Positions 1-64,000 of a DNA stretch of 64,000 nucleotides are shown piece after piece (position 1 is the stretch's first letter; every line of letters begins with the position of its first letter). The notes under the pieces are model-generated. The model did not search any database. It was not told the DNA's origin and worked only from the letters and a program-made list of their open reading frames with translations. The stretch is taken from sequence record OZ346219.1; one strand, given 5' to 3'. This DNA is from a phage. The translations under genes and the position numbers were made by a program.

Positions 1-632
1 CCGCCTAGCTTAGAATGCTGTTTACTGTACCCTTTATTAATCTGCAACGGTTTCTTTTCTGGCATTATAAAGCCTTGTCCGGTCCATAAGCAAGTCTTTT
101 TCGGGTACATATCACGGGCGGCGATATACTCAGGAAAAGTAGGATGTTTATCATCTTCCGGCAAATAACCGCCATATTCCCACGGGTGGAACATGTAATC
201 AGGCTTACGCCACATGCTAGAGATAACGCTTACAGGATTCTCTATCATGTAGGGAACTCCTAGCCATTCACCCAAATAAGCGGTTATTTTAGCTGCCCTT
301 ACATCATGAACTTGAATCAATGGTCCTTGTTCTCGTTTCTTTCGTTCAAAGTGTGCAGCGCCACTAACAGCTAAATTGGTGCACGGTGGGAATGCAAAGA
401 TAATATCCGGTTTCCCCCATTCAAGGTCCATTGCTCTTTCCAGCCAGTTCAAATCAATCCAGGTGTTTACATAGGTAATGTTTGGATGTTCAAATCTGGT
501 ATTATACTTTTTGTATGTGCCGTGGTCGCCATCATCAGCATTAAAGCAGATCACCTTATGACCTGCTTTAGCCCATTCTAGCCCCATTATCCCCGATCCG
601 TCAAAGTTACAGAATATTAATTTTTGTTTCAT
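1..632 (-). CDS. putative DNA (cytosine-5)-methyltransferase-like protein, N-terminal part only (gene runs off the window start)
   Basis: Open minus-strand frame from ATG at 630-632 to position 1, over 200 codons with no stop; hand translation MKQKLIFCNFDGSG...FAFPPCTNLAVSG...MIENP shows FxGxG, PPC and ENV-like motifs; not in ORF track because truncated. Confidence 0.45.
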   Translation of the reverse strand, partial: MKQKLIFCNFDGSGIMGLEWAKAGHKVICFNADDGDHGTYKKYNTRFEHPNITYVNTWIDLNWLERAMDLEWGKPDIIFAFPPCTNLAVSGAAHFERKKREQGPLIQVHDVRAAKITAYLGEWLGVPYMIENPVSVISSMWRKPDYMFHPWEYGGYLPEDDKHPTFPEYIAARDMYPKKTCLWTGQGFIMPEKKPLQINKGYSKQHSKLG

Positions 633-874
633 ATACGCCCCTTTAATCCAACACAGATTTTAGAAGGTTCTTTGCCGTGCCACATTAAGTAAAGTCCGTT
701 AATGCGGCCTTGTTTTGTATATGATTCTTTTCTGATCTTCTTATAGTGTCGTGTTTCCTCAACTGATTGTTTAGAATACCAATCATAAAGGAAGAGGCAC
801 AAAGGCCAACCATTAGCGGCCTTTGTGCAGTTATTAAGAAATTCCTTATTGCGTTTAATTAATTTTCTTTTCAC
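629..874 (-). CDS. hypothetical protein (81 aa)
   Basis: ORF in the minus-strand small-gene array; abuts neighbours with 4-nt overlaps. Confidence 0.4.
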   Translation of the reverse strand: MKRKLIKRNKEFLNNCTKAANGWPLCLFLYDWYSKQSVEETRHYKKIRKESYTKQGRINGLYLMWHGKEPSKICVGLKGRI

Positions 875-1122
875 GCTGCCCCCATTGGTTTGATAGTAAC
901 AGAATCTAAAAGACCTTTGTTAGCCAGTTCGCGGCAAGTTTTCAGATCCGCAACTTCCCAGCCAGCCGCAATCAGGTTATCAATGAGGCTGTTAGCAACT
1001 TCTTCGCTCATGAAAGAGCACTGTTTGCCGATGGTGTAGCGTACACGCTGTAATTTCAGTTTACGGAAGCCTTTAACGTTCAGGTCTTTAGCGATTTTCT
1101 TTGCGGTTTCGATGTTAGCCAT
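871..1122 (-). CDS. hypothetical protein (83 aa)
   Basis: ORF directly downstream of promoter cassette 1163-1191; GGAG 8 nt before ATG. Confidence 0.45.
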   Translation of the reverse strand: MANIETAKKIAKDLNVKGFRKLKLQRVRYTIGKQCSFMSEEVANSLIDNLIAAGWEVADLKTCRELANKGLLDSVTIKPMGAA

Positions 1123-1162
1123 TGTTTGATTCTCCTAAGTGGTATCTCGTCTTGATGGTTGT

Positions 1163-1191
1163 ATTGTAGGGGAGTTATCCTCCCCTGTCAA
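1163..1191 (-). promoter_or_regulatory. early-type promoter cassette (sigma70-like) with spacer palindrome
   Basis: Minus strand TTGACA, 17-bp spacer GGGGAGGATAACTCCCC, TACAAT; A-rich upstream; conserved leader with GGAG. Confidence 0.6.
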
Positions 1192-1205
1192 CACTTTTTA
1201 TAAAA

Positions 1206-1373
1206 TTATTTGTTAATTTCCGGTGCGTTGCTCGGATAGTAACCTTCTTTAACACCCAGATATTTTGCAACCATCCCTACAATCTTCTGTGCTACTACAA
1301 TGTCAAATTTCAGATAATCTTCGCCGTGGGTTTCAATGATATATGCTTCACATGCTGCTTTAGTCTCGAACAT
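1206..1373 (-). CDS. small hypothetical protein (55 aa), duplicate copy 1
   Basis: Hand translation MFETKAACEAYIIETHGEDYLKFDIVVAQKIVGMVAKYLGVKEGYYPSNAPEINK; near-identical second copy at 4492-4659; promoter cassette upstream. Confidence 0.4.
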   Translation of the reverse strand: MFETKAACEAYIIETHGEDYLKFDIVVAQKIVGMVAKYLGVKEGYYPSNAPEINK

Positions 1374-1406
1374 TTTGATTCTCCTATTTCGTTTCGTTAT
1401 GTGTGT

Positions 1407-1435
1407 ATTATAGGGGATCTCCCGATCCCCGTCAA
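1407..1435 (-). promoter_or_regulatory. early-type promoter cassette with spacer palindrome
   Basis: TTGACG, 17-bp spacer GGGATCGGGAGATCCCC, TATAAT. Confidence 0.6.
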
Positions 1436-1449
1436 CAACTTTTTTAAAA

Positions 1450-1731
1450 TTATTCGTGATTAGTTTCGATGTTGTGCATTTTGCACCAGTTCAGCCAATC
1501 GCCCAGATCTTGATAGTTGATGCTTTTATCTGCTGCCATCGTTTTTGTCTTGATACCCATATGTGCGTTATGAGTAAGCATTTTTACAGTGAACTCGATT
1601 TTATCGCCTTTAGCTTTAACATCAACCAGTTTTGTCCACTGGCTACCAGCACCGCGAATGTTCATACCAACGATGTTTCCGATGTATGCTTCTTTGTTTT
1701 TCAGGATTTCGGTTGCTTTGATGAATTTCAT
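1450..1731 (-). CDS. hypothetical protein (93 aa)
   Basis: ORF downstream of promoter cassette 1765-1793 with conserved leader and GGAG. Confidence 0.45.
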   Translation of the reverse strand: MKFIKATEILKNKEAYIGNIVGMNIRGAGSQWTKLVDVKAKGDKIEFTVKMLTHNAHMGIKTKTMAADKSINYQDLGDWLNWCKMHNIETNHE

Positions 1732-1764
1732 TTTTGATTCTCCAGTTCGTTTCGGTATGGGTGT

Positions 1765-1793
1765 ATTATGCTATGTTCTTACTTTGGTGTCAA
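1765..1793 (-). promoter_or_regulatory. early-type promoter cassette
   Basis: TTGACA, 17 bp, CATAAT; same upstream A-tract and leader, no spacer palindrome. Confidence 0.5.
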
Positions 1794-1802
1794 CAACTTT
1801 TT

Positions 1803-2072
1803 TTAGATATTTTCAGAAATAAATTTTAAAACTTGACGTAAATGTTTCTCATCTTTGATAGTCGCCGGAAGTTCTTCTTTTACTTCCTGTGCAAGATAGA
1901 TATTTCCGTTCCAAGTGAAAGATCCGTCTTCGTTTACGCGATAGCTGAACATCCACTCGCAATCATTTTCGATTTCATATACACACAGAAGGGTGTAATC
2001 GTTAAAGCTATTGATTTCAAGGTCGAAGCCGTGACGTTTTGCAAAGTTGGTAGTGGTTTTAGTCAGCGCCAT
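1803..2072 (-). CDS. hypothetical protein (89 aa)
   Basis: ORF downstream of promoter cassette 2113-2141. Confidence 0.45.
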   Translation of the reverse strand: MALTKTTTNFAKRHGFDLEINSFNDYTLLCVYEIENDCEWMFSYRVNEDGSFTWNGNIYLAQEVKEELPATIKDEKHLRQVLKFISENI

Positions 2073-2112
2073 TGTTTGATTCTCCTAAGTGGTATCTCGT
2101 TTCGATGGGTGT

Positions 2113-2141
2113 ATTATGCTATAGGCGTGATCTGGTGTCAA
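2113..2141 (-). promoter_or_regulatory. early-type promoter cassette
   Basis: TTGACA, 17 bp, CATAAT; conserved leader. Confidence 0.5.
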
Positions 2142-2162
2142 CAACTTTTTTAATTTTTTGGA

Positions 2163-2190
2163 AATAAAAAAGCCGACACTAAGGTCGGCT
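2163..2190 (-). terminator. intrinsic terminator after ORF 2202-2507
   Basis: Minus-strand hairpin AGCCGACcttagtGTCGGCT followed by TTTTTTATTTC. Confidence 0.6.
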
Positions 2191-2201
2191 AATAAAATCA
2201 T

Positions 2202-2507
2202 TTAGACAAAATAATCATTCAGTGCAATCCGGTCGGCGTATGCTGGTGTTACGTCAATCGCAATCACTTTAACGCGTGCTTTCTTGCGACCTGGGTTTTC
2301 TCGTAACCAGTGCTCATGACCGTGAACATTTTTATACTTTGATGCTTCTTCAAATGTACGGATCGGACCTGGATAATCTGCGTAAAGGATCTCTAGGTCT
2401 TCGGTGATGTAAAAATATACATCATAATTACTGTTCTCTAGTTTAAGCAGAGACTTTCGGAACATTGGGAGATTTTCGCGGGTAAATTCAAAGATATTAT
2501 CTTTCAT
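2202..2507 (-). CDS. small protein, HxHW paralog family member A
   Basis: 101 aa; shares YFYITEDLEILYADY...HGHEHW...VIAIDV core with five neighbours. Confidence 0.5.
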   Translation of the reverse strand: MKDNIFEFTRENLPMFRKSLLKLENSNYDVYFYITEDLEILYADYPGPIRTFEEASKYKNVHGHEHWLRENPGRKKARVKVIAIDVTPAYADRIALNDYFV

Positions 2508-2560
2508 AGTATTATCCTCAATAGTTTGATGAAAAGGGGTGGGGCTTAACGCCCCGTATA

Positions 2561-2848
2561 TTAAAACAGTCCTTCCTGTACACCGTAGTAGAGTTCATCG
2601 CTGATAATTTCATTAATGCGACGGTGTGCATATTCCTGATTTGCGAAGTTATCAGCAAGTTCTACTTTAGTTTCTCCGTCATGAGTCCATTTAGTGATAA
2701 CTTTACCATCTGCAAATTTGAAGTTGAACTCTTTAGCTACTGCATCGCGTACCAGACGTGCGAACTTGTTATTACGGATTGCATTATCGGTTTCGTGTGC
2801 AGCGTGAGCGAATTTGTTAACTTTCAGAGTGATAGTAATGTATGCCAT
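2561..2848 (-). CDS. hypothetical protein (95 aa)
   Basis: ORF behind promoter cassette 2895-2923; shares an AKEFN-K segment with the ORF at 5855-6166. Confidence 0.45.
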   Translation of the reverse strand: MAYITITLKVNKFAHAAHETDNAIRNNKFARLVRDAVAKEFNFKFADGKVITKWTHDGETKVELADNFANQEYAHRRINEIISDELYYGVQEGLF

Positions 2849-2894
2849 AATTTGATTCTCCTAGTTAGAAAGTGTATCTCGTTTCGATGGGTGT

Positions 2895-2923
2895 ATTATG
2901 CTATACACCCGATCTTATGTCAA
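2895..2923 (-). promoter_or_regulatory. early-type promoter cassette
   Basis: TTGACA, 17 bp, CATAAT; conserved leader. Confidence 0.5.
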
Positions 2924-2929
2924 CACTTT

Positions 2930-3223
2930 TTATAAAATAATTTTTTGATATTTTTCTATGATGTTTGTGTAGGTCACGTCAACCGCTAGCACCGTTGCTT
3001 CGAATCCACCGTTTAGCCAATGGCTATGATCATGATCGTGAAAGAAACCAAGACCAGTACGAAGACCTTCTTTATATTCGGCGCGTACATTTAGATCATC
3101 ATCGATAAACAGATAAAACCATGAATTTTTACTAGGATTGATGATACAACCTTTCAGATTAGGGAGAATATCACGACTAAGAATAAACTTATCACCTACT
3201 TTGAACATAATATTAGTCCTCAT
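2930..3223 (-). CDS. small protein, HxHW paralog family member B
   Basis: 97 aa; FYLFIDDDL...HDHDHSHW...VLAVDV. Confidence 0.5.
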   Translation of the reverse strand: MRTNIMFKVGDKFILSRDILPNLKGCIINPSKNSWFYLFIDDDLNVRAEYKEGLRTGLGFFHDHDHSHWLNGGFEATVLAVDVTYTNIIEKYQKIIL

Positions 3224-3533
3224 TTATAAGGTCAAACCAATTGTTTTTCGCATAATGCTTAATGCGTGCTTGATCTGCTTCCGCTGGTGATAGATTCCAT
3301 GCAACCACTACAACTTCTGACGCATCGTCATCCGTTTCTGATACCCAATGATTGTGATTCATACAGTTATTTGCGATCGAGTGAGCAAATGATTTCATCA
3401 CTGGAGACGTATAATCATAGTAACGGATTTTCAGATTTTCATCAACGTACAAATAGATCGTATAAGGTTTATATTCAGTAACCAGTAACAGACAGTTACG
3501 CAATTCTGGGAAAATCTTTTTAGTTAATTTCAT
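3213..3533 (-). CDS. small protein, HxHW paralog family member C (divergent)
   Basis: Start trimmed to internal Met (MKLTKK); IYLYVDENL...NHNHW...VVVVAW. Confidence 0.4.
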   Translation of the reverse strand: MKLTKKIFPELRNCLLLVTEYKPYTIYLYVDENLKIRYYDYTSPVMKSFAHSIANNCMNHNHWVSETDDDASEVVVVAWNLSPAEADQARIKHYAKNNWFDLINED

Positions 3534-3534
3534 T

Positions 3535-3753
3535 TTATAATCCTCGGTCGCGGCTATAGTACACGGTACGCCATACAATTTCATGTTTCGTGTCGCTCCA
3601 GCACACGATCTCATTTACTCTTAAATCTTTGTTATCAACAAAAGATGAACATTGTGACGCTTCTTTCATCATTTTATCTGCTGTTTTCTCATCAAATACA
3701 GCACAGATTTCTTTATACACTCGATAATCTTTGAATTGACTCTGAATACCCAT
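3535..3753 (-). CDS. small hypothetical protein, paralog of 3713-3976
   Basis: FKDYRVYKEICAVFDEKTADKMMKEASQCSSF versus FKEYKAYQQILRVYAPEFAEKMMEDASKCPSF in the neighbour; start uncertain. Confidence 0.35.
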   Translation of the reverse strand: MGIQSQFKDYRVYKEICAVFDEKTADKMMKEASQCSSFVDNKDLRVNEIVCWSDTKHEIVWRTVYYSRDRGL

Positions 3754-3976
3754 AATTAACACCATTCCAACCAATTGTTTTTGAGAAAACGTTTATCCAC
3801 TGTTGAGTGTAACATGTTTCTTTCCATGATACAATACGAGTAGAATAATGGTTTTTGTTTCCAGAAAAGGACGGGCATTTTGATGCATCTTCCATCATCT
3901 TTTCGGCGAACTCTGGTGCGTATACTCGCAGGATCTGTTGATATGCTTTGTATTCTTTAAATTTGCTCATAATCAT
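3713..3976 (-). CDS. small hypothetical protein, paralog of 3535-3753
   Basis: 87-aa ORF; tandem paralog pair. Confidence 0.4.
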   Translation of the reverse strand: MIMSKFKEYKAYQQILRVYAPEFAEKMMEDASKCPSFSGNKNHYSTRIVSWKETCYTQQWINVFSKTIGWNGVNYGYSESIQRLSSV

Positions 3977-4235
3977 TCACTACCTTATCAGCTTCTTTTG
4001 TTGTTTTTACATCAACTGCGATAACTCGTAAAGGTTCGTCATGGTTCCACCAGTGGTCATGAATATCAGCTTGTGATTTATCACCAAAGGAATCACGAAT
4101 ATCATTTTTACATTTATAGCTAATGTGACCTTCATAGTCAACATAAAGGTAATTATCGAAAATCGGCGTTTTTAAGATCATACCGAAAAATCTTTCTTTG
4201 TGTGTCTTATCCAGCGTTGCAGTAATTCGCATCAT
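3957..4235 (-). CDS. small protein, HxHW paralog family member D
   Basis: 92 aa; YLYVDYEGHISY...DIHDHWW...VIAVDV; promoter cassette 4460-4488 upstream. Confidence 0.5.
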   Translation of the reverse strand: MMRITATLDKTHKERFFGMILKTPIFDNYLYVDYEGHISYKCKNDIRDSFGDKSQADIHDHWWNHDEPLRVIAVDVKTTKEADKVVNDYEQI

Positions 4236-4459
4236 AATATATTCCTCTTAGAAAGGGATGGTCATTTCTTGAGCTTGTACGTTCTCGTTAGGATTAAACT
4301 TCATCCAGCCGATATTGTCTACCAGCATATGCACATTTTTATCATATCCTACGTGGGTAGTCAATACTGTATGTGCTTTACCTTCAATGATGAGTTCCAT
4401 GTACTTCTGAACTTCGATAGCTTTCATTTTGATTCTCCGTTTGTTGTCTTGATGGGAGT

Positions 4460-4488
4460 ATCTTACTACTCCCTTTAATCATTGTCAA
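4460..4488 (-). promoter_or_regulatory. early-type promoter cassette with palindrome across the -10
   Basis: TTGACA, 17 bp, TAAGAT; palindrome GGGAGTAgtaagaTACTCCC places the -10 in the loop. Confidence 0.55.
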
Positions 4489-4491
4489 CTA

Positions 4492-4659
4492 TTATTTGTT
4501 AATTTCCGGTGCGTTGCTCGGATAGTAACCTTCTTTAACACCCAGATATTTTGCAACCATTCCGGTGATCTTCTGTGCTACTACGATATCGAATTTCAGG
4601 TAGTCTTCACCGTGGTTTGCTACAATGTATGCTTCGCATTCTGCTTTAGTCTGGAACAT
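4492..4659 (-). CDS. small hypothetical protein (55 aa), duplicate copy 2
   Basis: Same length and near-identical nucleotide sequence to 1206-1373; own promoter cassette 4692-4720. Confidence 0.4.
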   Translation of the reverse strand: MFQTKAECEAYIVANHGEDYLKFDIVVAQKITGMVAKYLGVKEGYYPSNAPEINK

Positions 4660-4691
4660 TTTTGATTCTCCTATCTCGTTGGTATGTGTGC

Positions 4692-4720
4692 ATTATAGGG
4701 GATCACCGATCCCCTGTCAA
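4692..4720 (-). promoter_or_regulatory. early-type promoter cassette with spacer palindrome
   Basis: TTGACA, spacer GGGGATCGGTGATCCCC, TATAAT. Confidence 0.6.
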
Positions 4721-4725
4721 CAACT

Positions 4726-5019
4726 TTATAATGCTTTATATGCGTATTTCATAAATTTGTCTGCCACTTCATTGGCATGTTCAGATTCTACGCCTGATTC
4801 TAGAACAATAGCTAGGTCGGTTTCGTCATTCCCGCCGTACCAATGATTTGATGTTCGATTTTTTTCAATTGGAAATTGGTCACTTTTATCTGTGCGACAA
4901 AATACATCTAAATGCTCGTCGATGTAAAAGATCCAATCTTCATAAAGAATAACGGTATTAGCCAGATTTTTATTGCCTTCAACGAAAGGTTCGGCTACAA
5001 ACAAATTAGTATGTTCCAT
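4726..5019 (-). CDS. small protein, HxHW paralog family member E (divergent)
   Basis: Start trimmed to Met20; IFYIDEHLDVF...TSNHW...AIVLESGVE. Confidence 0.4.
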   Translation of the reverse strand: MEHTNLFVAEPFVEGNKNLANTVILYEDWIFYIDEHLDVFCRTDKSDQFPIEKNRTSNHWYGGNDETDLAIVLESGVESEHANEVADKFMKYAYKAL

Positions 5020-5035
5020 AGTATTTTCCTCAAAA

Positions 5036-5227
5036 TTATACAGCTTCGTAAACTTCCCAATGTCCAACACCAGCACGCTTAACGAAAAGGTTTTCTTTTA
5101 TGTTATTCATAAACGTCTGGATGGATTTAATGCGGTTTGAAGGTTTCCATTCTTCGTTGGCATTGCGTCGATACATCATAACATTACCAGTTCGCTTATA
5201 TTCAGCAACCATTTTAAGACCACACAT
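5036..5227 (-). CDS. hypothetical protein (63 aa)
   Basis: ORF in minus-strand array. Confidence 0.35.
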   Translation of the reverse strand: MCGLKMVAEYKRTGNVMMYRRNANEEWKPSNRIKSIQTFMNNIKENLFVKRAGVGHWEVYEAV

Positions 5228-5283
5228 AATATTATCCTCAATTTGTGGGAGAGTATTACCCTCCCGATTATTGTTATACTACA

Positions 5284-5586
5284 TTACGCAAAATGGCGTG
5301 TCAATGCTTCTTTTGCTGTTCCGCTAAGATTCTCGATCTCTCCTGGCATAACCTCAACCGCAAGAACTTCTACAACATCCTCTGATCCTAACCAGTGAGT
5401 ATGACCTTTGTAGAACTTGATATCCCATTTATCGCTATCGCTAGCCCACCACACATCACCGTCGATAAAGTTGATGTAAAGCACACTACGACACATTGAA
5501 TTAATTACTTTCAATACTGCGCCTTTCATCTCTTCCACGGTATGGTCTTCCATTTTGAAGACCTCGCCTACCTTAACTTTTGCCAT
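5284..5586 (-). CDS. small protein, HxHW paralog family member F
   Basis: 100 aa; LYINFIDGDVWW...KGHTHW...VLAVEV. Confidence 0.5.
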   Translation of the reverse strand: MAKVKVGEVFKMEDHTVEEMKGAVLKVINSMCRSVLYINFIDGDVWWASDSDKWDIKFYKGHTHWLGSEDVVEVLAVEVMPGEIENLSGTAKEALTRHFA

Positions 5587-5603
5587 TTAGTCACCTCTCT
5601 TTA

Positions 5604-5783
5604 TTACATAACAATCACGCCAGCCGTTGAAAGTTGATGTTTCAACTGAGCATTTTCTGCTACCGTCAAATCAATGATTTCTTGTGACGCTGCAATCATA
5701 TAGCCATTGGTGATATTGTTTTGCATCAGTTCAATGGTTTCTTCGTTGTAGCGGATTTTAGCGATGATTTCGTTGAAGTTCAT
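5604..5783 (-). CDS. hypothetical protein (about 59 aa)
   Basis: Start trimmed to Met just downstream of promoter cassette 5818-5846 (ATG at 5781-5783 preceded by GGAGAATCAAT). Confidence 0.35.
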   Translation of the reverse strand: MNFNEIIAKIRYNEETIELMQNNITNGYMIAASQEIIDLTVAENAQLKHQLSTAGVIVM

Positions 5784-5817
5784 AATTGATTCTCCTAGTT
5801 CGTTTCGGTATGTGTGT

Positions 5818-5846
5818 AGTATAGGGGATCGGTGATCCCCTGTCAA
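5818..5846 (-). promoter_or_regulatory. early-type promoter cassette with spacer palindrome
   Basis: TTGACA, spacer GGGGATCACCGATCCCC, TATACT. Confidence 0.55.
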
Positions 5847-5854
5847 CAACTTTT

Positions 5855-6166
5855 TTAAAGTTTTTCCATGATAACGGTCATAATTACATCTTCTGCGCGA
5901 GCGGTCAGATTATCAGCGTCAGCATGTGGGCGGTTGGTTGTTACAGAGATAACACCGTTGCGCACTGGTTTGATGTTGATATCAAGATGATCCGCGAAAC
6001 GTTCGCCAGTTACAGAATGAATTTTGGTGTTAAATTCTTTTGCCAGTGCCTTGCGAACTTCACGAATCAGGGTAGCGTTTTTCAGTTGGTTCTCCGCGCT
6101 CATGGTCTTCTTGGTGTTCATGGTTCCGTCGAAGTCAATCATTGGCAGCGTTACGATGTATTTCAT
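5855..6166 (-). CDS. hypothetical protein (about 103 aa)
   Basis: Start trimmed to Met21 downstream of promoter cassette 6212-6240. Confidence 0.4.
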   Translation of the reverse strand: MKYIVTLPMIDFDGTMNTKKTMSAENQLKNATLIREVRKALAKEFNTKIHSVTGERFADHLDINIKPVRNGVISVTTNRPHADADNLTARAEDVIMTVIMEKL

Positions 6167-6211
6167 TTTTGATTCTCCGTTTAAGAAAGTGTGTTTCGTT
6201 TTGATGTGTGT

Positions 6212-6240
6212 AGTATAGGGGATCACCGATCCCCTGTCAA
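6212..6240 (-). promoter_or_regulatory. early-type promoter cassette with spacer palindrome
   Basis: TTGACA, spacer GGGGATCGGTGATCCCC, TATACT. Confidence 0.55.
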
Positions 6241-6252
6241 CAACTTTTTGAA

Positions 6253-6729
6253 TTATTTTTCTTGATGCTCGCGATCGTACTTTTCGAAATAAAATTCTAC
6301 TGGCTGGTCATGAATTGACAGTAAGCCAAAGCGTTTAGCCGCTCGCAATCCCATATTGCGCTGAATGTACTTCTGGAAGTTCTCGCGTATACACTTACGC
6401 CAGTATTCTAAGCCCATACAGCTTTTATAAAGATTGCATTGCACACACGCCGGATTCATGTTATCAAGTATATCATGTTCCGGTTTATGCATTCCTACAA
6501 CCTTATACTTCCACGATCCATCATCATTACGGGCAATTCGTCCATTTTCATCATAGACTACCTTTGAGCGTCGCAATACTGGTTTGATGTGGTCTGCGTG
6601 CCAGCGATCCCCTAGTTCCTCGCCACAATAGGCACAACGTCCACCATATTTCATTTTCAGGATCTGGCGTTGCTCTTTCTTTGACATTTTTTTAGGTTTA
6701 GGGGCTTTCGCCCCTTCATTATCACACAT
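6253..6729 (-). CDS. HNH-type endonuclease-like zinc-finger protein
   Basis: CAYCGEELGDRWHADHIKP (CxxC...HxDH) plus downstream CVQC; start may be the internal Met at 6687. Confidence 0.5.
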   Translation of the reverse strand: MCDNEGAKAPKPKKMSKKEQRQILKMKYGGRCAYCGEELGDRWHADHIKPVLRRSKVVYDENGRIARNDDGSWKYKVVGMHKPEHDILDNMNPACVQCNLYKSCMGLEYWRKCIRENFQKYIQRNMGLRAAKRFGLLSIHDQPVEFYFEKYDREHQEK

Positions 6730-8224
6730 CGAATACCTCTTTTACTGTATTTGCAGTGGTCTTGTCGTATCGAATACGTTTGATGATCGGGAGAAATAAA
6801 GAGAACTCCGGTTCATCTTCTTTACGTGATTTGCTGCGGATATACCCGTTGCATGTCATCTCAATGACTTTTCCAATCAGGTTATGACGGTCAGCCCATA
6901 ACATTTCTCGGTCGAGTTCATTTCGACGATCGAACGGAATTACACGTTCAGTACCATCATCACCTTTTTCGGTTGTAGTGTCGGTTAATCCCGATCCGGT
7001 GTTAGTCATCATTCGTCCGCACGCACTACGGACAGTAAAACCGCCTACCTTATTGGGGTCTTTACTATGCGGATATACATCAACAATTTCCGCGTCGAAG
7101 TCAATCACTTCTTTAAATTTAACCTGATCTTTACTACGGCGATCTTCAAATACACCATGTAAATTTTTAAGGATAATACCTTCTAAGCCCATGTTGACAT
7201 AACGATGATATACTTCGCGAGCTTCATCGATATTGTTAACTACAGTGTTTTCGATGATCTGAACACGAGGATCGTTAAGTTCTTCAACAATCTGTTTTAG
7301 TTCTTCGAATCGATCTTTATATTGCTTCGTTGCTTTCTCGTTTCCGTAATACACATCACGGTCGATAACATCCCAGACAGTGTAAACAATACATTGGGCT
7401 TCTTCTTTTGGAATAGTTCCTTTCAGTGATTTGTTGAGGATACCATTTCCGGTCTGACGATCTGCAACAACGGATTCTTTTACTGCTTCCGCTACTGGCG
7501 TTAATGGCATTTCCTCTTCTTCAAATATCCATGACAGAGTACCATCATAAACGCTTTCAACGAAGTTCTGCGCTGGTGTTTGCGAAAGGGTAGGCATATA
7601 TACCAATTCCCCATCTAGAACAATTCCACGGCCTCGTAGACGCTCTAAAACCGCAAACAAATCATCAAGCCCTTGATAGGTATTACCTGAGCGGGTATAG
7701 ATTGCTAATGTTTCCCCGTCAATATCAGCCATACCACGAGCGCCATCGCTTTTAAGTTGTGCATACGCCGGATACTTGATATTAGCAATAGTCTTATCAG
7801 AACATGACGATGCAAGGTGGCACGGTTGCTGAGGGATCAGTTTCTTCCATACCTTGTTTGCGGTGGTAGCGGAACAACCGCATTCCAGATCACGATTCAG
7901 GACCATCATTGCAACTTTAGCATCATCCTCTGACAAGCAAGTCAGAGTATCGGTAACTAGCTGTAATGCTGCATTACCAGTTACTTGACGCGTGGCAAGT
8001 TTATTTTTAAAGACCTGTAATGCACCGGATAAAGACAATACAGACGAATAGCGAGATGGTTTATCGTATTTCTTTACGCCAAACGTAACCTGTTTGCAAT
8101 ATGCCAGATAAAAGCATTCTTTCAGCGTTTCATTGCTTGCTGATTCTTTCAGAATCTTTTCTTTCAGCGATGTTTTGTCTGTTGCTGCAAGCTGATTAAT
8201 GATATTAAGAATTGACATTTTCAC
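6722..8224 (-). CDS. 30: ATP-dependent DNA ligase (T4 gp30-like)
   Basis: 500 aa; adenylation motif LKSDGARG; T4-like length and position. Confidence 0.9.
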   Translation of the reverse strand: MKMSILNIINQLAATDKTSLKEKILKESASNETLKECFYLAYCKQVTFGVKKYDKPSRYSSVLSLSGALQVFKNKLATRQVTGNAALQLVTDTLTCLSEDDAKVAMMVLNRDLECGCSATTANKVWKKLIPQQPCHLASSCSDKTIANIKYPAYAQLKSDGARGMADIDGETLAIYTRSGNTYQGLDDLFAVLERLRGRGIVLDGELVYMPTLSQTPAQNFVESVYDGTLSWIFEEEEMPLTPVAEAVKESVVADRQTGNGILNKSLKGTIPKEEAQCIVYTVWDVIDRDVYYGNEKATKQYKDRFEELKQIVEELNDPRVQIIENTVVNNIDEAREVYHRYVNMGLEGIILKNLHGVFEDRRSKDQVKFKEVIDFDAEIVDVYPHSKDPNKVGGFTVRSACGRMMTNTGSGLTDTTTEKGDDGTERVIPFDRRNELDREMLWADRHNLIGKVIEMTCNGYIRSKSRKEDEPEFSLFLPIIKRIRYDKTTANTVKEVFDV

Positions 8225-8684
8225 CTCGTTTTGTTAAACGTTCACGAATATCATTGAGGATACTACAAAATTCCGATTCAGTCAATATAGTCTTTAACGG
8301 ATCAGTTCCACCTATACTATGACGTAATTTCTTATTTCCGGTAGCGAGTAATGCTTTACAAAATTCTGGGTTATTCCGTGCCATCGTAACAAATGCCAGA
8401 TGCACCAGTCTGTAATAATGCTCACTCATTCGATGAATCGGGCGACCCTGAAAATATAACAGGTGATTCTCAATCTTTTCAGTTCTTCCGGTTCTTTTTG
8501 CTTTGCCACCGTGCATCAAAAAGATTTCTCTTTGTCTCTGAGGGTTCTTAAATCTTAGCCCCTGTAAAAATCCTTCTGTGCTGTTAATATCGCAACCAAA
8601 TAAACGGAATGGTCTTTTATTGAAATTACTCAATTCACCCGATGGATAAGGTCCACCCGCATAGATATCAATTTCAGAAGTCAT
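8205..8684 (-). CDS. NADAR/YbiA-like domain protein
   Basis: IDIYAGGPYPSGELSNF...STEGFLQGLRF...ALLATGNKKL resembles YbiA/NADAR signature (FY..G.FSNF...SEHYFQA.KF...LL.T). Confidence 0.5.
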   Translation of the reverse strand: MTSEIDIYAGGPYPSGELSNFNKRPFRLFGCDINSTEGFLQGLRFKNPQRQREIFLMHGGKAKRTGRTEKIENHLLYFQGRPIHRMSEHYYRLVHLAFVTMARNNPEFCKALLATGNKKLRHSIGGTDPLKTILTESEFCSILNDIRERLTKRGENVNS

Positions 8685-8859
8685 TGAAACTAATCTCGCT
8701 AATCAGAGAGAACGGATCATAATCGTCATTAGGAATATCGATAGTAATCGAATGAGGATTTACCCATACACCAAACTGGTCTTCTTCGGTGAATACTTCG
8801 GTATGGATTTCGTGGATGTTTACATTCATAGTTTTCATAATAAATTCCTTAATAATCAA
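8674..8859 (-). CDS. hypothetical protein (61 aa)
   Basis: ORF between NADAR-like gene and gene 31. Confidence 0.3.
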   Translation of the reverse strand: MIIKEFIMKTMNVNIHEIHTEVFTEEDQFGVWVNPHSITIDIPNDDYDPFSLISEISFNDF

Positions 8860-8919
8860 TAACTTACAAAATCATATAGCCAAAATATAGGCGGGATTAT
8901 TTCCCGCCGTTTAAAATCA

Positions 8920-9243
8920 TTAACCGTAAACTACCACAATATTCTGTTTGTGCGTTACAGTCCATTTCAGGTCGATCTCTTCTTCCTTCTTAACGCCGTT
9001 AATAACGTCTGGATGAGGAACTTTATTCATCTTGCCATGTGGCAGTAGAACAGTTTTACCCAGCAATTCTTTATCTACCGTCTCGCCAATATCAATAATC
9101 TTACCTACCAGCGGAATCTCGCCCATAGTGCGCTTTTGCTCAATAATGATCCCAATAGAGCTTTTTACTTCTGTCCCTGCGCTTTCTGCTTTAGCTTCAA
9201 TGATCACATAGTCACCAAGTGCTTTAGGAGTTTTAACGGTCAT
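8920..9243 (-). CDS. 31: co-chaperonin GroES-like (T4 gp31-like)
   Basis: 107 aa; GDYVII...NKVPHP resembles gp31/GroES; T4-like position before cd. Confidence 0.7.
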   Translation of the reverse strand: MTVKTPKALGDYVIIEAKAESAGTEVKSSIGIIIEQKRTMGEIPLVGKIIDIGETVDKELLGKTVLLPHGKMNKVPHPDVINGVKKEEEIDLKWTVTHKQNIVVVYG

Positions 9244-9284
9244 AATTTTATTACCTCTTCAAATCAATACAGTTTAATGATGAA

Positions 9285-9605
9285 TTATTTATAAATTTCG
9301 ACGATCTGCGCTGGAGTCAGCCCGTCTACATTAATCAGAGTATCAAGCCCAAAACTACGGAAACCTTCAACTGCAATTTCATATACTGGCAAAGATGTTT
9401 CTGATTCTTTACGCGGTTTTTCAACATTAGGAACTAACCACTTTTCGTATGTTTCAAACGGCATCAGTGCCGGATCTCGCGTGGCGATCATCTCACGGAC
9501 AGTACCATCTTTCTTAGTAAACTGCAAAGAGTGAGTACCGACCGAAAACATTTTCTTTAGTGCTTCACGAAGTGCGATATTATCAACTTGTTCAGTCATT
9601 ATCAA
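9285..9605 (-). CDS. hypothetical protein (106 aa)
   Basis: ORF between cd and gene 31. Confidence 0.4.
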   Translation of the reverse strand: MIMTEQVDNIALREALKKMFSVGTHSLQFTKKDGTVREMIATRDPALMPFETYEKWLVPNVEKPRKESETSLPVYEIAVEGFRSFGLDTLINVDGLTPAQIVEIYK

Positions 9606-10098
9606 TACCCTTCAAATCAGTCAATAATGCTTTTGGAATACGCGTGATCGTAATATCTGCATTATTCAGAATATCAGCCCAATCACGCCCACCATTTCGG
9701 TCATATGTGTCGCAATAGTATAGATGTTTGATTCCACTGTTTGCAATTGCTTTAGCGCAATCTGGACAAGGTGAAGCAGTGCACCACATACTAGCGCCTT
9801 CAATCGATACACCGCTACGGGCAGCAAACAAAATAGCATTTAATTCAGCGTGGATCTCGTTTTTATGTGACCATGCACTATGCTCTGGCCGTTTTTCTGG
9901 GATCATTTTGCCGTCATCATCCAGCCAACCGCTTTTATGTGCATGACAGCTACAATTTACTTGCCCTGCTGGAGTGCCGTTAAATCCAGTAGAAATGATT
10001 CGCCCGTCTTTTTCAATTAGTGCGCCTACCTTCCACGAAACACATTTAGAGTTCTTTGCGATTAGATAGGCGATCTGCATGTAAGTTTGTGACAACAT
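9592..10098 (-). CDS. cd: dCMP deaminase
   Basis: 168 aa; cytidine/dCMP deaminase zinc motifs HAELNAI and PCPDC. Confidence 0.9.
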   Translation of the reverse strand: MLSQTYMQIAYLIAKNSKCVSWKVGALIEKDGRIISTGFNGTPAGQVNCSCHAHKSGWLDDDGKMIPEKRPEHSAWSHKNEIHAELNAILFAARSGVSIEGASMWCTASPCPDCAKAIANSGIKHLYYCDTYDRNGGRDWADILNNADITITRIPKALLTDLKGIDND

Positions 10099-10119
10099 AA
10101 TATAATCCTCACATATTAA

Positions 10120-10323
10120 TTAACCGTATACGCGAAAGTATTCTACTGATCCGTCGCTATACTGTTTTACATTGAATGTATTCACGCCATGATCATTGCT
10201 CATAATGACATACACACTGCGACGCTCATCACTAAACGGGTTAACTGGTGCTGGTTCAATTTCAACATTAAAACCACGTTTAGCAAGTGCTTCGCCTAAT
10301 TTCTTGAGTTTATCGGTAAACAT
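10120..10323 (-). CDS. hypothetical protein (67 aa)
   Basis: ORF between pseT and cd. Confidence 0.35.
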   Translation of the reverse strand: MFTDKLKKLGEALAKRGFNVEIEPAPVNPFSDERRSVYVIMSNDHGVNTFNVKQYSDGSVEYFRVYG

Positions 10324-11222
10324 TAAAAGTCTCCGTAGTTAACCTGAAAACATTCTACACCAATTGAGCGATACATGTCAACCACTTGATCACGGTCATC
10401 TACCGCCAAAACAACATGATAACGCGGTGCAATTTCAGAGAAGAAGATCTCTTTCTTCACTTCATGATCAGGACGACGATCATTAGTTTCACGTTGAAAG
10501 TGATCACTCGGTTCAATACCCTGTTCACGCAACCATTGCAGAGTATCTTCTTCGCAAACATCCTCACGCCCTGAGCATGTAATGATACGATAACCATTAT
10601 CACGATACAGTTTAAGCATTTCGACCACTTGCGGACGAGGTTTATCTTCTTTGACCTTTGTCCAGTCAAACGGATGACGACCGCCCTTATCCGCTAATGT
10701 CCCATCAATATCAAAGATCACTGCCTTTGGCAGCATGGTATTCGGTTTGTATACTTCTTGACCCATATATTCCTGCATCAGATAAAATTGGTTGCGCAAA
10801 TGAGAAAGTGGAATTGCTTTCTCACCGCGATAGAAATTACGTTTCTTTAGTGTCTCAAATGATTCATTGAACACTTGTTCAGTATACACCGCGTTAAATT
10901 CTTTTGCAAGTTCTTTGTAGAATACACGATGTTTTTCTTTCAGGTTGGTATCAGAGATAATGATACTTAATCCGCGTGATAGAGTCTCACGAGCAATCAT
11001 TCTCTGAATAGACTCTACCAGCTTTTCTTTTTCCTTAGTATACTTGTATTTCAAATGTGAGTCAACACCAAACAACATAAGACGAAGATCATCACGATTC
11101 ACATTACGATAATTACTAAACCGTTTACATGTTTCCATCGCCCATGTAGTTTTACCGGACCCAGAACAACCAACGGTTAAAATCACTTCACATTTCGGCA
11201 TTATTTCTCCTTCGGTTTGCAC
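10323..11222 (-). CDS. pseT: polynucleotide 5'-kinase/3'-phosphatase
   Basis: 299 aa; N-terminal P-loop GCSGSGKTT and C-terminal HAD phosphatase motif VIFDIDGTLAD. Confidence 0.9.
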   Translation of the reverse strand: MQTEGEIMPKCEVILTVGCSGSGKTTWAMETCKRFSNYRNVNRDDLRLMLFGVDSHLKYKYTKEKEKLVESIQRMIARETLSRGLSIIISDTNLKEKHRVFYKELAKEFNAVYTEQVFNESFETLKKRNFYRGEKAIPLSHLRNQFYLMQEYMGQEVYKPNTMLPKAVIFDIDGTLADKGGRHPFDWTKVKEDKPRPQVVEMLKLYRDNGYRIITCSGREDVCEEDTLQWLREQGIEPSDHFQRETNDRRPDHEVKKEIFFSEIAPRYHVVLAVDDRDQVVDMYRSIGVECFQVNYGDF

Positions 11223-11533
11223 CGTTCCTCATTAAGTTCTTTTCGATAATAACACATGATCAACTTACTTTCAAGTGTATATCTCTTAATATCCGCAAGC
11301 CAGACTCTGAATTTTTGGGAGTCCTCCCACGACATAGAAACTCTAGGTTTACCGTCTATTGTATCCACTTTCAGGTCAATGTCAACTTTTTCTATTGGTG
11401 CTGGTAGTGGAGGATGTAATTTCGGTTCCTGTGAATAATGGTCCATTGTACACGAAGAAAGCGCAAATACAATAGGCAAAGCGAAGACATGGATTATGGA
11501 GGTCTGAAAATTCTTATGTGCTTTCTTAAACAT
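11201..11533 (-). CDS. putative o-spanin (outer-membrane lipoprotein)
   Basis: Start trimmed to Met41: MFKKAHKNFQTSIIHVFALPIVFALSSC (signal peptide with lipobox-like LSSC) followed by proline-rich PKLHPPLPAP; T4 pseT.2-like position. Confidence 0.5.
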   Translation of the reverse strand: MFKKAHKNFQTSIIHVFALPIVFALSSCTMDHYSQEPKLHPPLPAPIEKVDIDLKVDTIDGKPRVSMSWEDSQKFRVWLADIKRYTLESKLIMCYYRKELNEERCKPKEK

Positions 11534-11649
11534 CCAGTGTATCACGAAAATTGAAAACACCATCAGGATAATAATGCTTGCACCTATCCACAGATAATCA
11601 ACCAGATTAAAATTGCTTATCTGCTCTTGTGTAGGCAATATTTCTATGC

Positions 11650-11973
11650 TCATTTAGTAGCCTCCTTTAATTCTTCGGTAAACTCCTTAAATGAATCATT
11701 AAGCTGTTTCTCTACCAACTTTGGTTTTTGTGCTACTACATAGCCTCGTGTAGCGTCTTTCATTGCTTTGTTTTGTTCTTCCGCAAACTTAGTTCTTATT
11801 CCATACATCTCCTTTTGTAGTGAGTCTACGACCTTCATCTTTTCATCGGTCTTTTTCTTATACTCTGTAAATTCCTGATTCAGTCGATCTACCTCCTTTT
11901 TATTTTCCCACCACATATTACCACCTACCCCTAGCAACACAGAGATGATAACAATGTATATCAGCTTTGACAT
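11650..11973 (-). CDS. putative i-spanin (inner-membrane anchor plus coiled coil)
   Basis: Start trimmed to Met18: N-terminal TM segment LIYIVIISVLLGVGG then K/E-rich helical region; T4 pseT.3-like position. Confidence 0.5.
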   Translation of the reverse strand: MSKLIYIVIISVLLGVGGNMWWENKKEVDRLNQEFTEYKKKTDEKMKVVDSLQKEMYGIRTKFAEEQNKAMKDATRGYVVAQKPKLVEKQLNDSFKEFTEELKEATK

Positions 11974-11986
11974 ATTACCCCCAACG

Positions 11987-12011
11987 ACAAAAGGCGGGGA
12001 ACTAGCCCCGC
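11987..12011 (-). terminator. terminator-like hairpin after rnlA
   Basis: Minus-strand GCGGGGctagttCCCCGC followed by CTTTTG; intergenic if i-spanin starts at 11973. Confidence 0.4.
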
Positions 12012-12017
12012 TTATTA

Positions 12018-13187
12018 TTACCAATCAATCTTATCAGCCGGAATAAGTTTCTTATAATTCCGTAGATAGTAAGTTTTCATTGAATCCAGAATACGGTCAT
12101 AATCAAGACCATCAAATGCAATCATCAGACACATGAAAATATATGCTTGTGCATCACCATGTTTACGTGATTCGATAGTCGCATTTGATGCATATGTCTT
12201 TCTGTCTTCTCCCGCGTGTGCGTTATAAAATTCTGTTGCTGTCGTGAAGGCATTGCGAAGAATAGACCTGAATGCTTCCTCGAATAGCTCGATTCGTTCC
12301 AGTGCTTCCGGTTCGCCTTCATATGCAGCACGCAAATCATCGGTTTCGCTTTCTACGACATAGTAGATCAGGTTATTAGGAAACATCGATGTGTTTTTAA
12401 TGTTATGCACACCAATATACCATTCACTCTTCACTTTGAACATTTGACCGTCTTTAGTGCGTGCAACAATTCCTTCGATACCTTCTGCGGTCCGAACTTC
12501 ATCAAGAATATTGCTAAAACGCGCTGAATCAACCTGTAACGCATTTACCAGATGAGGACGTAGGATTGCGTCAGAAAATAGCATTTGATGCGGTACGTAC
12601 TCTCCTGTGACGTTATGGCGTACATTCAGAAGTGTTAGCGACGGTTCAGAATATTCTACAACAATTCGGTTGCTGGGCGCTGTATATTCAAAGTTGAAAG
12701 TATAATCAGACCCAATATCAGCAATCTTAGCGCGTAGATCCGCATACTTCTCTGAATACAGAAGACCGTTTGCTCTCTCTGCCTGGCTTGAGTACAAGGC
12801 CGCTTTAGACTTCAACTGAACATAGCCGTTATCAATGTAGGTGCTTACTAGACTACCGTCCATTTTGTCCATGACCATTTCCACATCTTCCGGCTTAAAG
12901 CGAGCGCGATCATTCTCACCCAAATTAAAAAACTTCTCCATAGGACGAGATGCAATGCGGACAGGTCGGTCTTTATCATCGATTTCAAACATGATCCCGC
13001 GACACTCTAACGCATCTGGTTTATTCCACATTTCCGGTTTGCTCAAGTACAGATAACTAAAAATGCGCATACGGGTTTGCATCGCCGTAATTTCATCTTT
13101 GTAATAGAACGTATCAGATCCGTCACATAGTGCCATCAGATTTTTGAACAATGCTAAAACTTTTTTGTTGTTTTCTTTTGTTGACAT
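12018..13187 (-). CDS. rnlA: RNA ligase 1
   Basis: 389 aa; T4 Rnl1-like length and position after denA. Confidence 0.8.
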   Translation of the reverse strand: MSTKENNKKVLALFKNLMALCDGSDTFYYKDEITAMQTRMRIFSYLYLSKPEMWNKPDALECRGIMFEIDDKDRPVRIASRPMEKFFNLGENDRARFKPEDVEMVMDKMDGSLVSTYIDNGYVQLKSKAALYSSQAERANGLLYSEKYADLRAKIADIGSDYTFNFEYTAPSNRIVVEYSEPSLTLLNVRHNVTGEYVPHQMLFSDAILRPHLVNALQVDSARFSNILDEVRTAEGIEGIVARTKDGQMFKVKSEWYIGVHNIKNTSMFPNNLIYYVVESETDDLRAAYEGEPEALERIELFEEAFRSILRNAFTTATEFYNAHAGEDRKTYASNATIESRKHGDAQAYIFMCLMIAFDGLDYDRILDSMKTYYLRNYKKLIPADKIDW

Positions 13188-13584
13188 AATTTGTGTTCCA
13201 TTCTGGTTTAAATTTGGTGATCAAAACAGGTTCTTCGATATCGGCAGTGCTTATAATATCCTTACCCGTTGGATTCTCAATATATAACTCAAAGCACTGG
13301 CGGTAATAGAATGTTACTGTCTTACCTTCCTCTAGCGCCTTATGAATATTCTTACTCTTGCGAGTATCCGCTGTTGGTGTTTGTCTGTTAATGCTAGTCC
13401 GGTAATAATTGATCCGCTTTCTGAGATTGACAGTCTGACCAATATATACCAGTTCATCATCAACAACAATAGCGTAAAGAACATTTAAACGGTTCTTCTG
13501 AGGCGGCAGAATCACATCACCATCTTTACACTCTAAACATGAATATTTAACGAATCCATAGTTTTCTATTAGCTCATTAATCAT
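13123..13584 (-). CDS. denA: endonuclease II (GIY-YIG family)
   Basis: VLYAIVVDDELVYIGQTVNLRKRINYYRTSINR closely matches the T4 DenA GIY-YIG core; 3' end overlaps rnlA start. Confidence 0.8.
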   Translation of the reverse strand: MINELIENYGFVKYSCLECKDGDVILPPQKNRLNVLYAIVVDDELVYIGQTVNLRKRINYYRTSINRQTPTADTRKSKNIHKALEEGKTVTFYYRQCFELYIENPTGKDIISTADIEEPVLITKFKPEWNTNYVNKRKQQKSFSIVQKSDGTM

Positions 13585-13634
13585 TATCCTTTCCTCACGT
13601 CACAACAAAGGCGGGATTTCTCCCGCCCGCCTTA

Positions 13635-14033
13635 TTAACTTTCCAGAATATCGCGAGCTTCGTTACGCTCCTTGATGATTTTCAGGACAAATTCCAGTTT
13701 TTCTTTGTTCAGCGTTCCATTTTCCATTGCTTCTTTGACGGTAAACACTCCGCCACCTTGCCCGTATACAGTGACAGTGATTTCACCTAACATCGTGGTA
13801 TGAAAACCGCCAATTTTCGGTGATTCGAAAGAAACAATTACCTCGCGAACAGTATTACCGTCGTTGATTTCTGAGAGGGTAATGTCGTTTTTGTAGGCGG
13901 TTGCTTTAACCATACGGATCAGCATAGTCTGATCTGGGGAGATGGTCATTTTGTCCATTGCATGTTGCAATGCAGCGTAACCGAAAACTTTAACGAAGTC
14001 CAGAACATCTTTGCGAGTTTGAAATTTAATCAT
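13635..14033 (-). CDS. hypothetical protein (132 aa)
   Basis: ORF behind promoter cassette 14067-14095. Confidence 0.45.
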   Translation of the reverse strand: MIKFQTRKDVLDFVKVFGYAALQHAMDKMTISPDQTMLIRMVKATAYKNDITLSEINDGNTVREVIVSFESPKIGGFHTTMLGEITVTVYGQGGGVFTVKEAMENGTLNKEKLEFVLKIIKERNEARDILES

Positions 14034-14066
14034 CTTGATACTCCTTAGTTGTTTTGGTATGGGAGT

Positions 14067-14095
14067 ATCTTACTACTCCCGTGATATGCTGTCAA
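14067..14095 (-). promoter_or_regulatory. early-type promoter cassette with palindrome across the -10
   Basis: TTGACA, 17 bp, TAAGAT; GGGAGTAgtaagaTACTCCC. Confidence 0.55.
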
Positions 14096-14104
14096 CTGCT
14101 TTTT

Positions 14105-14254
14105 TTATGCAACCGCAAACATCAACATTTGAACATTCTTGGCTGTCTGGCTTTCAAAGTTCTGACATTCTTTGATAATGTCCTCTACTTTCTCGCCGGA
14201 GATCTCCGCGTAAGTTTCGATTGCCATTTTCAGTACCGCGTCAAAGTTGTTCAT
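14105..14254 (-). CDS. small hypothetical protein (49 aa)
   Basis: Hand-called ORF (MNNFDAVLKMAIETYAEISGEK...) behind promoter cassette 14293-14321; below ORF-track size cutoff. Confidence 0.3.
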   Translation of the reverse strand: MNNFDAVLKMAIETYAEISGEKVEDIIKECQNFESQTAKNVQMLMFAVA

Positions 14255-14292
14255 TTGATTCTCCTTAAAGTGTATTTCGTTTCGATGGGGGT

Positions 14293-14321
14293 ATATTACT
14301 ACCCCCGTTTCATGCTGTCAA
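14293..14321 (-). promoter_or_regulatory. early-type promoter cassette with palindrome across the -10
   Basis: TTGACA, 17 bp, TAATAT; GGGGGTAgtaataTACCCCC. Confidence 0.55.
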
Positions 14322-14540
14322 CTACTTTTTAATGACAAGTTCGAATTTTGCTACCTTGCGTCCTCGTTTATTGAAAGCAACCCACGGACGGTTTTCAATG
14401 TAGAACAATTCTTCGCCAATAATGAATACTGGCTGATTGTAAAGGCGACCCATCAGGTCACGCTGGCGAATGGTAGTAGATTCGTATACTTCGCCTACTA
14501 CAAAGTGTTTGCTGATAGAGTCGGTGCAAGTAAATTTCAT
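14322..14540 (-). CDS. hypothetical protein (72 aa)
   Basis: ORF behind promoter cassette 14574-14602. Confidence 0.4.
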   Translation of the reverse strand: MKFTCTDSISKHFVVGEVYESTTIRQRDLMGRLYNQPVFIIGEELFYIENRPWVAFNKRGRKVAKFELVIKK

Positions 14541-14573
14541 TTTGATTCTCCTTTGTTTCGTTTCGATGGGAGT

Positions 14574-14602
14574 ATCTTACTACCCCCGTTATTCAGTGTC
14601 AA
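14574..14602 (-). promoter_or_regulatory. early-type promoter cassette
   Basis: TTGACA, 17 bp, TAAGAT; imperfect GGGGGTAGTAAGATACTCCC element. Confidence 0.5.
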
Positions 14603-14609
14603 CTACTTT

Positions 14610-14828
14610 TTACTTGTTGTATTCATTCCACCACTGGGTGAGCTTATCAATTATTTTTGTGTTTCTATCCAACTTCTCCCACCGTTTTCTAGGGTTTATC
14701 AACCGGAATAGGTAAGGTGTACTTGTTAAGTGAACTCGGTCAATGTAGTGATTGATATACTGCTTTTCAATTCTAAGTTTCATCTTTTTACGATGAAAAT
14801 ATGCAATGACTTGTTCTTCTGTTTCCAT
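14610..14828 (-). CDS. hypothetical protein (72 aa)
   Basis: ORF behind promoter cassette 14853-14881. Confidence 0.4.
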   Translation of the reverse strand: METEEQVIAYFHRKKMKLRIEKQYINHYIDRVHLTSTPYLFRLINPRKRWEKLDRNTKIIDKLTQWWNEYNK

Positions 14829-14852
14829 ATGTTCCTCCGTTTCGATGTGCGT

Positions 14853-14881
14853 ATTATGCTATGGCAAGATCAGATTGTCAA
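14853..14881 (-). promoter_or_regulatory. early-type promoter cassette
   Basis: TTGACA, 17 bp, CATAAT. Confidence 0.5.
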
Positions 14882-14889
14882 CACCCAAT

Positions 14890-14918
14890 AACAAAAAAGT
14901 CGCCACTATGGGCGACTT
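14890..14918 (-). terminator. intrinsic terminator after HAD-like gene
   Basis: Minus-strand AGTCGCCcatagtGGCGACT followed by TTTTTTG. Confidence 0.55.
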
Positions 14919-14928
14919 TGAACAAACA

Positions 14929-15405
14929 TTAATCATGACCGTGATTTGCAATATCCGCTCGCGTCTTATCTTTGTGATTTCCTACGTCAAAGACACGATA
15001 ACCATTTTCACGCAAAACTTTAATCACTTCTGGGTTATCCTCAAAGACTCCGACAACTTCATCTTTATCAAAGGATTTAATTACCTCTAATTTGATGTGA
15101 TAATCTTTACGGGAATCGGTACGGCCTCTCATAAAGATTTTATCAAAACACACCCCGTTAGAAATTAACCAATCAATTGTTTCCATGTAAGCATGTGAAC
15201 TTCGTCCGGTGAGGATGTAAATCAAATGCCCGTTGTCGGAAAGAGCATTGATAACACGGATTACATCGTAAATGGGGGAATCTCCCCCACATGCCTTGTT
15301 ATATTCGATCCATGACTCGACTTTATCAAGATTTTCGGTTGGCATCTTTGCTAGTCGATGCGTTGGATCTGTGATCGTAAAATCTAAATCGACAAAATAT
15401 ATCAT
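14929..15405 (-). CDS. HAD-superfamily phosphatase-like protein
   Basis: N-terminal FVDLDFTIT (DxDxT) motif; 158 aa; 4-nt overlap with nrdB stop. Confidence 0.55.
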   Translation of the reverse strand: MIYFVDLDFTITDPTHRLAKMPTENLDKVESWIEYNKACGGDSPIYDVIRVINALSDNGHLIYILTGRSSHAYMETIDWLISNGVCFDKIFMRGRTDSRKDYHIKLEVIKSFDKDEVVGVFEDNPEVIKVLRENGYRVFDVGNHKDKTRADIANHGHD

Positions 15406-16562
15406 AGATATTTCCCGAATCGGTTGTAGTCATCGTCTGTTAAATCGGTATTAACCTGAGATACCAGATACATAATCTCTACTTCCTGCGCCGCGTTTTG
15501 AACTTCGTCAGAGTTCAACCATTTACGCATCCACGGTAACGGATGACGACGAACACTAAACGGGCTTTTCAGTCCGGCAGCACGCATACGGGAATCTGCC
15601 AGGTATTCTACATAGGTTTTCAGAATTTCCGGTGACAGGTTAGGAATTGCCCCCATTGCGAATAGGTGGTCTACCCATTCTTTTTCTTGCTCGACAACAT
15701 CCAGAAAGATTTTCGTTGCTTCGTCTTCAAGTTCTTCCGCAATCTGTTTCCACTCATCACCATCAGCCCCCGTTTGCCATTGACGAATAATGTATTGTGT
15801 GCCTTTTAAGTGAAGTTGTTCATCACGCGCAATAAATTTCATGATCTTCGCGTTGCCTTCCAGTAAACCACGTTCGGCAAAGCTGAAAGTACATGCAAAG
15901 GACACATAAAAACGAATTGCTTCCAGTGCATTGACGCAGTGTGCACACAGATAAATCGAAGCCATCAGATCTCGTTTTGTATCTTCAAAAAATCTTCTTG
16001 CATCATCTAATGCTGTCTGGTCGTCTCGTTCTTCCCAATAGCGGAGATCTTCTTTTGCATTCTCATACTTACGAATCCAATAAAGAACATCATCATAATA
16101 TTTCCCGATAGATTCCGCTCGCTTCATGATAGCAGGGTTATCGATGATCTGGTCGAACTCACTAGCCGGATCAATGAAACAGTTACGCATAATGTGTGTA
16201 TAGCTTCGGCTATGAATCGTTTCGCTGAATGTCCATGTTTGCAACCATGTATCGAGAGTTGGATCAGATACAATTGGACCAAATGCTGCGGACGGTGCGC
16301 GACCTTGAATAGAATCAAGTAATGTCTGATACTTCAAGTTTTCAGTAAAGAAACGCTTTTCAACGTCACCCATATTAAGATATTGAATGCGGTCGGTTGC
16401 AAGTGAAATTTCTTCGGGGCGCCAGAAAAATGACAATTGCTTTTCGATCAGTTCTTCAAATACTTGATGACGCTGAATATCATAGCGAGCGATACCCAAC
16501 CCACTACCCAGAAACATTGGTTCGTTCATAATATCAACATGTTCGCGGTTAAATACGCTCAT
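15402..16562 (-). CDS. nrdB: ribonucleotide reductase class Ia small subunit
   Basis: 386 aa uninterrupted ORF of NrdB length; paired with nrdA. Confidence 0.9.
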   Translation of the reverse strand: MSVFNREHVDIMNEPMFLGSGLGIARYDIQRHQVFEELIEKQLSFFWRPEEISLATDRIQYLNMGDVEKRFFTENLKYQTLLDSIQGRAPSAAFGPIVSDPTLDTWLQTWTFSETIHSRSYTHIMRNCFIDPASEFDQIIDNPAIMKRAESIGKYYDDVLYWIRKYENAKEDLRYWEERDDQTALDDARRFFEDTKRDLMASIYLCAHCVNALEAIRFYVSFACTFSFAERGLLEGNAKIMKFIARDEQLHLKGTQYIIRQWQTGADGDEWKQIAEELEDEATKIFLDVVEQEKEWVDHLFAMGAIPNLSPEILKTYVEYLADSRMRAAGLKSPFSVRRHPLPWMRKWLNSDEVQNAAQEVEIMYLVSQVNTDLTDDDYNRFGKYL

Positions 16563-16577
16563 TAATTCACCTCACTA

Positions 16578-16745
16578 TCACTTTTTAACACAAAAGAACT
16601 TAGTATTTCTGTTAACTTCGATATCCTGCTGCAATTCCTGCACAGCTTCAAAACAATTTTGATGTGATGAAAACTCTACGCTGGTAACAGTTCCTTTATT
16701 ATATGATCCTACGCTAACGGAAAGCAATAACCATAATGTAGCCAT
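16578..16745 (-). CDS. small hydrophobic-N-terminus protein (55 aa), tandem paralog
   Basis: Hand translation MATLWLLLSVSVGSYNKGTVTSVEF...FFCVKK; start overlaps upstream stop as TAATG. Confidence 0.35.
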   Translation of the reverse strand: MATLWLLLSVSVGSYNKGTVTSVEFSSHQNCFEAVQELQQDIEVNRNTKFFCVKK

Positions 16746-16918
16746 TAGTTCACCTTTTGTTTTTCAACGCAATATAGATTCATAAAGCGTTTATTGTCTT
16801 CACGGATAATCTCGCGAGCTTTAACGCAATCCTGCTTTGTTGCAAACTCAATGCTTGACATATTTCCGTAATTATACATTGAATTGCTGATTGCAATCAA
16901 TAACCATACAGTAGCCAT
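16745..16918 (-). CDS. small hydrophobic-N-terminus protein (57 aa), tandem paralog
   Basis: Hand translation MATVWLLIAISNSMYNYGNMSSIEF...LYCVEK; TAATG overlaps both sides. Confidence 0.35.
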   Translation of the reverse strand: MATVWLLIAISNSMYNYGNMSSIEFATKQDCVKAREIIREDNKRFMNLYCVEKQKVN

Positions 16919-17085
16919 TATTCGACAACCTCAAAGCATTTATCATCAGGAAGAATAGCCCATTCTATGCCGTATTCATCCTCAACGTAGTAGCAAGTCC
17001 CGTCATGTCGAGCATCATATACATCACCAACAACAAAGCTATCAGCTAGCTCAAAATCTACAGCAACACATTTTAATTTGGTCAT
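16918..17085 (-). CDS. small hypothetical protein (55 aa)
   Basis: Hand translation MTKLKCVAVDFELADSFVVGDVYDARHDGTCYYVEDEYG...; behind promoter cassette 17118-17146. Confidence 0.35.
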   Translation of the reverse strand: MTKLKCVAVDFELADSFVVGDVYDARHDGTCYYVEDEYGIEWAILPDDKCFEVVE

Positions 17086-17117
17086 AATAAAATCCTCACT
17101 TGTTTTTTGATGGTTGT

Positions 17118-17146
17118 ATTATAGCGGGGATTTCTCCCCGCGTCAA
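17118..17146 (-). promoter_or_regulatory. early-type promoter cassette with spacer palindrome
   Basis: TTGACG, spacer CGGGGAGAAATCCCCGC, TATAAT; precedes the three-ORF small-gene operon. Confidence 0.55.
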
Positions 17147-17154
17147 CACTTATT

Positions 17155-19398
17155 TTACAGCTTGCAAGATGAGCACTCGCTAGCGTCTTCCGTACCATCT
17201 GCACCATCACGCACGTTAGCGTAATACAGTGTCTTGAGGCCGTAATATTGAGCAAACAACATATCATCTAAAACATCAGCAATATCGACTTTACCAGTCT
17301 TATAAGTGCTTGGATCGTAGGATGTGTTGGAACTAATCGCCTGATCTACAAACTTCTGCATGATCGCTGCCAGTGTCAGATAAGGCTTGTTACCTTTCTT
17401 GATCAGTGTCCAAAGCAGGTCAATAACATCAGCATTATTCTCTACGTTCGGAATGACCTGATTAAATTGCCCTTCTTTCGATCCTTTAACCGATACAATC
17501 CCGCGAGGCGGTTCAATACCGTTTGTGCTGTTAGATACCTGAGAAGACGACTCACACGGCATCAGCGCCGAAAGTGTACTGTTACGAATGCCATATTTTT
17601 TCAGGTCTTCGCGCAGTTCTTCCCAATCCATCTCATACACCGGATCAACCAGTTCATCTACTGTCTTTTTGTACCAGTCGATAGGCAGTTCACCGCGACC
17701 ATAGCGTGTTTCGTGCATCAGTTCGCAAGCACCCTTCTCTTTAGCCAGTCGCACACTAGCCTTAATCAGAGCATATTGCAAGCGTTCAAACGTTTTATGC
17801 GTAAACTCGTTAGCGTCTTCATATGTGAAGAAATTATCTGCTAGATATGATGCAAAGTTAGTAACACCAACACCCAGAGAGCGACGTTTTTTGGCTGTCA
17901 GAGCTTGTTCTACAGGATAATCCTGATAATCTAACAGGTTGTCAAGTGCACGCACCATAACCATAGCAATGCGTTCTACTTCTTCCATATTTTCGATATC
18001 GAAATTACCTAAAACATATGCTGCCAAAGTACATAGGCTAATTTCTGAATCATCACGACCCATCGGTTTAGTAGGCAGTGCAATTTCACAACACAGGTTA
18101 GATTGTTTAATCGGTGCTACATTACGAATAAACGCCCCGTGATTGTTCATGTTGTCTGTGAACGTTGGGTAGATTCGACCAGTGTTAAAACGTTCAATTG
18201 CCACCGCTAAAAACAGGTCTTCGGCTTTAACACGAGTTTTACGAACACTCGGATCTTTTTCCAGTTTTTCGTAAAGTTGGCGGAAACCTTCCTCATCTCG
18301 GAAGTATAGATCCCACAACAAGCCACCCGCAACATCTGGACTAAACAGAGTAATGTAATCCCGTTTAAGGAATCGCTCTACCATCAGGTTATTAATCTGT
18401 ACGCCGTAGTCAAGATGGCGAATGCGGTTATCTTCCACGCCCTTATTGTTCTTTAACACAATCAGACTTTCAAACTCTAAATGCCACATTGGGTAATAGA
18501 GTGTCGCTGCCCCGCCACGAATACCGCCTTGTGAGCATGACTTAACGGCAGTCTGAAAATGTTTCCAGAATGGGATAACGCCAGTATGACGAACTTCACC
18601 ATGCCCGATCTTAGATCCTTCCGCGCGAATCATGCCAGCGTTGATACCGATACCAGCACGCTTGCTAATATACTTAATGATTGCATTTGCGGTTTCATTA
18701 ATACCCTGCAATGAGTCATCACTTTCGATCACCACACACGAACTAAATTGGCGTGTTGGGGTACGCACACCTGCCATAATCGGAGTAGGCAGAGAGATTT
18801 GCTTATTCGCAACCGCATTATAAAAATCAATCACATGTTCAAGTCGATTTTCGGTCTCTTCTTGATGCAAGCACATACCGATCAGCATATACGCAAATTG
18901 CGGTGTTTCGATGATTTTCTTAGTGCTGCGATCCTGAACAAGATATTTCTCTTTTAACTGCATCGCACCAGCATAGGTCATTTTAAAATCAAGTTTATGG
19001 TCGATGAATTTCTCCAGATATTCCACTTCTTCACGGGAATACTTTTGCAGAATTTCGCGATCATATTTTCCGGTTGCAATATTACGCTCAATATGGCTGT
19101 AAAAATCAATCGGTTGGAATTGACCGTATACTGATTTGCGAAGCGCGAACATTGCAAGGTTACTTGCTACATATTGATAATCGGGTGTTTCTACAGTAAT
19201 GTTATCTGCTGCGACCTTAATCAATACTTTCTGGATATCGTTGGTAGACATACCTTCTGTCAGAAGTGGTTCAACCATATCAAACAATTCATATGGATCA
19301 ACGTTATGACCTTCGGCTGCCGCTTCCAGAATTTTCATTACTTTTTCTTTTTCAAAAGGAACAGTCAGACCGGAAGACTTAACAACATTTTTAATCAT
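17155..19398 (-). CDS. nrdA: ribonucleotide reductase class Ia large subunit
   Basis: 747 aa; ATP-cone N-terminus, C-terminal CSSCKL-type Cys pair. Confidence 0.95.
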   Translation of the reverse strand: MIKNVVKSSGLTVPFEKEKVMKILEAAAEGHNVDPYELFDMVEPLLTEGMSTNDIQKVLIKVAADNITVETPDYQYVASNLAMFALRKSVYGQFQPIDFYSHIERNIATGKYDREILQKYSREEVEYLEKFIDHKLDFKMTYAGAMQLKEKYLVQDRSTKKIIETPQFAYMLIGMCLHQEETENRLEHVIDFYNAVANKQISLPTPIMAGVRTPTRQFSSCVVIESDDSLQGINETANAIIKYISKRAGIGINAGMIRAEGSKIGHGEVRHTGVIPFWKHFQTAVKSCSQGGIRGGAATLYYPMWHLEFESLIVLKNNKGVEDNRIRHLDYGVQINNLMVERFLKRDYITLFSPDVAGGLLWDLYFRDEEGFRQLYEKLEKDPSVRKTRVKAEDLFLAVAIERFNTGRIYPTFTDNMNNHGAFIRNVAPIKQSNLCCEIALPTKPMGRDDSEISLCTLAAYVLGNFDIENMEEVERIAMVMVRALDNLLDYQDYPVEQALTAKKRRSLGVGVTNFASYLADNFFTYEDANEFTHKTFERLQYALIKASVRLAKEKGACELMHETRYGRGELPIDWYKKTVDELVDPVYEMDWEELREDLKKYGIRNSTLSALMPCESSSQVSNSTNGIEPPRGIVSVKGSKEGQFNQVIPNVENNADVIDLLWTLIKKGNKPYLTLAAIMQKFVDQAISSNTSYDPSTYKTGKVDIADVLDDMLFAQYYGLKTLYYANVRDGADGTEDASECSSCKL

Positions 19399-19445
19399 AT
19401 TACCTCACTTCATATTTTAGCAGGAACAAGTTTATCCTCCATATT

Positions 19446-19461
19446 GGGGGCTTTCGCCCCC
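19446..19461 (-). other. GNRA-tetraloop hairpin GGGGGC-GAAA-GCCCCC in the td-nrdA intergenic transcript (no U-tract)
   Basis: Perfect 6-bp GC stem with GAAA loop in mRNA sense; identical element at 31693-31708 (plus strand) and a 5-bp version at 6701-6714. Confidence 0.5.
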
Positions 19462-19466
19462 TTTGT

Positions 19467-20699
19467 TTATACTGCCATTTGAGCGGTGATTGCTGGATGG
19501 CTTTGATAGTTGTGAATTTTAAAGTCTTTCGGAGTCTTTGTCAATACCTCATCTAAAGATTTAAATTCCGGCAACTCAATCGTTGGTTTATCAAACGGAA
19601 CACGGCTTAACTGTTCCATAACTTGATCAAAATGGTTTTTGTAAATGTGAGTATCTCCACCAGAGAAAATCAGTTCTCCTACCTCAAGATCACACATTTT
19701 CGCTATGATGTGAGTTAACAGCGCATAGCTGGCGACGTTAAAGGGCAAGCCTAAAAAGCTGTCTACGCTTCTCTGAAACCACATACAAGACAGTTTACCT
19801 TCATTGACGTAGAATTGCACGAAAGGATGACATACACCCAATACAGCATTATGTGTTCCTTGTACGTTCCATGAGTCAATAATGATCCGGCGATCCGTTG
19901 GATTGTTTTTAATTTGTTCAATCACGTTTTGTAACTGGTCTTCCCAAATCTTCGGGCGATAGACATATTCTTCATCGTCTTTAGTGCTCGATGTGTCTAC
20001 GTCCATACTAGCAAAGATCGTGGTATCTGGTGCTAAAATATCCCCACCCAGATAATCACTATCAAGCAGATAACCGAAATAACCATCATCTACCCATTCC
20101 TGGAATCCCCACAAGCAATATGCATCATTAACAAAATTAGATTGAGTCTTCCAGTGGTCTGCTACTAAGAATAGATTATACTCAGAATCAAACTCTTCAT
20201 AACGCATACCACGCCAGATAGCACATAAACGGTCTTCTGTTTCATTGGTTGGCGTAAAGTCTTCTACCCACGGGTGCTTAAATGTATGTGCATATTTGCT
20301 CTTAACGCGCTTAATTTTGATTTCACCGTGTGGATGAATCGGTTTGCGTCGCCATGCCATACCATACATATTGCCGACATTATAACCATTGAATCGCAAA
20401 GGATTCTTTTCTTTCATATCAAGACAGTTGCCGCGCCAAATGTCGAAGGCTTCTTCGTCAAACTTACCGCGTGTAATTTCCTGTAAGCGACGGCGGTCAA
20501 GTGATCCCTCCATAAACCATAGCAATTCGCCAATTACAGAGGCTGTAGCCATCTTTTTAGTGGTTAGTAAGGGGAAACCCTTGCTTAAATCAATTCGCAT
20601 CTCTGCGCCGAATTTAGAGAGCGTACCTACCCCCGTGCGGTCTTCACGAGGCCAGCCATTATCAAGAACATCACGCAATAGTTTCAAATATTCTTTCAT
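19467..20699 (-). CDS. td: thymidylate synthase with a large internal insertion
   Basis: N-terminal DRTGVGTLS...GFPLLTTKK and C-terminal DSFLGLPFNVASYALLTHIIAKMCDLEVGELIFSGGDTHIYKNH match ThyA; 410 aa instead of about 265-290. Confidence 0.9.
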   Translation of the reverse strand: MKEYLKLLRDVLDNGWPREDRTGVGTLSKFGAEMRIDLSKGFPLLTTKKMATASVIGELLWFMEGSLDRRRLQEITRGKFDEEAFDIWRGNCLDMKEKNPLRFNGYNVGNMYGMAWRRKPIHPHGEIKIKRVKSKYAHTFKHPWVEDFTPTNETEDRLCAIWRGMRYEEFDSEYNLFLVADHWKTQSNFVNDAYCLWGFQEWVDDGYFGYLLDSDYLGGDILAPDTTIFASMDVDTSSTKDDEEYVYRPKIWEDQLQNVIEQIKNNPTDRRIIIDSWNVQGTHNAVLGVCHPFVQFYVNEGKLSCMWFQRSVDSFLGLPFNVASYALLTHIIAKMCDLEVGELIFSGGDTHIYKNHFDQVMEQLSRVPFDKPTIELPEFKSLDEVLTKTPKDFKIHNYQSHPAITAQMAV

Positions 20700-20940
20700 C
20701 CCACTTCACCTTTTTCTTATTGATTGCTTTCTTACGCAGTTTTGCTACTGTCTCGTCAATGTCTATAAAGATAACACCACGGTCGAATACAGTAGCAGGT
20801 CTTGAGATATCGCTATTTTCTTGCACAGGAAGCCATGATGCGCTCGCTTCATCATAGAGATATTGTAAACCGTAATAATCTACGGCTACTGCGTAGTTTT
20901 CACTGGTAGCTGACCATAATTGAATAATACCGACTTTCAT
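20671..20940 (-). CDS. hypothetical protein (about 89 aa)
   Basis: Start trimmed to Met10; 3' end overlaps td start by 29 nt. Confidence 0.4.
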   Translation of the reverse strand: MKVGIIQLWSATSENYAVAVDYYGLQYLYDEASASWLPVQENSDISRPATVFDRGVIFIDIDETVAKLRKKAINKKKVKWDERIFETIA

Positions 20941-21033
20941 TATTGCTCCCGTCCACAATGTAAACACCGACTACCAGCAAACATCAAAGATTCACCACAA
21001 TGTTTGCACTCATAATCTGTCAGAATTTTCATG

Positions 21034-21603
21034 TTACGCCTTCTTACGTTCTAAAATTTGTTCGCTGATCAGGTAATTATCAAGGAAGTGATTATGTTCT
21101 TCTTTGGTTACAAAGTCAAAATATAATTCCTGAATCATTTCCTTAGAGATACCAACATCATATTCAAATGGATCGTTGACCCCTGAACGTTGAACATACG
21201 TTAACACAATACGGTCCGCAAAGTCAACCGCTTTTTCAATCAGGGAAGGTCCGCCGATAACACTTACCAAACCTTGCGTTTTCTCCAGGACTTTTAACAG
21301 ATCCTTTAATTCAATTCCAGTATACACATTAGGCTGGTCGCCGTTTTTGGCTTTCGGTGTCGGCTTGCTGGCATCGGTACTAATAACCACATTAAGACGA
21401 CCTTCCAGTGCTTTAGGCAGACTTTCAAAGGTATTACGTCCCATTACAACAGCCGCAAGTTCAACATCTCCCATAGTGCGCATTTTAAAGTTTTCCATGT
21501 CCTTTTTGATTGGACGCCCCCACGGTAAACCGCCTTTAAAACCAAAAGCCCAATTTTCATCTGACATTTTAGTGTCACCAATCGCAAATACACATTGAAT
21601 CAT
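21034..21603 (-). CDS. frd: dihydrofolate reductase
   Basis: 189 aa; DHFR-like sequence; T4 position next to td. Confidence 0.85.
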   Translation of the reverse strand: MIQCVFAIGDTKMSDENWAFGFKGGLPWGRPIKKDMENFKMRTMGDVELAAVVMGRNTFESLPKALEGRLNVVISTDASKPTPKAKNGDQPNVYTGIELKDLLKVLEKTQGLVSVIGGPSLIEKAVDFADRIVLTYVQRSGVNDPFEYDVGISKEMIQELYFDFVTKEEHNHFLDNYLISEQILERKKA

Positions 21604-21618
21604 AATATAAATCTCCCA

Positions 21619-21948
21619 TCAAATCAGTTTGAAATAGTTTTCGTTTACATTTTCTTCTGTGATTGCTGTCTTAAATTCTTGACCGTTATCCGGTGTGATG
21701 AAATAACGGTCAGAATAATCACGAAAACGTTTTAAGTGAGATACCCCAACATTAACACCATTTTCCCAGAAACGAAAGGTAATCATTTTTGGTTCATATC
21801 GATAATCGCTGGTTAACACAGTACCATCCCCGCGACGGGCTTCATAAACCGTAATACATTCACGATTAGCGGCTTTAAGGCATTCTTCAATAGTGCCGCA
21901 CGAGATAATACTTACTTTTTCATCTACGATTTGTTCTACAGTCCACAT
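21619..21948 (-). CDS. hypothetical protein (about 110 aa)
   Basis: Start trimmed to Met12 downstream of promoter cassette 21980-22007. Confidence 0.4.
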   Translation of the reverse strand: MWTVEQIVDEKVSIISCGTIEECLKAANRECITVYEARRGDGTVLTSDYRYEPKMITFRFWENGVNVGVSHLKRFRDYSDRYFITPDNGQEFKTAITEENVNENYFKLI

Positions 21949-21979
21949 AATATAATACTCTCTTTGTTTCGATATGTGC

Positions 21980-22007
21980 ATTATACACTATTGCGTTACG
22001 CTGTCAA
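21980..22007 (-). promoter_or_regulatory. early-type promoter cassette
   Basis: TTGACA, 16 bp, TATAAT. Confidence 0.5.
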
Positions 22008-23180
22008 CTCTTTTTCAAAAGATTTTACAATATACATGATAGTGCTCAATTCAGACGGCGCTACTGTCTCTGTGTAGCCGTCCGGCATATCTTCTTTTGA
22101 GATATAGGAAGTTTTACCTTTCATAGCTTCCTTGATCTTGTTCTCTAATTCTAAGATCTTTTGACCATCTTGTAAAGTCAATTCATAAAAGATCTCGTGG
22201 TCGAACTGAGATTTACTGCTTTGTTGTTTTAGTCTTTTGGTGGTATTAGAATTTGTGACCCCAAATTTTACCCCGATTAATAAATGCTCTTTTATTAATT
22301 TTTGAATATACAGAGTTCCTTTTTTTAATGGATTGTACCCATATTTTGCACATTTAGGACATCGAGTTCCGTTCTGAAAATCAGTTATTCTAGGACTAAA
22401 TCCATGTCCATGATCACATAACAACTTTAATCTTGTATTCACACCTTTCCATTCATCTACAAAACCATTACATGTTATATTTTCTTCAACGAAAATTGGT
22501 TTAAGTCTTTCAAGATATTCTTCTTTTGAACGAGCATAGTTTTTTGCACACTTAAAACAACGTCTTCCCGCTTGAAAACTAGATATAATTGGATTAAATT
22601 CATGACCATACTCACACAATAAATTCATTTTTGTTTTGTTGCCGTTCCATTCACCAATAAATCCGTTAAAAATTATGTTCTCTTTTATGAAAATTGGTTT
22701 AAATCTTTCAAGATATTCTTCTTTTGATAAAGCATAATTATGTGCGCATTTAGGACATCGAGTCCCTCTCCGAAAATTTGTTATTGTCGGTGCAAATTCG
22801 TGTCCTTCACAACACACTAAATCTAACTTTGTGAATACACCTTTCCATTCATCTACAAAACCATTACATGTTATATTTTCTTCAACGAAAATTGGTTTAA
22901 GTCTTTCAAGATATTCTTCTTTTGATAAGGAATAATTATGTGCGCATCTAGGGCAACGTTTACCTTTTTGAAAATCTGATATTCTTGGTGTAAATTCATG
23001 TCCTTCACAACACACCAAACCCAATTTTGTTACGTTGCCTTTCCACTCACCAACAAATCCATTAAATACGATATTTTCTTTTTCGAAAATTGGTTTAAGT
23101 CTTTCGTAATATTCCGTAGGACTAATCGAGTTGTATTTTTTCTTAACCCATTCAATCTCATGAGCTTGACGTACTAACAT
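21996..23180 (-). CDS. tandem-repeat zinc-ribbon protein with T5orf172/GIY-YIG-like C-terminal domain
   Basis: Four repeats of about 62-66 aa (EEYLERLKPIF...NGFV.EWKG...CxxGHEF...RCPxCA) then GTLYIQKLIKEHLLIGVKFGVTNSNTTKRL; 85-bp exact DNA repeat at about 22438 and 22847. Confidence 0.6.
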   Translation of the reverse strand: MLVRQAHEIEWVKKKYNSISPTEYYERLKPIFEKENIVFNGFVGEWKGNVTKLGLVCCEGHEFTPRISDFQKGKRCPRCAHNYSLSKEEYLERLKPIFVEENITCNGFVDEWKGVFTKLDLVCCEGHEFAPTITNFRRGTRCPKCAHNYALSKEEYLERFKPIFIKENIIFNGFIGEWNGNKTKMNLLCEYGHEFNPIISSFQAGRRCFKCAKNYARSKEEYLERLKPIFVEENITCNGFVDEWKGVNTRLKLLCDHGHGFSPRITDFQNGTRCPKCAKYGYNPLKKGTLYIQKLIKEHLLIGVKFGVTNSNTTKRLKQQSSKSQFDHEIFYELTLQDGQKILELENKIKEAMKGKTSYISKEDMPDGYTETVAPSELSTIMYIVKSFEKELTA

Positions 23181-23209
23181 ATTTTATCCTCCGTTGTTTC
23201 GATGTGTGC

Positions 23210-23237
23210 ATTATACATTACAGCATCAGCATGTCAA
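23210..23237 (-). promoter_or_regulatory. early-type promoter cassette
   Basis: TTGACA, 16 bp, TATAAT; downstream of gene 32 terminator, upstream of zinc-ribbon repeat gene. Confidence 0.5.
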
Positions 23238-23262
23238 TACATTTTCATAAAATTTTAGGCAA

Positions 23263-23290
23263 TAAAAAAAGCCTCCCCGAAGGAAGGCTT
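23263..23290 (-). terminator. intrinsic terminator after gene 32
   Basis: Minus-strand AGCCTTCC-ttcg-GGGAGGCT (UUCG loop) followed by TTTTTTT. Confidence 0.65.
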
Positions 23291-23299
23291 TAAAATTCA

Positions 23300-24274
23300 T
23301 TACATCCCTAACAGAGCGTCAAGATCATCCAGATCAGAAGCGGAGGAAGTACCGCCACCCAGGTCCAGAGATGCCATCAGATCATCAGCGGAAGAATCTA
23401 ACGCCGTGCTAGCTGCGTTAATACCAACTACAGTGCTAGCTGCGGTAGTACCAGCGTCGAATGCATTCATCTGTGCGTCAAAATCATCAAGCTGGCTGTT
23501 AATCGCTGCCGCAGCACTGGAAGCCGCCGCACCAGCTACCATAGAAACGCCCATAGTTTTCTTAAATTTGGTTTCCAGTTCATCGAACGGTTTAAACTGG
23601 CTAGGCGCTACAATCTCACTCAGATCAACCATGTTTTCCATCAGATATTTCTGATATGCTTCGTCTTCAATTTTCGGAAGCTGTGATTGCTGCATGAAAC
23701 GAGAATCGTCATAGTTCTGGTGTTTATCAACCTTCTTAGCTTTCAGGAGGAAGTTAGCACCGGAGAACACACAAGTTACATCTACCGGAACTTCGCCCAT
23801 GTCGGTATTCACGTTCACCATTGCAACGATCTTATCATAAATTTTCTGACCGAAGCGGAATTTGAATACCTTACCTTCATTTTCTGGTGCTTGAGGATCT
23901 TTCAGTACCAGAATATTTGCGTAGTAAGAGGCTTTACGCTTAATCAGTTGCCATTCTGTTTTATCGGTATTGTACAGGTCTTTTTCGTTAATATATTTGC
24001 ACACAGGGCAAGAATCAAAATCACCGTGGGTGCTTGAGCAGTTTTCCCAATACCATTTACCATTAACTTTGAAGGAATGGTTTACCAGTTTCACAATCGG
24101 CAGACCGTCTTCTGTCTTAGACGGCAGGAAGCGAATCAGGGCTTCACCGTTACCTGCTGCATCAGTCTTAATCTTCCACTCTTTCGGATCTTCTTTGGAG
24201 AAACCGTTGCCACCTTTCAGTGCGGCCAGTTGAGCTTGCAGTTTGGAAGAATCTTGACGACGAAACATGTTCAT
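23300..24274 (-). CDS. 32: single-stranded DNA-binding protein
   Basis: Strong match to T4 gp32 ([11 protein letters not shown]..., zinc site [12 protein letters not shown], acidic C-terminus); start may be Met3. Confidence 0.95.
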
Positions 24275-24334
24275 AATTATACCTCTTTATACATTAACTA
24301 TTGATTAATTTACGTTTTATACTATATCAGATAC

Positions 24335-24931
24335 TTAATTGCTTGTCAATACTTTATCAATTATATCTAACAGTTTTGGCTTTCTATTTTCAAATTCTAA
24401 CATCTCTTCGGGAGAAATGTCAACTACTTCTGTTTTGTTGAAAAAGTTTGGGTCTATAGCATCAGCAACAAAGTTTCTCGCAAGTGCTGCCGCTTTCTCA
24501 TGGACATATATTCCCAAATATATCAACTTCTTTCTTTCGACCTGAATATTGGCAACATATTTACCATCTCGTTTATAAAGACTAACACCGATATATTCAG
24601 ACGATCGACCTTTCTGTTTACCCATATTTCTTGAGTTTTGTTGCTCGTTCGCATCTCTCAAGTTTTCAATCCGATTATCTGTTATAATTCGGTTAACATG
24701 GTCAACGTATTTTGGCATGTATCCATGATGCATAAAGAAAATTATTCTATGCTCTTTATGATGTTTACCATCGATACACACCAATCTGTATCCATGACTA
24801 GGATTAACTCCACCCGCTCTAGATCCGACTTTATGCTTTCGGTTTGTCGATATCTTGCGAATCAGCTTACCGTTATCATATTTAAAGAGTTCATGACAAC
24901 GAGCATACAATTCAGGATCATATGTTTTCAC
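24335..24931 (-). CDS. free-standing HNH homing endonuclease with AP2-like DNA-binding domain
   Basis: HRIIFFMHHGYMPKYVDHVNRIITDNRIENLR (HNH) followed by SEYIGVSLYKRDGKYVANIQ (AP2-like); inserted between genes 32 and 59. Confidence 0.75.
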   Translation of the reverse strand: MKTYDPELYARCHELFKYDNGKLIRKISTNRKHKVGSRAGGVNPSHGYRLVCIDGKHHKEHRIIFFMHHGYMPKYVDHVNRIITDNRIENLRDANEQQNSRNMGKQKGRSSEYIGVSLYKRDGKYVANIQVERKKLIYLGIYVHEKAAALARNFVADAIDPNFFNKTEVVDISPEEMLEFENRKPKLLDIIDKVLTSN

Positions 24932-25595
24932 CTTTTAACCTCGATATTTCTTTACACTCTTTAACTACTTTAACAAATAATGCTCTTGCTTTTGCGGCGT
25001 CAATAACAAGTAGTTTCTTGTACGCCTTCATTTTAACACTATAAGTTTGCCAAATCAAGTCTTTGGCTACCTTGTCGTGTTCGTCGATTATATTTAGAAA
25101 GCTATCTAACAACATAAACGACTCAAACGATATAATCCGATTTTGCAGTAGTTTAAAGATACCGCTAGTTTCGGTTGCGGGATTGTATGTAATTAGCTCT
25201 TTAAGAGTAACCCCGCGTTTCTCGGAGAAGTATACCAGACTTTTAATGTCATCGTCAAATCGTGTTGCTGCATCGGTTATCTTTCCTATGTATTCCATAT
25301 AAAAGCCGTATGCGTCAACATCAGTGATTTCACCTACCCATGCATCGGTATTAGCTACCAGATTGCTTAGGAATAGGAAGTATAATTCTCTTAGATTGTA
25401 CTTTTCCGCTAATTTCGCGAAATAATACTTATCTCTGCGTTTATTGAATGCGGCATCAGATAACCGCATCCTCCAATTGTATTTTACGCAATCATAACGC
25501 CCGTTCATATGAGCTTTCATCATGCAATATAACATATACACAGATTTAGCATTAATTCGCATATCTGGATCTGGAGGAAGACGGTTTCTGATCAT
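24918..25595 (-). CDS. 59: helicase loader (T4 gp59-like)
   Basis: KSVYMLYCMMKAHMNGRYDCVKYNWRMRLSDAAFNKRRDKYYF closely matches T4 gp59. Confidence 0.9.
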   Translation of the reverse strand: MIRNRLPPDPDMRINAKSVYMLYCMMKAHMNGRYDCVKYNWRMRLSDAAFNKRRDKYYFAKLAEKYNLRELYFLFLSNLVANTDAWVGEITDVDAYGFYMEYIGKITDAATRFDDDIKSLVYFSEKRGVTLKELITYNPATETSGIFKLLQNRIISFESFMLLDSFLNIIDEHDKVAKDLIWQTYSVKMKAYKKLLVIDAAKARALFVKVVKECKEISRLKGENI

Positions 25596-25604
25596 ACATA
25601 CCCC

Positions 25605-25874
25605 TTAAATATCGAGAGTGTTGGTCGGTTCGTCGATCACTCCCTTCCTGAGCGTTCTATTTACTATACATTCTTGTGTGATCTTGTCAATAATGGACAC
25701 CGGAATATATTTCTGATAGTGACAATATTCTATAGAGTTTTCCTCTACAAACTGAGTTGTCGCTTCAAGATAAGTCAATCCCTCTTCAACAACCAGTTTT
25801 TCGATTGCAAGACCGTTTGCTGTTTTATTCGCGGCTTTTACCGCATGTTCATTAAGCATTGAACACCCGATCAT
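25605..25874 (-). CDS. 33: late-transcription accessory protein (T4 gp33-like)
   Basis: GLTYLEATTQFVEENSI...PTNTLDI resembles T4 gp33; T4 position. Confidence 0.7.
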   Translation of the reverse strand: MIGCSMLNEHAVKAANKTANGLAIEKLVVEEGLTYLEATTQFVEENSIEYCHYQKYIPVSIIDKITQECIVNRTLRKGVIDEPTNTLDI

Positions 25875-26127
25875 AGAGTTCTACCGCTTCGTCGCGTTCT
25901 GCTTCGAAGGTTTCGCGCTGTTGCTGGTGATACAGTTTAAACAGAATGCCCCACATTTTACCATCTACGCCTAATTCTTCTTTAGCACGCTGTTTGATCT
26001 CTTTGATCTTATCGCCATATGCTTCTTGAATGGTTTTCTGATCGCTGGCTTCTTTAATCAGTTGCGCCAGGGTATTTCCGTGTACATTTTCATCGAATAC
26101 TACTTTTTCTTTTTTCTGTTCAGTCAT
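25852..26127 (-). CDS. dsbA: DsbA-like dsDNA-binding protein (by position and size)
   Basis: 91 aa; sits between 33 and rnh as in T4; no motif checked. Confidence 0.45.
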   Translation of the reverse strand: MTEQKKEKVVFDENVHGNTLAQLIKEASDQKTIQEAYGDKIKEIKQRAKEELGVDGKMWGILFKLYHQQQRETFEAERDEAVELYDRVFNA

Positions 26128-26132
26128 AATAT

Positions 26133-26729
26133 TTAACCCTCTTTCGTCATTAATTGAAAACCACGTTCAGCTTTTGAAATTTCGCTAGGACTTAAATCGT
26201 CACCAACATATTCTAGCATCATTTCTCGGATAATGTCAAGTGCTTTTTCATCACCTGATTTTAACTCGAACTCAAGTTCATAGTGAGCCTCTCCCATTCT
26301 TTCGCCGACTTTGCAATAATAGAAAGTGTCTTTGCACATTTCCACTATAGCACCCTCAAGGTCAAGTGTCAATGACTTGCGGTATGTCATTACTTGCAAT
26401 AAAGGAACGATAAGGTCGGAGTTTACGCCTAGACTATCAACATAATGATAGAAATCATCCATTGTTGAAAAAGTAATTTCTTCTCGGTTGAAGAGTCCAG
26501 ATTCACTATCACCTATTTTGACCATGATCAATGATCTATTAACGTCAAGTCGAGCATAAATTCCTTTTCGACGCAGTGCATGATCTTCGGTATCATAATA
26601 AAATTCGTGTTTTAGAGTGTTAGCACGATCTACTAGATTGTACCCGTCATACATTGCTACCCACAAATCACAGATTGTTTCGACGCCAATTTGTGAGTGT
26701 GCATAGTATTTTAATTCAAGTTCTTTCAT
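26133..26729 (-). CDS. CYTH-like (triphosphate tunnel metalloenzyme) domain protein
   Basis: N-terminal ELELKYY (ExExK) and C-terminal ELEFELK acidic motifs; 198 aa; no counterpart at this position in T4. Confidence 0.5.
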   Translation of the reverse strand: MKELELKYYAHSQIGVETICDLWVAMYDGYNLVDRANTLKHEFYYDTEDHALRRKGIYARLDVNRSLIMVKIGDSESGLFNREEITFSTMDDFYHYVDSLGVNSDLIVPLLQVMTYRKSLTLDLEGAIVEMCKDTFYYCKVGERMGEAHYELEFELKSGDEKALDIIREMMLEYVGDDLSPSEISKAERGFQLMTKEG

Positions 26730-26739
26730 ATATCAACCC

Positions 26740-27687
26740 TTAGAACTCACCAATTTTCTGCAACATTTTAACTAACGCATTTGTTACAAAATAGTTATAA
26801 ATTTTACCGCGTGGTGCTGGTTTAGATTTCTCCCATGCTAACAAAATTTCATATTCGATGTTATCAGGAATAAATTCAAAATCAATAAGTTCGCGGTTTT
26901 CGTCAAAGCGTCGTGCTTCTTCCTCTGTCATCAAAGACTTTGGATCTTCGGCATCGAAAATTTGCTCTAACCATTTGGTTGCAATTGGTTTAGCTCGTTC
27001 TCCTTCCAGTCGTGAGATAATGAAATCACTACGGCACTTGATCGAAGCTACACCGTCTTTTGCGTCACCCTTAACACATTTTACCATAAGGTCTTTGTAA
27101 GGGCTACCATATTTGCATTTCTTCCATGCTTTCTGTACTGGTGCCCACTGTTTCACATTTTTGTATTTGTGCAACTGTGTGTAGTCACCATCGCCGGAGT
27201 TGATTAGCACCTGGCGACCTTCTACAGAAAACTTTTTAGTTAACACAGCGATTATATCATCCGCTTCAACTTTGTCAACCTTAATAACGTGATAAGGCAT
27301 GTTCTCTTTAAACTCTTCGGTGATCTTATTGATCGCAGAAAAGATCATCTCCCAATCACGCGGATCTGCGTCTCGTTTTTCCTTACGGTTGCGTTTATAG
27401 TAAGGTGCGATATCACGTCGCCAGTAACCTTTGCTTGAATCAAAGGCAAGTACCGTAATTGGGTATTGCTCTTTGAATTTTGTCATATTATAACGCATGG
27501 TGTCAAGGATAAGATGACGGATCATGCCTTCATTAATAGGATCTTCCGGTTTAAAGGTATGTGAGATAGTAGCAATCATAAGCTGCGACATATCAATCAA
27601 ATGCACACCTTCCGGCAGTTTATCTTCTGGATCATCAAAGAAATCATTAAGTGTAGCGGTAGTTTTTGTAAACGGGTTATACGTCAT
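26740..27687 (-). CDS. rnh: RNase H / 5'-3' exonuclease
   Basis: 315 aa; matches T4 RNase H (GYWRRD, EADD, SGDGDYTQL, RGKIY). Confidence 0.9.
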   Translation of the reverse strand: MTYNPFTKTTATLNDFFDDPEDKLPEGVHLIDMSQLMIATISHTFKPEDPINEGMIRHLILDTMRYNMTKFKEQYPITVLAFDSSKGYWRRDIAPYYKRNRKEKRDADPRDWEMIFSAINKITEEFKENMPYHVIKVDKVEADDIIAVLTKKFSVEGRQVLINSGDGDYTQLHKYKNVKQWAPVQKAWKKCKYGSPYKDLMVKCVKGDAKDGVASIKCRSDFIISRLEGERAKPIATKWLEQIFDAEDPKSLMTEEEARRFDENRELIDFEFIPDNIEYEILLAWEKSKPAPRGKIYNYFVTNALVKMLQKIGEF

Positions 27688-27689
27688 AA

Positions 27690-27875
27690 TTAAGTTCTCT
27701 CCACTCTCACAACAACATATTCGCCAAACGAGTTAGATACTTCACGATCATACCCGTACTTCTCCATAACTCGCAGAATTGCATTGTTTAATTCAGCACG
27801 GAAATAATTATAATCCTTATCAGGGATTCTGTCAACTACCCATTTTGCACCTTCTGACAAATCAACTTTAACCAT
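27690..27875 (-). CDS. hypothetical protein (61 aa)
   Basis: ORF between rnh and the plus-strand gene 34. Confidence 0.35.
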   Translation of the reverse strand: MVKVDLSEGAKWVVDRIPDKDYNYFRAELNNAILRVMEKYGYDREVSNSFGEYVVVRVERT

Positions 27876-27913
27876 AATTTATCATCCTCTTTTGTTTCTA
27901 TCAAGCCTCATTT

Positions 27914-27921
27914 TATAAATA
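27914..27921 (+). promoter_or_regulatory. T4-type late promoter motif TATAAATA upstream of gene 34
   Basis: Exact TATAAATA about 29 nt before ATG at 27950; AAGGAG ribosome-binding site at 27936-27941. Confidence 0.6.
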
Positions 27922-27949
27922 TGAACATACTATAAAAGGAGACCCAATA

Positions 27950-30900
27950 ATGGCAGATTTTTCTCAACATTTCAAGGCCACATTTGGCTTTGACGCTGGT
28001 AATGAAAAGGTCGTCAATGTAGCATTGGCTGATAAGAATGTCAACACCGATGCGGTCAACGTTGAATTTTTCAATTACCATAATGGTATTACTCAGTATG
28101 ACACAACTCGCGGTTATGATCAATACGGAACTACAATCTATCAAAACCGTCCGTATTATGCAAAAGAAGATATCACAAAGCCAGCAGGAGATTTTGACCC
28201 GACTAAATGGCAAGCACTGCGCACGGACCCACGTTGGGATTATATTGCAGCAACTTCCGGTGATACTCCTTTACAGTCTGGCGATTATATCGCAGCAGAT
28301 GGTCAATTTGCAAACTTGACTTTCTCTATGCCAACTAAACCAGCAGAGGGAGACACTATAACAGTAAAAGATATCGGTGGCAAGTGTGGTGTTAACGAAT
28401 TATCGTTCTTGAGTACAGGACATGAGTTTTACCATAATGGTAATGTGTATAACAGAAAATGGTATTGCACTACCCCGTATGCAATGAACTATTTCATCTT
28501 TGTTCGGAATCGTTGGCATGTTTATCAGACAGGAACAGAGCCACGCGGTGTGTACGCACAGCCAGCGATTGATGCTATTCAAATGCAGAATGGTGATCAG
28601 GTATTTCGTCGTAGTTCGTTGGGTAATATTACCTTAGTGCTTCCTAAGTTTGCCAACAATGGCGACATGATCCAGACTACAGACCTTGACGGATTAACCG
28701 CAACCAACCACGTTACGGTTAAAGTTCATGAGCACGCAGAAGAACAATCAATTGGCACGTCCGGTCTAAAAGAGATTATCGGTAAGCGTAGCGGTCATGG
28801 TGTATTCATCTTTGACAAGACGGAAAACTTATGGCGTTTGTGGGATGGTGATCAGTCTGTTCGTCTTAAACCGATCATCAATGACACTCGCTTGCAACCT
28901 AATAGCTATGTTGCTGTATTTGGTGGTCGTGATGTTACTCTGACGCTGCCGACCAATGTCGAGCCGGGTGATCGTATTCAAGTTTCTATGCAGTATATGC
29001 ACGGAAACCAGACTTGCCGAATCATTACCTCAGAAGAGGATACAAAAATCCTTATGCAGAAAAACATGGTTCAGTTTCCTAAGCGTAGCGAGTACCCATT
29101 CAATGGGACCGATACATGGACTGGAGTGTCTGAATTGTCTTTCAACGCTGCAAATGATTATGTACCTTATCTGGAGTTCTCTTATTCAGAAGGTGATGAT
29201 GGTAAGAAATACTGGTTGGTGGCACATGCTCACCCGATTGTAGAACGAGTAGATCCGACTCGTAAAGATCGTGTTGGTGTAATTGCACTGGCTACCCAGA
29301 CTGAAACGAATAAAAACCATGAAGAGAATCCTAGCGACGAAGTTGCTGTAACACCAAAAATGCTGGCTAATAAAACAGCCAACGAAACTCGACGCGGTAT
29401 TGCTCGCATTGCGACTCAAGCGGAAACGCATCAAGATACTGGTTCCAACTTCCTGGATGATGTTATCGTTACACCCAAAAAGTTAAATGACTGTGTTGCT
29501 ACCGAAGCCCGTCGTGGTGTGATGGAAATTGCAACCCAGCACGAAACCAATGAAGGTTTAGACGATACCCGCGCTATTACTCCTAAGAAATTAGAAGAAC
29601 GTCGCGCTTCCGAAGATCTAGCTGGTATTGCTGAAATTGTTCAGGCTGGCGGTAGTGCTGCCGCTCGACGTGGCGAAGCTGGTACAGGGATCTATAACAT
29701 CAACGACCATGCTAAAATTGTTACGCCACAAAACATCAACGAAGTCAAGGCGACCGAAACTTCCCGTGGTGTTGGCTATCTGGCAACTGACGCGGAAGTG
29801 CAAGGGGCTACAGAATCAACCCCGCAAGATGCTTTACTAATCACGACTCGCACGCTAACGAAACGTACTGCTACCGAATCGCGCACTGGTATCGCTGAAA
29901 TTGCAACTCAGGAAGAAACAAACTTAGGTCAAAGTGATAACCATATCATCACGCCTAAAAAGCTGCATACTCGCCGCGCAACTGAAACTTTACATGGTTT
30001 AGCAGAAATTGCAACTCAACCGGAGTTTGACGCAGGTCGTGACGATTCTCGCATTTCTACCCCATTGAAGATTAAAACCTTCTTTGAGAATGCACAGCGT
30101 TTGAAAGTAGATCCGACTCAGGGGCTTAACCTTACTGGTGATTTGTGGCAAGGTATCATGATCAGCGGTCTGGATGCAACCGAAGACACAAAAGGTGTCG
30201 CTAAAGTTGCGACTACTCAGCTTACTGACGCTGGTCAAGATGATACTACAATCATCACGCCTAAAAAGCTGCAAGGCAAAAAGGCCACCGAAGGTAAAGA
30301 AGGTATTATCCGAGTTGGTACTCAAGCCGAAACCGTGGCTGGTATTATGGACAATGTAGCAATTTCTCCGAAGAACTTCAAATATGTTGTTCAGACAGAG
30401 GATACATGGAAAGCAACCGAAGCGCGTCGTGGATTCTTGAAAGTTGCTACTCAGGAAAACTGTTTTGTTGGTGATAATCTGCAAGGTTCTACTCAAGAAC
30501 TAGGAAACTACCAGCATGACGGAATTGCTGTTACCCCTAAAGGATTAAACTACGCACTTGCTAATTTCTTACCTAAGATGGCAACCGCTCAGAATAGTTT
30601 GAAATTGGGTAACGTAGAGGCCTCTAAATGGGCGCGTAGAGACATTGACCAGACCATTGAGAGCAATTACACGTTTAATAAAAACGTTAACGTGAAGGGC
30701 GATTTAGAGTGCTTAAAATCTGGTTCCTTTGAAACTCTGTCTGTGACTAAGAACTCGACCGATGTTCCGAGTAATGGTCATCTGGTGTTGGGTGAGCGTG
30801 GAGTTGACGGTCACACCGGAATTACTCTGCATGGCACAACCGCATCGGAAGGCATGAAAAACTCTTGGTCTATTATCGTTGGTGGTACTGGAACAGCGCA

Positions 30901-31690
30901 AGTTGTTGATAGTGATGCTATCGCTTTCGGTAAAATCAATGATGGTGGAGTCGTTGAGCATTACGCCTTTGCTATGAAACACAATGGCGACGCGACAGCA
31001 TATAGAGACTTTATTGCAGGTCGTAACCTGTATGCGAAACAAGGCGGTTTATACATTGTTGACCAGTCTAATCCGGCAATGACTCGTTCCCCAGATGGTA
31101 TGCTGAATATCGGTCACGGTGGAAGTGTTAACATCAAGGCAGGGCATCAAACGTTAACTACAGAGATCGCCGGACAGAAGTATCAGATCGTACACGCAGG
31201 AAACGCTGACGAAGTTCTTAACCGTCAGTTTGTTAAGAATGCTGGCGATACAATGGTCGGTAAGCTGACTATGGATAATGCGCCTATTGTTTCTGTTAAG
31301 CATGAAGCTAGCGCGGCAACCGCTCCGGCAATCGGTAACATCGGTTTCTGGAATATGCGAGTTACTACCCAGAACATCAAAGAAACTTATCCAGAGAAGA
31401 AAAACGGTACTCTGATGCAATGGGGTACTGACGCGGACGGGCTTACCCAGCTTTGGTCCCCTGATGGTACTCATAAACATTATATCCGTTCCGGTACTGG
31501 TGGTCAATGGACCGCATGGGGTGAAATTTACACCAAACAGAACAAGCCTACCGCTCAGGAAATCGGGGCAGTAGTTGCAGAAGGTGGTTTAATGAACTCT
31601 ATGACGGTTCGTGATTGGATCAAAGTTGGTAATGTTAAAATCATCGCCAATAATCTGACTCGTACCGTAGACTTTATCTGGGAAGACTAA
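27950..31690 (+). CDS. 34: long tail fibre proximal subunit
   Basis: 1246 aa; T4 gp34-like N-terminus and repeated ATExRRGIAxIATQ motifs. Confidence 0.9.
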   Translation: MADFSQHFKATFGFDAGNEKVVNVALADKNVNTDAVNVEFFNYHNGITQYDTTRGYDQYGTTIYQNRPYYAKEDITKPAGDFDPTKWQALRTDPRWDYIAATSGDTPLQSGDYIAADGQFANLTFSMPTKPAEGDTITVKDIGGKCGVNELSFLSTGHEFYHNGNVYNRKWYCTTPYAMNYFIFVRNRWHVYQTGTEPRGVYAQPAIDAIQMQNGDQVFRRSSLGNITLVLPKFANNGDMIQTTDLDGLTATNHVTVKVHEHAEEQSIGTSGLKEIIGKRSGHGVFIFDKTENLWRLWDGDQSVRLKPIINDTRLQPNSYVAVFGGRDVTLTLPTNVEPGDRIQVSMQYMHGNQTCRIITSEEDTKILMQKNMVQFPKRSEYPFNGTDTWTGVSELSFNAANDYVPYLEFSYSEGDDGKKYWLVAHAHPIVERVDPTRKDRVGVIALATQTETNKNHEENPSDEVAVTPKMLANKTANETRRGIARIATQAETHQDTGSNFLDDVIVTPKKLNDCVATEARRGVMEIATQHETNEGLDDTRAITPKKLEERRASEDLAGIAEIVQAGGSAAARRGEAGTGIYNINDHAKIVTPQNINEVKATETSRGVGYLATDAEVQGATESTPQDALLITTRTLTKRTATESRTGIAEIATQEETNLGQSDNHIITPKKLHTRRATETLHGLAEIATQPEFDAGRDDSRISTPLKIKTFFENAQRLKVDPTQGLNLTGDLWQGIMISGLDATEDTKGVAKVATTQLTDAGQDDTTIITPKKLQGKKATEGKEGIIRVGTQAETVAGIMDNVAISPKNFKYVVQTEDTWKATEARRGFLKVATQENCFVGDNLQGSTQELGNYQHDGIAVTPKGLNYALANFLPKMATAQNSLKLGNVEASKWARRDIDQTIESNYTFNKNVNVKGDLECLKSGSFETLSVTKNSTDVPSNGHLVLGERGVDGHTGITLHGTTASEGMKNSWSIIVGGTGTAQVVDSDAIAFGKINDGGVVEHYAFAMKHNGDATAYRDFIAGRNLYAKQGGLYIVDQSNPAMTRSPDGMLNIGHGGSVNIKAGHQTLTTEIAGQKYQIVHAGNADEVLNRQFVKNAGDTMVGKLTMDNAPIVSVKHEASAATAPAIGNIGFWNMRVTTQNIKETYPEKKNGTLMQWGTDADGLTQLWSPDGTHKHYIRSGTGGQWTAWGEIYTKQNKPTAQEIGAVVAEGGLMNSMTVRDWIKVGNVKIIANNLTRTVDFIWED

Positions 31691-31692
31691 TT

Positions 31693-31708
31693 AAAGGGGG
31701 CGAAAGCC
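31693..31708 (+). other. GNRA-tetraloop hairpin GGGGGC-GAAA-GCCCCC between genes 34 and 35
   Basis: Identical 16-mer to the minus-sense element at 19446-19461; no U-tract. Confidence 0.5.
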
Positions 31709-31723
31709 CCCTATGGGGTTATT

Positions 31724-32863
31724 ATGACACAAGATATAGAATTACGCAACACTGGAATTAGGTTTGCGCATTTCGACGAAGACTCTGCGACATTTACCAG
31801 CATTTCAGAAAATAACTCTGTGATGTATAAGCTGGAAGTGCGCGGATCTAATGCGGATTCTACCAAACCAGCAAGGATTAGATTTAATGGAGTGGAGATC
31901 GTTGGCACTGGCTATGAAAATGGCCTAAATTTTAAAGTTCTTACTCCAACTGGACAACTACACGAAGAAAAGGTATTCTATGGTCGCGGTGCTGTTTTGG
32001 CAATGCGTGATTATCTTTCTTTGCTGAAAGGTGATTATATCATTGCGATGGCAACTCATGGAGAATTGTTTGCAGATCCGATAAGTGATGTTGTATTTTC
32101 TAAGATGGGATCGGTATCATTCCCGAATCACATTTTGTTACAGCAAATGCCTCGTGTATCATATGCAGCAATTTATTCTACTAAAATGGGTAAAATTGTG
32201 TGCGAAGGGATGCAAGCAACTCACGGGGAAGGACAAGATTCATCTATACAAATTGAGAAAGTCTATGATACTATAGATGATCTTGCTATAACAGGAACAC
32301 CACAACGATTTTTAGATTATCCGGTTGAGTATGTTAGCGAAGATGCCGAACATTTCGAGCTAATACAATGGCCTCGTGATGAGACCAGCGCCCCACTTGA
32401 GGATTTTAACATAAAGACAGGTGACAAACTATCAATATCCTTTGAATTGTTCCGTGATAGTGCCGCAGCCGCAGCCAACGTAACAGCGCGTTTCTATCAC
32501 AACTACTTCACCGATGGACAATATCAAACTGGTGTTCGATACAATGCCAGCAAAAAAGACCAATGGGAAAAGTTTGAAGCCGTCTATACCGTACCGGAAG
32601 GAGTTGATAGTGTAGTAACTGGTTGTATCAGATATCCAACCAACTCCAATGAAGGTATTGTTAAAATTAGAAACATACTAATAACGCCGATCAGTGGAGT
32701 CGTCAAAACTACTGGTCCTACTTCATTTGGTGTTAATGGTGTTAGAACAACTCATATTCAGGATAACGGTGATTTTACTAACCCTGTAATGAGTCTTCTT
32801 AAACTACCCAGAGATAATAAACACATCACATCCAACAACTTTAAAGAGTTTGATGTTGATTAA
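31724..32863 (+). CDS. 35: long tail fibre hinge protein (gp35-like)
   Basis: 379 aa, T4 gp35 size and position. Confidence 0.6.
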   Translation: MTQDIELRNTGIRFAHFDEDSATFTSISENNSVMYKLEVRGSNADSTKPARIRFNGVEIVGTGYENGLNFKVLTPTGQLHEEKVFYGRGAVLAMRDYLSLLKGDYIIAMATHGELFADPISDVVFSKMGSVSFPNHILLQQMPRVSYAAIYSTKMGKIVCEGMQATHGEGQDSSIQIEKVYDTIDDLAITGTPQRFLDYPVEYVSEDAEHFELIQWPRDETSAPLEDFNIKTGDKLSISFELFRDSAAAAANVTARFYHNYFTDGQYQTGVRYNASKKDQWEKFEAVYTVPEGVDSVVTGCIRYPTNSNEGIVKIRNILITPISGVVKTTGPTSFGVNGVRTTHIQDNGDFTNPVMSLLKLPRDNKHITSNNFKEFDVD

Positions 32864-32874
32864 CATTTTTAACA

Positions 32875-32903
32875 AGCCGATCCATGTGGTCGGCTTTATT
32901 TTT
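32875..32903 (+). terminator. intrinsic terminator after gene 35
   Basis: Hairpin AGCCGATC-catgt-GGTCGGCT followed by TTTATTTTT. Confidence 0.6.
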
Positions 32904-33024
32904 ATACAGTTGGTTAAATTGTAACCAAAACGAAGAAAGATCTTTAGAATAATAGAAAATTTGTTTCGGTTAAAAATTAGTCAGTGCCTACGGCACGTCG
33001 CGAAGCGATATTTTGTTAACATTC

Positions 33025-33032
33025 TATAAATA
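33025..33032 (+). promoter_or_regulatory. T4-type late promoter motif TATAAATA upstream of gene 36
   Basis: Exact TATAAATA about 35 nt before ATG at 33067. Confidence 0.55.
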
Positions 33033-33066
33033 CTCGGAACTATAACTAATTTTTTGAGGTTACTTT

Positions 33067-34557
33067 ATGGCAGATTTGAAATATGGATCTACTGTAGGTG
33101 GATCTCCCATTTGGACGCAAGGAAATTTGACGATCCAGCCAGCGGGGGATCAGCTTTTCTACAAAGGTCATAAAATCTATACCGCTTTTGATAGACCTTC
33201 GGCTACCGATTTTGATGCTGTTAGTGCATCCGAAGGTGGCACATTTCAAAAGCAAGTTCATTTCGAGGAAGGTTTAAGCGTAGGTAGCGCATCGGCTGGA
33301 GAAACCAAAAAGAATGGTATCTTTAAAGGTCAGAGTGACGCTGCTAATTTTGACGGCGTAAGCTGGGGTTTGCATTCATGGAAGTCAATCGGCTTTGTTA
33401 ATGCCCGTGATGGCGTTATTATGGCGTATATTGACACCACAACGGGCGAATTTAAGTCTAAAGGGACTATCGAAGGGACAACCATTAAAGACACAGGTCA
33501 ACGCGTCTATAGCCCTGTTAATAAACCAACGAATAATGATTTGGATTTAGTTTCCCGTCGCGGTGATACTCTCACAGGAACATATAATTTAAACACTGTC
33601 ACTGTTAAACTATCGGTTGATTCGAAATTAATTGCAAGGGAACGTGATTTAATTAATTTTGATGCGACTAAGATCTATTATGGTAACGTTCTTGATACGT
33701 TGGTCTTCCGAAGTAAAGATGAGCCTACCATTTTTGTTAATGGCAAAGAAGGTCGTTTTTATCACACCAACAATAAACCAACTAAAGCCGATGTTGGGCT
33801 AGGCAATGTCACCAATGATGCACAGGTTAAACGTGCTGGTGATATTATGGAAGGTAACTTGCAAGCGCCTAGAATGTTGGCGACAAACGATCCTGCTGGT
33901 CCTAATGAATTGGTTCGTTTGAGCTACTTTGAGAGAAAATCAATGGTAGCAAATCCAACCATCATTGGAAACGTTGATTGGAACACTCTTATTAATCGCG
34001 GTATCTATCGTGTGGAAAATGCTGGATCAGGTACTAATAAACCGTCTGATAGCTATTATAACGGCGTTTTGATGGTATATCGCCCAGAAGATGCTGTTGG
34101 TACTCGTCGAATTGTTCAGGTGTATTATCCTGAATCTATTGACCATCCGATGTGCTGGCGTTCGTGTTCTAATGAATCATGGACTGCATGGAACTATGTA
34201 GATCACCGTAAATTAGCCGATATTCGCTATGTTAACGTCACTGGCGATACCATGACAGGACCGTTAACTGTTCCTGCTGCAAATGGCGTTAGAACAGCTA
34301 AAACTAACTATAACGGGGATAACTGTTATGCGGCGTTAAGCGGTGCTGATGGTACTGCTATGATTCACCGCATTAGTGATATTAAAGGGACCGAAAAGCT
34401 GGGGATCACCCACGACTCAAAGGTCGTGTTTTTCCGTTCTAGAAACAATACTCAAACCGTGGACCGCTATCAGCTTTATCATGAAGGTAATAAACCTACT
34501 CCGGCTGATGTTGGAGCGGTTCCACTTAATGCGGTGATTGATTTTGGTACTTTCTAA
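33067..34557 (+). CDS. 36: long tail fibre distal-proximal connector (gp36-like, extended)
   Basis: 496 aa; MADLKYG N-terminus and NKPT.ADVG motifs shared with gene 37. Confidence 0.6.
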   Translation: MADLKYGSTVGGSPIWTQGNLTIQPAGDQLFYKGHKIYTAFDRPSATDFDAVSASEGGTFQKQVHFEEGLSVGSASAGETKKNGIFKGQSDAANFDGVSWGLHSWKSIGFVNARDGVIMAYIDTTTGEFKSKGTIEGTTIKDTGQRVYSPVNKPTNNDLDLVSRRGDTLTGTYNLNTVTVKLSVDSKLIARERDLINFDATKIYYGNVLDTLVFRSKDEPTIFVNGKEGRFYHTNNKPTKADVGLGNVTNDAQVKRAGDIMEGNLQAPRMLATNDPAGPNELVRLSYFERKSMVANPTIIGNVDWNTLINRGIYRVENAGSGTNKPSDSYYNGVLMVYRPEDAVGTRRIVQVYYPESIDHPMCWRSCSNESWTAWNYVDHRKLADIRYVNVTGDTMTGPLTVPAANGVRTAKTNYNGDNCYAALSGADGTAMIHRISDIKGTEKLGITHDSKVVFFRSRNNTQTVDRYQLYHEGNKPTPADVGAVPLNAVIDFGTF

Positions 34558-34561
34558 TTTT

Positions 34562-34587
34562 AGCGGGGATTATCTCCCCGCTTTTCT
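34562..34587 (+). terminator. terminator-like hairpin after gene 36
   Basis: AGCGGGGAT-tatc-TCCCCGCT followed by TTTTCT; a CTAAATAA late-promoter-like motif follows. Confidence 0.45.
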
Positions 34588-34627
34588 AAATAATATTATT
34601 CTAACAACCGTTTAAGGATTTTATAAA

Positions 34628-37564
34628 ATGGCAGATTTAAACAGAATCCAATTTAAACGTACTAGCACGAAAGGTCGTAAACCTGATGCTACTACAATGA
34701 CGCAAGGTGAACTTGCTATCAACCTGCATGATTATTATTTGTTTACAAAAAATGACTCTGGTTCTATTATTAACTTAAGCTGTCCTCCGATCTATGACCG
34801 CGATGTTATCATGGCTGGTAAAGTAAAGGGAGATTATTACATTTTAGGTAAAACCGCCAATTATCTTGAAGATCAGACAGCGAGAGACCTTAACCGTTTT
34901 GGGGCATTCCGTACCAACGGTCTAGATGGATTTTTAGATTTGACCTTGCATGTTCCTCATTCTGGTGGCGTTCAACATGGTCGAGGATTTACTTTCAATT
35001 ATGGACACACAGGACCGCGCGTAGAAACTTATGGATATAATGCACAGGGACAAAAAGCATTTAGTTATAAAATGTATCACGAAGGTGATAAACCAACTCC
35101 AGGAGAATTGAACGTCTATAGCAAACAAGAAGTAGATAGAATGTTTGTTAAGAACGTTAAACTTTCTACAGGTTCTGGTGATATCGTTGAAGGTTATTTT
35201 AAATTAGCGACTGCGATGATTCCACAAGACGGTCGTAGTGTATTTTTTCGTATTCATGGTGGTAACGGATATAACGTTACTGCATACGATCAAGTTGATA
35301 TTGTAGAAATTGTTATTCGCAGTGGAAATAATCGTCCTAAAGGTGTTAACGTTATTGCATACCGCCGAAATACAAACAAAGCATTTGATGTTTTGGCTGT
35401 TAATACTTCTGGTGATAACTATGATATCTACGTGAAATATCAGCGTTGCACTGATAACGTTATTGTTGAATTTGGTAAAAGTGTTGATGTTAATCTGGTA
35501 GTTCATGACGTTCCAGACTTTGTTGTTGATCGTCCTGTTGGCGATAATGTTATTGGCGGTCGCGCGGTAACTCTTTTCAACACCGAAAACAAACGAGGTG
35601 TGTTGAGTTTTGACGATAACACACAAAATAGTTATGATATTGTTCACTTGAGTAATGATAAGGGTACTGGACGAAAATATATTCGTAAATTCCGTAGTAA
35701 CTATAATGAAACGATCTGGCATGAGACGGTTCAAGGTAACGTATATCGTTTAGCTACTGGAACTACCGACGCAAACGAAGTTCTCAAAATTACCGACCGC
35801 ACGTTGCAAACTGGCAATGCTGTTTTTGATGGTGGTAATAATAATGTTCGTTTACATCGTAAAACCGGAAAAAGTAACTATCTGGAATATTATGATGCCC
35901 GTAACGGAGCAAATAAACGTCAGGGATATATTGGCTATGGTGATGCCACAACTAACCAGTTGTCAATTATTAACGAACTCTCCGAAGGTAATAACTCGAT
36001 TTTCTTTAACGAGACAGGTCAAATTTCACTTAACGTAGGAAAGACAAAAATTGTTCATAGCAACGGACAATATATTTCTACTAACGCCGATAACTATCGT
36101 ATAATTTATGGTAATTATGGAACATTCTGGCGAAATGATAGCGTTAAACTTTATCTCATGTCCACTGCCGAAAATGATAAATGGGGTACTTGGAATAGCT
36201 ATCGACCATTCATTTACAACCTAACCAACGGCGATGTTCAATTGGGTGGTGATGCCAATACAACCGTATTGACCTTAGAAGCAGCAAGCAAAATCTCAAG
36301 ATTTGGTGGTTCTGTTTATAGCGGTGGCGATTTTTATAATAAAGGCCAGTATATCATAATGGAAGCTGGGCGCGCTGGATCTCGCGATTATATTCGATTT
36401 AATCATTGGGGTGATAGTAATAATGCCCGTGATAACGTTTTGTACATAGAAGATAGTCAAGGCCGACATTTTAGCACAGAACGTGCGATGGGTACTGGTG
36501 CTCTTAAAGCATACTTCTTAGGCGATCTTGAAGTCGGTGGTAAGTTTACTTGGGGTAAAAATACAGCTACATCTAGCTTTAATATTCGTGCATGGGGTAA
36601 TGATTCCCGTAAACAAGTATTAGAATGCGCGGATGAAAGTGGGTGGCATTGGTACACACAACGAACGGGCGGTCCTGATACTTCTGCAATTGATTTTGCC
36701 ATCAATGGTACTGTTAGGCCTCAAGCAATTCACACTGGCGGTAATATCACGCTTAACGGTGCTGATATTGAATTTAAACGAAGCGGTAACAAGCATTTAT
36801 GGTTTAGAGATCCGAACGGCTTAGAGTTGGGTCTGTTGTACTGCGATGATGCTGGTGTTATGCGTATTCGTGGGGAGAAATCGACCGAAGTATGGAAATT
36901 CTCAGCAAAACAGATTCATCTGGAAACTGGTACTGCCGGAAATGGTGTAGGCTTGCTTCGTGGTGCTGTAGGTGGTGGCGCATGGACTCAATGGCGAGAT
37001 CGTGGCACTGGCTTGCAGGTTGATTGTCAGCAATCTGAAAACTCAGCGCATAACGTATGGAGAGCTACGCATCAAGGAAAATACCACATCGCGGCAATGG
37101 GTGTACACGTTCCTGGTGGTACTATCGGAAATGCTATGGTGCGTATTCACGTACACGATGCAACTTTTGACTTTAGCGCAACTGGTGATTTCCAAGCAGG
37201 TCGTAACGGTAATTTTAACGATGTGTACATTCGTTCTGATGCTCGCCTGAAAATCAATAAGGAAGAGTATAAAGAGAATGCTACCGATAAAGTTAATCGC
37301 TTGACGGTATACACCTATGACAAGGTTAAATCTTTAACTGACCGTACTGTCATTGCTCATGAAGTTGGTATTATTGCTCAGGATCTTGAGAAAGAATTGC
37401 CAGAAGCAGTAAAAACCTCGAAGATCGGCGACGGTGATACACCAGAAGAGATCTTAACAATTTCTAACTCTGCTGTCAACGCTCTTTTAATTAAGGCGTT
37501 TCAGGAAATGAGTGAAGAACTTAAAGCCGTTAAAGCTGAACTAGCGGAACTTAAAAAGAATTAA
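34628..37564 (+). CDS. 37: long tail fibre distal subunit with C-terminal intramolecular chaperone (peptidase S74-like) domain
   Basis: 978 aa; C-terminal SDARLKINKEEYKENATDKVNRLTVYTYDKVK...AHEVGIIAQDLEKELPEAV is characteristic of self-cleaving tail-fibre chaperone domains. Confidence 0.8.
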   Translation: MADLNRIQFKRTSTKGRKPDATTMTQGELAINLHDYYLFTKNDSGSIINLSCPPIYDRDVIMAGKVKGDYYILGKTANYLEDQTARDLNRFGAFRTNGLDGFLDLTLHVPHSGGVQHGRGFTFNYGHTGPRVETYGYNAQGQKAFSYKMYHEGDKPTPGELNVYSKQEVDRMFVKNVKLSTGSGDIVEGYFKLATAMIPQDGRSVFFRIHGGNGYNVTAYDQVDIVEIVIRSGNNRPKGVNVIAYRRNTNKAFDVLAVNTSGDNYDIYVKYQRCTDNVIVEFGKSVDVNLVVHDVPDFVVDRPVGDNVIGGRAVTLFNTENKRGVLSFDDNTQNSYDIVHLSNDKGTGRKYIRKFRSNYNETIWHETVQGNVYRLATGTTDANEVLKITDRTLQTGNAVFDGGNNNVRLHRKTGKSNYLEYYDARNGANKRQGYIGYGDATTNQLSIINELSEGNNSIFFNETGQISLNVGKTKIVHSNGQYISTNADNYRIIYGNYGTFWRNDSVKLYLMSTAENDKWGTWNSYRPFIYNLTNGDVQLGGDANTTVLTLEAASKISRFGGSVYSGGDFYNKGQYIIMEAGRAGSRDYIRFNHWGDSNNARDNVLYIEDSQGRHFSTERAMGTGALKAYFLGDLEVGGKFTWGKNTATSSFNIRAWGNDSRKQVLECADESGWHWYTQRTGGPDTSAIDFAINGTVRPQAIHTGGNITLNGADIEFKRSGNKHLWFRDPNGLELGLLYCDDAGVMRIRGEKSTEVWKFSAKQIHLETGTAGNGVGLLRGAVGGGAWTQWRDRGTGLQVDCQQSENSAHNVWRATHQGKYHIAAMGVHVPGGTIGNAMVRIHVHDATFDFSATGDFQAGRNGNFNDVYIRSDARLKINKEEYKENATDKVNRLTVYTYDKVKSLTDRTVIAHEVGIIAQDLEKELPEAVKTSKIGDGDTPEEILTISNSAVNALLIKAFQEMSEELKAVKAELAELKKN

Positions 37565-37598
37565 GGAAACTCCCAGGGAAGGGAACTACTAAGGAGAA

Positions 37599-37844
37599 AT
37601 GGCTATGGTCTATAATATCGTCATTGGTGCTTTATCTAATTTCGGAATGAAATTATTGTCAAAGTTAATTAGTGAAAAGATGCTCACTAAAATTTTCTTC
37701 TATTGCGCTCGTCGTCTTGCGGCTTATACCAATACACCAATTGACGATCGTTTTGTGGAAGAACTTTATAAGGAGTTTAATAAAGACCAGTCAGAAGATA
37801 GTAACGAGCAAGATAAACCTAGTGATAGTCAACTACCTAAATAA
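37599..37844 (+). CDS. hypothetical small protein (81 aa) in the position of gene 38
   Basis: ORF between gene 37 and t; hydrophobic N-terminus, acidic C-terminus. Confidence 0.35.
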   Translation: MAMVYNIVIGALSNFGMKLLSKLISEKMLTKIFFYCARRLAAYTNTPIDDRFVEELYKEFNKDQSEDSNEQDKPSDSQLPK

Positions 37845-37877
37845 GAGTACACTGTCATAGTTATCTTAGGGCATTAT

Positions 37878-38534
37878 ATGCAAGTTTCTGAAAAAGGGAA
37901 AGACTTTGCTATCTCAAATGTCCTGCGCGCTATTTTCACAACTAAAAGCACGGAGTTGCTCGTACTTCGTGTTTTTGCTGCCGTCGTGTTGTCCATATTG
38001 GCATTTGTCGTTTATAGTAAAAACGAGTTATTTGCGCTTTATAAAGAGACTCGTTATGAGACTTATGCTCACATTCTCCAGGTAGAGAAAGACCGCAATT
38101 TTGATAATGCAGCACAGGAGCAGTTACAGATAGTTCATGTGTCGGCTGATGCCGATTTTTCTGCTGTTTTTAGTTTTCGTCCGAAAAACCTAAACTATTT
38201 TGTTGATTTGGTGGCATATGAAGGAAAGCTACCACACACAATCGATGAAAAAAATTTAGGCGGATTCCCTATCAATAAAACGAGTGAAGAATATCGTAGG
38301 CATCTTTTAGGTAAATCATATTTTACCGATAAAGATTTCCAGTATATTCCATCAAGAGAAAAGAAATTAGAGAATATCGATATAGGTTTCATGTATTCTT
38401 GTCCTATATTCAATCTCGATAATGTCTATTCTGGTAGTATCGCCATTTCATGGAAGAATAAACCGGATATTGACATTGAGAATTTAGATACTCTTTGCAA
38501 TCAATCTGCCAGAATCCTCGGAAGGATTAGATAA
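37878..38534 (+). CDS. t: holin
   Basis: 218 aa; FSFRPKNLNYFVDLVAYEGKLP and MYSCPIFNLDNVYSG match T4 holin T. Confidence 0.9.
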   Translation: MQVSEKGKDFAISNVLRAIFTTKSTELLVLRVFAAVVLSILAFVVYSKNELFALYKETRYETYAHILQVEKDRNFDNAAQEQLQIVHVSADADFSAVFSFRPKNLNYFVDLVAYEGKLPHTIDEKNLGGFPINKTSEEYRRHLLGKSYFTDKDFQYIPSREKKLENIDIGFMYSCPIFNLDNVYSGSIAISWKNKPDIDIENLDTLCNQSARILGRIR

Positions 38535-38540
38535 CTTAAA

Positions 38541-38570
38541 GGGGAAGCCTTTCGGCCTCCCCTTCTTTTT
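38541..38570 (+). terminator. intrinsic terminator after holin t (possibly bidirectional)
   Basis: GGGGAAGCC-tttc-GGCCTCCCC followed by TTCTTTTT; the convergent minus-strand gene ends at 38569. Confidence 0.6.
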
Positions 38571-38817
38571 ATTGGCGCATAGACGCGCCTGAATCGCATT
38601 TTGACGCTGTATGATGAAAACAGGTAGCGTACCAGTCATCGGCTTGTTTGTCTTCGTCAGAAAACGCGTAATTGCGTTGTATGCCGTTTTCTACTTTGAC
38701 CAGTGCAATAGCTGTTTCTGGAAGATCAATCAATCGAACAAAATCACCATCTTCCCACTCTACACGAGCAATATCATAGCCCATCTCAAAGTATACAATC
38801 GCTTGTTCTAATTTCAT
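38569..38817 (-). CDS. hypothetical protein (82 aa), possible DUF2829-like fold
   Basis: N-terminus MKLEQAIVYFEMGYDIARVEWEDG loosely follows the EAL..lK.G..v.R..W pattern; weak. Confidence 0.35.
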   Translation of the reverse strand: MKLEQAIVYFEMGYDIARVEWEDGDFVRLIDLPETAIALVKVENGIQRNYAFSDEDKQADDWYATCFHHTASKCDSGASMRQ

Positions 38818-39143
38818 TCTGGAAACTTCCCGTAAACATTCTCTGCCAGCTTACGTGCATCTTTTACAATATCTTTCATGTAATGACTATAATTTTTAGC
38901 TAGATCAATTATGCAATCAACAAAGAAGTAATAGCGTCGCAGTGCTACCAGCTCAACATCTTCAAGATGACCATTTTCTCCAATCGCTGAAATATGTTTA
39001 AATTCCTTTCGGATCGCGTCCATCGCTACATTAACTTCTTTTATAATATCTTTCGTATTATATGCACCTCGACTAATCAAAATTTTGGTTAGGTCTTCTG
39101 CTTTTTCGTGAAAGTTGTCAATTTCAAACTCGATCATAATCAC
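38814..39143 (-). CDS. hypothetical protein (109 aa), tandem paralog
   Basis: Shares C-terminal ...AENVYGKF with 39252-39584 (...TENIFGKF). Confidence 0.45.
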   Translation of the reverse strand: MIMIEFEIDNFHEKAEDLTKILISRGAYNTKDIIKEVNVAMDAIRKEFKHISAIGENGHLEDVELVALRRYYFFVDCIIDLAKNYSHYMKDIVKDARKLAENVYGKFPE

Positions 39144-39251
39144 CTCTCATAATTTCACGCTGTTGTTTCAACATTTTTTCGTGGTTTGCTAATTCTATAC
39201 CTTGTAATAGCATAACCAGTGCAATTTTCAATGATTCATCATCTTTCATAA

Positions 39252-39584
39252 TCAAAATTTACCGAAAATATTCTCTGTCATAATTCTTGCTTCGTCGATT
39301 ATTTTCGTCATGTTCATGGTGTAGTTATGATCATTTAGTGCCTTAATGACAACGAGCAAGGAATCTAAAAACACTCGATACCGGGTATATTCTACGCTAT
39401 TTGTGAATACCGATGTTTTCTCTACTTTATCGATCAGATAGCCTAAAGCCGATAGCGCCTCGTTTACTTCCCTTGTTACTTTATCGGCGCTAAACAACAC
39501 CGGATAAAGACGCGGTGTGATTAACCGCGCTGCCTCTTTCAATTCGGTCGCTTTCCATGATTCATATTTGTCATAGTTAAACAT
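39252..39584 (-). CDS. hypothetical protein (110 aa), tandem paralog
   Basis: Paralog of 38814-39143. Confidence 0.45.
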   Translation of the reverse strand: MFNYDKYESWKATELKEAARLITPRLYPVLFSADKVTREVNEALSALGYLIDKVEKTSVFTNSVEYTRYRVFLDSLLVVIKALNDHNYTMNMTKIIDEARIMTENIFGKF

Positions 39585-39596
39585 TGTATAATCTCC

Positions 39597-39929
39597 TTAC
39601 AGATGAAAACCTGTTACGATCACCGCATCGATCATACCGCTAGGAATAAACGGTTCGCCCTCTTTTATTTCAACTTTGAATTGATGCCATTTCGCTAATA
39701 CTTCTTCCGGTACACCCAGCGATTCGGCGTCTGCTTTAGTTTCATCCATAATCCAACTAGGCTGCATGAGAGCATAGTTTACATAGTCCATTTCTGGGGT
39801 CATGTCATCAATGTTAATATATTTGCAGTTGACGCGTTTCAGAATTTCAAATTCTTTATTGTCAACCTGTACCATGTATAATTCAGTAGTTTCTGGAATC
39901 AGTTCCCACACAATCAGTACATTTTTCAT
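39597..39929 (-). CDS. hypothetical protein (110 aa)
   Basis: ORF in minus-strand array. Confidence 0.4.
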   Translation of the reverse strand: MKNVLIVWELIPETTELYMVQVDNKEFEILKRVNCKYINIDDMTPEMDYVNYALMQPSWIMDETKADAESLGVPEEVLAKWHQFKVEIKEGEPFIPSGMIDAVIVTGFHL

Positions 39930-39937
39930 AGTTCACC

Positions 39938-40306
39938 TCACTTAACAAAGATTTTCTTTAATGCTTTCAGGATCGTTGCTTCCGGCGCTTCTTCCGGTGG
40001 AGGAAGCAATTCTACCACTTCCTCTTCCAACTCGATATAGTCTACCAGATATTCTACATAGAATGCAAGTGCTTCCATGAAATTAGATGCTACATCCGAT
40101 TCACCACACGCGCCCACATGCATTGTATAAACATCACTGCGATCAAGTTTGTGGATACTGCCTAGATAGTTTCGGTTATACCAGACTTCCCACACTTTCA
40201 ACTTTCCGGTTTTGGTTGCTGTTTTATAATCGGTTTCGTAATGATGCAATTGACGTTGCAAATCATTGATAATAACACATTTTTCGTAATTGCTTTGAAT
40301 TTCCAT
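39938..40306 (-). CDS. hypothetical protein (122 aa)
   Basis: ORF in minus-strand array. Confidence 0.4.
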   Translation of the reverse strand: MEIQSNYEKCVIINDLQRQLHHYETDYKTATKTGKLKVWEVWYNRNYLGSIHKLDRSDVYTMHVGACGESDVASNFMEALAFYVEYLVDYIELEEEVVELLPPPEEAPEATILKALKKIFVK

Positions 40307-40316
40307 GATGTAATCC

Positions 40317-40508
40317 TCACTTATCGTTAAGAAGTTCTAAAACTTTCTGTCGTACTTTGTCGATATTAGTTGATTCAAAAACTGTACGGTATCCCCAGCT
40401 TTGACCGTATGAGCGGTTGCAATCTCCATATCCCCATTGTTCAACCTGATAATATTCAAGGAATGGGTGCTGCCGAACTATGATACCATCTCTATTAAAA
40501 ATTACCAT
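40317..40508 (-). CDS. hypothetical protein (63 aa)
   Basis: ORF in minus-strand array. Confidence 0.3.
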   Translation of the reverse strand: MVIFNRDGIIVRQHPFLEYYQVEQWGYGDCNRSYGQSWGYRTVFESTNIDKVRQKVLELLNDK

Positions 40509-40530
40509 AATATGATCCTCAAGTCAAAAC

Positions 40531-40812
40531 TTATCTTCGGTTGTACTTCTGCCACTTTCGGTAATACTGCTTGTAAACCTGTCTTGCGTTTTCACCATCT
40601 TTACTATACATGTTATCTACCATCAAGTCAATAAGACCTTCCGGTGTCTGGTAGTTCCCCGCTCGGATAAGTTCTTTAATTAAAGTGTCCTGATGATCTT
40701 TGTATACCACGTTAATGATGGTCTTTTCTGCTTTCTTCGTCCCGATCATCCGGTGGTTAGCTTTCATCGCATCCCACCAATCTTTTGTGATCTTCATGTT
40801 ATTGAATTGCAT
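40531..40812 (-). CDS. hypothetical protein (93 aa)
   Basis: ORF in minus-strand array. Confidence 0.4.
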   Translation of the reverse strand: MQFNNMKITKDWWDAMKANHRMIGTKKAEKTIINVVYKDHQDTLIKELIRAGNYQTPEGLIDLMVDNMYSKDGENARQVYKQYYRKWQKYNRR

Positions 40813-40823
40813 AATTTAACCTC

Positions 40824-41582
40824 TTACTTGCAAACGTATTGATCTACATCAATTGCGCCACCGAATGTAGGATGACGTTTTTCAAATCGAATAGTTCCGT
40901 CGTTTGGTTCGAAAACGGAGTATTCATATAGATCTTTCTTACCAACATTCTTATAAAACCCGCCTTTAGTCATAACGGTTTCTTGTACGTTTGCTTTGTG
41001 TACGTTGTATTCATCAATGTATACAAAATCAACCATCTTCCCATTTTTAATGGTTACTTTAAGATCTCCTGGTTGATTTCCATATTTGGCATACAGTGGC
41101 GCTTCTTTAATTTTTGTGGAAATTCCATCTTTCATACTCCACTCATAACGAACGGTGCATTGATAGGTAAAAGTTTCGACCTTCGGTTCTTCTACCACTT
41201 TTGCTTCCTGTTTCGGTTGTTCTTCTTCAACCTTCGCAGAAGTCTCTGAATCGCTTTCTGACGCGGTTTCTTCTTTAGGTAATACATTCATCAAGTTTTG
41301 GATTTGAGCGTTGTATACAGCCTCCAGTGGCTGAATCTGCCCGATATTGATCATTGTGTCACGAACAGTTTTATTCCAGTTTCGTTGCTCTTGTTTCAGA
41401 GACGGATCAATCTTAACAGCCTTAACATACACCTCATGAAGTTTAGAGTCCAGTGCGGAGATAGACTCATTAGCACAAATAAACTTCTCTGATTTGGTAG
41501 TAGCTTTAGCGCAATCAAAGGACGCAGCGTTAGCACCGAAAGCAGTAGCAGAAAGAACGATAGCAGCGATAATGTTTTTCAT
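40824..41582 (-). CDS. secreted protein with LprI/DUF1311-like N-terminal domain
   Basis: Signal peptide MKNIIAAIVLSATAFGANA; then CAKATTKSEKFICANESISALDSKLHEVY...QRNWNKTVR; E/K-rich linker; C-terminal domain ends in Cys. Confidence 0.5.
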   Translation of the reverse strand: MKNIIAAIVLSATAFGANAASFDCAKATTKSEKFICANESISALDSKLHEVYVKAVKIDPSLKQEQRNWNKTVRDTMINIGQIQPLEAVYNAQIQNLMNVLPKEETASESDSETSAKVEEEQPKQEAKVVEEPKVETFTYQCTVRYEWSMKDGISTKIKEAPLYAKYGNQPGDLKVTIKNGKMVDFVYIDEYNVHKANVQETVMTKGGFYKNVGKKDLYEYSVFEPNDGTIRFEKRHPTFGGAIDVDQYVCK

Positions 41583-41616
41583 AATATATTCCTCAGTGTT
41601 TTGTCTTGATGGGAGT

Positions 41617-41645
41617 ATCTTACTACTCCCTTAATCCGGTGTCAA
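41617..41645 (-). promoter_or_regulatory. early-type promoter cassette with palindrome across the -10
   Basis: TTGACA, 17 bp, TAAGAT; GGGAGTAgtaagaTACTCCC, identical core to 4460 and 14067. Confidence 0.55.
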
Positions 41646-41652
41646 CTACTTT

Positions 41653-41808
41653 TTAAATTTCTTCTACAGTAAAGTCTTCAATGTTGTTGTGCTCGGAGAA
41701 CGTTGCCAGACCAGCATTCCATGCATCATCCTCAGAGAAGAATACACCGTAACGTTCATATCCTTTAGCGCCTTCAAATTTAACCATTAATTTGTGAGTA
41801 TGTTTCAT
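41653..41808 (-). CDS. small hypothetical protein (about 51 aa)
   Basis: Start trimmed to Met30 downstream of promoter cassette 41840-41868. Confidence 0.3.
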   Translation of the reverse strand: MKHTHKLMVKFEGAKGYERYGVFFSEDDAWNAGLATFSEHNNIEDFTVEEI

Positions 41809-41839
41809 TTTGATTCTCCTTCGTTGTCTTGATGAGTTT

Positions 41840-41868
41840 AGTATAGGGGATCGCCGATCCCCTGTCAA
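41840..41868 (-). promoter_or_regulatory. early-type promoter cassette with spacer palindrome
   Basis: TTGACA, spacer GGGGATCGGCGATCCCC, TATACT. Confidence 0.55.
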
Positions 41869-41882
41869 CCAGTTTTTAGAAA

Positions 41883-42143
41883 TTATTTTCGCCATTCACC
41901 TGAAACAATGAAGTTTGTAAAGTGATTGTGGTCCGTGATAATGTCATTAAGTACCATATGCGGATATGCTTTAGTGTAATCACGTTTACGATCAGTCATC
42001 CAACCAACGAAAGTCGGTGCAAAGTACGGCACACCGTCAGACGATGCCATATTAAACCCTTTGTCAGCCATAAATGCAGCCGCCCTAAGATTTTTAATTG
42101 AAGTAGTGCGACTAATTTCAAAAACTTTATCGGTAAAATTCAT
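41883..42143 (-). CDS. hypothetical protein (about 86 aa)
   Basis: Start trimmed to Met8. Confidence 0.35.
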   Translation of the reverse strand: MNFTDKVFEISRTTSIKNLRAAAFMADKGFNMASSDGVPYFAPTFVGWMTDRKRDYTKAYPHMVLNDIITDHNHFTNFIVSGEWRK

Positions 42144-42144
42144 T

Positions 42145-42354
42145 TTAAGCCCCCGCTCGTGCATTAATACGCATTTTCTGCATAGCCATGATCTGGCTTA
42201 CTGCTTCTTCTTTACGTTCTTGCGTGATAACGTGACCAGATTCCGCAAACTCTCCCGCAACTTCTTCTACAATCTCGCGAACTTGAGAACGTCCAAAGAT
42301 GCGGTTTCCTTCGTAGCTCATAAATTCAGTCACTACTTGCTCAATAGATTTCAT
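42145..42354 (-). CDS. hypothetical protein (69 aa)
   Basis: ORF behind promoter cassette 42387-42415. Confidence 0.35.
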   Translation of the reverse strand: MKSIEQVVTEFMSYEGNRIFGRSQVREIVEEVAGEFAESGHVITQERKEEAVSQIMAMQKMRINARAGA

Positions 42355-42386
42355 GTGATTCCCCTTCTTTCGTTTGGTATGGGAGT

Positions 42387-42415
42387 ATATTACTACTCCC
42401 GTTTCTTTACGTCAA
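42387..42415 (-). promoter_or_regulatory. early-type promoter cassette with palindrome across the -10
   Basis: TTGACG, 17 bp, TAATAT; GGGAGTAgtaataTACTCCC. Confidence 0.55.
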
Positions 42416-42422
42416 CTCGTTT

Positions 42423-42665
42423 TTAGAAATTTTTCGCTTCTTCTTCGGTCATCATAACCGCGCATTCGTGCATAACTTTGAAAACCGGATCAATCATGTC
42501 GAATGCTTCGCGGGACAGTTTACGAGAAGCGATTTTGATTGCTTCTACGTCTTCTACTACAGGAACAAAAACAGTTTTCAGTTCGTCGAGGACGGCAGCT
42601 TCTTTTTCATTCAGGAAGATCCCAGCGTCGTACAGTGCAACTTCGATAACATTAACTTTAACCAT
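42423..42665 (-). CDS. hypothetical protein (about 80 aa)
   Basis: Start trimmed to Met22 downstream of promoter cassette 42700-42728. Confidence 0.35.
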   Translation of the reverse strand: MVKVNVIEVALYDAGIFLNEKEAAVLDELKTVFVPVVEDVEAIKIASRKLSREAFDMIDPVFKVMHECAVMMTEEEAKNF

Positions 42666-42699
42666 TTTTATTTCCTCCAGTTCGTTTCGGTATGGGAGT

Positions 42700-42728
42700 A
42701 TAATACTACCGATGACCTTTGGCGTCAA
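42700..42728 (-). promoter_or_regulatory. early-type promoter cassette
   Basis: TTGACG, 17 bp, TATTAT. Confidence 0.45.
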
Positions 42729-42930
42729 CTAGTTTTTTGTTATTTTCGTGAAATTTTTTCGTCGCCTCATGTGCTTTTCGCTGGGCTTCTTGTTGTGCTT
42801 GCTGGCGTGCTGCCTCTTGCGATGCCATAACAGACGCATTTGCAGCAGTTACAGCCGCGACCATCGCTGCGGTATTAGCATTTACCGTACATGCACTAGC
42901 CAGCAAAGCAATCGCAATCATTTTCTTCAT
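42706..42930 (-). CDS. small secreted protein (74 aa)
   Basis: N-terminal signal peptide MKKMIAIALLASACTVNA; Q/A-rich helical remainder. Confidence 0.4.
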   Translation of the reverse strand: MKKMIAIALLASACTVNANTAAMVAAVTAANASVMASQEAARQQAQQEAQRKAHEATKKFHENNKKLVDAKGHR

Positions 42931-43097
42931 AGTTTCCCCTTTAGGTTATCTTCGACCTTCACCCATTCCGCGTATTCTTGCGCGGCTACTTTCGGATTTA
43001 GGCCATCTTCGTACATTGCATCAAGTAATTCTTTGTCGGTTGGCTTATACCCTAGATAAGCCTCCACCTGATTTTTCCAAATTTTATACCAGTTCAT
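42927..43097 (-). CDS. small hypothetical protein (about 56 aa)
   Basis: Start trimmed to Met24 to remove overlap with upstream ORF. Confidence 0.3.
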   Translation of the reverse strand: MNWYKIWKNQVEAYLGYKPTDKELLDAMYEDGLNPKVAAQEYAEWVKVEDNLKGKL

Positions 43098-43101
43098 ATT
43101 A

Positions 43102-43374
43102 TCACCAATCAAGAGCGCGTGTCCCTGCGTCTTCCCATGCTTGATCCATAACAGCCTTGAAAACATATTCTAGAGTATCATCTTTAGAGAATCCGAAGAC
43201 TTTAGACGGAATATCTTCGATTGCTACTCCCGCAACTTCTGCATTACGCGCTTGGCAATAATGCAACTCTAAGTTATCGAGATAGCGACCGCCTAATTTC
43301 TCCATATCATCCCAGCATTTCCAGTAACCTACTTTATCTGCAATTGCCAACACTTTGCTGTTTTCGTTGTTCAT
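43102..43374 (-). CDS. hypothetical protein (about 90 aa)
   Basis: Start trimmed to Met22 downstream of promoter cassette 43406-43434. Confidence 0.35.
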   Translation of the reverse strand: MNNENSKVLAIADKVGYWKCWDDMEKLGGRYLDNLELHYCQARNAEVAGVAIEDIPSKVFGFSKDDTLEYVFKAVMDQAWEDAGTRALDW

Positions 43375-43405
43375 CTTTGATTCTCCTTTTGTTTGGTATG
43401 GGTGT

Positions 43406-43434
43406 ATTATGCAATGTTGGATTCTGTAAGTCAA
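43406..43434 (-). promoter_or_regulatory. early-type promoter cassette
   Basis: TTGACT, 17 bp, CATAAT; directly downstream of terminator 43450-43476. Confidence 0.5.
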
Positions 43435-43449
43435 CAACTTTTTAAAATA

Positions 43450-43476
43450 AAAAAGCCGACCACACGGATCGGCTTA
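43450..43476 (-). terminator. intrinsic terminator after ORF 43485-43880
   Basis: Minus-strand hairpin AGCCGATCCGTGTGGTCGGCT followed by TTTTTTATTTT; same hairpin as the plus-strand terminator at 32875. Confidence 0.55.
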
Positions 43477-43484
43477 ATAATCAG

Positions 43485-43880
43485 TTACTTACTAAATTTC
43501 TTTTTGGCTTCGTCTACTGCATGAGATGCCAGCACCGCTGCCGCATGTGCACTTTTATCTGTGTTGCATAGAACACCCAGATAAACATCACGCCAAAGTT
43601 TAATCATCTCGTAGATCATATCAATATCATTTTCTTGTTTGTTGGCGATACTATTCGTCGTTATCTGGTAAGGCAACGGCTTGATCTGTACTGGTTCCGC
43701 CATCGGGCTAATCGGTTTAGGATCAGTCATAATAGGTGCTGTTGTTGGTGGTGTTTTCCATACGCCATTATTCCACGGTTTAATCGTTGTATCGTAAAGT
43801 TTATAAGGATTTTTGTCTGGGTCAACCATCCATGCATGATGAGTACCCAAACCATTTGAAGTAATGCGTCGTTCAGTCAT
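43485..43880 (-). CDS. hypothetical protein (131 aa)
   Basis: ORF downstream of gene 52. Confidence 0.4.
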   Translation of the reverse strand: MTERRITSNGLGTHHAWMVDPDKNPYKLYDTTIKPWNNGVWKTPPTTAPIMTDPKPISPMAEPVQIKPLPYQITTNSIANKQENDIDMIYEMIKLWRDVYLGVLCNTDKSAHAAAVLASHAVDEAKKKFSK

Positions 43881-44082
43881 ACTTTCCCTCCAAAAATTCT
43901 TTCATCAAATAGTCTATCGTTGCTCTGTGTTCTGGTGTGTTTGTTATCTCTGCTAACTTGTTCAGAGATTCAATAGTGATCCGGTTGGCTTCTTCCATAG
44001 TCTCAACGACCATCGGTACAATCTTTTTATTGTTGTACACGAAAGCCACATAACCGCCTTCTGGATATTCTTTCATAATCAA
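43873..44082 (-). CDS. hypothetical protein (69 aa)
   Basis: ORF overlapping gene 52 stop by 4 nt. Confidence 0.4.
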   Translation of the reverse strand: MIMKEYPEGGYVAFVYNNKKIVPMVVETMEEANRITIESLNKLAEITNTPEHRATIDYLMKEFLEGKYD

Positions 44083-45440
44083 CCCTTCTTAAGTTCTTTA
44101 AGATCTTTCTTATATTCCTTCATTGCGGTCGTCTTTGTCCAATACTCATATTCACTATGATGTTTATCGGCATCTTTGACCAGTCGATCATACTCTTCTT
44201 GAGTAACGCTATACAATGGCATAGAAACGAGCTTATCGGCATATGGGCGAAGTTTTTCATGTTCATTGATGGATTGCATTACCTCGGCCTTTTTCTTGCC
44301 CTGTAGCTCGATTTCGCCCTTAATTACGCGGTCTATAAATTCAGCTTTAGCCATTGCATAATTGTATGCTTCCAGTGTTTCCGCTTGCATCAATTCAATG
44401 CGTTTATCTACATAGCCTAATCGGATTTCGACGAATCGACGGATCAGATCGCTCGCTTTCTCGAATACTTCTACTAAACCACGTTCGTTAACTACTACGA
44501 TATTCTGGGCTACTAACTGCGTTAGTTTAAAATCCTTCATGATTTGCTCATGTCGAGCGGATTCATCTTCGCTTTTGAAATAATCGCGTTTCAGTGTTAC
44601 TTCAAATCTGAATCCGTCCTTAGAGCAACGGTCATTATACGATACAATCAGATCTTTTTCTTCCAGTGCATCCAGTACCGCTACATATTCTTCACGGTCG
44701 AACTTATAAGGAACTTCTGATATTGTCAGCTTAGTCTTGCCGTTTAGTTCATATGTACCCTCAAGAATCACACCATCGCGGTCATCACGAGGGATAACTT
44801 TACCCGTGAATTTCGGGAATTGAACACTAGGTTCTTTATCCAGTTTTCCGGCAAGTGCTAGCTCTGTGCATTCAATAAGGCTTTCCAGTGAATGCGGTAA
44901 AATGTCAGTTTTATACCCTGTAGCAATACCACTAATACCATTAGCCAATACCATTGGCACAACTGGCAAGTAGAACGCTGGCGGGATGTGTTCCAGATCT
45001 TCGTGCTTAGGTGCGCAATTCATATCTTTATAGATTTTAAAGAAGTTTTCATGCACACGAGCAAAGATATAACGTGCTGCACCTGCTTTCTGGACTAAAC
45101 GAGATCCGAAGTTACCTTGACCGTCAAGCAGTGGAGTATTATTGCTCCATGTATTCGCCATGAGTGATCCGGCTTCTACGGCATTAGTTTCCCCGTGGTG
45201 ATACCCCAACTCAGCAACACCAGATCCAATATCTGCCATCTTACGGAATTTCTTACGGTCGCCTTTACTCTTTTGAAGTGCGCACTCCATAACAAAGCGT
45301 TGTACTGGTTTAAGCCCATCTACCAATTGAGGAATCCCGCGTTCCTCGGCAGAATAGATCGCATATTCCTTAGCTTCATTATGTACAATGCTTTCAAGGC
45401 TGCGGTAAGTAACTGATTTATTCATCTTCACCTCATACAC
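44079..45440 (-). CDS. 52: DNA topoisomerase II medium subunit (GyrA-like)
   Basis: 453 aa; GyrA/ParC-like N-terminal region with active-site Tyr context; T4 position. Confidence 0.85.
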   Translation of the reverse strand: MYEVKMNKSVTYRSLESIVHNEAKEYAIYSAEERGIPQLVDGLKPVQRFVMECALQKSKGDRKKFRKMADIGSGVAELGYHHGETNAVEAGSLMANTWSNNTPLLDGQGNFGSRLVQKAGAARYIFARVHENFFKIYKDMNCAPKHEDLEHIPPAFYLPVVPMVLANGISGIATGYKTDILPHSLESLIECTELALAGKLDKEPSVQFPKFTGKVIPRDDRDGVILEGTYELNGKTKLTISEVPYKFDREEYVAVLDALEEKDLIVSYNDRCSKDGFRFEVTLKRDYFKSEDESARHEQIMKDFKLTQLVAQNIVVVNERGLVEVFEKASDLIRRFVEIRLGYVDKRIELMQAETLEAYNYAMAKAEFIDRVIKGEIELQGKKKAEVMQSINEHEKLRPYADKLVSMPLYSVTQEEYDRLVKDADKHHSEYEYWTKTTAMKEYKKDLKELKKG

Positions 45441-45795
45441 GCTTACAAATCACATTCTTTACTTTATCAGATTTATCCGCCCAATCCAATAGCCATTTTA
45501 ACGGAAGGATTGAAACAATAAACGGGGCAGCAATCAAAGCAAACATGATACACCTGATAATCAGGAAAACGCAAGTGACAAAACTAGCGATAGTGATCCC
45601 GACAAAACAAAATACCATAGAAAACAGAGTAATGATATAGAAAGGCCAGAATACCCACTCCCGCATCTTAACGCCTTTGTATTCTCTGAATTGCTTAAAA
45701 TCTACAAACAACTCTCGGATAGACGCGTACAGGACCGAAAAATCATCTTTCATTGCTCTGAATGAGCAATCTTCTATTTTAGAATGACCTAGCAT
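45433..45795 (-). CDS. integral membrane protein (120 aa)
   Basis: Two long hydrophobic segments (FWPFYIITLFSMVFCFVGITIASFVTCVFLII and FALIAAPFIVSILPL). Confidence 0.45.
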   Translation of the reverse strand: MLGHSKIEDCSFRAMKDDFSVLYASIRELFVDFKQFREYKGVKMREWVFWPFYIITLFSMVFCFVGITIASFVTCVFLIIRCIMFALIAAPFIVSILPLKWLLDWADKSDKVKNVICKRV

Positions 45796-45797
45796 TA

Positions 45798-46091
45798 TTA
45801 ACCGCCTTTCATCATTGATACTGGAATTGTTTTCTGATTTGTGTATAACTGGCCTACTTCAATTTTTTCTTGAATCACCACGACGTTACAATATCCACTG
45901 TCTTTAAGTTTTCTGATAATGTCTCGCTTTTGTTCGTCGGTGATAGGATTGACGGTTCTCACCAATTCACCGCAAATAATAGCACCATCTTTACAATTAC
46001 CAGTAACTTTCATGCTACGACCGTGAACAACAACCACATCACCGTAAATCACATTTTCGTCGTCGTATTTGGTAATAATCGTGACCGTCAT
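45798..46091 (-). CDS. hypothetical protein (97 aa)
   Basis: ORF between rIIB and gene 52. Confidence 0.4.
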   Translation of the reverse strand: MTVTIITKYDDENVIYGDVVVVHGRSMKVTGNCKDGAIICGELVRTVNPITDEQKRDIIRKLKDSGYCNVVVIQEKIEVGQLYTNQKTIPVSMMKGG

Positions 46092-46137
46092 AATGTTATT
46101 CCCTCTAAGAAAGGCCGCGCAAAGCGGCCTATGTTTA

Positions 46138-46470
46138 TTATTGTTCTACAGTATAGCCGTTGTTTTCAAGCCATGCAATAACAATCTTTTCGCCAATTTC
46201 ATCGAGCATTTCATCAGCGCCATATTCTTTAATGAAAGTCGATGGATCATTATTGCTTACTACGTGCTGGATCACAACATGTTCAGGAATTGCGTCTAGC
46301 AGTTCGCTATGATCATACTCATTAACGATATCTTCAACACTAACATTATTAACCAAATCAACATCATCCATAGTCACAGTAACGCGACCGGACGGACGCA
46401 ATGAATATTGGCTACTTTCAACTTCAACATGTGCACTTTCGCAAGTAACTTTCATATCAACCATAATCAA
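46138..46470 (-). CDS. hypothetical acidic protein (110 aa)
   Basis: ORF between rIIB and gene 52. Confidence 0.4.
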   Translation of the reverse strand: MIMVDMKVTCESAHVEVESSQYSLRPSGRVTVTMDDVDLVNNVSVEDIVNEYDHSELLDAIPEHVVIQHVVSNNDPSTFIKEYGADEMLDEIGEKIVIAWLENNGYTVEQ

Positions 46471-46478
46471 TTCCTCTG

Positions 46479-47480
46479 TTAGTAATGGCTAAAACCTTCG
46501 GTCACATCTTCAACCACATAGTAACGATGACAGCGCATTTTGGCATTCGCATAATCTTTCGGGATACTTACAACGTGACGCGGATCAACTTTGCATTTAA
46601 TGATTCGGCCTCGCCCACCGCCATAGTGCGGAATGTAGTGTTTCGCTGCAACGTGGAGGCCATTAGAGCAAGTGCGGTCATCATCTGGGTCCACGTCTTT
46701 ACGCTTCATTTTAACCGTGCGCCCTGGGCTATTATCAAACGTATGCGTAAAGAAATCTTTATAATCAACATCAACACGTTTCCATGCATAGAAACAACCG
46801 TCTTCCACGATCTCAATGTCGTTGTGCTCTAAGAAGTCAAACAGACGATCTACCGCCTTACGGCTAGGGTTTTTCTTGCACTTCTCAAAGAAGTTCAGAT
46901 AGTGCGTATATGGCTTATTCTCTTTAATCGACTCCACAACTCGACGAGTCAGATTATTATCAAGAACAATATTATGATAATACACAATACCATTTTCGAT
47001 ACGGAAAGCGCCGTGATAATATACTTCAACCGCTTTCTTAATGTCAATCAGCGTAATTGCTTTAATAAAATCATTCTTCTTAACTGCTTCCAGTGCTTCC
47101 TTAAAGTTAACATGTGATGGATCAGCAGTATAAACAATGTCACCACATGTAATAGTAATAAACTTAGTTGAGGCTATGGCTACGATTTTTGAGGAAGTAG
47201 TCACGGGCTTTTTTGCGCGTTCACCGCCTTTTCCTTTACTGGTTTTACGGCGTGCTTTACGTTTTTCTAGTGCCTTGCGACCTTCCGCTACTGCGTCTTT
47301 CTGAATCAGTAATACACGGGAGGCAGTGCGACGAGATACACCAAATGCTGCCGCAAGTGCTTCGCGGGTAGTAAACTTACCTTCTCCCCACTGTTTAGCC
47401 AGTTTGATTTGTTTCGCAGAATCCAGACATTGAACGTTACGGTCAGAGACGGTGATTTTTGCTTTAGTCATAGTATTCAT
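46479..47480 (-). CDS. rIIB: rIIB-like membrane-associated protein
   Basis: 333 aa; N-terminal helix-turn-helix-like segment; directly downstream of rIIA as in T4. Confidence 0.6.
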   Translation of the reverse strand: MNTMTKAKITVSDRNVQCLDSAKQIKLAKQWGEGKFTTREALAAAFGVSRRTASRVLLIQKDAVAEGRKALEKRKARRKTSKGKGGERAKKPVTTSSKIVAIASTKFITITCGDIVYTADPSHVNFKEALEAVKKNDFIKAITLIDIKKAVEVYYHGAFRIENGIVYYHNIVLDNNLTRRVVESIKENKPYTHYLNFFEKCKKNPSRKAVDRLFDFLEHNDIEIVEDGCFYAWKRVDVDYKDFFTHTFDNSPGRTVKMKRKDVDPDDDRTCSNGLHVAAKHYIPHYGGGRGRIIKCKVDPRHVVSIPKDYANAKMRCHRYYVVEDVTEGFSHY

Positions 47481-47532
47481 TCCTCTAATAGTGGGCGACT
47501 CTCGCCGCCCGATTCACATCATTATACCAGAA

Positions 47533-47664
47533 TTATTTTGCTTCTACAACCTTGCGGATTGTGCGGTCTGATACATTATAGATTCGTGCCAGTTCGCCTT
47601 TAGTCAAGCCGCGAGCGTATTGTTTACGGATGGTTTCTTTCTGGATAGCGGTCAGTTTAGTCAT
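47533..47664 (-). CDS. small helix-turn-helix protein (43 aa)
   Basis: Hand translation MTKLTAIQKETIRKQYARGLTKGELARIYNVSDRTIRKVVEAK; in the rIIA-rIIB gap. Confidence 0.3.
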   Translation of the reverse strand: MTKLTAIQKETIRKQYARGLTKGELARIYNVSDRTIRKVVEAK

Positions 47665-47675
47665 AATATCACCTC

Positions 47676-49784
47676 TTAAAATTTAACATTCTTAACCAGT
47701 TTCATAAAGTCTTGTGCGCGTTTGTCATTATGCAGAATACGATACCAGTTATCGACAATATCATACAGTAACGGGCTATTCTCTTTAAACTTCGCACAAA
47801 CTGCTTTAATTCGTTCGTTTGCTGCCGTGAATTTTTCATCACAGATCTTTTTAGTTTCTTCGTCCATAATCCAACGAGTACGAAGGAGTAACTTGGAAAC
47901 CTCTTTATTATAATGACGACCGTACAGTCTGTCAATAAATTCTGGAACACAGCGTTCTAGTTCATCGTCATGAAACAACATAGTGATCACACCCAGATAT
48001 TCGCCATACCCCAGATGATTGGTCTTAACCTTCTTAGCCAGACCAGCCAGCTTACCGCGAACAAATTCTAGCGCACATTCCAATTGTTCGTCAACGAGAT
48101 ATTTTTGTGTCTCATTACGGGTAATAATATACTTTGTTACCCCGAAGTAGTCAAGCGCCGTGTGTAATGTATTTTCATTATAGATCGATTGACGGCTACG
48201 GCTTTCGAATGCATCACCCACGCGGAACATGTGCAAGCCTGATAACTCGCGAATCTCTGCCGCTTTCATGTGATGGCTGGTTTTATGCCAACTGTCACCA
48301 ATCTTTTCCATGATATACACGTTAGGCAGCTTGGGAGTAGCTTCACGTTGTGTACGCTCGGTCTTTTCCGGTTTAACTGCTTTGGCACGCAGATCATCTG
48401 CCTCGGATACCTTAATCACGGTCATTTCAGATTCATCATAATACTGTTTGATGTACTCGAAAGTCTCCATATGTTTTTCGTTGCGCTGACGGAACACCAA
48501 TACCTTTTTATTGATTCCGTATTCCTGGACCATGCCGTTAAGAGTCAGTGCACGCAGTTTCGGTTTATCGGTATCATCAATAAGACACGTAATATCTTCT
48601 TTATGCATCCATACAAAATGCGTAATGTTGTATTGACTGCTAACGAAAGCAGGGCGCAATTTACTGATTGTGTGACGAGTACGATACAGAGTATACACCT
48701 GACCTTCTACGTCATTTGGCGAATCTTTACCCGCATTCACAAACTTATTATAGATTGCTACCGGATCATCCCACTGCCCGATCTTACCCATCTTGCTAAT
48801 AATATTGCGTTGAGTCGATGAATACTCGCTCATAAATTGCGCAAGTTTACGCTCTGTTTTAATGTTGGCGATCTTCTCTTTAACCTTTTCCAACATCATT
48901 TCATTGATTTCTGCAATGCGTTTTTCGATGTTCGCTTTAGTCTCAATTGACAAGTGAACTTCTTCACGCGATGGCATCAGGTCCAGATCACCCAACTCAA
49001 AATTAATGTAAATTGTCTGGTGCTGGCGGTTTACAGCTTCTAACCATGTTCCGCGAACATATTCATACGGGATCGGATACTGGATCTTACCCATGATTGC
49101 ATATACTACATAGGAATCGTTATCGCGCCCATTACACACATAATAATTATCAAAGCTAGGAAAATAATTAATTTCGATTGCGTTGATATTCGGTTTGTGT
49201 TCCCCAAAATGACGCAGTACAAATTGTGCTTCTCGATGCCATGTCTGAATGTCTTTTTCTTTCACCGGAATAGTGATTTTCAGACCATTGTCTTCATAGG
49301 TCGGTTCGTCGAAAATCTGCACCATTTTCGGCATAGAGTTTTGCACAAATGCAGTAAAGCCATAAGCGCGACCATTGTAGTAGTTTACGATTGTAAAGGT
49401 GTCAGTATAGCTATAAGCAGACTTCGCACCTAAACCAAAAGATCCGATATAATCATTAGTCTGGTCTTTTGTTGATTCAAAGTAAACCGTAAACAGTTGT
49501 TCTAATTCTTTCTTAGACGGAATACCCGTACCATAATCACGCACAGAAAAATACGGTTCGATTGCAGTCGGTAAATGAATATCAAACGGACGATCTAAGG
49601 TTCCGGCTTCTTTGTGAGTGTCGGTAGCATTGCACGAATACTCACGGACGCAAGCACGCTCACAATATTGATAAGTGTTCTTAGAAAGCACCATAAAAGC
49701 CTTGCTACTTGCTTTCAGTGAAAAATCAACCGCACCGCTCAAGTCACTGCCAAATACTTCTTCATTATCAATATGCATTTTCAT
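47676..49784 (-). CDS. rIIA: rIIA-like protein with GHKL-type ATPase-like N-terminus
   Basis: 702 aa; DYGTGIP and GSFGLGAKSAY motifs; between gene 39 and rIIB. Confidence 0.65.
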   Translation of the reverse strand: MKMHIDNEEVFGSDLSGAVDFSLKASSKAFMVLSKNTYQYCERACVREYSCNATDTHKEAGTLDRPFDIHLPTAIEPYFSVRDYGTGIPSKKELEQLFTVYFESTKDQTNDYIGSFGLGAKSAYSYTDTFTIVNYYNGRAYGFTAFVQNSMPKMVQIFDEPTYEDNGLKITIPVKEKDIQTWHREAQFVLRHFGEHKPNINAIEINYFPSFDNYYVCNGRDNDSYVVYAIMGKIQYPIPYEYVRGTWLEAVNRQHQTIYINFELGDLDLMPSREEVHLSIETKANIEKRIAEINEMMLEKVKEKIANIKTERKLAQFMSEYSSTQRNIISKMGKIGQWDDPVAIYNKFVNAGKDSPNDVEGQVYTLYRTRHTISKLRPAFVSSQYNITHFVWMHKEDITCLIDDTDKPKLRALTLNGMVQEYGINKKVLVFRQRNEKHMETFEYIKQYYDESEMTVIKVSEADDLRAKAVKPEKTERTQREATPKLPNVYIMEKIGDSWHKTSHHMKAAEIRELSGLHMFRVGDAFESRSRQSIYNENTLHTALDYFGVTKYIITRNETQKYLVDEQLECALEFVRGKLAGLAKKVKTNHLGYGEYLGVITMLFHDDELERCVPEFIDRLYGRHYNKEVSKLLLRTRWIMDEETKKICDEKFTAANERIKAVCAKFKENSPLLYDIVDNWYRILHNDKRAQDFMKLVKNVKF

Positions 49785-49798
49785 AATATAATCCTCAC

Positions 49799-50056
49799 TT
49801 AATTAAAATCTTCTTTGTCCATCTCTGCGTAAATTACATCCCACGCCCATAAATCAATAAACGCATTATATGTCACGGTGCAATCGTTGTCAATCACTTC
49901 TTTCGCATATTTCTTGATGTTTTCGTAGGAAACTTGCGGATCAATTTTGTGTTTACGAAGATGCGCATATTCATACCTCAAACACTCCATAAACAGGTCC
50001 ATCGATTTCTTTTCTCGATGACACTTGGCGATCAGAAAATCAAAACTTCGACTCAT
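49799..50056 (-). CDS. hypothetical protein (85 aa)
   Basis: ORF between gene 39 and rIIA. Confidence 0.4.
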   Translation of the reverse strand: MSRSFDFLIAKCHREKKSMDLFMECLRYEYAHLRKHKIDPQVSYENIKKYAKEVIDNDCTVTYNAFIDLWAWDVIYAEMDKEDFN

Positions 50057-50066
50057 TTTCTACTCC

Positions 50067-50261
50067 TTATACATTTTCAATCACCCATTGCAGATGGGCT
50101 TCTGCGTCAACCAGTTCAGCGCGGCTTTTCTCTAAGCACTTGCTGTATTCTTTACGTTCCCAATCAGCAATTTCGTTTTTCAGGACTTCTTCATAGTAAG
50201 CAATTACGCCTTTCAGGTCTGAAACTTTACGGCTTGCCAGTTCGATGTAATGGTTACGCAT
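50067..50261 (-). CDS. hypothetical protein (64 aa)
   Basis: ORF between gene 39 and rIIA. Confidence 0.35.
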   Translation of the reverse strand: MRNHYIELASRKVSDLKGVIAYYEEVLKNEIADWERKEYSKCLEKSRAELVDAEAHLQWVIENV

Positions 50262-50457
50262 TTTGATTCTCCTTTGTTACTAGATAACGAATTTGGTCTT
50301 GCATTGCAATCAGTTCCCAGCGTGCTACTTTCATCATGGAAACTGCCTCTTTGAACATAATATTAGCCTTTTCCTTCTCTCCTGTCAAGTAGATTTCTGC
50401 AATTTTTTCACAAAATTTTTGAGTTTCTTCATTCTTAAACGGTTTCATATAAGTCAA
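50254..50457 (-). CDS. hypothetical protein (67 aa)
   Basis: ORF behind promoter cassette 50479-50507. Confidence 0.35.
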   Translation of the reverse strand: MTYMKPFKNEETQKFCEKIAEIYLTGEKEKANIMFKEAVSMMKVARWELIAMQDQIRYLVTKENQNA

Positions 50458-50478
50458 CCTTTTGTTTTCGATGGGGAT

Positions 50479-50507
50479 ATTATTCTATATCCCCTATCTG
50501 GTGTCAA
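50479..50507 (-). promoter_or_regulatory. early-type promoter cassette with palindrome across the -10
   Basis: TTGACA, 17 bp, AATAAT; GGGGATATagaatAATATCCCC. Confidence 0.5.
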
Positions 50508-50514
50508 CAGATTT

Positions 50515-50895
50515 TTAATCTTTTTTCAGGGCATCCATTACTCGCTCTGCGATCAGTTCTCGTAAGCACTGATAGCCATGATATTTGATGGCAATGTCAC
50601 GCAGATCATTAACCAATTCCCGTACTTCATGGTCTTTCAAATCGTCTCTGTATTTCGATTTAACCGTGTCTTTAGGTGGATTGTGGATAACCTGAAAACC
50701 TTGTTCTGCAATCACTGCGGCTTCGCGCTGGCGTTCATGCTGTACTGTATTTTTGATCAGGTCTGCTTCCATGAACTTTGCCATACTCATCATCATGTTA
50801 TTCTTTTTGCTCATTATTAAATCCTCATAAAAGAAAAGGGAGACTCCCATTATAGAGAATCTCCCTTGTATGTCAAGTGTTATGATTGCATCCAA
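50515..50895 (-). CDS. hypothetical protein (126 aa)
   Basis: ORF overlapping gene 39 stop. Confidence 0.4.
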   Translation of the reverse strand: MDAIITLDIQGRFSIMGVSLFFYEDLIMSKKNNMMMSMAKFMEADLIKNTVQHERQREAAVIAEQGFQVIHNPPKDTVKSKYRDDLKDHEVRELVNDLRDIAIKYHGYQCLRELIAERVMDALKKD

Positions 50896-52703
50896 ATTTT
50901 GCGCTGATCTGCATCTTCACTATAGAGCAAATCGAATAGCTCTTTATAGTTTTCCGGTAACGTGATGATCTCCATTACAGGATCGTTGATCACGCGATGA
51001 TAGTCTGATTCTGTGAGCGATGCTAAACCTTTGATATATCGAATATTATAACCTTTGATATTATCTCGATCGTTCTCGAAATCTTCTAGGTCATAATACC
51101 ATCGAACATCATCACCTTTCTTTGGTTCAGCAATGATAATAGGTGTTTTGATAAACCGGATTCGTCCATCTTCGAACAATTCAGGCCAACGTGCAAAGAA
51201 AGAGATCAGACTAGGCTTAATAGACCCGATCCCGTCGGTATCAGCGTCTGTCATAATCGCAATATTTTTGTATTGCATAACTTCCAATGCATCAACACCA
51301 AATTGCAAACCAGTGATCGCCATGATGTTAAAAATTTCGGCGTTCTTAACGATCTTTGCCTCTGGTTGCTCCCACGTTGTAAGAGTTTTACCTCGCAACG
51401 GGAAACCGCCATGTAAATCTTGATCACGTACAGAGATCAGATAGTTGATTGCGGAATCACCTTCCGTCAAAAACAGGGTAGTTTCTGCGTCAGTTCCAAT
51501 AAGGTTAGCTTTAACGTGCTTTGCTACCTTAGCCCGTTTTGCTGCCTTTGCTGCCTTAGTCGCTGCCGCTTTATCTGCTGCCTCTTTGCGTGCCAGGACG
51601 ACAGCAATAATAGGCATGATAATGTTTTCTTTCTTCGCAATGACTTTAGCCAGTTTTTTAAAATCCAGATCAATGTGTCGCTTGATATCACCAGTTGGGT
51701 TAGTCAAGCGTTCTTTTGTCTGTGAATCAAAACGAAGGTTAGGCAATTCACGAACAATAAGAATACAGGTCAATCCAGATTTAACCGCAGCTTTAGTAAC
51801 ATCAACCTTATATTCTTTCTTGATTCGTTTTACAATCTCTTCACAAAGATCATCTGTCACATAATCAACGTGTGTTCCCCCGTTTTTGGTAAACAGACCG
51901 TTAGCAAAGGATACTGATTTAAAACCTTCTCCCTCGACCGCCGGAACTAGGGCAAGTGAAAAGTTTTTATCTTCAATGACAAACGGATCATCATTGTATA
52001 GTTTAGCATAATCCTTGAACTTACTAACAATACGTTTACCATTAAACTTAAACGTGATCTTAGGAAATATTACGCTCAATGATTGCAGACGATCATGAAC
52101 AATATCTAAAACAGAGTTGTCCATCATATAACCTTCGAAGTGGTCGAAGTCTGGGCAAAATGTAACCTTTGTTCCCTTCAATTTTGATGGTTTTGATGAC
52201 CATGTGATATTTTCAGCACCGTTTGTGCATTGAACGGTCATTTCTGTTTCGCCGTCACAGGTCACACCAGTAAACCAATCGCTAAAGAAATTTGATAACG
52301 ACGACCCAACACCGTTCATCCCTTGCGTTAATCGATTGGTATCATCAAAGTTAGACCCTGCTTTTGTTCGTGTCCATGCGGCTACAGGTTGCGGAATCTG
52401 CGTGCCCTCTGGGGTAGTAACCATATGTTGAGGAATACCGCGACCATTGTCTGTTACCGTAACAATATTGTTTTGGATATCGACGCTAATCACATTGGCA
52501 AATTCAAAATTAGTGCGGATCGCCTCGTCTACAGAGTTGTCGATGATCTCATCAATGATTTTCACCAGTCCAGGAACATATGAAATTTTTGTCCATTTAC
52601 CGAACAGGAAACGTTGATGTTCTTCGTAAGTTGTTGATCCTATATACATTCCTGCACGCTTAAGGACATGCTCACGATCAGATAAAATGCGAAACTCACT
52701 CAT
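50880..52703 (-). CDS. 39: DNA topoisomerase II large subunit (GyrB-like ATPase), uninterrupted
   Basis: 607 aa; N-terminal ILSDREHVLKRAGMYIGS, ATPase and TOPRIM regions in one ORF. Confidence 0.9.
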   Translation of the reverse strand: MSEFRILSDREHVLKRAGMYIGSTTYEEHQRFLFGKWTKISYVPGLVKIIDEIIDNSVDEAIRTNFEFANVISVDIQNNIVTVTDNGRGIPQHMVTTPEGTQIPQPVAAWTRTKAGSNFDDTNRLTQGMNGVGSSLSNFFSDWFTGVTCDGETEMTVQCTNGAENITWSSKPSKLKGTKVTFCPDFDHFEGYMMDNSVLDIVHDRLQSLSVIFPKITFKFNGKRIVSKFKDYAKLYNDDPFVIEDKNFSLALVPAVEGEGFKSVSFANGLFTKNGGTHVDYVTDDLCEEIVKRIKKEYKVDVTKAAVKSGLTCILIVRELPNLRFDSQTKERLTNPTGDIKRHIDLDFKKLAKVIAKKENIIMPIIAVVLARKEAADKAAATKAAKAAKRAKVAKHVKANLIGTDAETTLFLTEGDSAINYLISVRDQDLHGGFPLRGKTLTTWEQPEAKIVKNAEIFNIMAITGLQFGVDALEVMQYKNIAIMTDADTDGIGSIKPSLISFFARWPELFEDGRIRFIKTPIIIAEPKKGDDVRWYYDLEDFENDRDNIKGYNIRYIKGLASLTESDYHRVINDPVMEIITLPENYKELFDLLYSEDADQRKIWMQS

Positions 52704-52802
52704 TATTAAACCTCTTCATAACATAACCATAACTTACTGCAACCGCCACAAAGACGGCTGCAACAATCATATTAAAAATTGAGTGATTGTCAAGTATATG
52801 AC

Positions 52803-52976
52803 TCATGACACGCGCACATTTTTATCATAGTACCCGCCATTAATACCGCGCGGGGCAGTTAATCCCTGTTTGCATTCTTTACCACATTCAGGGCATTCTG
52901 CCTTTTCACGTTCGGAAATTTTGCGGATTTTCTGAAATTGACCGTGTTCTTCACAAGAATAATCATATAATGGCAT
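52803..52976 (-). CDS. small zinc-ribbon protein (about 57 aa)
   Basis: Start trimmed to MPLYDYSCEEHGQF...CPECG (two CxxC pairs). Confidence 0.4.
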   Translation of the reverse strand: MPLYDYSCEEHGQFQKIRKISEREKAECPECGKECKQGLTAPRGINGGYYDKNVRVS

Positions 52977-52977
52977 A

Positions 52978-53718
52978 TTATCCCCTTTGTTTCTTAACTG
53001 AATTTGGATCTGGATTTTCTGGCAAGTCTTCCAGACCCATAGCATAACGTTGTGCATAGATTAGCATAAGAATATCGCGAGCGCAATCATGAATTGCGTC
53101 ATGCGCGATAAATCCGTCTAGCGTACCCATTGGTAACGGGCATTCACACATACCACGATGCATCAATGTACGCTCAATGGCGGTGCGAACATCTCGGATA
53201 TTCCAGAATCGCACAGGTTCAAGGCTGAACGTCTCTCGTGTATTGTGTGCACGGCGGATCATATCAACTAGTAACGGAATATCAAACGCATTACCGCGTG
53301 ACCACATTACGGATTTAACCGGATCTACTCCTACGGCTTCACAGAATGCGTTAAAACGCGCTAAACCTTCTTTAGTTGATACTTCCGTACCATTTGTGAT
53401 TAATTGCTTTCTCATGCCTTCTGAGGTGGTATTCTTCCACCATTCAACCACACCATGATCAAACACCCTTACACCTTTCTGGGAAGGAATATCAAATTTT
53501 ACCAGAAAGGAATTGTCAACCAGTTCTTTAAATGTAGGTGGATTGTGCGGATCTTCTTTAAATCCGATTGCCGCCATATTGATAACCGCCCCATCAGGCG
53601 GATAACCTAAACTTTCAAAGTCAATCATTAAATCCACTGGAAGCATTTTAAATATCCTCCGCGATATGCCGGAACAACTCCAGATCGTTTTTATCCAGAA
53701 TGAAACCGCTACAATCAA
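52978..53718 (-). CDS. dexA: exonuclease A
   Basis: 246 aa; FWNIRDVRT and TLDGFIAHDAIHDCARDILMLIYAQRYAMGLED match T4 DexA. Confidence 0.8.
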   Translation of the reverse strand: MIVAVSFWIKTIWSCSGISRRIFKMLPVDLMIDFESLGYPPDGAVINMAAIGFKEDPHNPPTFKELVDNSFLVKFDIPSQKGVRVFDHGVVEWWKNTTSEGMRKQLITNGTEVSTKEGLARFNAFCEAVGVDPVKSVMWSRGNAFDIPLLVDMIRRAHNTRETFSLEPVRFWNIRDVRTAIERTLMHRGMCECPLPMGTLDGFIAHDAIHDCARDILMLIYAQRYAMGLEDLPENPDPNSVKKQRG

Positions 53719-53890
53719 TAATCCCGTTACCGTAATTATCGGTTAACAGTCGTTCCGTTGCCATGTATGCGCGTACTTTGTTGTTAAAATTCATTACATG
53801 TTGTGCATAGTCACAATGAATCTTTTGACGGTTCCACGCGACAATTGATTGTAGATGTATTACATTAGCCACATTATTAATAACAACCAT
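53648..53890 (-). CDS. hypothetical protein (80 aa)
   Basis: ORF between dda and dexA; overlaps dexA start. Confidence 0.3.
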   Translation of the reverse strand: MVVINNVANVIHLQSIVAWNRQKIHCDYAQHVMNFNNKVRAYMATERLLTDNYGNGIIDCSGFILDKNDLELFRHIAEDI

Positions 53891-54069
53891 ATCAAAACCC
53901 TCGCTTAGTGAAATGCTCGATCATTTTATTGATACATGCAGCTTCACTATCGCCGGACACGTTCCAGCCGTATAGACCCCATCTAAAGCACATGGTAACA
54001 GTTCCATTGTGACGGCTTACCGTCACATCATTAAATTCTGGGATACTTCGCATAATCATAATAATTTCC

Positions 54070-55461
54070 TCAAATATAGTCTACTCGATACCGCGCACGG
54101 GTAACACCCACATATAATAACTGCATTGCCAATTCAAAGTCAACATTGTCTGTACACATGCAAGGAGTATACAGGAACACGCGGTCTACGCTGATCCCTT
54201 GTGACTTATGAATAGTGCAAGCTGGTAATGCTTTTACATTTAAAAACATACGTTTCATCGTCCAGAAAGAGTCCCAATCTGGTTTAAATTTTGGATTCTC
54301 TTTCTTCATTTCGCGATAATGTCCGGCGACCGTATTCAGATAGATAGAGAAAATGTTCTTCTGACGTTGTTCTGTCAGAATGTTGATTTCTACCAAATCC
54401 GGTTTATCTGTAGTGATTCCGACTGCATCTAAACCGACTTTCTGATTTAGGATTTCTTTGTCTTCGTCATCATCGACGCTTTCCACTTTCAGAGTATAGC
54501 CTAAAACTGGTTGCGGATCTACCCCCGTGCAACGTAATGTAAATTCACGCGGTATAACCTCTTTAACTCGGATCATCTCGCCATTGTTAAAAATAACATT
54601 GGGAATCTTCTTTCCGCGTTCATCTCGCAGATATTCGATTAACGGTTCCTGAGTAACCAGAATTTCATCTACAATCACTGGTTCATCGGTGTTATAAACG
54701 CGCTTGCGCACAATTTCATTGAGTTTTTCGACGCTCTTGTTAGTGTAAGCCAGAATACGGTTTTCTAGAAGGTCTTCCGGCGTTTTAACTGTTTCGAAAT
54801 AATGCTTCATAAACTCCGGCAGAGTTGAGCTATGGAATACACCCTCGTTGCCGCACTGCTTTTCGAATACCCATTTACCATTACGGACAGCGGTCGCCAC
54901 ATCAATGATCGGTGCATTAGATCGTTTAATTTCTGTCAACTCCACGTTTTGAAAATTTTCGTCCGTGAAGAAAGGAGAAATTGACGTTGCACCGCTCGGA
55001 TCAACTGGTCGTAACTGGTGTGGATCGCCAACTGCAATAACAACAATTCGACCATTGATACTCTTCATGAGAATATCAAATAGTTTCTTATCGACCATAC
55101 TCGCTTCATCAACAATGATGATCTGAACATCATCTAGCTTAGGAGTATCTTTTTGCTCAAATACTTGAGTATCTTCATAGTTGGTCGGGTTAAGACGCAA
55201 TAAAGCATGTAAAGTAAATGCTTGACGACCTACCGCTTTACTCAAAACTTTTTTAGCCTGGTGGGTAGGCGTTGCCAAAACCACACCAGTTACACCACGG
55301 CGGACCATTTCCTGAACAATGAATTTCATCATTGCGGTTTTACCAGTACCCGCCGCACCACGGACAGTTGTATGCTTCTTTTGTTCAATGCGTTTCATTA
55401 GAACATCAAAAGCATGTTTTTGTCCGTCTGTCAACATATCGAAAGTTAATACTCTGCTCAT
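54070..55461 (-). CDS. dda: DNA helicase Dda (SF1)
   Basis: 463 aa; Walker A GAAGTGKT, Walker B IIVDEASM. Confidence 0.85.
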   Translation of the reverse strand: MSRVLTFDMLTDGQKHAFDVLMKRIEQKKHTTVRGAAGTGKTAMMKFIVQEMVRRGVTGVVLATPTHQAKKVLSKAVGRQAFTLHALLRLNPTNYEDTQVFEQKDTPKLDDVQIIIVDEASMVDKKLFDILMKSINGRIVVIAVGDPHQLRPVDPSGATSISPFFTDENFQNVELTEIKRSNAPIIDVATAVRNGKWVFEKQCGNEGVFHSSTLPEFMKHYFETVKTPEDLLENRILAYTNKSVEKLNEIVRKRVYNTDEPVIVDEILVTQEPLIEYLRDERGKKIPNVIFNNGEMIRVKEVIPREFTLRCTGVDPQPVLGYTLKVESVDDDEDKEILNQKVGLDAVGITTDKPDLVEINILTEQRQKNIFSIYLNTVAGHYREMKKENPKFKPDWDSFWTMKRMFLNVKALPACTIHKSQGISVDRVFLYTPCMCTDNVDFELAMQLLYVGVTRARYRVDYI

Positions 55462-55775
55462 TATCCTAAAATCCTCACCTTGCGAACACAGATAGTATTG
55501 AGTTCTCGCCGTACCCGTTCTTTTTCATATTCAGGAATTTTATATTCGATACCATCCCGAACAATTTCAGAAGACCGGATTATACCAAATTTTCGTTTAG
55601 GCACAACCTTGTATTTCGGTTCACCTGCCAATAGACTCTCACAATAATCTATCTGATCACACATTGACGCTAACGCAGCATCATGTGTTTCGCAAGTTAG
55701 GACGCGACCTTTCGCGTCCACTGAGTATTGAAAGAATCCGTCTTTATCACGATAACATACAGCAAATACATGCAT
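55461..55775 (-). CDS. hypothetical protein (104 aa)
   Basis: ORF upstream of dda. Confidence 0.35.
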   Translation of the reverse strand: MHVFAVCYRDKDGFFQYSVDAKGRVLTCETHDAALASMCDQIDYCESLLAGEPKYKVVPKRKFGIIRSSEIVRDGIEYKIPEYEKERVRRELNTICVRKVRILG

Positions 55776-56530
55776 TATAAACCTACCTTAGCTTTCATCA
55801 ATTCAATCCACGACGCATCAATCGGAAGCCCGTATTTCACGCGTTCTTTTTGTGCTGGCGTTAAGTTCTCATACTTAGAAAGAGATTCAATCAAAACGCT
55901 GGTATATTTTAGCACGATTTCGGTATTGTTTGCAATAGCCTTTAGTTTTTCCTCTTTCTTGTTGATTTCGCTAAGGGCTTGCTTGAGATCTGCAATTTTC
56001 TGATAACGTTCTTCCATACGGAAGAGAGTATTTTTAATCGCTCGCTCTGCTGCCTCTGCTTTCTCCGGTTCGTTGTGCTTTTTGTGGCGCTCGATTGCTA
56101 ATTTCTTTTCTTCGATTGCCATTTCCTGATTTTTGATGCGATTCTCGTTAAGTTCGATCCACTCGATGTACTTCGCACGTAGGGCAATTTCATCATCAGA
56201 AAGTTTACCGTTAGTTCCTAGTTCCTGGATCTCTTTAAGAGATTCGATAGTGTGATTGCCACGGAAAGAATTGTATTTCAGTTTAACCGGAATTACATTG
56301 CCATCAACATATCCCAGATTGCAATCAATGCGCTCTAAGGAGAGTCCGTCATCACCTTCACCGAAAGCCTCACCTGAATAGGCACAATGAGTCTGGCGGT
56401 AAATGTTACGAACAGTGACTAAGCTCATAGAGAAGTCTTTGTTGCGACGTGAAGCACCAGCCATGATAGAGTTCAGCCGGAAAACAACCAGCGCCAATTC
56501 TTCGTTAGATTTAAAAGCAAACAGTTTCAT
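55775..56530 (-). CDS. hypothetical protein with C-terminal coiled coil (251 aa)
   Basis: ORF behind promoter cassette 56560-56588; K/E-rich heptad-like C-terminal half. Confidence 0.4.
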   Translation of the reverse strand: MKLFAFKSNEELALVVFRLNSIMAGASRRNKDFSMSLVTVRNIYRQTHCAYSGEAFGEGDDGLSLERIDCNLGYVDGNVIPVKLKYNSFRGNHTIESLKEIQELGTNGKLSDDEIALRAKYIEWIELNENRIKNQEMAIEEKKLAIERHKKHNEPEKAEAAERAIKNTLFRMEERYQKIADLKQALSEINKKEEKLKAIANNTEIVLKYTSVLIESLSKYENLTPAQKERVKYGLPIDASWIELMKAKVGL

Positions 56531-56559
56531 AATTGATTCTCCTTAGTTGGCATGTGTGT

Positions 56560-56588
56560 ATTATTGTCTATCTGGTTTGTGCTGTCAA
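56560..56588 (-). promoter_or_regulatory. early-type promoter cassette
   Basis: TTGACA, 17 bp, AATAAT. Confidence 0.45.
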
Positions 56589-56591
56589 CAC

Positions 56592-57095
56592 TTAAATTAA
56601 AGAAAATTTGTAAATCTCTATCAGATCGCCATTACACGCGTAAACTTCCTCGATCTCATCAAGGATCATGGTCGTCCCTGTCTTGTATATGCACTCGCGC
56701 TCATCTGCCAACATAGCATACAAAGACAGTCGAGTAGTCGGATTGTCATACTCTTTAGACACCACTCGGTCAATAGCATGTTCGTAATAATTCATGCAAG
56801 GCTTGGTAGGTTTTATTGCAATAATCTTTCCTGTTGCATAAACATCGGTTGCAAAGTCCTCTGCTGTTGATTGCAGTGGCGTAAAGCTCATAGGACGCTC
56901 TACAACGAAAGAATCACCCACAATTAAGGTATCCAGCTTACGGCCTTCTCTTTTTCTCACACCGCGATACAAGGCTTCATGATGCACTAACCGCTCAGTC
57001 TTTTCAATCAATCCATTAAGGATCGACATATCGATATTTTCTTTAGAGTTCATCACTTCATCAATGATGTTAAGTTCTTCTGGTGTAAATTGCAT
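56592..57095 (-). CDS. putative mono-ADP-ribosyltransferase (ModA/ModB-like)
   Basis: Ordered R-S-E-like motifs (LYRGVR ... STAED ... ERE or EIEEV) with typical spacing; T4 mod genes lie between dda and 56. Confidence 0.35.
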   Translation of the reverse strand: MQFTPEELNIIDEVMNSKENIDMSILNGLIEKTERLVHHEALYRGVRKREGRKLDTLIVGDSFVVERPMSFTPLQSTAEDFATDVYATGKIIAIKPTKPCMNYYEHAIDRVVSKEYDNPTTRLSLYAMLADERECIYKTGTTMILDEIEEVYACNGDLIEIYKFSLI

Positions 57096-57100
57096 AATAA

Positions 57101-57128
57101 AAAAGCCTCCAATCTTTCGACGGGAGGC
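57101..57128 (-). terminator. terminator-like hairpin in the leader of 56592-57095
   Basis: Minus-strand GCCTCCCGTCGAAAGATTGGAGGC followed by TTTTTTATT then ATG; the GGAGG in the 3' stem is the only Shine-Dalgarno candidate. Confidence 0.5.
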
Positions 57129-57164
57129 ATAATAAAACCATTATAGAGTAGTGTCAACTAATTT

Positions 57165-57689
57165 TTAGTAGCCGCGTTCTTGACGGGCGAAGTTTTCAGC
57201 ATTTTTCAGATAGTACAGAATAAAGAGTTCTTGAGCGTCAATACCCAGCGGGATCATCTTTGACAGAATGAAGTGGATCGCGTCCACAAATTCAAATTTC
57301 ACTTCAAGCTGATCTTCCGGTGACAGTTCAGAGAATTTACGCGCTCGCGCTTCTCCGTGGTTCTTTTTCCACATTTTCCAGATTGCACTTGCATCTTTAC
57401 CATTGGACATTCCACCCAGCGATGTGTAAAGCTCTCGTGTTTCGTCTGCGATAGCGTCATCCATCCGTTGCATCCAATCCAGCATTTCACCGCAAGTCTC
57501 TAGCTTAGTTGGATTTGGGACCCAATCAAATTTTTCGGATAATGCAACCTGCAAACCAGTTTGCATTTCGAGCATCACCTGAAACGGATCTTTACCTTCT
57601 GCAATCGCGTGATGATATGCGGCGATAGCCGCGTTAATATCTTTTTCGTTAACCAGACCAGCACAAGAATTAAATTCTGACATATTCAC
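57165..57689 (-). CDS. 56: dCTP pyrophosphatase
   Basis: 174 aa; C-terminal SPEDQLEVKFEFVDAIHFIL...LYYLKNAENFARQERGY closely matches T4 gp56. Confidence 0.85.
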   Translation of the reverse strand: MNMSEFNSCAGLVNEKDINAAIAAYHHAIAEGKDPFQVMLEMQTGLQVALSEKFDWVPNPTKLETCGEMLDWMQRMDDAIADETRELYTSLGGMSNGKDASAIWKMWKKNHGEARARKFSELSPEDQLEVKFEFVDAIHFILSKMIPLGIDAQELFILYYLKNAENFARQERGY

Positions 57690-57697
57690 CTCATTAA

Positions 57698-58726
57698 TTA
57701 AAATTTACAATATTTCATAAACCGCATTTTAGCCATCAGACCTTGTACGGTGTTCTCTTTGATATATTCCATGATCTGGTCGCGTGTAGCGCCCTCGTCC
57801 TGAATCATGGCGTTAACGTCTTTAGAATGCCACGGGCAACGGTCCCACAAAACAATCTTTTCCCCTGCATTGATAAACTTTTCCAGTCGGTGCATTGTAT
57901 CGGCAGACCGTGGTTCCGCATCAAGTACAAACACTCGCTGATCAGGGAAAGGAATTTCATCTAATCCCAAAGTACCGCCAGTAATTGCACACCCGTTATC
58001 AATAAACAATGAATCGATCGGACCTTCTAAGAAATACACTGGTTTACTCGGATCGGCGCGTTCAAGACCATAGACCTTACTCGCTAACTCATGAGTTTTA
58101 ATCGTCATATATTTGGTCTTTCCGTAGTCCTTTCTCAATGCTCGCCCCTGAATGGATTCTATCTTGTTCTCGCGGTTAAAGATAGGAATCACTAAACGCG
58201 GTTCAGGTTGTGGATTCTTGAAAGTATCAGCCTTAATGTGATTTGCTACCTTTTGCCATTCTCTCGTGAAATACAGAAGATCCCATTTATCGTGGGGAAT
58301 GCAACGATCACTGACATACTTTATTATAGGATGATTAGCCGGAAGAGTATCTAATCTCTCGCAGAAAGGCAATGTTTGCACTTTCTTAATCTCCGGCTTT
58401 TCTACCTTTTTCAGTGGCTTGAACGTGGTGTTCTTGTGGTCTCCTTGTTCCTTCCGTCGTTCCATAAGCCATTCCCTGAATAGGTCTGGCTTATATTGTT
58501 TAAGAAATTCACCTAACGGCTGATTGTAGTTACAGTTGAAACACGATGCGCGTAACGAGTCTTTATAAGTGTAGATTCTGAAACGCGCCATTGTGCTATT
58601 CTTTTTGGAATCTCCGCAGATCGGACATGAGCATACCAATGTAAATGATTGAGTGTGTAGGCGTTTAAAGTTTCTCTCACCATATATCGCCTTCTCTGCA
58701 ATCTCACAATCTGCGTAGTATATCAT
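57698..58726 (-). CDS. 61: DNA primase
   Basis: 342 aa (same as T4 gp61); N-terminal zinc ribbon CSCPICGD...CFNC. Confidence 0.85.
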   Translation of the reverse strand: MIYYADCEIAEKAIYGERNFKRLHTQSFTLVCSCPICGDSKKNSTMARFRIYTYKDSLRASCFNCNYNQPLGEFLKQYKPDLFREWLMERRKEQGDHKNTTFKPLKKVEKPEIKKVQTLPFCERLDTLPANHPIIKYVSDRCIPHDKWDLLYFTREWQKVANHIKADTFKNPQPEPRLVIPIFNRENKIESIQGRALRKDYGKTKYMTIKTHELASKVYGLERADPSKPVYFLEGPIDSLFIDNGCAITGGTLGLDEIPFPDQRVFVLDAEPRSADTMHRLEKFINAGEKIVLWDRCPWHSKDVNAMIQDEGATRDQIMEYIKENTVQGLMAKMRFMKYCKF

Positions 58727-58730
58727 AATA

Positions 58731-59285
58731 TCACCTCTCTTTATATCGTGATGTTCTGGTCTGACTCTTCCATATTCTTCTTATGGTTATCGTGTGCACT
58801 CCGTATATTATAGCAAGTTCTTTTACAGACGCAACACCCTGTTTAGACCTGATCTCTTCTACTTGATGGTCAGTTAACTTTGCGTTTCCGTGTGTTTCTC
58901 CATAGTTTTTGTTCAATCCTTCTTCTTTAGCGTGTATAAGATTTTCTCTTTGTGTTGTCCACTCAAGGCCATACAGATCAAAATCCTTTTTATCACCAAA
59001 TTTGTGATTTACTACAGGGTAGTTGTTTGGATTTGGTATAAATGCTTCTGCTAATGCCCTATGAATATAAACGCCGACGGTCTTTGGCTTGCCCGACTTT
59101 GTTCTGTTGGCGTAATCTCTTATATTACAAGAGACATAACCTTTTGTTATTTTAGTTGATCTGACCTTGCCAGTGGCTTTATTTCTTAGTTTACCATAAG
59201 AACTAATTTCATATTCTGGATACGATACGCCCATATAAACAAGGTCTTTCCATTCTTCTGGATGTTCATCACAATACCGTTTCAT
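58731..59285 (-). CDS. free-standing HNH homing endonuclease
   Basis: YEISSYGKLRN (NUMOD4-like) then HNH-like core VGVYIHRALAEAF...NHKFGDKKDFDLYGLEWTTQRENL. Confidence 0.7.
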   Translation of the reverse strand: MKRYCDEHPEEWKDLVYMGVSYPEYEISSYGKLRNKATGKVRSTKITKGYVSCNIRDYANRTKSGKPKTVGVYIHRALAEAFIPNPNNYPVVNHKFGDKKDFDLYGLEWTTQRENLIHAKEEGLNKNYGETHGNAKLTDHQVEEIRSKQGVASVKELAIIYGVHTITIRRIWKSQTRTSRYKER

Positions 59286-59300
59286 GATGTTATTAACCTC

Positions 59301-59504
59301 TTATAGCTCAAATTTCATGAAAGTTCCTACACTTTCATTTTCATTCTCTCCGTTTTCATCTAAGCCAAATTTGTAGACACTACCATCTGGCGATGTGTAA
59401 GAGAATACACGAAAACGGCCTACCGAATCAAGTTCTGTAAATTCATATTCTTTTCCGGCTTCAAAAAGTGCATATGTGCTTTTAAGACATTTCATCGTAA
59501 TCAT
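59301..59504 (-). CDS. hypothetical protein (67 aa)
   Basis: ORF upstream of HNH gene. Confidence 0.35.
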   Translation of the reverse strand: MITMKCLKSTYALFEAGKEYEFTELDSVGRFRVFSYTSPDGSVYKFGLDENGENENESVGTFMKFEL

Positions 59505-59824
59505 TTAAGCGCCACCGACAACAGAATGAGAACTACACCAACATACATTGTGATCTCGGATAACTTTTCTGTTTTTGTTTTGTGTCCAGATAATCCGAAA
59601 ACAACAACACCGATAATAGCGGACAGCAAGCCAACGATAAACATGATGATACTAAGCACCGTCTTTCTCCTTTTTGCGTTTTTCTTTACCCGCTACACTA
59701 GGTCCACGATTGGTAATAGATCCGCTCGTTTCACCTGCTGCGATCTTCTCAGGATTGCCGCCAGCATCGCCAGCGGTCATATCTTCTTTGAGTTTATTTT
59801 CTTCAACAAACTGTTTAAAGCCAA

Positions 59825-60202
59825 TCATAGAATAATCTCTTTCAGTAAGTCAACAATCTGGTCTTTCGTCAGTTTATCCTGATTCTCTACAATCTTGATA
59901 ACACAAGCGTTAACATCTTTTCGAGTAACGCGGGAGATCGTTTTAATACGATGAAACGGTTCGTAGAAATATACTGCTTCATTATAGAGCGCAGCAATTT
60001 TTCGACGCATTTGATCTTTATCTGACAAGAAAACAAGTGCTGTTTTATGACCTTCTACACCCGCCACGTTATATAGTTCAGCAACACCCCAGCGACCTTC
60101 CGGTTCAATCATTCCGGCGTGTTTACCGTCGATAAAAATAAGAATATCTCCGTTGAATGCGGTTTTGAATGCTACATCTTCCGGCGTAATCATATTTTTC
60201 AT
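59825..60202 (-). CDS. hypothetical protein (125 aa)
   Basis: ORF between genes 41 and 61. Confidence 0.4.
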   Translation of the reverse strand: MKNMITPEDVAFKTAFNGDILIFIDGKHAGMIEPEGRWGVAELYNVAGVEGHKTALVFLSDKDQMRRKIAALYNEAVYFYEPFHRIKTISRVTRKDVNACVIKIVENQDKLTKDQIVDLLKEIIL

Positions 60203-60232
60203 AATATAGTCTCCTTAGAGTTTCATTATAGA

Positions 60233-60868
60233 TCAAGCGAATGTAGAAAGCAAATGTTTTGTTTCTTTCAGTTGTCGTTCAAGATCTTTGCGTTTCTCTT
60301 TAAGTTGCATTTTAGCATTATTTCGCTGTTTTTCAACATCTTTATCAATGCTCTTATTCCAGTTATCAATATCAGAATAAGTTGGCATACCCAATTCTAG
60401 ACCTAATGCGGTTGGATACAGGGTAACAGTCCATAAACCGCTAATCTTCTTAAATAGGTCTGGGTGTAGTGTACTATCTACATCTTCTGGTGTCAACTCT
60501 TTTTCTTCTTTCAGTGGTGGGATCTCGTCATATGGTTCCAGTGCATTTACTTTAATATCAGATACCTCATCAAAGAATCCGCGTACATCCGCAGGAAATA
60601 CACAAGCAATTTCCCAACCGTGATCACGCAGAGAAGTAATATTTTTCACTCCCCCACCATGTGTGATGATTGATGTGACATTGCCATCAAGGTCCACCGA
60701 ATTTACGAGAAATGGCTTATCGTCTGTCAGATCATTATAAAACTGTGCTTCGGCTGTAGTCATCTCCAGAAACAGATCTCGGATCGTACGACCATCAGGT
60801 GCGTTACCTTCCTTGAGAGTATAAAAGCGACTTACGATCCATTTTGGCGGTAAAGCATTAGCGATCAT
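60233..60868 (-). CDS. hypothetical protein (211 aa)
   Basis: ORF immediately downstream of gene 41. Confidence 0.4.
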   Translation of the reverse strand: MIANALPPKWIVSRFYTLKEGNAPDGRTIRDLFLEMTTAEAQFYNDLTDDKPFLVNSVDLDGNVTSIITHGGGVKNITSLRDHGWEIACVFPADVRGFFDEVSDIKVNALEPYDEIPPLKEEKELTPEDVDSTLHPDLFKKISGLWTVTLYPTALGLELGMPTYSDIDNWNKSIDKDVEKQRNNAKMQLKEKRKDLERQLKETKHLLSTFA

Positions 60869-60918
60869 GTTATATCTCCTATCAAATCATTCACCAGCGC
60901 CCCGCAGGGCGCATTTTA

Positions 60919-62331
60919 TTAGAAAGTCATGTTATTTGCTAGCTCGTCGAGTTTTTCTCGTTTCTCGGCTTGCTGTGCGCTTTGTGGTTTAACTTGTGCA
61001 TTCTCCTGATCTGCGATCTGGTTTGGTACTTCATACCAACGCTGATTGCCTTTTTTCACACCAACGTTAAACCGTGAATAATAGTTCTTATCACCGTAAC
61101 GAGACTTGATCTGCTTCATGAGTTGGACGCCCATTTTAGCCAGGTCTTCGGTTTCGATAACACCCAACATAAAGTCGGCAGTAGCCGGAAGACCTGCTGA
61201 TTCAGCGGTATCACTCATGTTAAGGTCGGAAGCATCCCAACCCGCGCGGGTAGTCTGTGCCGCAGTCCAACCAACAACATCCCACTTAACAAAAAATCCT
61301 CGCAGTTCTTCCGCAATCGCCTTAACTAGTGTGTAACTATTTTCAGAGTATACACGCAAGCGAGACGATGCGCAAATCCCCAGATAGTCAACAATCACAA
61401 CATCAGGTTTAAACTGTTTCTTGAGTCGCAATTCATTCATTAACGCCTCAAAGTGATTGGAGTTCGCGCCACCAGTCGGATACTGCTTGATCATCAATTT
61501 TCCAACCGGACGATCTCCGATCTTCTTATTCTTAACACGCTTCATACGTGCGGAATATTCCGCAAAAGAAACATTACCATTATCCAATTCATCTAATGTA
61601 ATGTCAAGCAAGTTTGCGTCGATACGTTTGGCTACGACATGCTCTGCCATCTCCATTGAGATATACAATACATCATAACCACATTCCATATAATCCGCAG
61701 CAAGAGAACATAATCCAAGCGATTTACCAACATTTACACCAGCAAGCAACACATTTAGCGTTTTTCTTTCCGCACCTCCTTTCGTGATTTTATTCAACAT
61801 CGGCAGCTTAAACGGGATCTTATTCGCCTTAGTCTGATATAGCAAGAATCGTTTTTCAAAGTCATTAAACCAGTCATGACCTACATCAGAATCAAACGTA
61901 ATGGATAGTGCTTCCTGCATGATCTCAGGAATAGCACCCTCACTCGGCAATTTCTTATTCTGTTTCTCTTTTGGTAGTTGTGCGTTCGCCTGAATCTCTA
62001 GCGCCCGTGACATTGCATTATACATGGCACGGTCACGAATAAATTTTTCGGTTTCCTTCATTAACCAATCAAGGTCTTCCGGTGTATTCTCCAGCGAATC
62101 GAGAAGAGTTTTCGCCCCTTCATATGTTGTCTGATTGCCTCTCTCCTTGTCTAAAGCAATCTGTAATGCTGTTGGCGTAGGAATATTGGAATATTCGTCT
62201 ACGTGCTTTTTAATCAGCTTATAAATCAGTTTTTCTTCGTCTTCGGTGAAGTAGTCCGCTTTAAGGTGAGGCCATACATTCGTAAAGAATGCGCCATTGT
62301 AAATCAACTGTGAAAAGATAGTTTTAATCAT
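60919..62331 (-). CDS. 41: replicative DNA helicase (DnaB-like)
   Basis: 470 aa; Walker A GVNVGKS; T4 gp41 size. Confidence 0.9.
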   Translation of the reverse strand: MIKTIFSQLIYNGAFFTNVWPHLKADYFTEDEEKLIYKLIKKHVDEYSNIPTPTALQIALDKERGNQTTYEGAKTLLDSLENTPEDLDWLMKETEKFIRDRAMYNAMSRALEIQANAQLPKEKQNKKLPSEGAIPEIMQEALSITFDSDVGHDWFNDFEKRFLLYQTKANKIPFKLPMLNKITKGGAERKTLNVLLAGVNVGKSLGLCSLAADYMECGYDVLYISMEMAEHVVAKRIDANLLDITLDELDNGNVSFAEYSARMKRVKNKKIGDRPVGKLMIKQYPTGGANSNHFEALMNELRLKKQFKPDVVIVDYLGICASSRLRVYSENSYTLVKAIAEELRGFFVKWDVVGWTAAQTTRAGWDASDLNMSDTAESAGLPATADFMLGVIETEDLAKMGVQLMKQIKSRYGDKNYYSRFNVGVKKGNQRWYEVPNQIADQENAQVKPQSAQQAEKREKLDELANNMTF

Positions 62332-62645
62332 ACATAGCCCCCAACTACACGCATAACAAAGGTCTTGAGTTTATACCAGAAAGTTTCTTTTTTCAACTTT
62401 TCTTCTGCTTCTTTGATCTGCGCGGTTAACGCCTTAATGACGTGTGGATATACCACATCACGATCTGACGGCGTGGAGTAGTCGACCACAATACCTTTAG
62501 TGTCTGGATCGTATTCAACATTATGAATATAGACAATATGATGTTCTCCCTCTTCATCAACAATTATCAATTCCTGAATAACTGTCTTCATTGCTTCTTG
62601 AATCAAGCCGTGTGCTTCTTCTAAACTTGTTGGCTTCTTATCCAT
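62328..62645 (-). CDS. gp40-like protein (by position)
   Basis: 105 aa between uvsX and 41 as T4 gene 40. Confidence 0.35.
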   Translation of the reverse strand: MDKKPTSLEEAHGLIQEAMKTVIQELIIVDEEGEHHIVYIHNVEYDPDTKGIVVDYSTPSDRDVVYPHVIKALTAQIKEAEEKLKKETFWYKLKTFVMRVVGGYV

Positions 62646-62700
62646 AATATAATCCTCTCTAGATATGAAAAAGGGGCACGTAGCCCCTTTACTACCATTG

Positions 62701-63771
62701 TTATGCTAACATATCTTCGATTTCTTTGTCAACTGATTCGTCGCTGATCACTTGCCCCAGCTTATAATGATCGTTGATCGCTTCGTTAAACTTATCGTTT
62801 GTCAGAAGTGGTTTCCAGAACTCAACGCTATTGGTTTCTTTAGCACGGAACTTGCGTTCTTCGGTTTCCATCTCTCCGGTCTCAGTATTCAGGATTGAAC
62901 GAGAATACCAGCCGTTTGACGGTTTCACTACCCAACCTAACTCTACAGCCAATTCCAGCAAGCCAGAATAAGGATCGATGCCACCGCTAAATGTTACGCT
63001 AATCGGGAACTTAGATTTTTCTTTAACGGTTCGTGATTTTTCCGCATTCAGGATAAAATCATAACCAGTAATTTCGGTTCCTTCTTTCTGCTGACGACGA
63101 CCAATAATGAAAACTTCATTGGCTGAATACATCGCGCCCGTACCGCCGGACATAACGGTCTTACTAAACATTTCTTGCGTTTCGTAAGTGTGGTTAATAG
63201 CGATGCACGGGATATCATTCATAGTCAGATACGGCGTAACCATACGGAACAAGCCTTTAAGTGCTTTAGCTCGCGTCATATCCTGTGCGGATTTCTCATT
63301 AATCGCGTCTTCAACTTCTTTTTTACTTGCTAAGTTACCGATTGAGTCAATAAAGATGATCACTTTATCTTCACGGGTAATTTGCTCAAGCTGGTTCATG
63401 ATTTCAAATTTAAGTTCTTCGATGTTCTTGATTGGAACATGCACCACGCGATCAGGATCTACACCCATAGATTCAAGATAAGCGGATGTAATACCGAACT
63501 CAGAATCAAAGAACAAACACGCCGCATCAGGATTCTGTTTCATGTATGCACTAACACAGGTTAATCCCATGTTTGATTTAAAGTGCTTAGACGGACCAGC
63601 AAAGAAAATCAGACCAGATTGAAAGCCTTTTTTAAGATCACCCGAAAACGCAATATTCAGCATCGGGATCTTAGTGCGAGTATTTGTTTTTTCGTTAAAG
63701 AAGCTGGATTTAGACAGTACCGCAGTAGTTTTCAGGGTAGAGTTCTTTTTCAGTTTTTCCAGTACAGACAT
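62701..63771 (-). CDS. uvsX: RecA-like recombinase
   Basis: 356 aa; TKIPMLNIAFSGDLKKGFQSGLIFFAGPSKHFKSN and DSEFGITSAYLESMGVDPDRV closely match T4 UvsX. Confidence 0.9.
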   Translation of the reverse strand: MSVLEKLKKNSTLKTTAVLSKSSFFNEKTNTRTKIPMLNIAFSGDLKKGFQSGLIFFAGPSKHFKSNMGLTCVSAYMKQNPDAACLFFDSEFGITSAYLESMGVDPDRVVHVPIKNIEELKFEIMNQLEQITREDKVIIFIDSIGNLASKKEVEDAINEKSAQDMTRAKALKGLFRMVTPYLTMNDIPCIAINHTYETQEMFSKTVMSGGTGAMYSANEVFIIGRRQQKEGTEITGYDFILNAEKSRTVKEKSKFPISVTFSGGIDPYSGLLELAVELGWVVKPSNGWYSRSILNTETGEMETEERKFRAKETNSVEFWKPLLTNDKFNEAINDHYKLGQVISDESVDKEIEDMLA

Positions 63772-63782
63772 TATTAATACCT

Positions 63783-63974
63783 CTATTCAGTTAATCCGTA
63801 ATACTTTAATTGCTTCATTGTTATTCGATCTTTGTAGTGCTCTTGAATTAACTTTTTCATCGCATCAACATCGATCGTCACAAATACTTCGTTGCTGTGA
63901 TTTCCGTGAACTTTCTTGAAATGCTCTATGCCTTCCTCACGTTCACGTTTAATCTTTTCAATGTCTCTCATCAT
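63783..63974 (-). CDS. hypothetical protein (63 aa)
   Basis: ORF upstream of uvsX. Confidence 0.3.
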   Translation of the reverse strand: MMRDIEKIKREREEGIEHFKKVHGNHSNEVFVTIDVDAMKKLIQEHYKDRITMKQLKYYGLTE

Positions 63975-64000
63975 ATATTTCTCACGTTGGCGGGTATCGT

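Follow-up and report, generated by a model that had tools for sequence, protein, structure and literature searches.

The modB gene analysed here lies on the minus strand of a 64,000-nucleotide stretch of phage DNA (sequence record OZ346219.1), which is called the window in this report. The window is from an RB49-like (Krischvirus) coliphage and is 99.9% identical to phage W115 at the modB locus. modB is found between gene 56 and srd, the slot that modB and modA hold in T4, and both the open reading frame and its T4-like position are as the initial annotation had placed them. A gap of 69 nt separates gene 56 from modB and houses a whole promoter and stem-loop cassette (Table 1). The locus is ordinary and essentially known. 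The RB49 gene and many of its relatives already carry the modB annotation, and the promoter and the terminator were predicted at these exact bases in 2006 and 2012. The RB49 predictions of Nolan et al. (2006) cover both the modB promoter (Pe:9496) and the hairpin as a terminator.

Table 1. Features of the modB locus, in the order in which minus-strand transcription meets them (window coordinates).
Feature	Position	Strand	Remarks
gene 56	57165..57689	-	dCTPase/dUTPase-type NTP pyrophosphohydrolase; PHROG 173 E = 5.2e-37, Pfam dUTPase_2; gp56 in RB49
gene 56 TAA stop	57167-57165	-	start of the AT-rich stretch that opens the modB cassette
-35 TTGACA	57152..57157	-	minus_35_signal in GEC-3S HE978309 at homologous bases; within RB49 Pe:9496
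TATAAT in promoter spacer	57140..57145	-	6 nt past the -35; hexamer noticed in the initial annotation
-10 TATTAT	57129..57134	-	17 nt from the -35; minus_10_signal in GEC-3S
intrinsic-terminator hairpin	57105..57128	-	GCCTCC-C-GTC-GAAA-GAT-T-GGAGGC; predicted
hairpin 5' arm GCCTCC	57128-57123	-	is the promoter -6..-1 segment
inferred transcription start	57121..57122 (C57122 or G57121)	-	7 or 8 nt past the -10; inferred
hairpin 3' arm GGAGGC	57110-57105	-	
Shine-Dalgarno GGAGG	57106..57110	-	in the 3' arm, 10 nt before the ATG
terminator U-tract	57096..57104	-	T6 at 57104-57099, then ATT, up to the start codon
modB (ModA/ModB-family mono-ADP-ribosyltransferase)	56592..57095	-	167 aa; ATG 57095-57093; annotated modB in RB49
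modB catalytic codons	R44 56966-56964; S70 56888-56886; E132-R-E134 56702-56694	-	
srd promoter cassette	56560..56588	-	TTGACA-17-AATAAT; annotated promoter in GEC-3S; RB49 Pe:8927

The modB product matches PHROG 832, "RNA polymerase ADP-ribosylase" (E = 3.7e-20), and BLASTP of the protein finds T4 ModB (3e-10) and T4 ModA (3e-6). It is about 30% identical to the T4-type ModA/ModB proteins found in 274 phage records. A profile search retrieves PF26816 proteins only, and precomputed annotations, from which alone this family assignment is known, give PF26816 (Mod_ADP_RT) to the 98%-identical relative P0001 and also to P0003. A local Pfam scan of the ORF gave nothing significant (DUF5507, E = 0.13). 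The first protein search returned just three close relatives, and scans of IMG/VR returned three and nine loci. A PDB sequence search with a five-sequence profile produced insignificant matches only (the mono-ADP-ribosyltransferase effector XopAI, E = 0.49), after which the fold was searched with Foldseek. The AlphaFold2 model of the protein has a pLDDT of 90.8 and a pTM of 0.83. Its top 50 Foldseek matches are all R-S-E ADP-ribosyltransferases, the best being Certhrax (E = 5.5e-7, TM 0.62), and the PDB matches comprise Certhrax, C3, Iota, CDTa, VIP2, and ExoS/T with probability 1.00 and TM of at most 0.62.

The catalytic residues can be read from the alignment. The arginine of the (Y/W)-R-G strand (R73 in ModB, R72 in ModA) is present as R44 in LYRG and is invariant in 13 aligned sequences. 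The R73A mutation inactivates ModB (PMC10468400). The S-x-S/T motif is S70-F-T72, in an M-S-F-T context; S70 is invariant in the 13 aligned homologues and is modelled on a strand (69-72) that is followed by a helix (75-85). The ExE motif is E132-R-E134, followed by C-I-Y. It aligns with the EQE of ModA and ModB, and both glutamates are nearly invariant. The initial annotation had read the ORF as an ADP-ribosyltransferase with ordered R, S, and E motifs. The enzyme family and the fold are fully supported by the profile, BLASTP, motif, and structure searches, and its LYRG arginine and ERE motif are the right ones. Its serine is not: the catalytic serine is S70 and not S76 of STAED, and the EIEEV that it listed is irrelevant.

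The window ModB and the T4 enzymes share the same gene order (56 ... mod ... srd, dda.1, dda), the (Y/W)-R-G, S-x-T, and E-x-E motifs, and the same predicted fold, at 23-32% identity. T4 has two mod genes, whereas the window phage has only one. The window protein is also shorter (167 aa versus 200/207 aa in T4) and is without the N-terminal extension of about 30 residues. By sequence and model, the ORF encodes the one arginine mono-ADP-ribosyltransferase of the ModA/ModB type that this RB49-like phage has, predicted to be active as an early host-takeover enzyme. Its sequence is a little nearer to ModB than to ModA, too little to assign a substrate class (RNA polymerase alpha versus S1, EF-Tu, or trigger factor, or RNAylation). 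Enzymes of the ModA/ModB type are toxic to E. coli (PMC2988021).

The 5' end of the modB cassette reads TAA-AAATTAG-TTGACA-17-TATTAT, and in a consensus scan its hexamers agree with sigma-70 at 11/12 positions. The initial annotation was correct in that TTGACA and TATAAT are just 6 bp apart, and it concluded that this is not a normal cassette. What it missed is the second -10, TATTAT, at 17 nt from the same TTGACA, which makes the cassette a normal one. On inspection of the sequence, TATAAT lacks both a -35 at a distance of 16-18 nt and a TG extension, and most likely does not serve as the functional -10. In the HMM scoring of RB49 promoters, modB reaches a modest 11.3 and srd 28.9. Because of this modest score and an atypical G+C-rich discriminator, the modB promoter is perhaps weaker than its neighbours. 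A late promoter was rejected, as the modB leader contains no TATAAATA and the promoter is of the sigma-70 early type.

In the hairpin, a C/U mismatch separates six G/C-rich base pairs from an inner stem of 3 bp that carries a GAAA tetraloop, and U6 follows. A G-U pair is included in the stem. The folding energy is -15.0 kcal/mol (z = -3.85), a stability that no sequence among 200 shuffles reached. The 3' end of the hairpin lies 9 nt before the modB ATG. TransTerm reports a terminator on RB49, "modB<--56" (10 bp, confidence 100, RB49 9430-9453), at the same bases, while the simple terminator scan of the window overlooked the hairpin because of its internal mismatch. Like canonical rho-independent terminators, it has a G+C-rich stem, a GNRA tetraloop, and an adjoining U6. 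Unlike them, its 5' arm overlaps a promoter discriminator and its 3' arm is the Shine-Dalgarno (SD) sequence of the next gene. No purine-rich stretch lies between GGAGG and the ATG, which leaves GGAGG as the sole SD candidate, at a spacing on the long side. The strong hairpin with its U-tract and the burial of the only candidate ribosome-binding site in the 3' stem had both been seen in the initial annotation and hold. Two other roles were considered for this structure. A bidirectional terminator was rejected, as the plus strand is without a T-tract. A riboswitch or protein-binding leader was also rejected: an Rfam search of the modB leader gave no credible family, riboswitch or otherwise, and the leader fold shows no evident competing pairing of the anti-terminator kind.

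The position of the 5' arm bears on the transcription start. Since GCCTCC makes up positions -6..-1 of the promoter, RNA synthesis is expected to begin past this arm, at one of the two bases given in Table 1. Bases 7 and 8 past the -10 are an invariant A-T in 22/22 other cassettes of the window, followed by CGAAAC. The modB leader G-TCGAAAG aligns with the A-TCGAAAC of these sister cassettes, and its base at the canonical +1 is C versus their invariant A. In RB49, the promoter as modelled by Nolan et al. extends as far as the counterpart of base 57121. The published RB49 promoter consensus has C at -3..-1 and was reported to be consistent with 5'-end mapping (PMC1524935). On this consensus geometry, the mRNA made from the modB promoter is most likely free of the hairpin. 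The computed accessibility of the SD changes with the start. The probability that it is unpaired is 0.00 in read-through RNA (170-nt context) versus 0.49 in RNA from the predicted +1, where the partition function thus leaves it only about half accessible. RNA lacking the 5' arm folds at just -2.3 kcal/mol (z = +0.5). Among the 39 cassettes of the window, modB has the most fully occluded clear SD, and its accessibility change is one of the two largest.

We consider it probable that modB has its own early promoter and that the hairpin serves as a terminator of upstream transcription with the modB SD in its 3' arm, in a cassette of the PeSL type. RNA polymerase that comes from the replication genes upstream (the 61-56 unit) would transcribe the entire hairpin and the U-tract and would terminate there. 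Upstream RNA that reads past the terminator would have the modB SD locked in the stem and would be untranslatable. Host sigma-70 RNA polymerase would initiate at TTGACA-17-TATTAT and make an mRNA that begins 5'-(C)GUCGAAAGAUUGGAGGCUUUUUUAUUAUG... Being unable to form the hairpin, this mRNA would have a free SD and would be translated into ModB. Synthesis of ModB would depend on the gene's own early promoter and be shielded from transcription that comes from upstream. This is the opposite of what the initial annotation suggested, namely that modB might be expressed by read-through or under the control of a structured leader, which is not supported: a consensus promoter stands directly upstream, and read-through RNA is predicted to be terminated or untranslatable. 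The main value of the analysis is this correction, as no new kind of control is needed at the modB locus. The arrangement may be the means by which a toxic host-takeover enzyme is kept under one early promoter. It also suggests how densely signals can be stacked in T4-like phages, with one 24-nt hairpin acting as the predicted terminator, discriminator, and ribosome-binding site. The overlap of SD and terminator could reflect tight packing, and any selective value of read-through occlusion is hypothetical.

The leader is conserved among close relatives. A distant blastn search found it in about 62 Krischvirus records only, at an identity of at least 90%, and the remaining 760 matches span the end of gene 56 only. 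Because these copies are so similar, covariation within the RB49 group was drawn from two metagenomic homologues, L006 and L024. The -35 TTGACA is invariant in the homologous leaders. L024, whose protein is 62% identical, retains the -35, the 17-nt spacer, the -10, the abutting hairpin, and the U-tract. The -10 reads TATTAT in L006, TATGAT in L024, and TATTGT in the further homologue L005, and the TATAAT of the spacer reads AACAAT in L024. The L024 stem has one compensatory change, U-A to C-G, that also turns the SD from GGAGG into GGGGG, and its loop is GAGA in place of GAAA. The U-tract is U7 in L006 and U5GUU in L024.

PeSL (promoter-early stem-loop) cassettes were described in RB49 and phi1 (Arbiol et al., 2010, PMC2839356; Comeau et al., 2014, PMC4122927). 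A PeSL comprises a stop codon, an AT-rich stretch, a -35 and a -10, a stem-loop, an SD, and an ATG, and the stem-loop can take five positions, one of which is just downstream of the -10 (PMC2839356). Promoter activity was shown for PeSL 206/205 and terminator activity for 211/210, and promoter clones of PeSL 193/192 had point mutations in the -35 or the -10 (PMC2839356). The modB cassette resembles them in its stop codon within an AT-rich stretch, its sigma-70 -35 and -10 at 17-nt spacing, and its stable stem-loop. The hairpin starts at the first base past the -10, as in the "downstream of -10" class, and the CGAAA leader motif past the -10 is common to modB and the 22 sister cassettes. The cassette differs from PeSLs in three ways. 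Its stem is GCCTCC/GGAGGC and not the usual G(n)-loop-C(n). Its SD lies within the stem-loop and not downstream of it, the only clear case among the 39 cassettes of the window. It flanks conserved genes, whereas PeSLs flank ORFans. The modB cassette is a PeSL variant and not a textbook member, with promoter and terminator activity that is predicted.

Hairpins that sequester translation initiation regions, together with an internal promoter, are known in T4 genes e, soc, 49, and I-TevI (Uzan and Miller, 2010, PMC3014915). In common with these genes, modB has its SD sequestered in long RNA initiated upstream, and a promoter in or beside the DNA of the 5' strand that would, from its predicted start, give a shorter, translatable transcript. 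The internal promoter of the T4 genes is late (gp55) and delays expression, whereas the modB promoter is early and of the sigma-70 type. The modB hairpin also doubles as a predicted intrinsic terminator, unlike those of the T4 genes.

A related pairing was observed at the modB position of other T4-like phages. In ten phages of at least seven named genera (T4, STP4-a, JS10, Klebsiella EI, Serratia LC53, LF82-1, Citrobacter NM4.3, KaAlpha, KpV477, and KMI13), the leader pairs its own -10 region with the SD and the AUG. The T4 modB version of this hairpin is UAUGAUAGCUUCUG/CGGAGGCUAUCAUG, in which the -10 is base-paired to the SD and AUG. The hairpins of these ten phages are non-terminators with z of -2.5 to -8.8 in individual leader folds, and their stems are of unrelated sequences with G-U pairs and compensatory changes. 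In the RB49 group, the SD-occluding stem is combined with a predicted terminator. No such hairpin is present at two second mod genes that have promoters of their own. The consensus that RNAalifold derived from MAFFT-aligned T4-type modB leaders was weak (-6.5 kcal/mol), because MAFFT misaligned the hairpin arms. Individual leader folds and an AUG-anchored pair table gave more information than this consensus.

Four other explanations of the modB leader were weighed. The view of the initial annotation, that modB has no usable promoter of its own and that ModB is made only from read-through RNA with the hairpin opened, agrees with the full pairing of the SD in every RNA with the complete hairpin and with the 6-bp distance from TTGACA to TATAAT. 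We regard it as very improbable, given that TATTAT is at the proper spacing, that two independent sources annotate or predict the promoter, that L024 conserves a -10 at the position of TATTAT and not of TATAAT, and that the leader offers neither an evident anti-terminator pairing nor an Rfam riboswitch or leader family. Transcription might instead start upstream of the hairpin, from TATAAT or imprecisely, and the hairpin would be a self-attenuator or a 5' stabiliser that keeps ModB low. TATAAT is a perfect -10 hexamer, and hairpins at the 5' end are stabilisers of mRNA. The toxicity of ModA/ModB-type enzymes to E. coli (PMC2988021) makes strong damping plausible. Nevertheless, this explanation is very unlikely: the hexamer has neither a suitably spaced -35 nor a TG extension and is lost in L024, RNA started there would run into its own terminator after about 30 nt, and the 22 sister cassettes put the +1 at 7-8 nt past the 17-nt-spaced -10.

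A less radical proposal is that the hairpin is only the terminator and 3'-end stabiliser of gene 56 and that its overlap with the SD is incidental to packing in 69 nt, with no selected role. The phage genome is tightly packed, other PeSL stem-loops of the window take varied positions with the SD free, and TransTerm labels the hairpin a plain terminator. Against this, the compensatory pair of L024 alters the SD itself and the SD has not been moved out of the stem, and the modB-position genes of the ten T4-like phages have their SD and AUG paired with the -10 region while the two second mod genes do not. Together, the L024 pair and the hairpins of the ten phages point to selection for occlusion at modB, and we find an incidental overlap rather unlikely, though it has appreciable weight. 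It is improbable that the stem-loop is kept for recombination, as a DNA-level PeSL module that shuffles genes between phages. PeSLs do mediate recombination and mini-circle formation in RB49 and phi1 (PMC2839356), and the CGAAA leader motif is shared with 22 other cassettes. However, the modB cassette lies between T4-core-type genes (56, modB, and srd) and not among the ORFans of a hyperplastic region, the G-U pair of its stem favours structure at the level of RNA over that of DNA, and a recombination role would add to the transcriptional one and not replace it.

Beyond the RB49 group, the pairing of the modB ribosome-binding site with its own -10 or discriminator DNA may be a selected, lineage-wide device that limits translation to transcripts from the gene's own immediate-early promoter; we give this somewhat less than an even chance. 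If it is true, synthesis of the toxic ModB would be confined to a brief burst, and the longer transcripts that sweep the region later would never yield it. The papers that were read contain no description of a -10/SD pairing device. The pairing of the -10 with the SD and AUG across genera offers a small, testable hypothesis on the timing of ModB, an enzyme that is topical through RNAylation.

One further cassette candidate in the window, 61607-61545, was dropped, as it is internal to gene 41. Downstream of modB, the srd promoter cassette begins 4 nt past the modB stop codon. A hairpin is absent from it, and modB transcripts are therefore expected to continue into srd.

The modB ORF, which encodes 167 aa between genes 56 and srd, lies in a 1-kb region that shares 99.9% identity with Escherichia phage W115 and 99.1% with RB49 (Krischvirus, Straboviridae). 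Its product matches PHROG 832, "RNA polymerase ADP-ribosylase" (E = 3.7e-20), and BLASTP retrieves T4 ModB (3e-10) and ModA (3e-6). By tblastn, 59 Krischvirus records carry the ORF at ≥95% identity, and a further 274 T4-like phages have it at ~28-34%. An AlphaFold2 model built from 13 sequences (pLDDT 90.8, pTM 0.83) predicts the mono-ADP-ribosyltransferase (ART) fold, and a Foldseek search of the PDB places R-S-E mono-ADP-ribosyltransferases in each of the top 50 ranks, represented by Certhrax, C3, Iota, CDTa, VIP2, Plx2A, and ExoS/T (E to 5.5e-7, TM to 0.62). The absence of an ART-fold prediction, named with the initial annotation as a refuting outcome, is thus not what was seen. Alignment to T4 ModA/ModB and to 12 database homologues shows no variation at R44 (LYRG) or S70 (MSFT) and hardly any at E132-R-E134. 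R44 is the counterpart of ModB R73, mutation of which abolishes activity (PMC10468400). The ADP-ribosyltransferase call of the initial annotation was right and had precedent, since the gene is annotated as ModB in RB49 and as ADP-ribosylase or ModA/ModB in dozens of relatives; the enzyme activity itself is predicted from sequence and model. Its R and ExE motif assignments hold, but the conserved serine is a different one from that of "STAED", and "EIEEV" has no bearing here. T4 ModA and ModB carry an N-terminal extension of ~30 residues that the product described here lacks.

The gene was also correctly placed at the T4 modA/modB position, because T4 shares the gene order, although soc, mrh, and two mod genes intervene there, as against the single mod gene of this phage. 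An HNH endonuclease ORF is found between primase gene 61 and a 67-aa ORF (59301-59504). In RB49, the small ORF017c follows the primase gene within 10 nt, and by comparison the HNH ORF looks like a homing-endonuclease insertion.

Genes, modB leader elements, and related sites on the minus strand
Feature	Position	Strand	Remarks
HNH endonuclease ORF, 184 aa	58731-59285	-	PHROG 59, E = 1e-31
61 primase	57698-58726	-	
56 dCTPase	57165-57689	-	
Gene 56 stop TAA	57167-57165	-	followed by AAATTAG
modB -35 TTGACA	57157-57152	-	followed by 17-nt spacer ctactcTATAATggttt
modB -10 TATTAT	57134-57129	-	11/12 in consensus scan at canonical 17-nt spacing
Hairpin 5' arm GCCTCC	57128-57123	-	followed by C, GTC, GAAA, GAT, T
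Hairpin 3' arm GGAGGC	57110-57105	-	followed by TTTTTTATT and ATG (57095)
modB ORF	56592-57095	-	
srd	55775-56530	-	
dda.1/Y01A	55461-55775	-	
dda	54070-55461	-	
Second switch cassette	50814-50876	-	terminator-like hairpin AGGGAGATTCTC-TATAAT-GGGAGTCTCCCT and U-tract, -10 within loop
Promoter-like TTGACA-17-GATAAT	61579-61607	-	strong site, inside gene 41 (60919-62331)
GCGGAATATTCCGC hairpin	61545-61565	-	inside gene 41, directly ahead of in-frame ATG

The modB leader folds into a hairpin of -15.0 kcal/mol (z = -3.85; 0/200 shuffles fold as well), and the only Shine-Dalgarno (SD) candidate, GGAGG, is buried in its 3' arm, as had been described from sequence. The cassette had been considered abnormal on account of a TATAAT 6 nt past the -35. 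That hexamer is present, but the better-spaced TATTAT was overlooked, and the GenBank record of GEC-3S marks exactly TTGACA and TATTAT as the -35 and -10 signals. Both promoter and terminator were already published for RB49, since the supplementary data of Nolan et al. (2006) give an early promoter at 9446-9496 (window 57121-57171) and a 10-bp TransTerm terminator, "modB<--56", of confidence 100 at 9430-9453 (window 57105-57128); the two overlap by 8 nt. In a 99%-identical relative (IMG/VR UViG_3300045988_033703, L005 ~1466-1471), the -10 is TATTGT, with loss of the conserved A at position 5, which may be a natural promoter down-mutation.

At ≥90% identity the leader DNA is found only in Krischvirus records, so the informative comparison is with two metagenomic homologues. 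The first (L006, protein 75% identical) keeps all leader features, with a C/C rather than C/U mismatch and a U7 tract. The second (L024, 62% identical; Pfam Mod_ADP_RT) reads TTGACA-17-TATGAT-GCCCCC-A-UUC-GAGA-GAU-U-GGGGGC-UUUUUGUU-AUG. Its geometry is unchanged and its loop is still GNRA, a compensatory U-A to C-G pair alters the SD itself, and the in-spacer TATAAT is absent. This comparison supports the 17-nt-spaced hexamer as the real -10, selection on the hairpin that abuts it, and retention of the SD inside the stem.

Another 22 cassettes of the window have A-C-a-C-c-C as the first six bases past the -10 and, without exception, A-T as the seventh and eighth, followed by CGAAAC or a variant. 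This pattern is consistent with the published RB49 consensus, with C at -3 to -1, for which agreement with 5'-end mapping is reported (PMC1524935). The modB sequence at this point is GCCTCC-C-G-TCGAAAG, and alignment of its G-TCGAAA with the canonical A-TCGAAA would place +1 at G57121, where the Nolan promoter model ends, or, by strict spacing, at C57122. With either start, the 5' arm would be the untranscribed -6 to -1 segment. RNA from 57121 onward folds with only -2.3 kcal/mol (z = +0.5), and the unpaired probability of the SD is 0.00 in read-through RNA entering from gene 56 versus 0.49 in RNA initiated at the presumed start.

In the best-supported reading, the hairpin and U-tract would terminate the 61-56 transcription unit, and the sigma-70 early promoter lying before and within the hairpin would re-initiate just beyond the 5' arm and yield a modB-srd mRNA with an open SD, while any read-through RNA would be untranslatable at modB. 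The earlier proposal of an abnormal cassette whose expression may depend on read-through is not supported, given the early promoter directly upstream and the fully paired SD in read-through RNA. T4 e, soc, 49, and I-TevI share the internal-promoter/hairpin logic (PMC3014915), but their internal promoter is late whereas that of modB is early, and the modB hairpin is also a predicted terminator. RB49 is without MotA or middle promoters (PMC1524935), and hence prereplicative expression is carried by early promoters of the modB kind. The high toxicity of ModA to E. coli (PMC2988021) is a plausible reason for insulating modB.

A related design is found in T4. The annotated modB promoter (X98695; -10 at 77-82, RBS at 100-103, ATG at 109) lies within a 14-bp hairpin, UAUGAUAGCUUCUG/CGGAGGCUAUCAUG (L003 4122-4165), of -18 kcal/mol (z = -5.6), in which the SD and AUG pair with the -10 region; RNA cut back to near +1 retains only -4.1 kcal/mol. 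The same pairing occurs at the modB-position gene of 10 T4-like phages from at least seven named genera, namely T4, Salmonella STP4-a, JS10, Klebsiella EI, Serratia LC53, LF82-1, Citrobacter NM4.3, KaAlpha, KpV477, and KMI13 (ATGs outside T4: L013 811, L014 856, L015 838, L016 712, L017 166, L019 704, L020 564, L021 605, L022 581). A 9-18-bp RNA hairpin has the early promoter's -10 in its 5' arm and the SD and AUG as its 3' arm. Stems vary between genera, with different sequences, G-U pairs, and compensatory changes. These leaders have z from -2.5 to -8.8, and in seven of eight tested 0/200 shuffles match the fold; JS10 and LF82-1 each have a second, separately promoted mod gene, whose leader is unstructured (z = +1.7 and -0.6). 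Among 86 T4 genes surveyed, the modB initiation region ranks third in sequestration, behind gene 49 (a known case) and 39.1, and shows the largest switch (0.21 to 0.64) among genes next to a strong early-type promoter. Milder versions occur at several other early genes, so modB is not the only gene with this design. No mention of the pairing was found in the reviews consulted. In KaAlpha (MN013084, L020 530-566), the annotated ADP-ribosylase start, ATG L020 530, is part of the promoter -10 TATGAT; the ATG at L020 564 is preceded by an SD, is homologous to starts in other genera, and is likely the true start.

Promoter/stem-loop cassettes like the modB one of the window were described in RB49/phi1 as PeSLs (promoter-early stem-loops) by Arbiol et al. 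(2010); they combine an upstream stop codon within AT-rich sequence with consensus sigma-70 -35/-10, stem-loop, SD, and ATG. The stem-loop occupies one of five positions, one being just downstream of the -10, and promoter and terminator activities were shown for some members (PMC2839356). Our census of the window's minus strand counted 39 promoter-plus-ORF cassettes. In most, the stem-loop separates the -35 from the -10 (GGGGATC...GATCCCC) or spans the -10 (GGGAGTAG-TAAGAT-ACTCCC), and most have a free ribosome-binding site, "AGGAGAATCAAA-ATG". The modB cassette, which belongs to the "downstream of -10" type, is the only one with a clear SD wholly inside a stable stem. The initial observation is real, though incomplete. 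At this locus, a known gene follows a promoter-terminator cassette of known type, and the overlap of terminator, discriminator, and SD is tidy and unsurprising.

A comparable SD switch occurs in just one other cassette (ATG 50814, 0.10 to 0.70), which precedes a 99-aa ORF of unknown function (PHROG 15065). The transcribed leader is highly stereotyped across the 22 PeSL cassettes, which form near-repeats scattered through the window: the invariant A-T 7-8 nt past the -10, then C/A-G/C-AAAC, then "AGGAGAATCAAA-ATG" (example ATGs: 1122, 1373, 1731, 2072, 2848, 4427, 4659, 5783, 6166, 14033-14828, 41582-43374). The promoter-like site and hairpin inside gene 41 are probably a coincidence; an internal start yielding a C-terminal helicase fragment is less likely.
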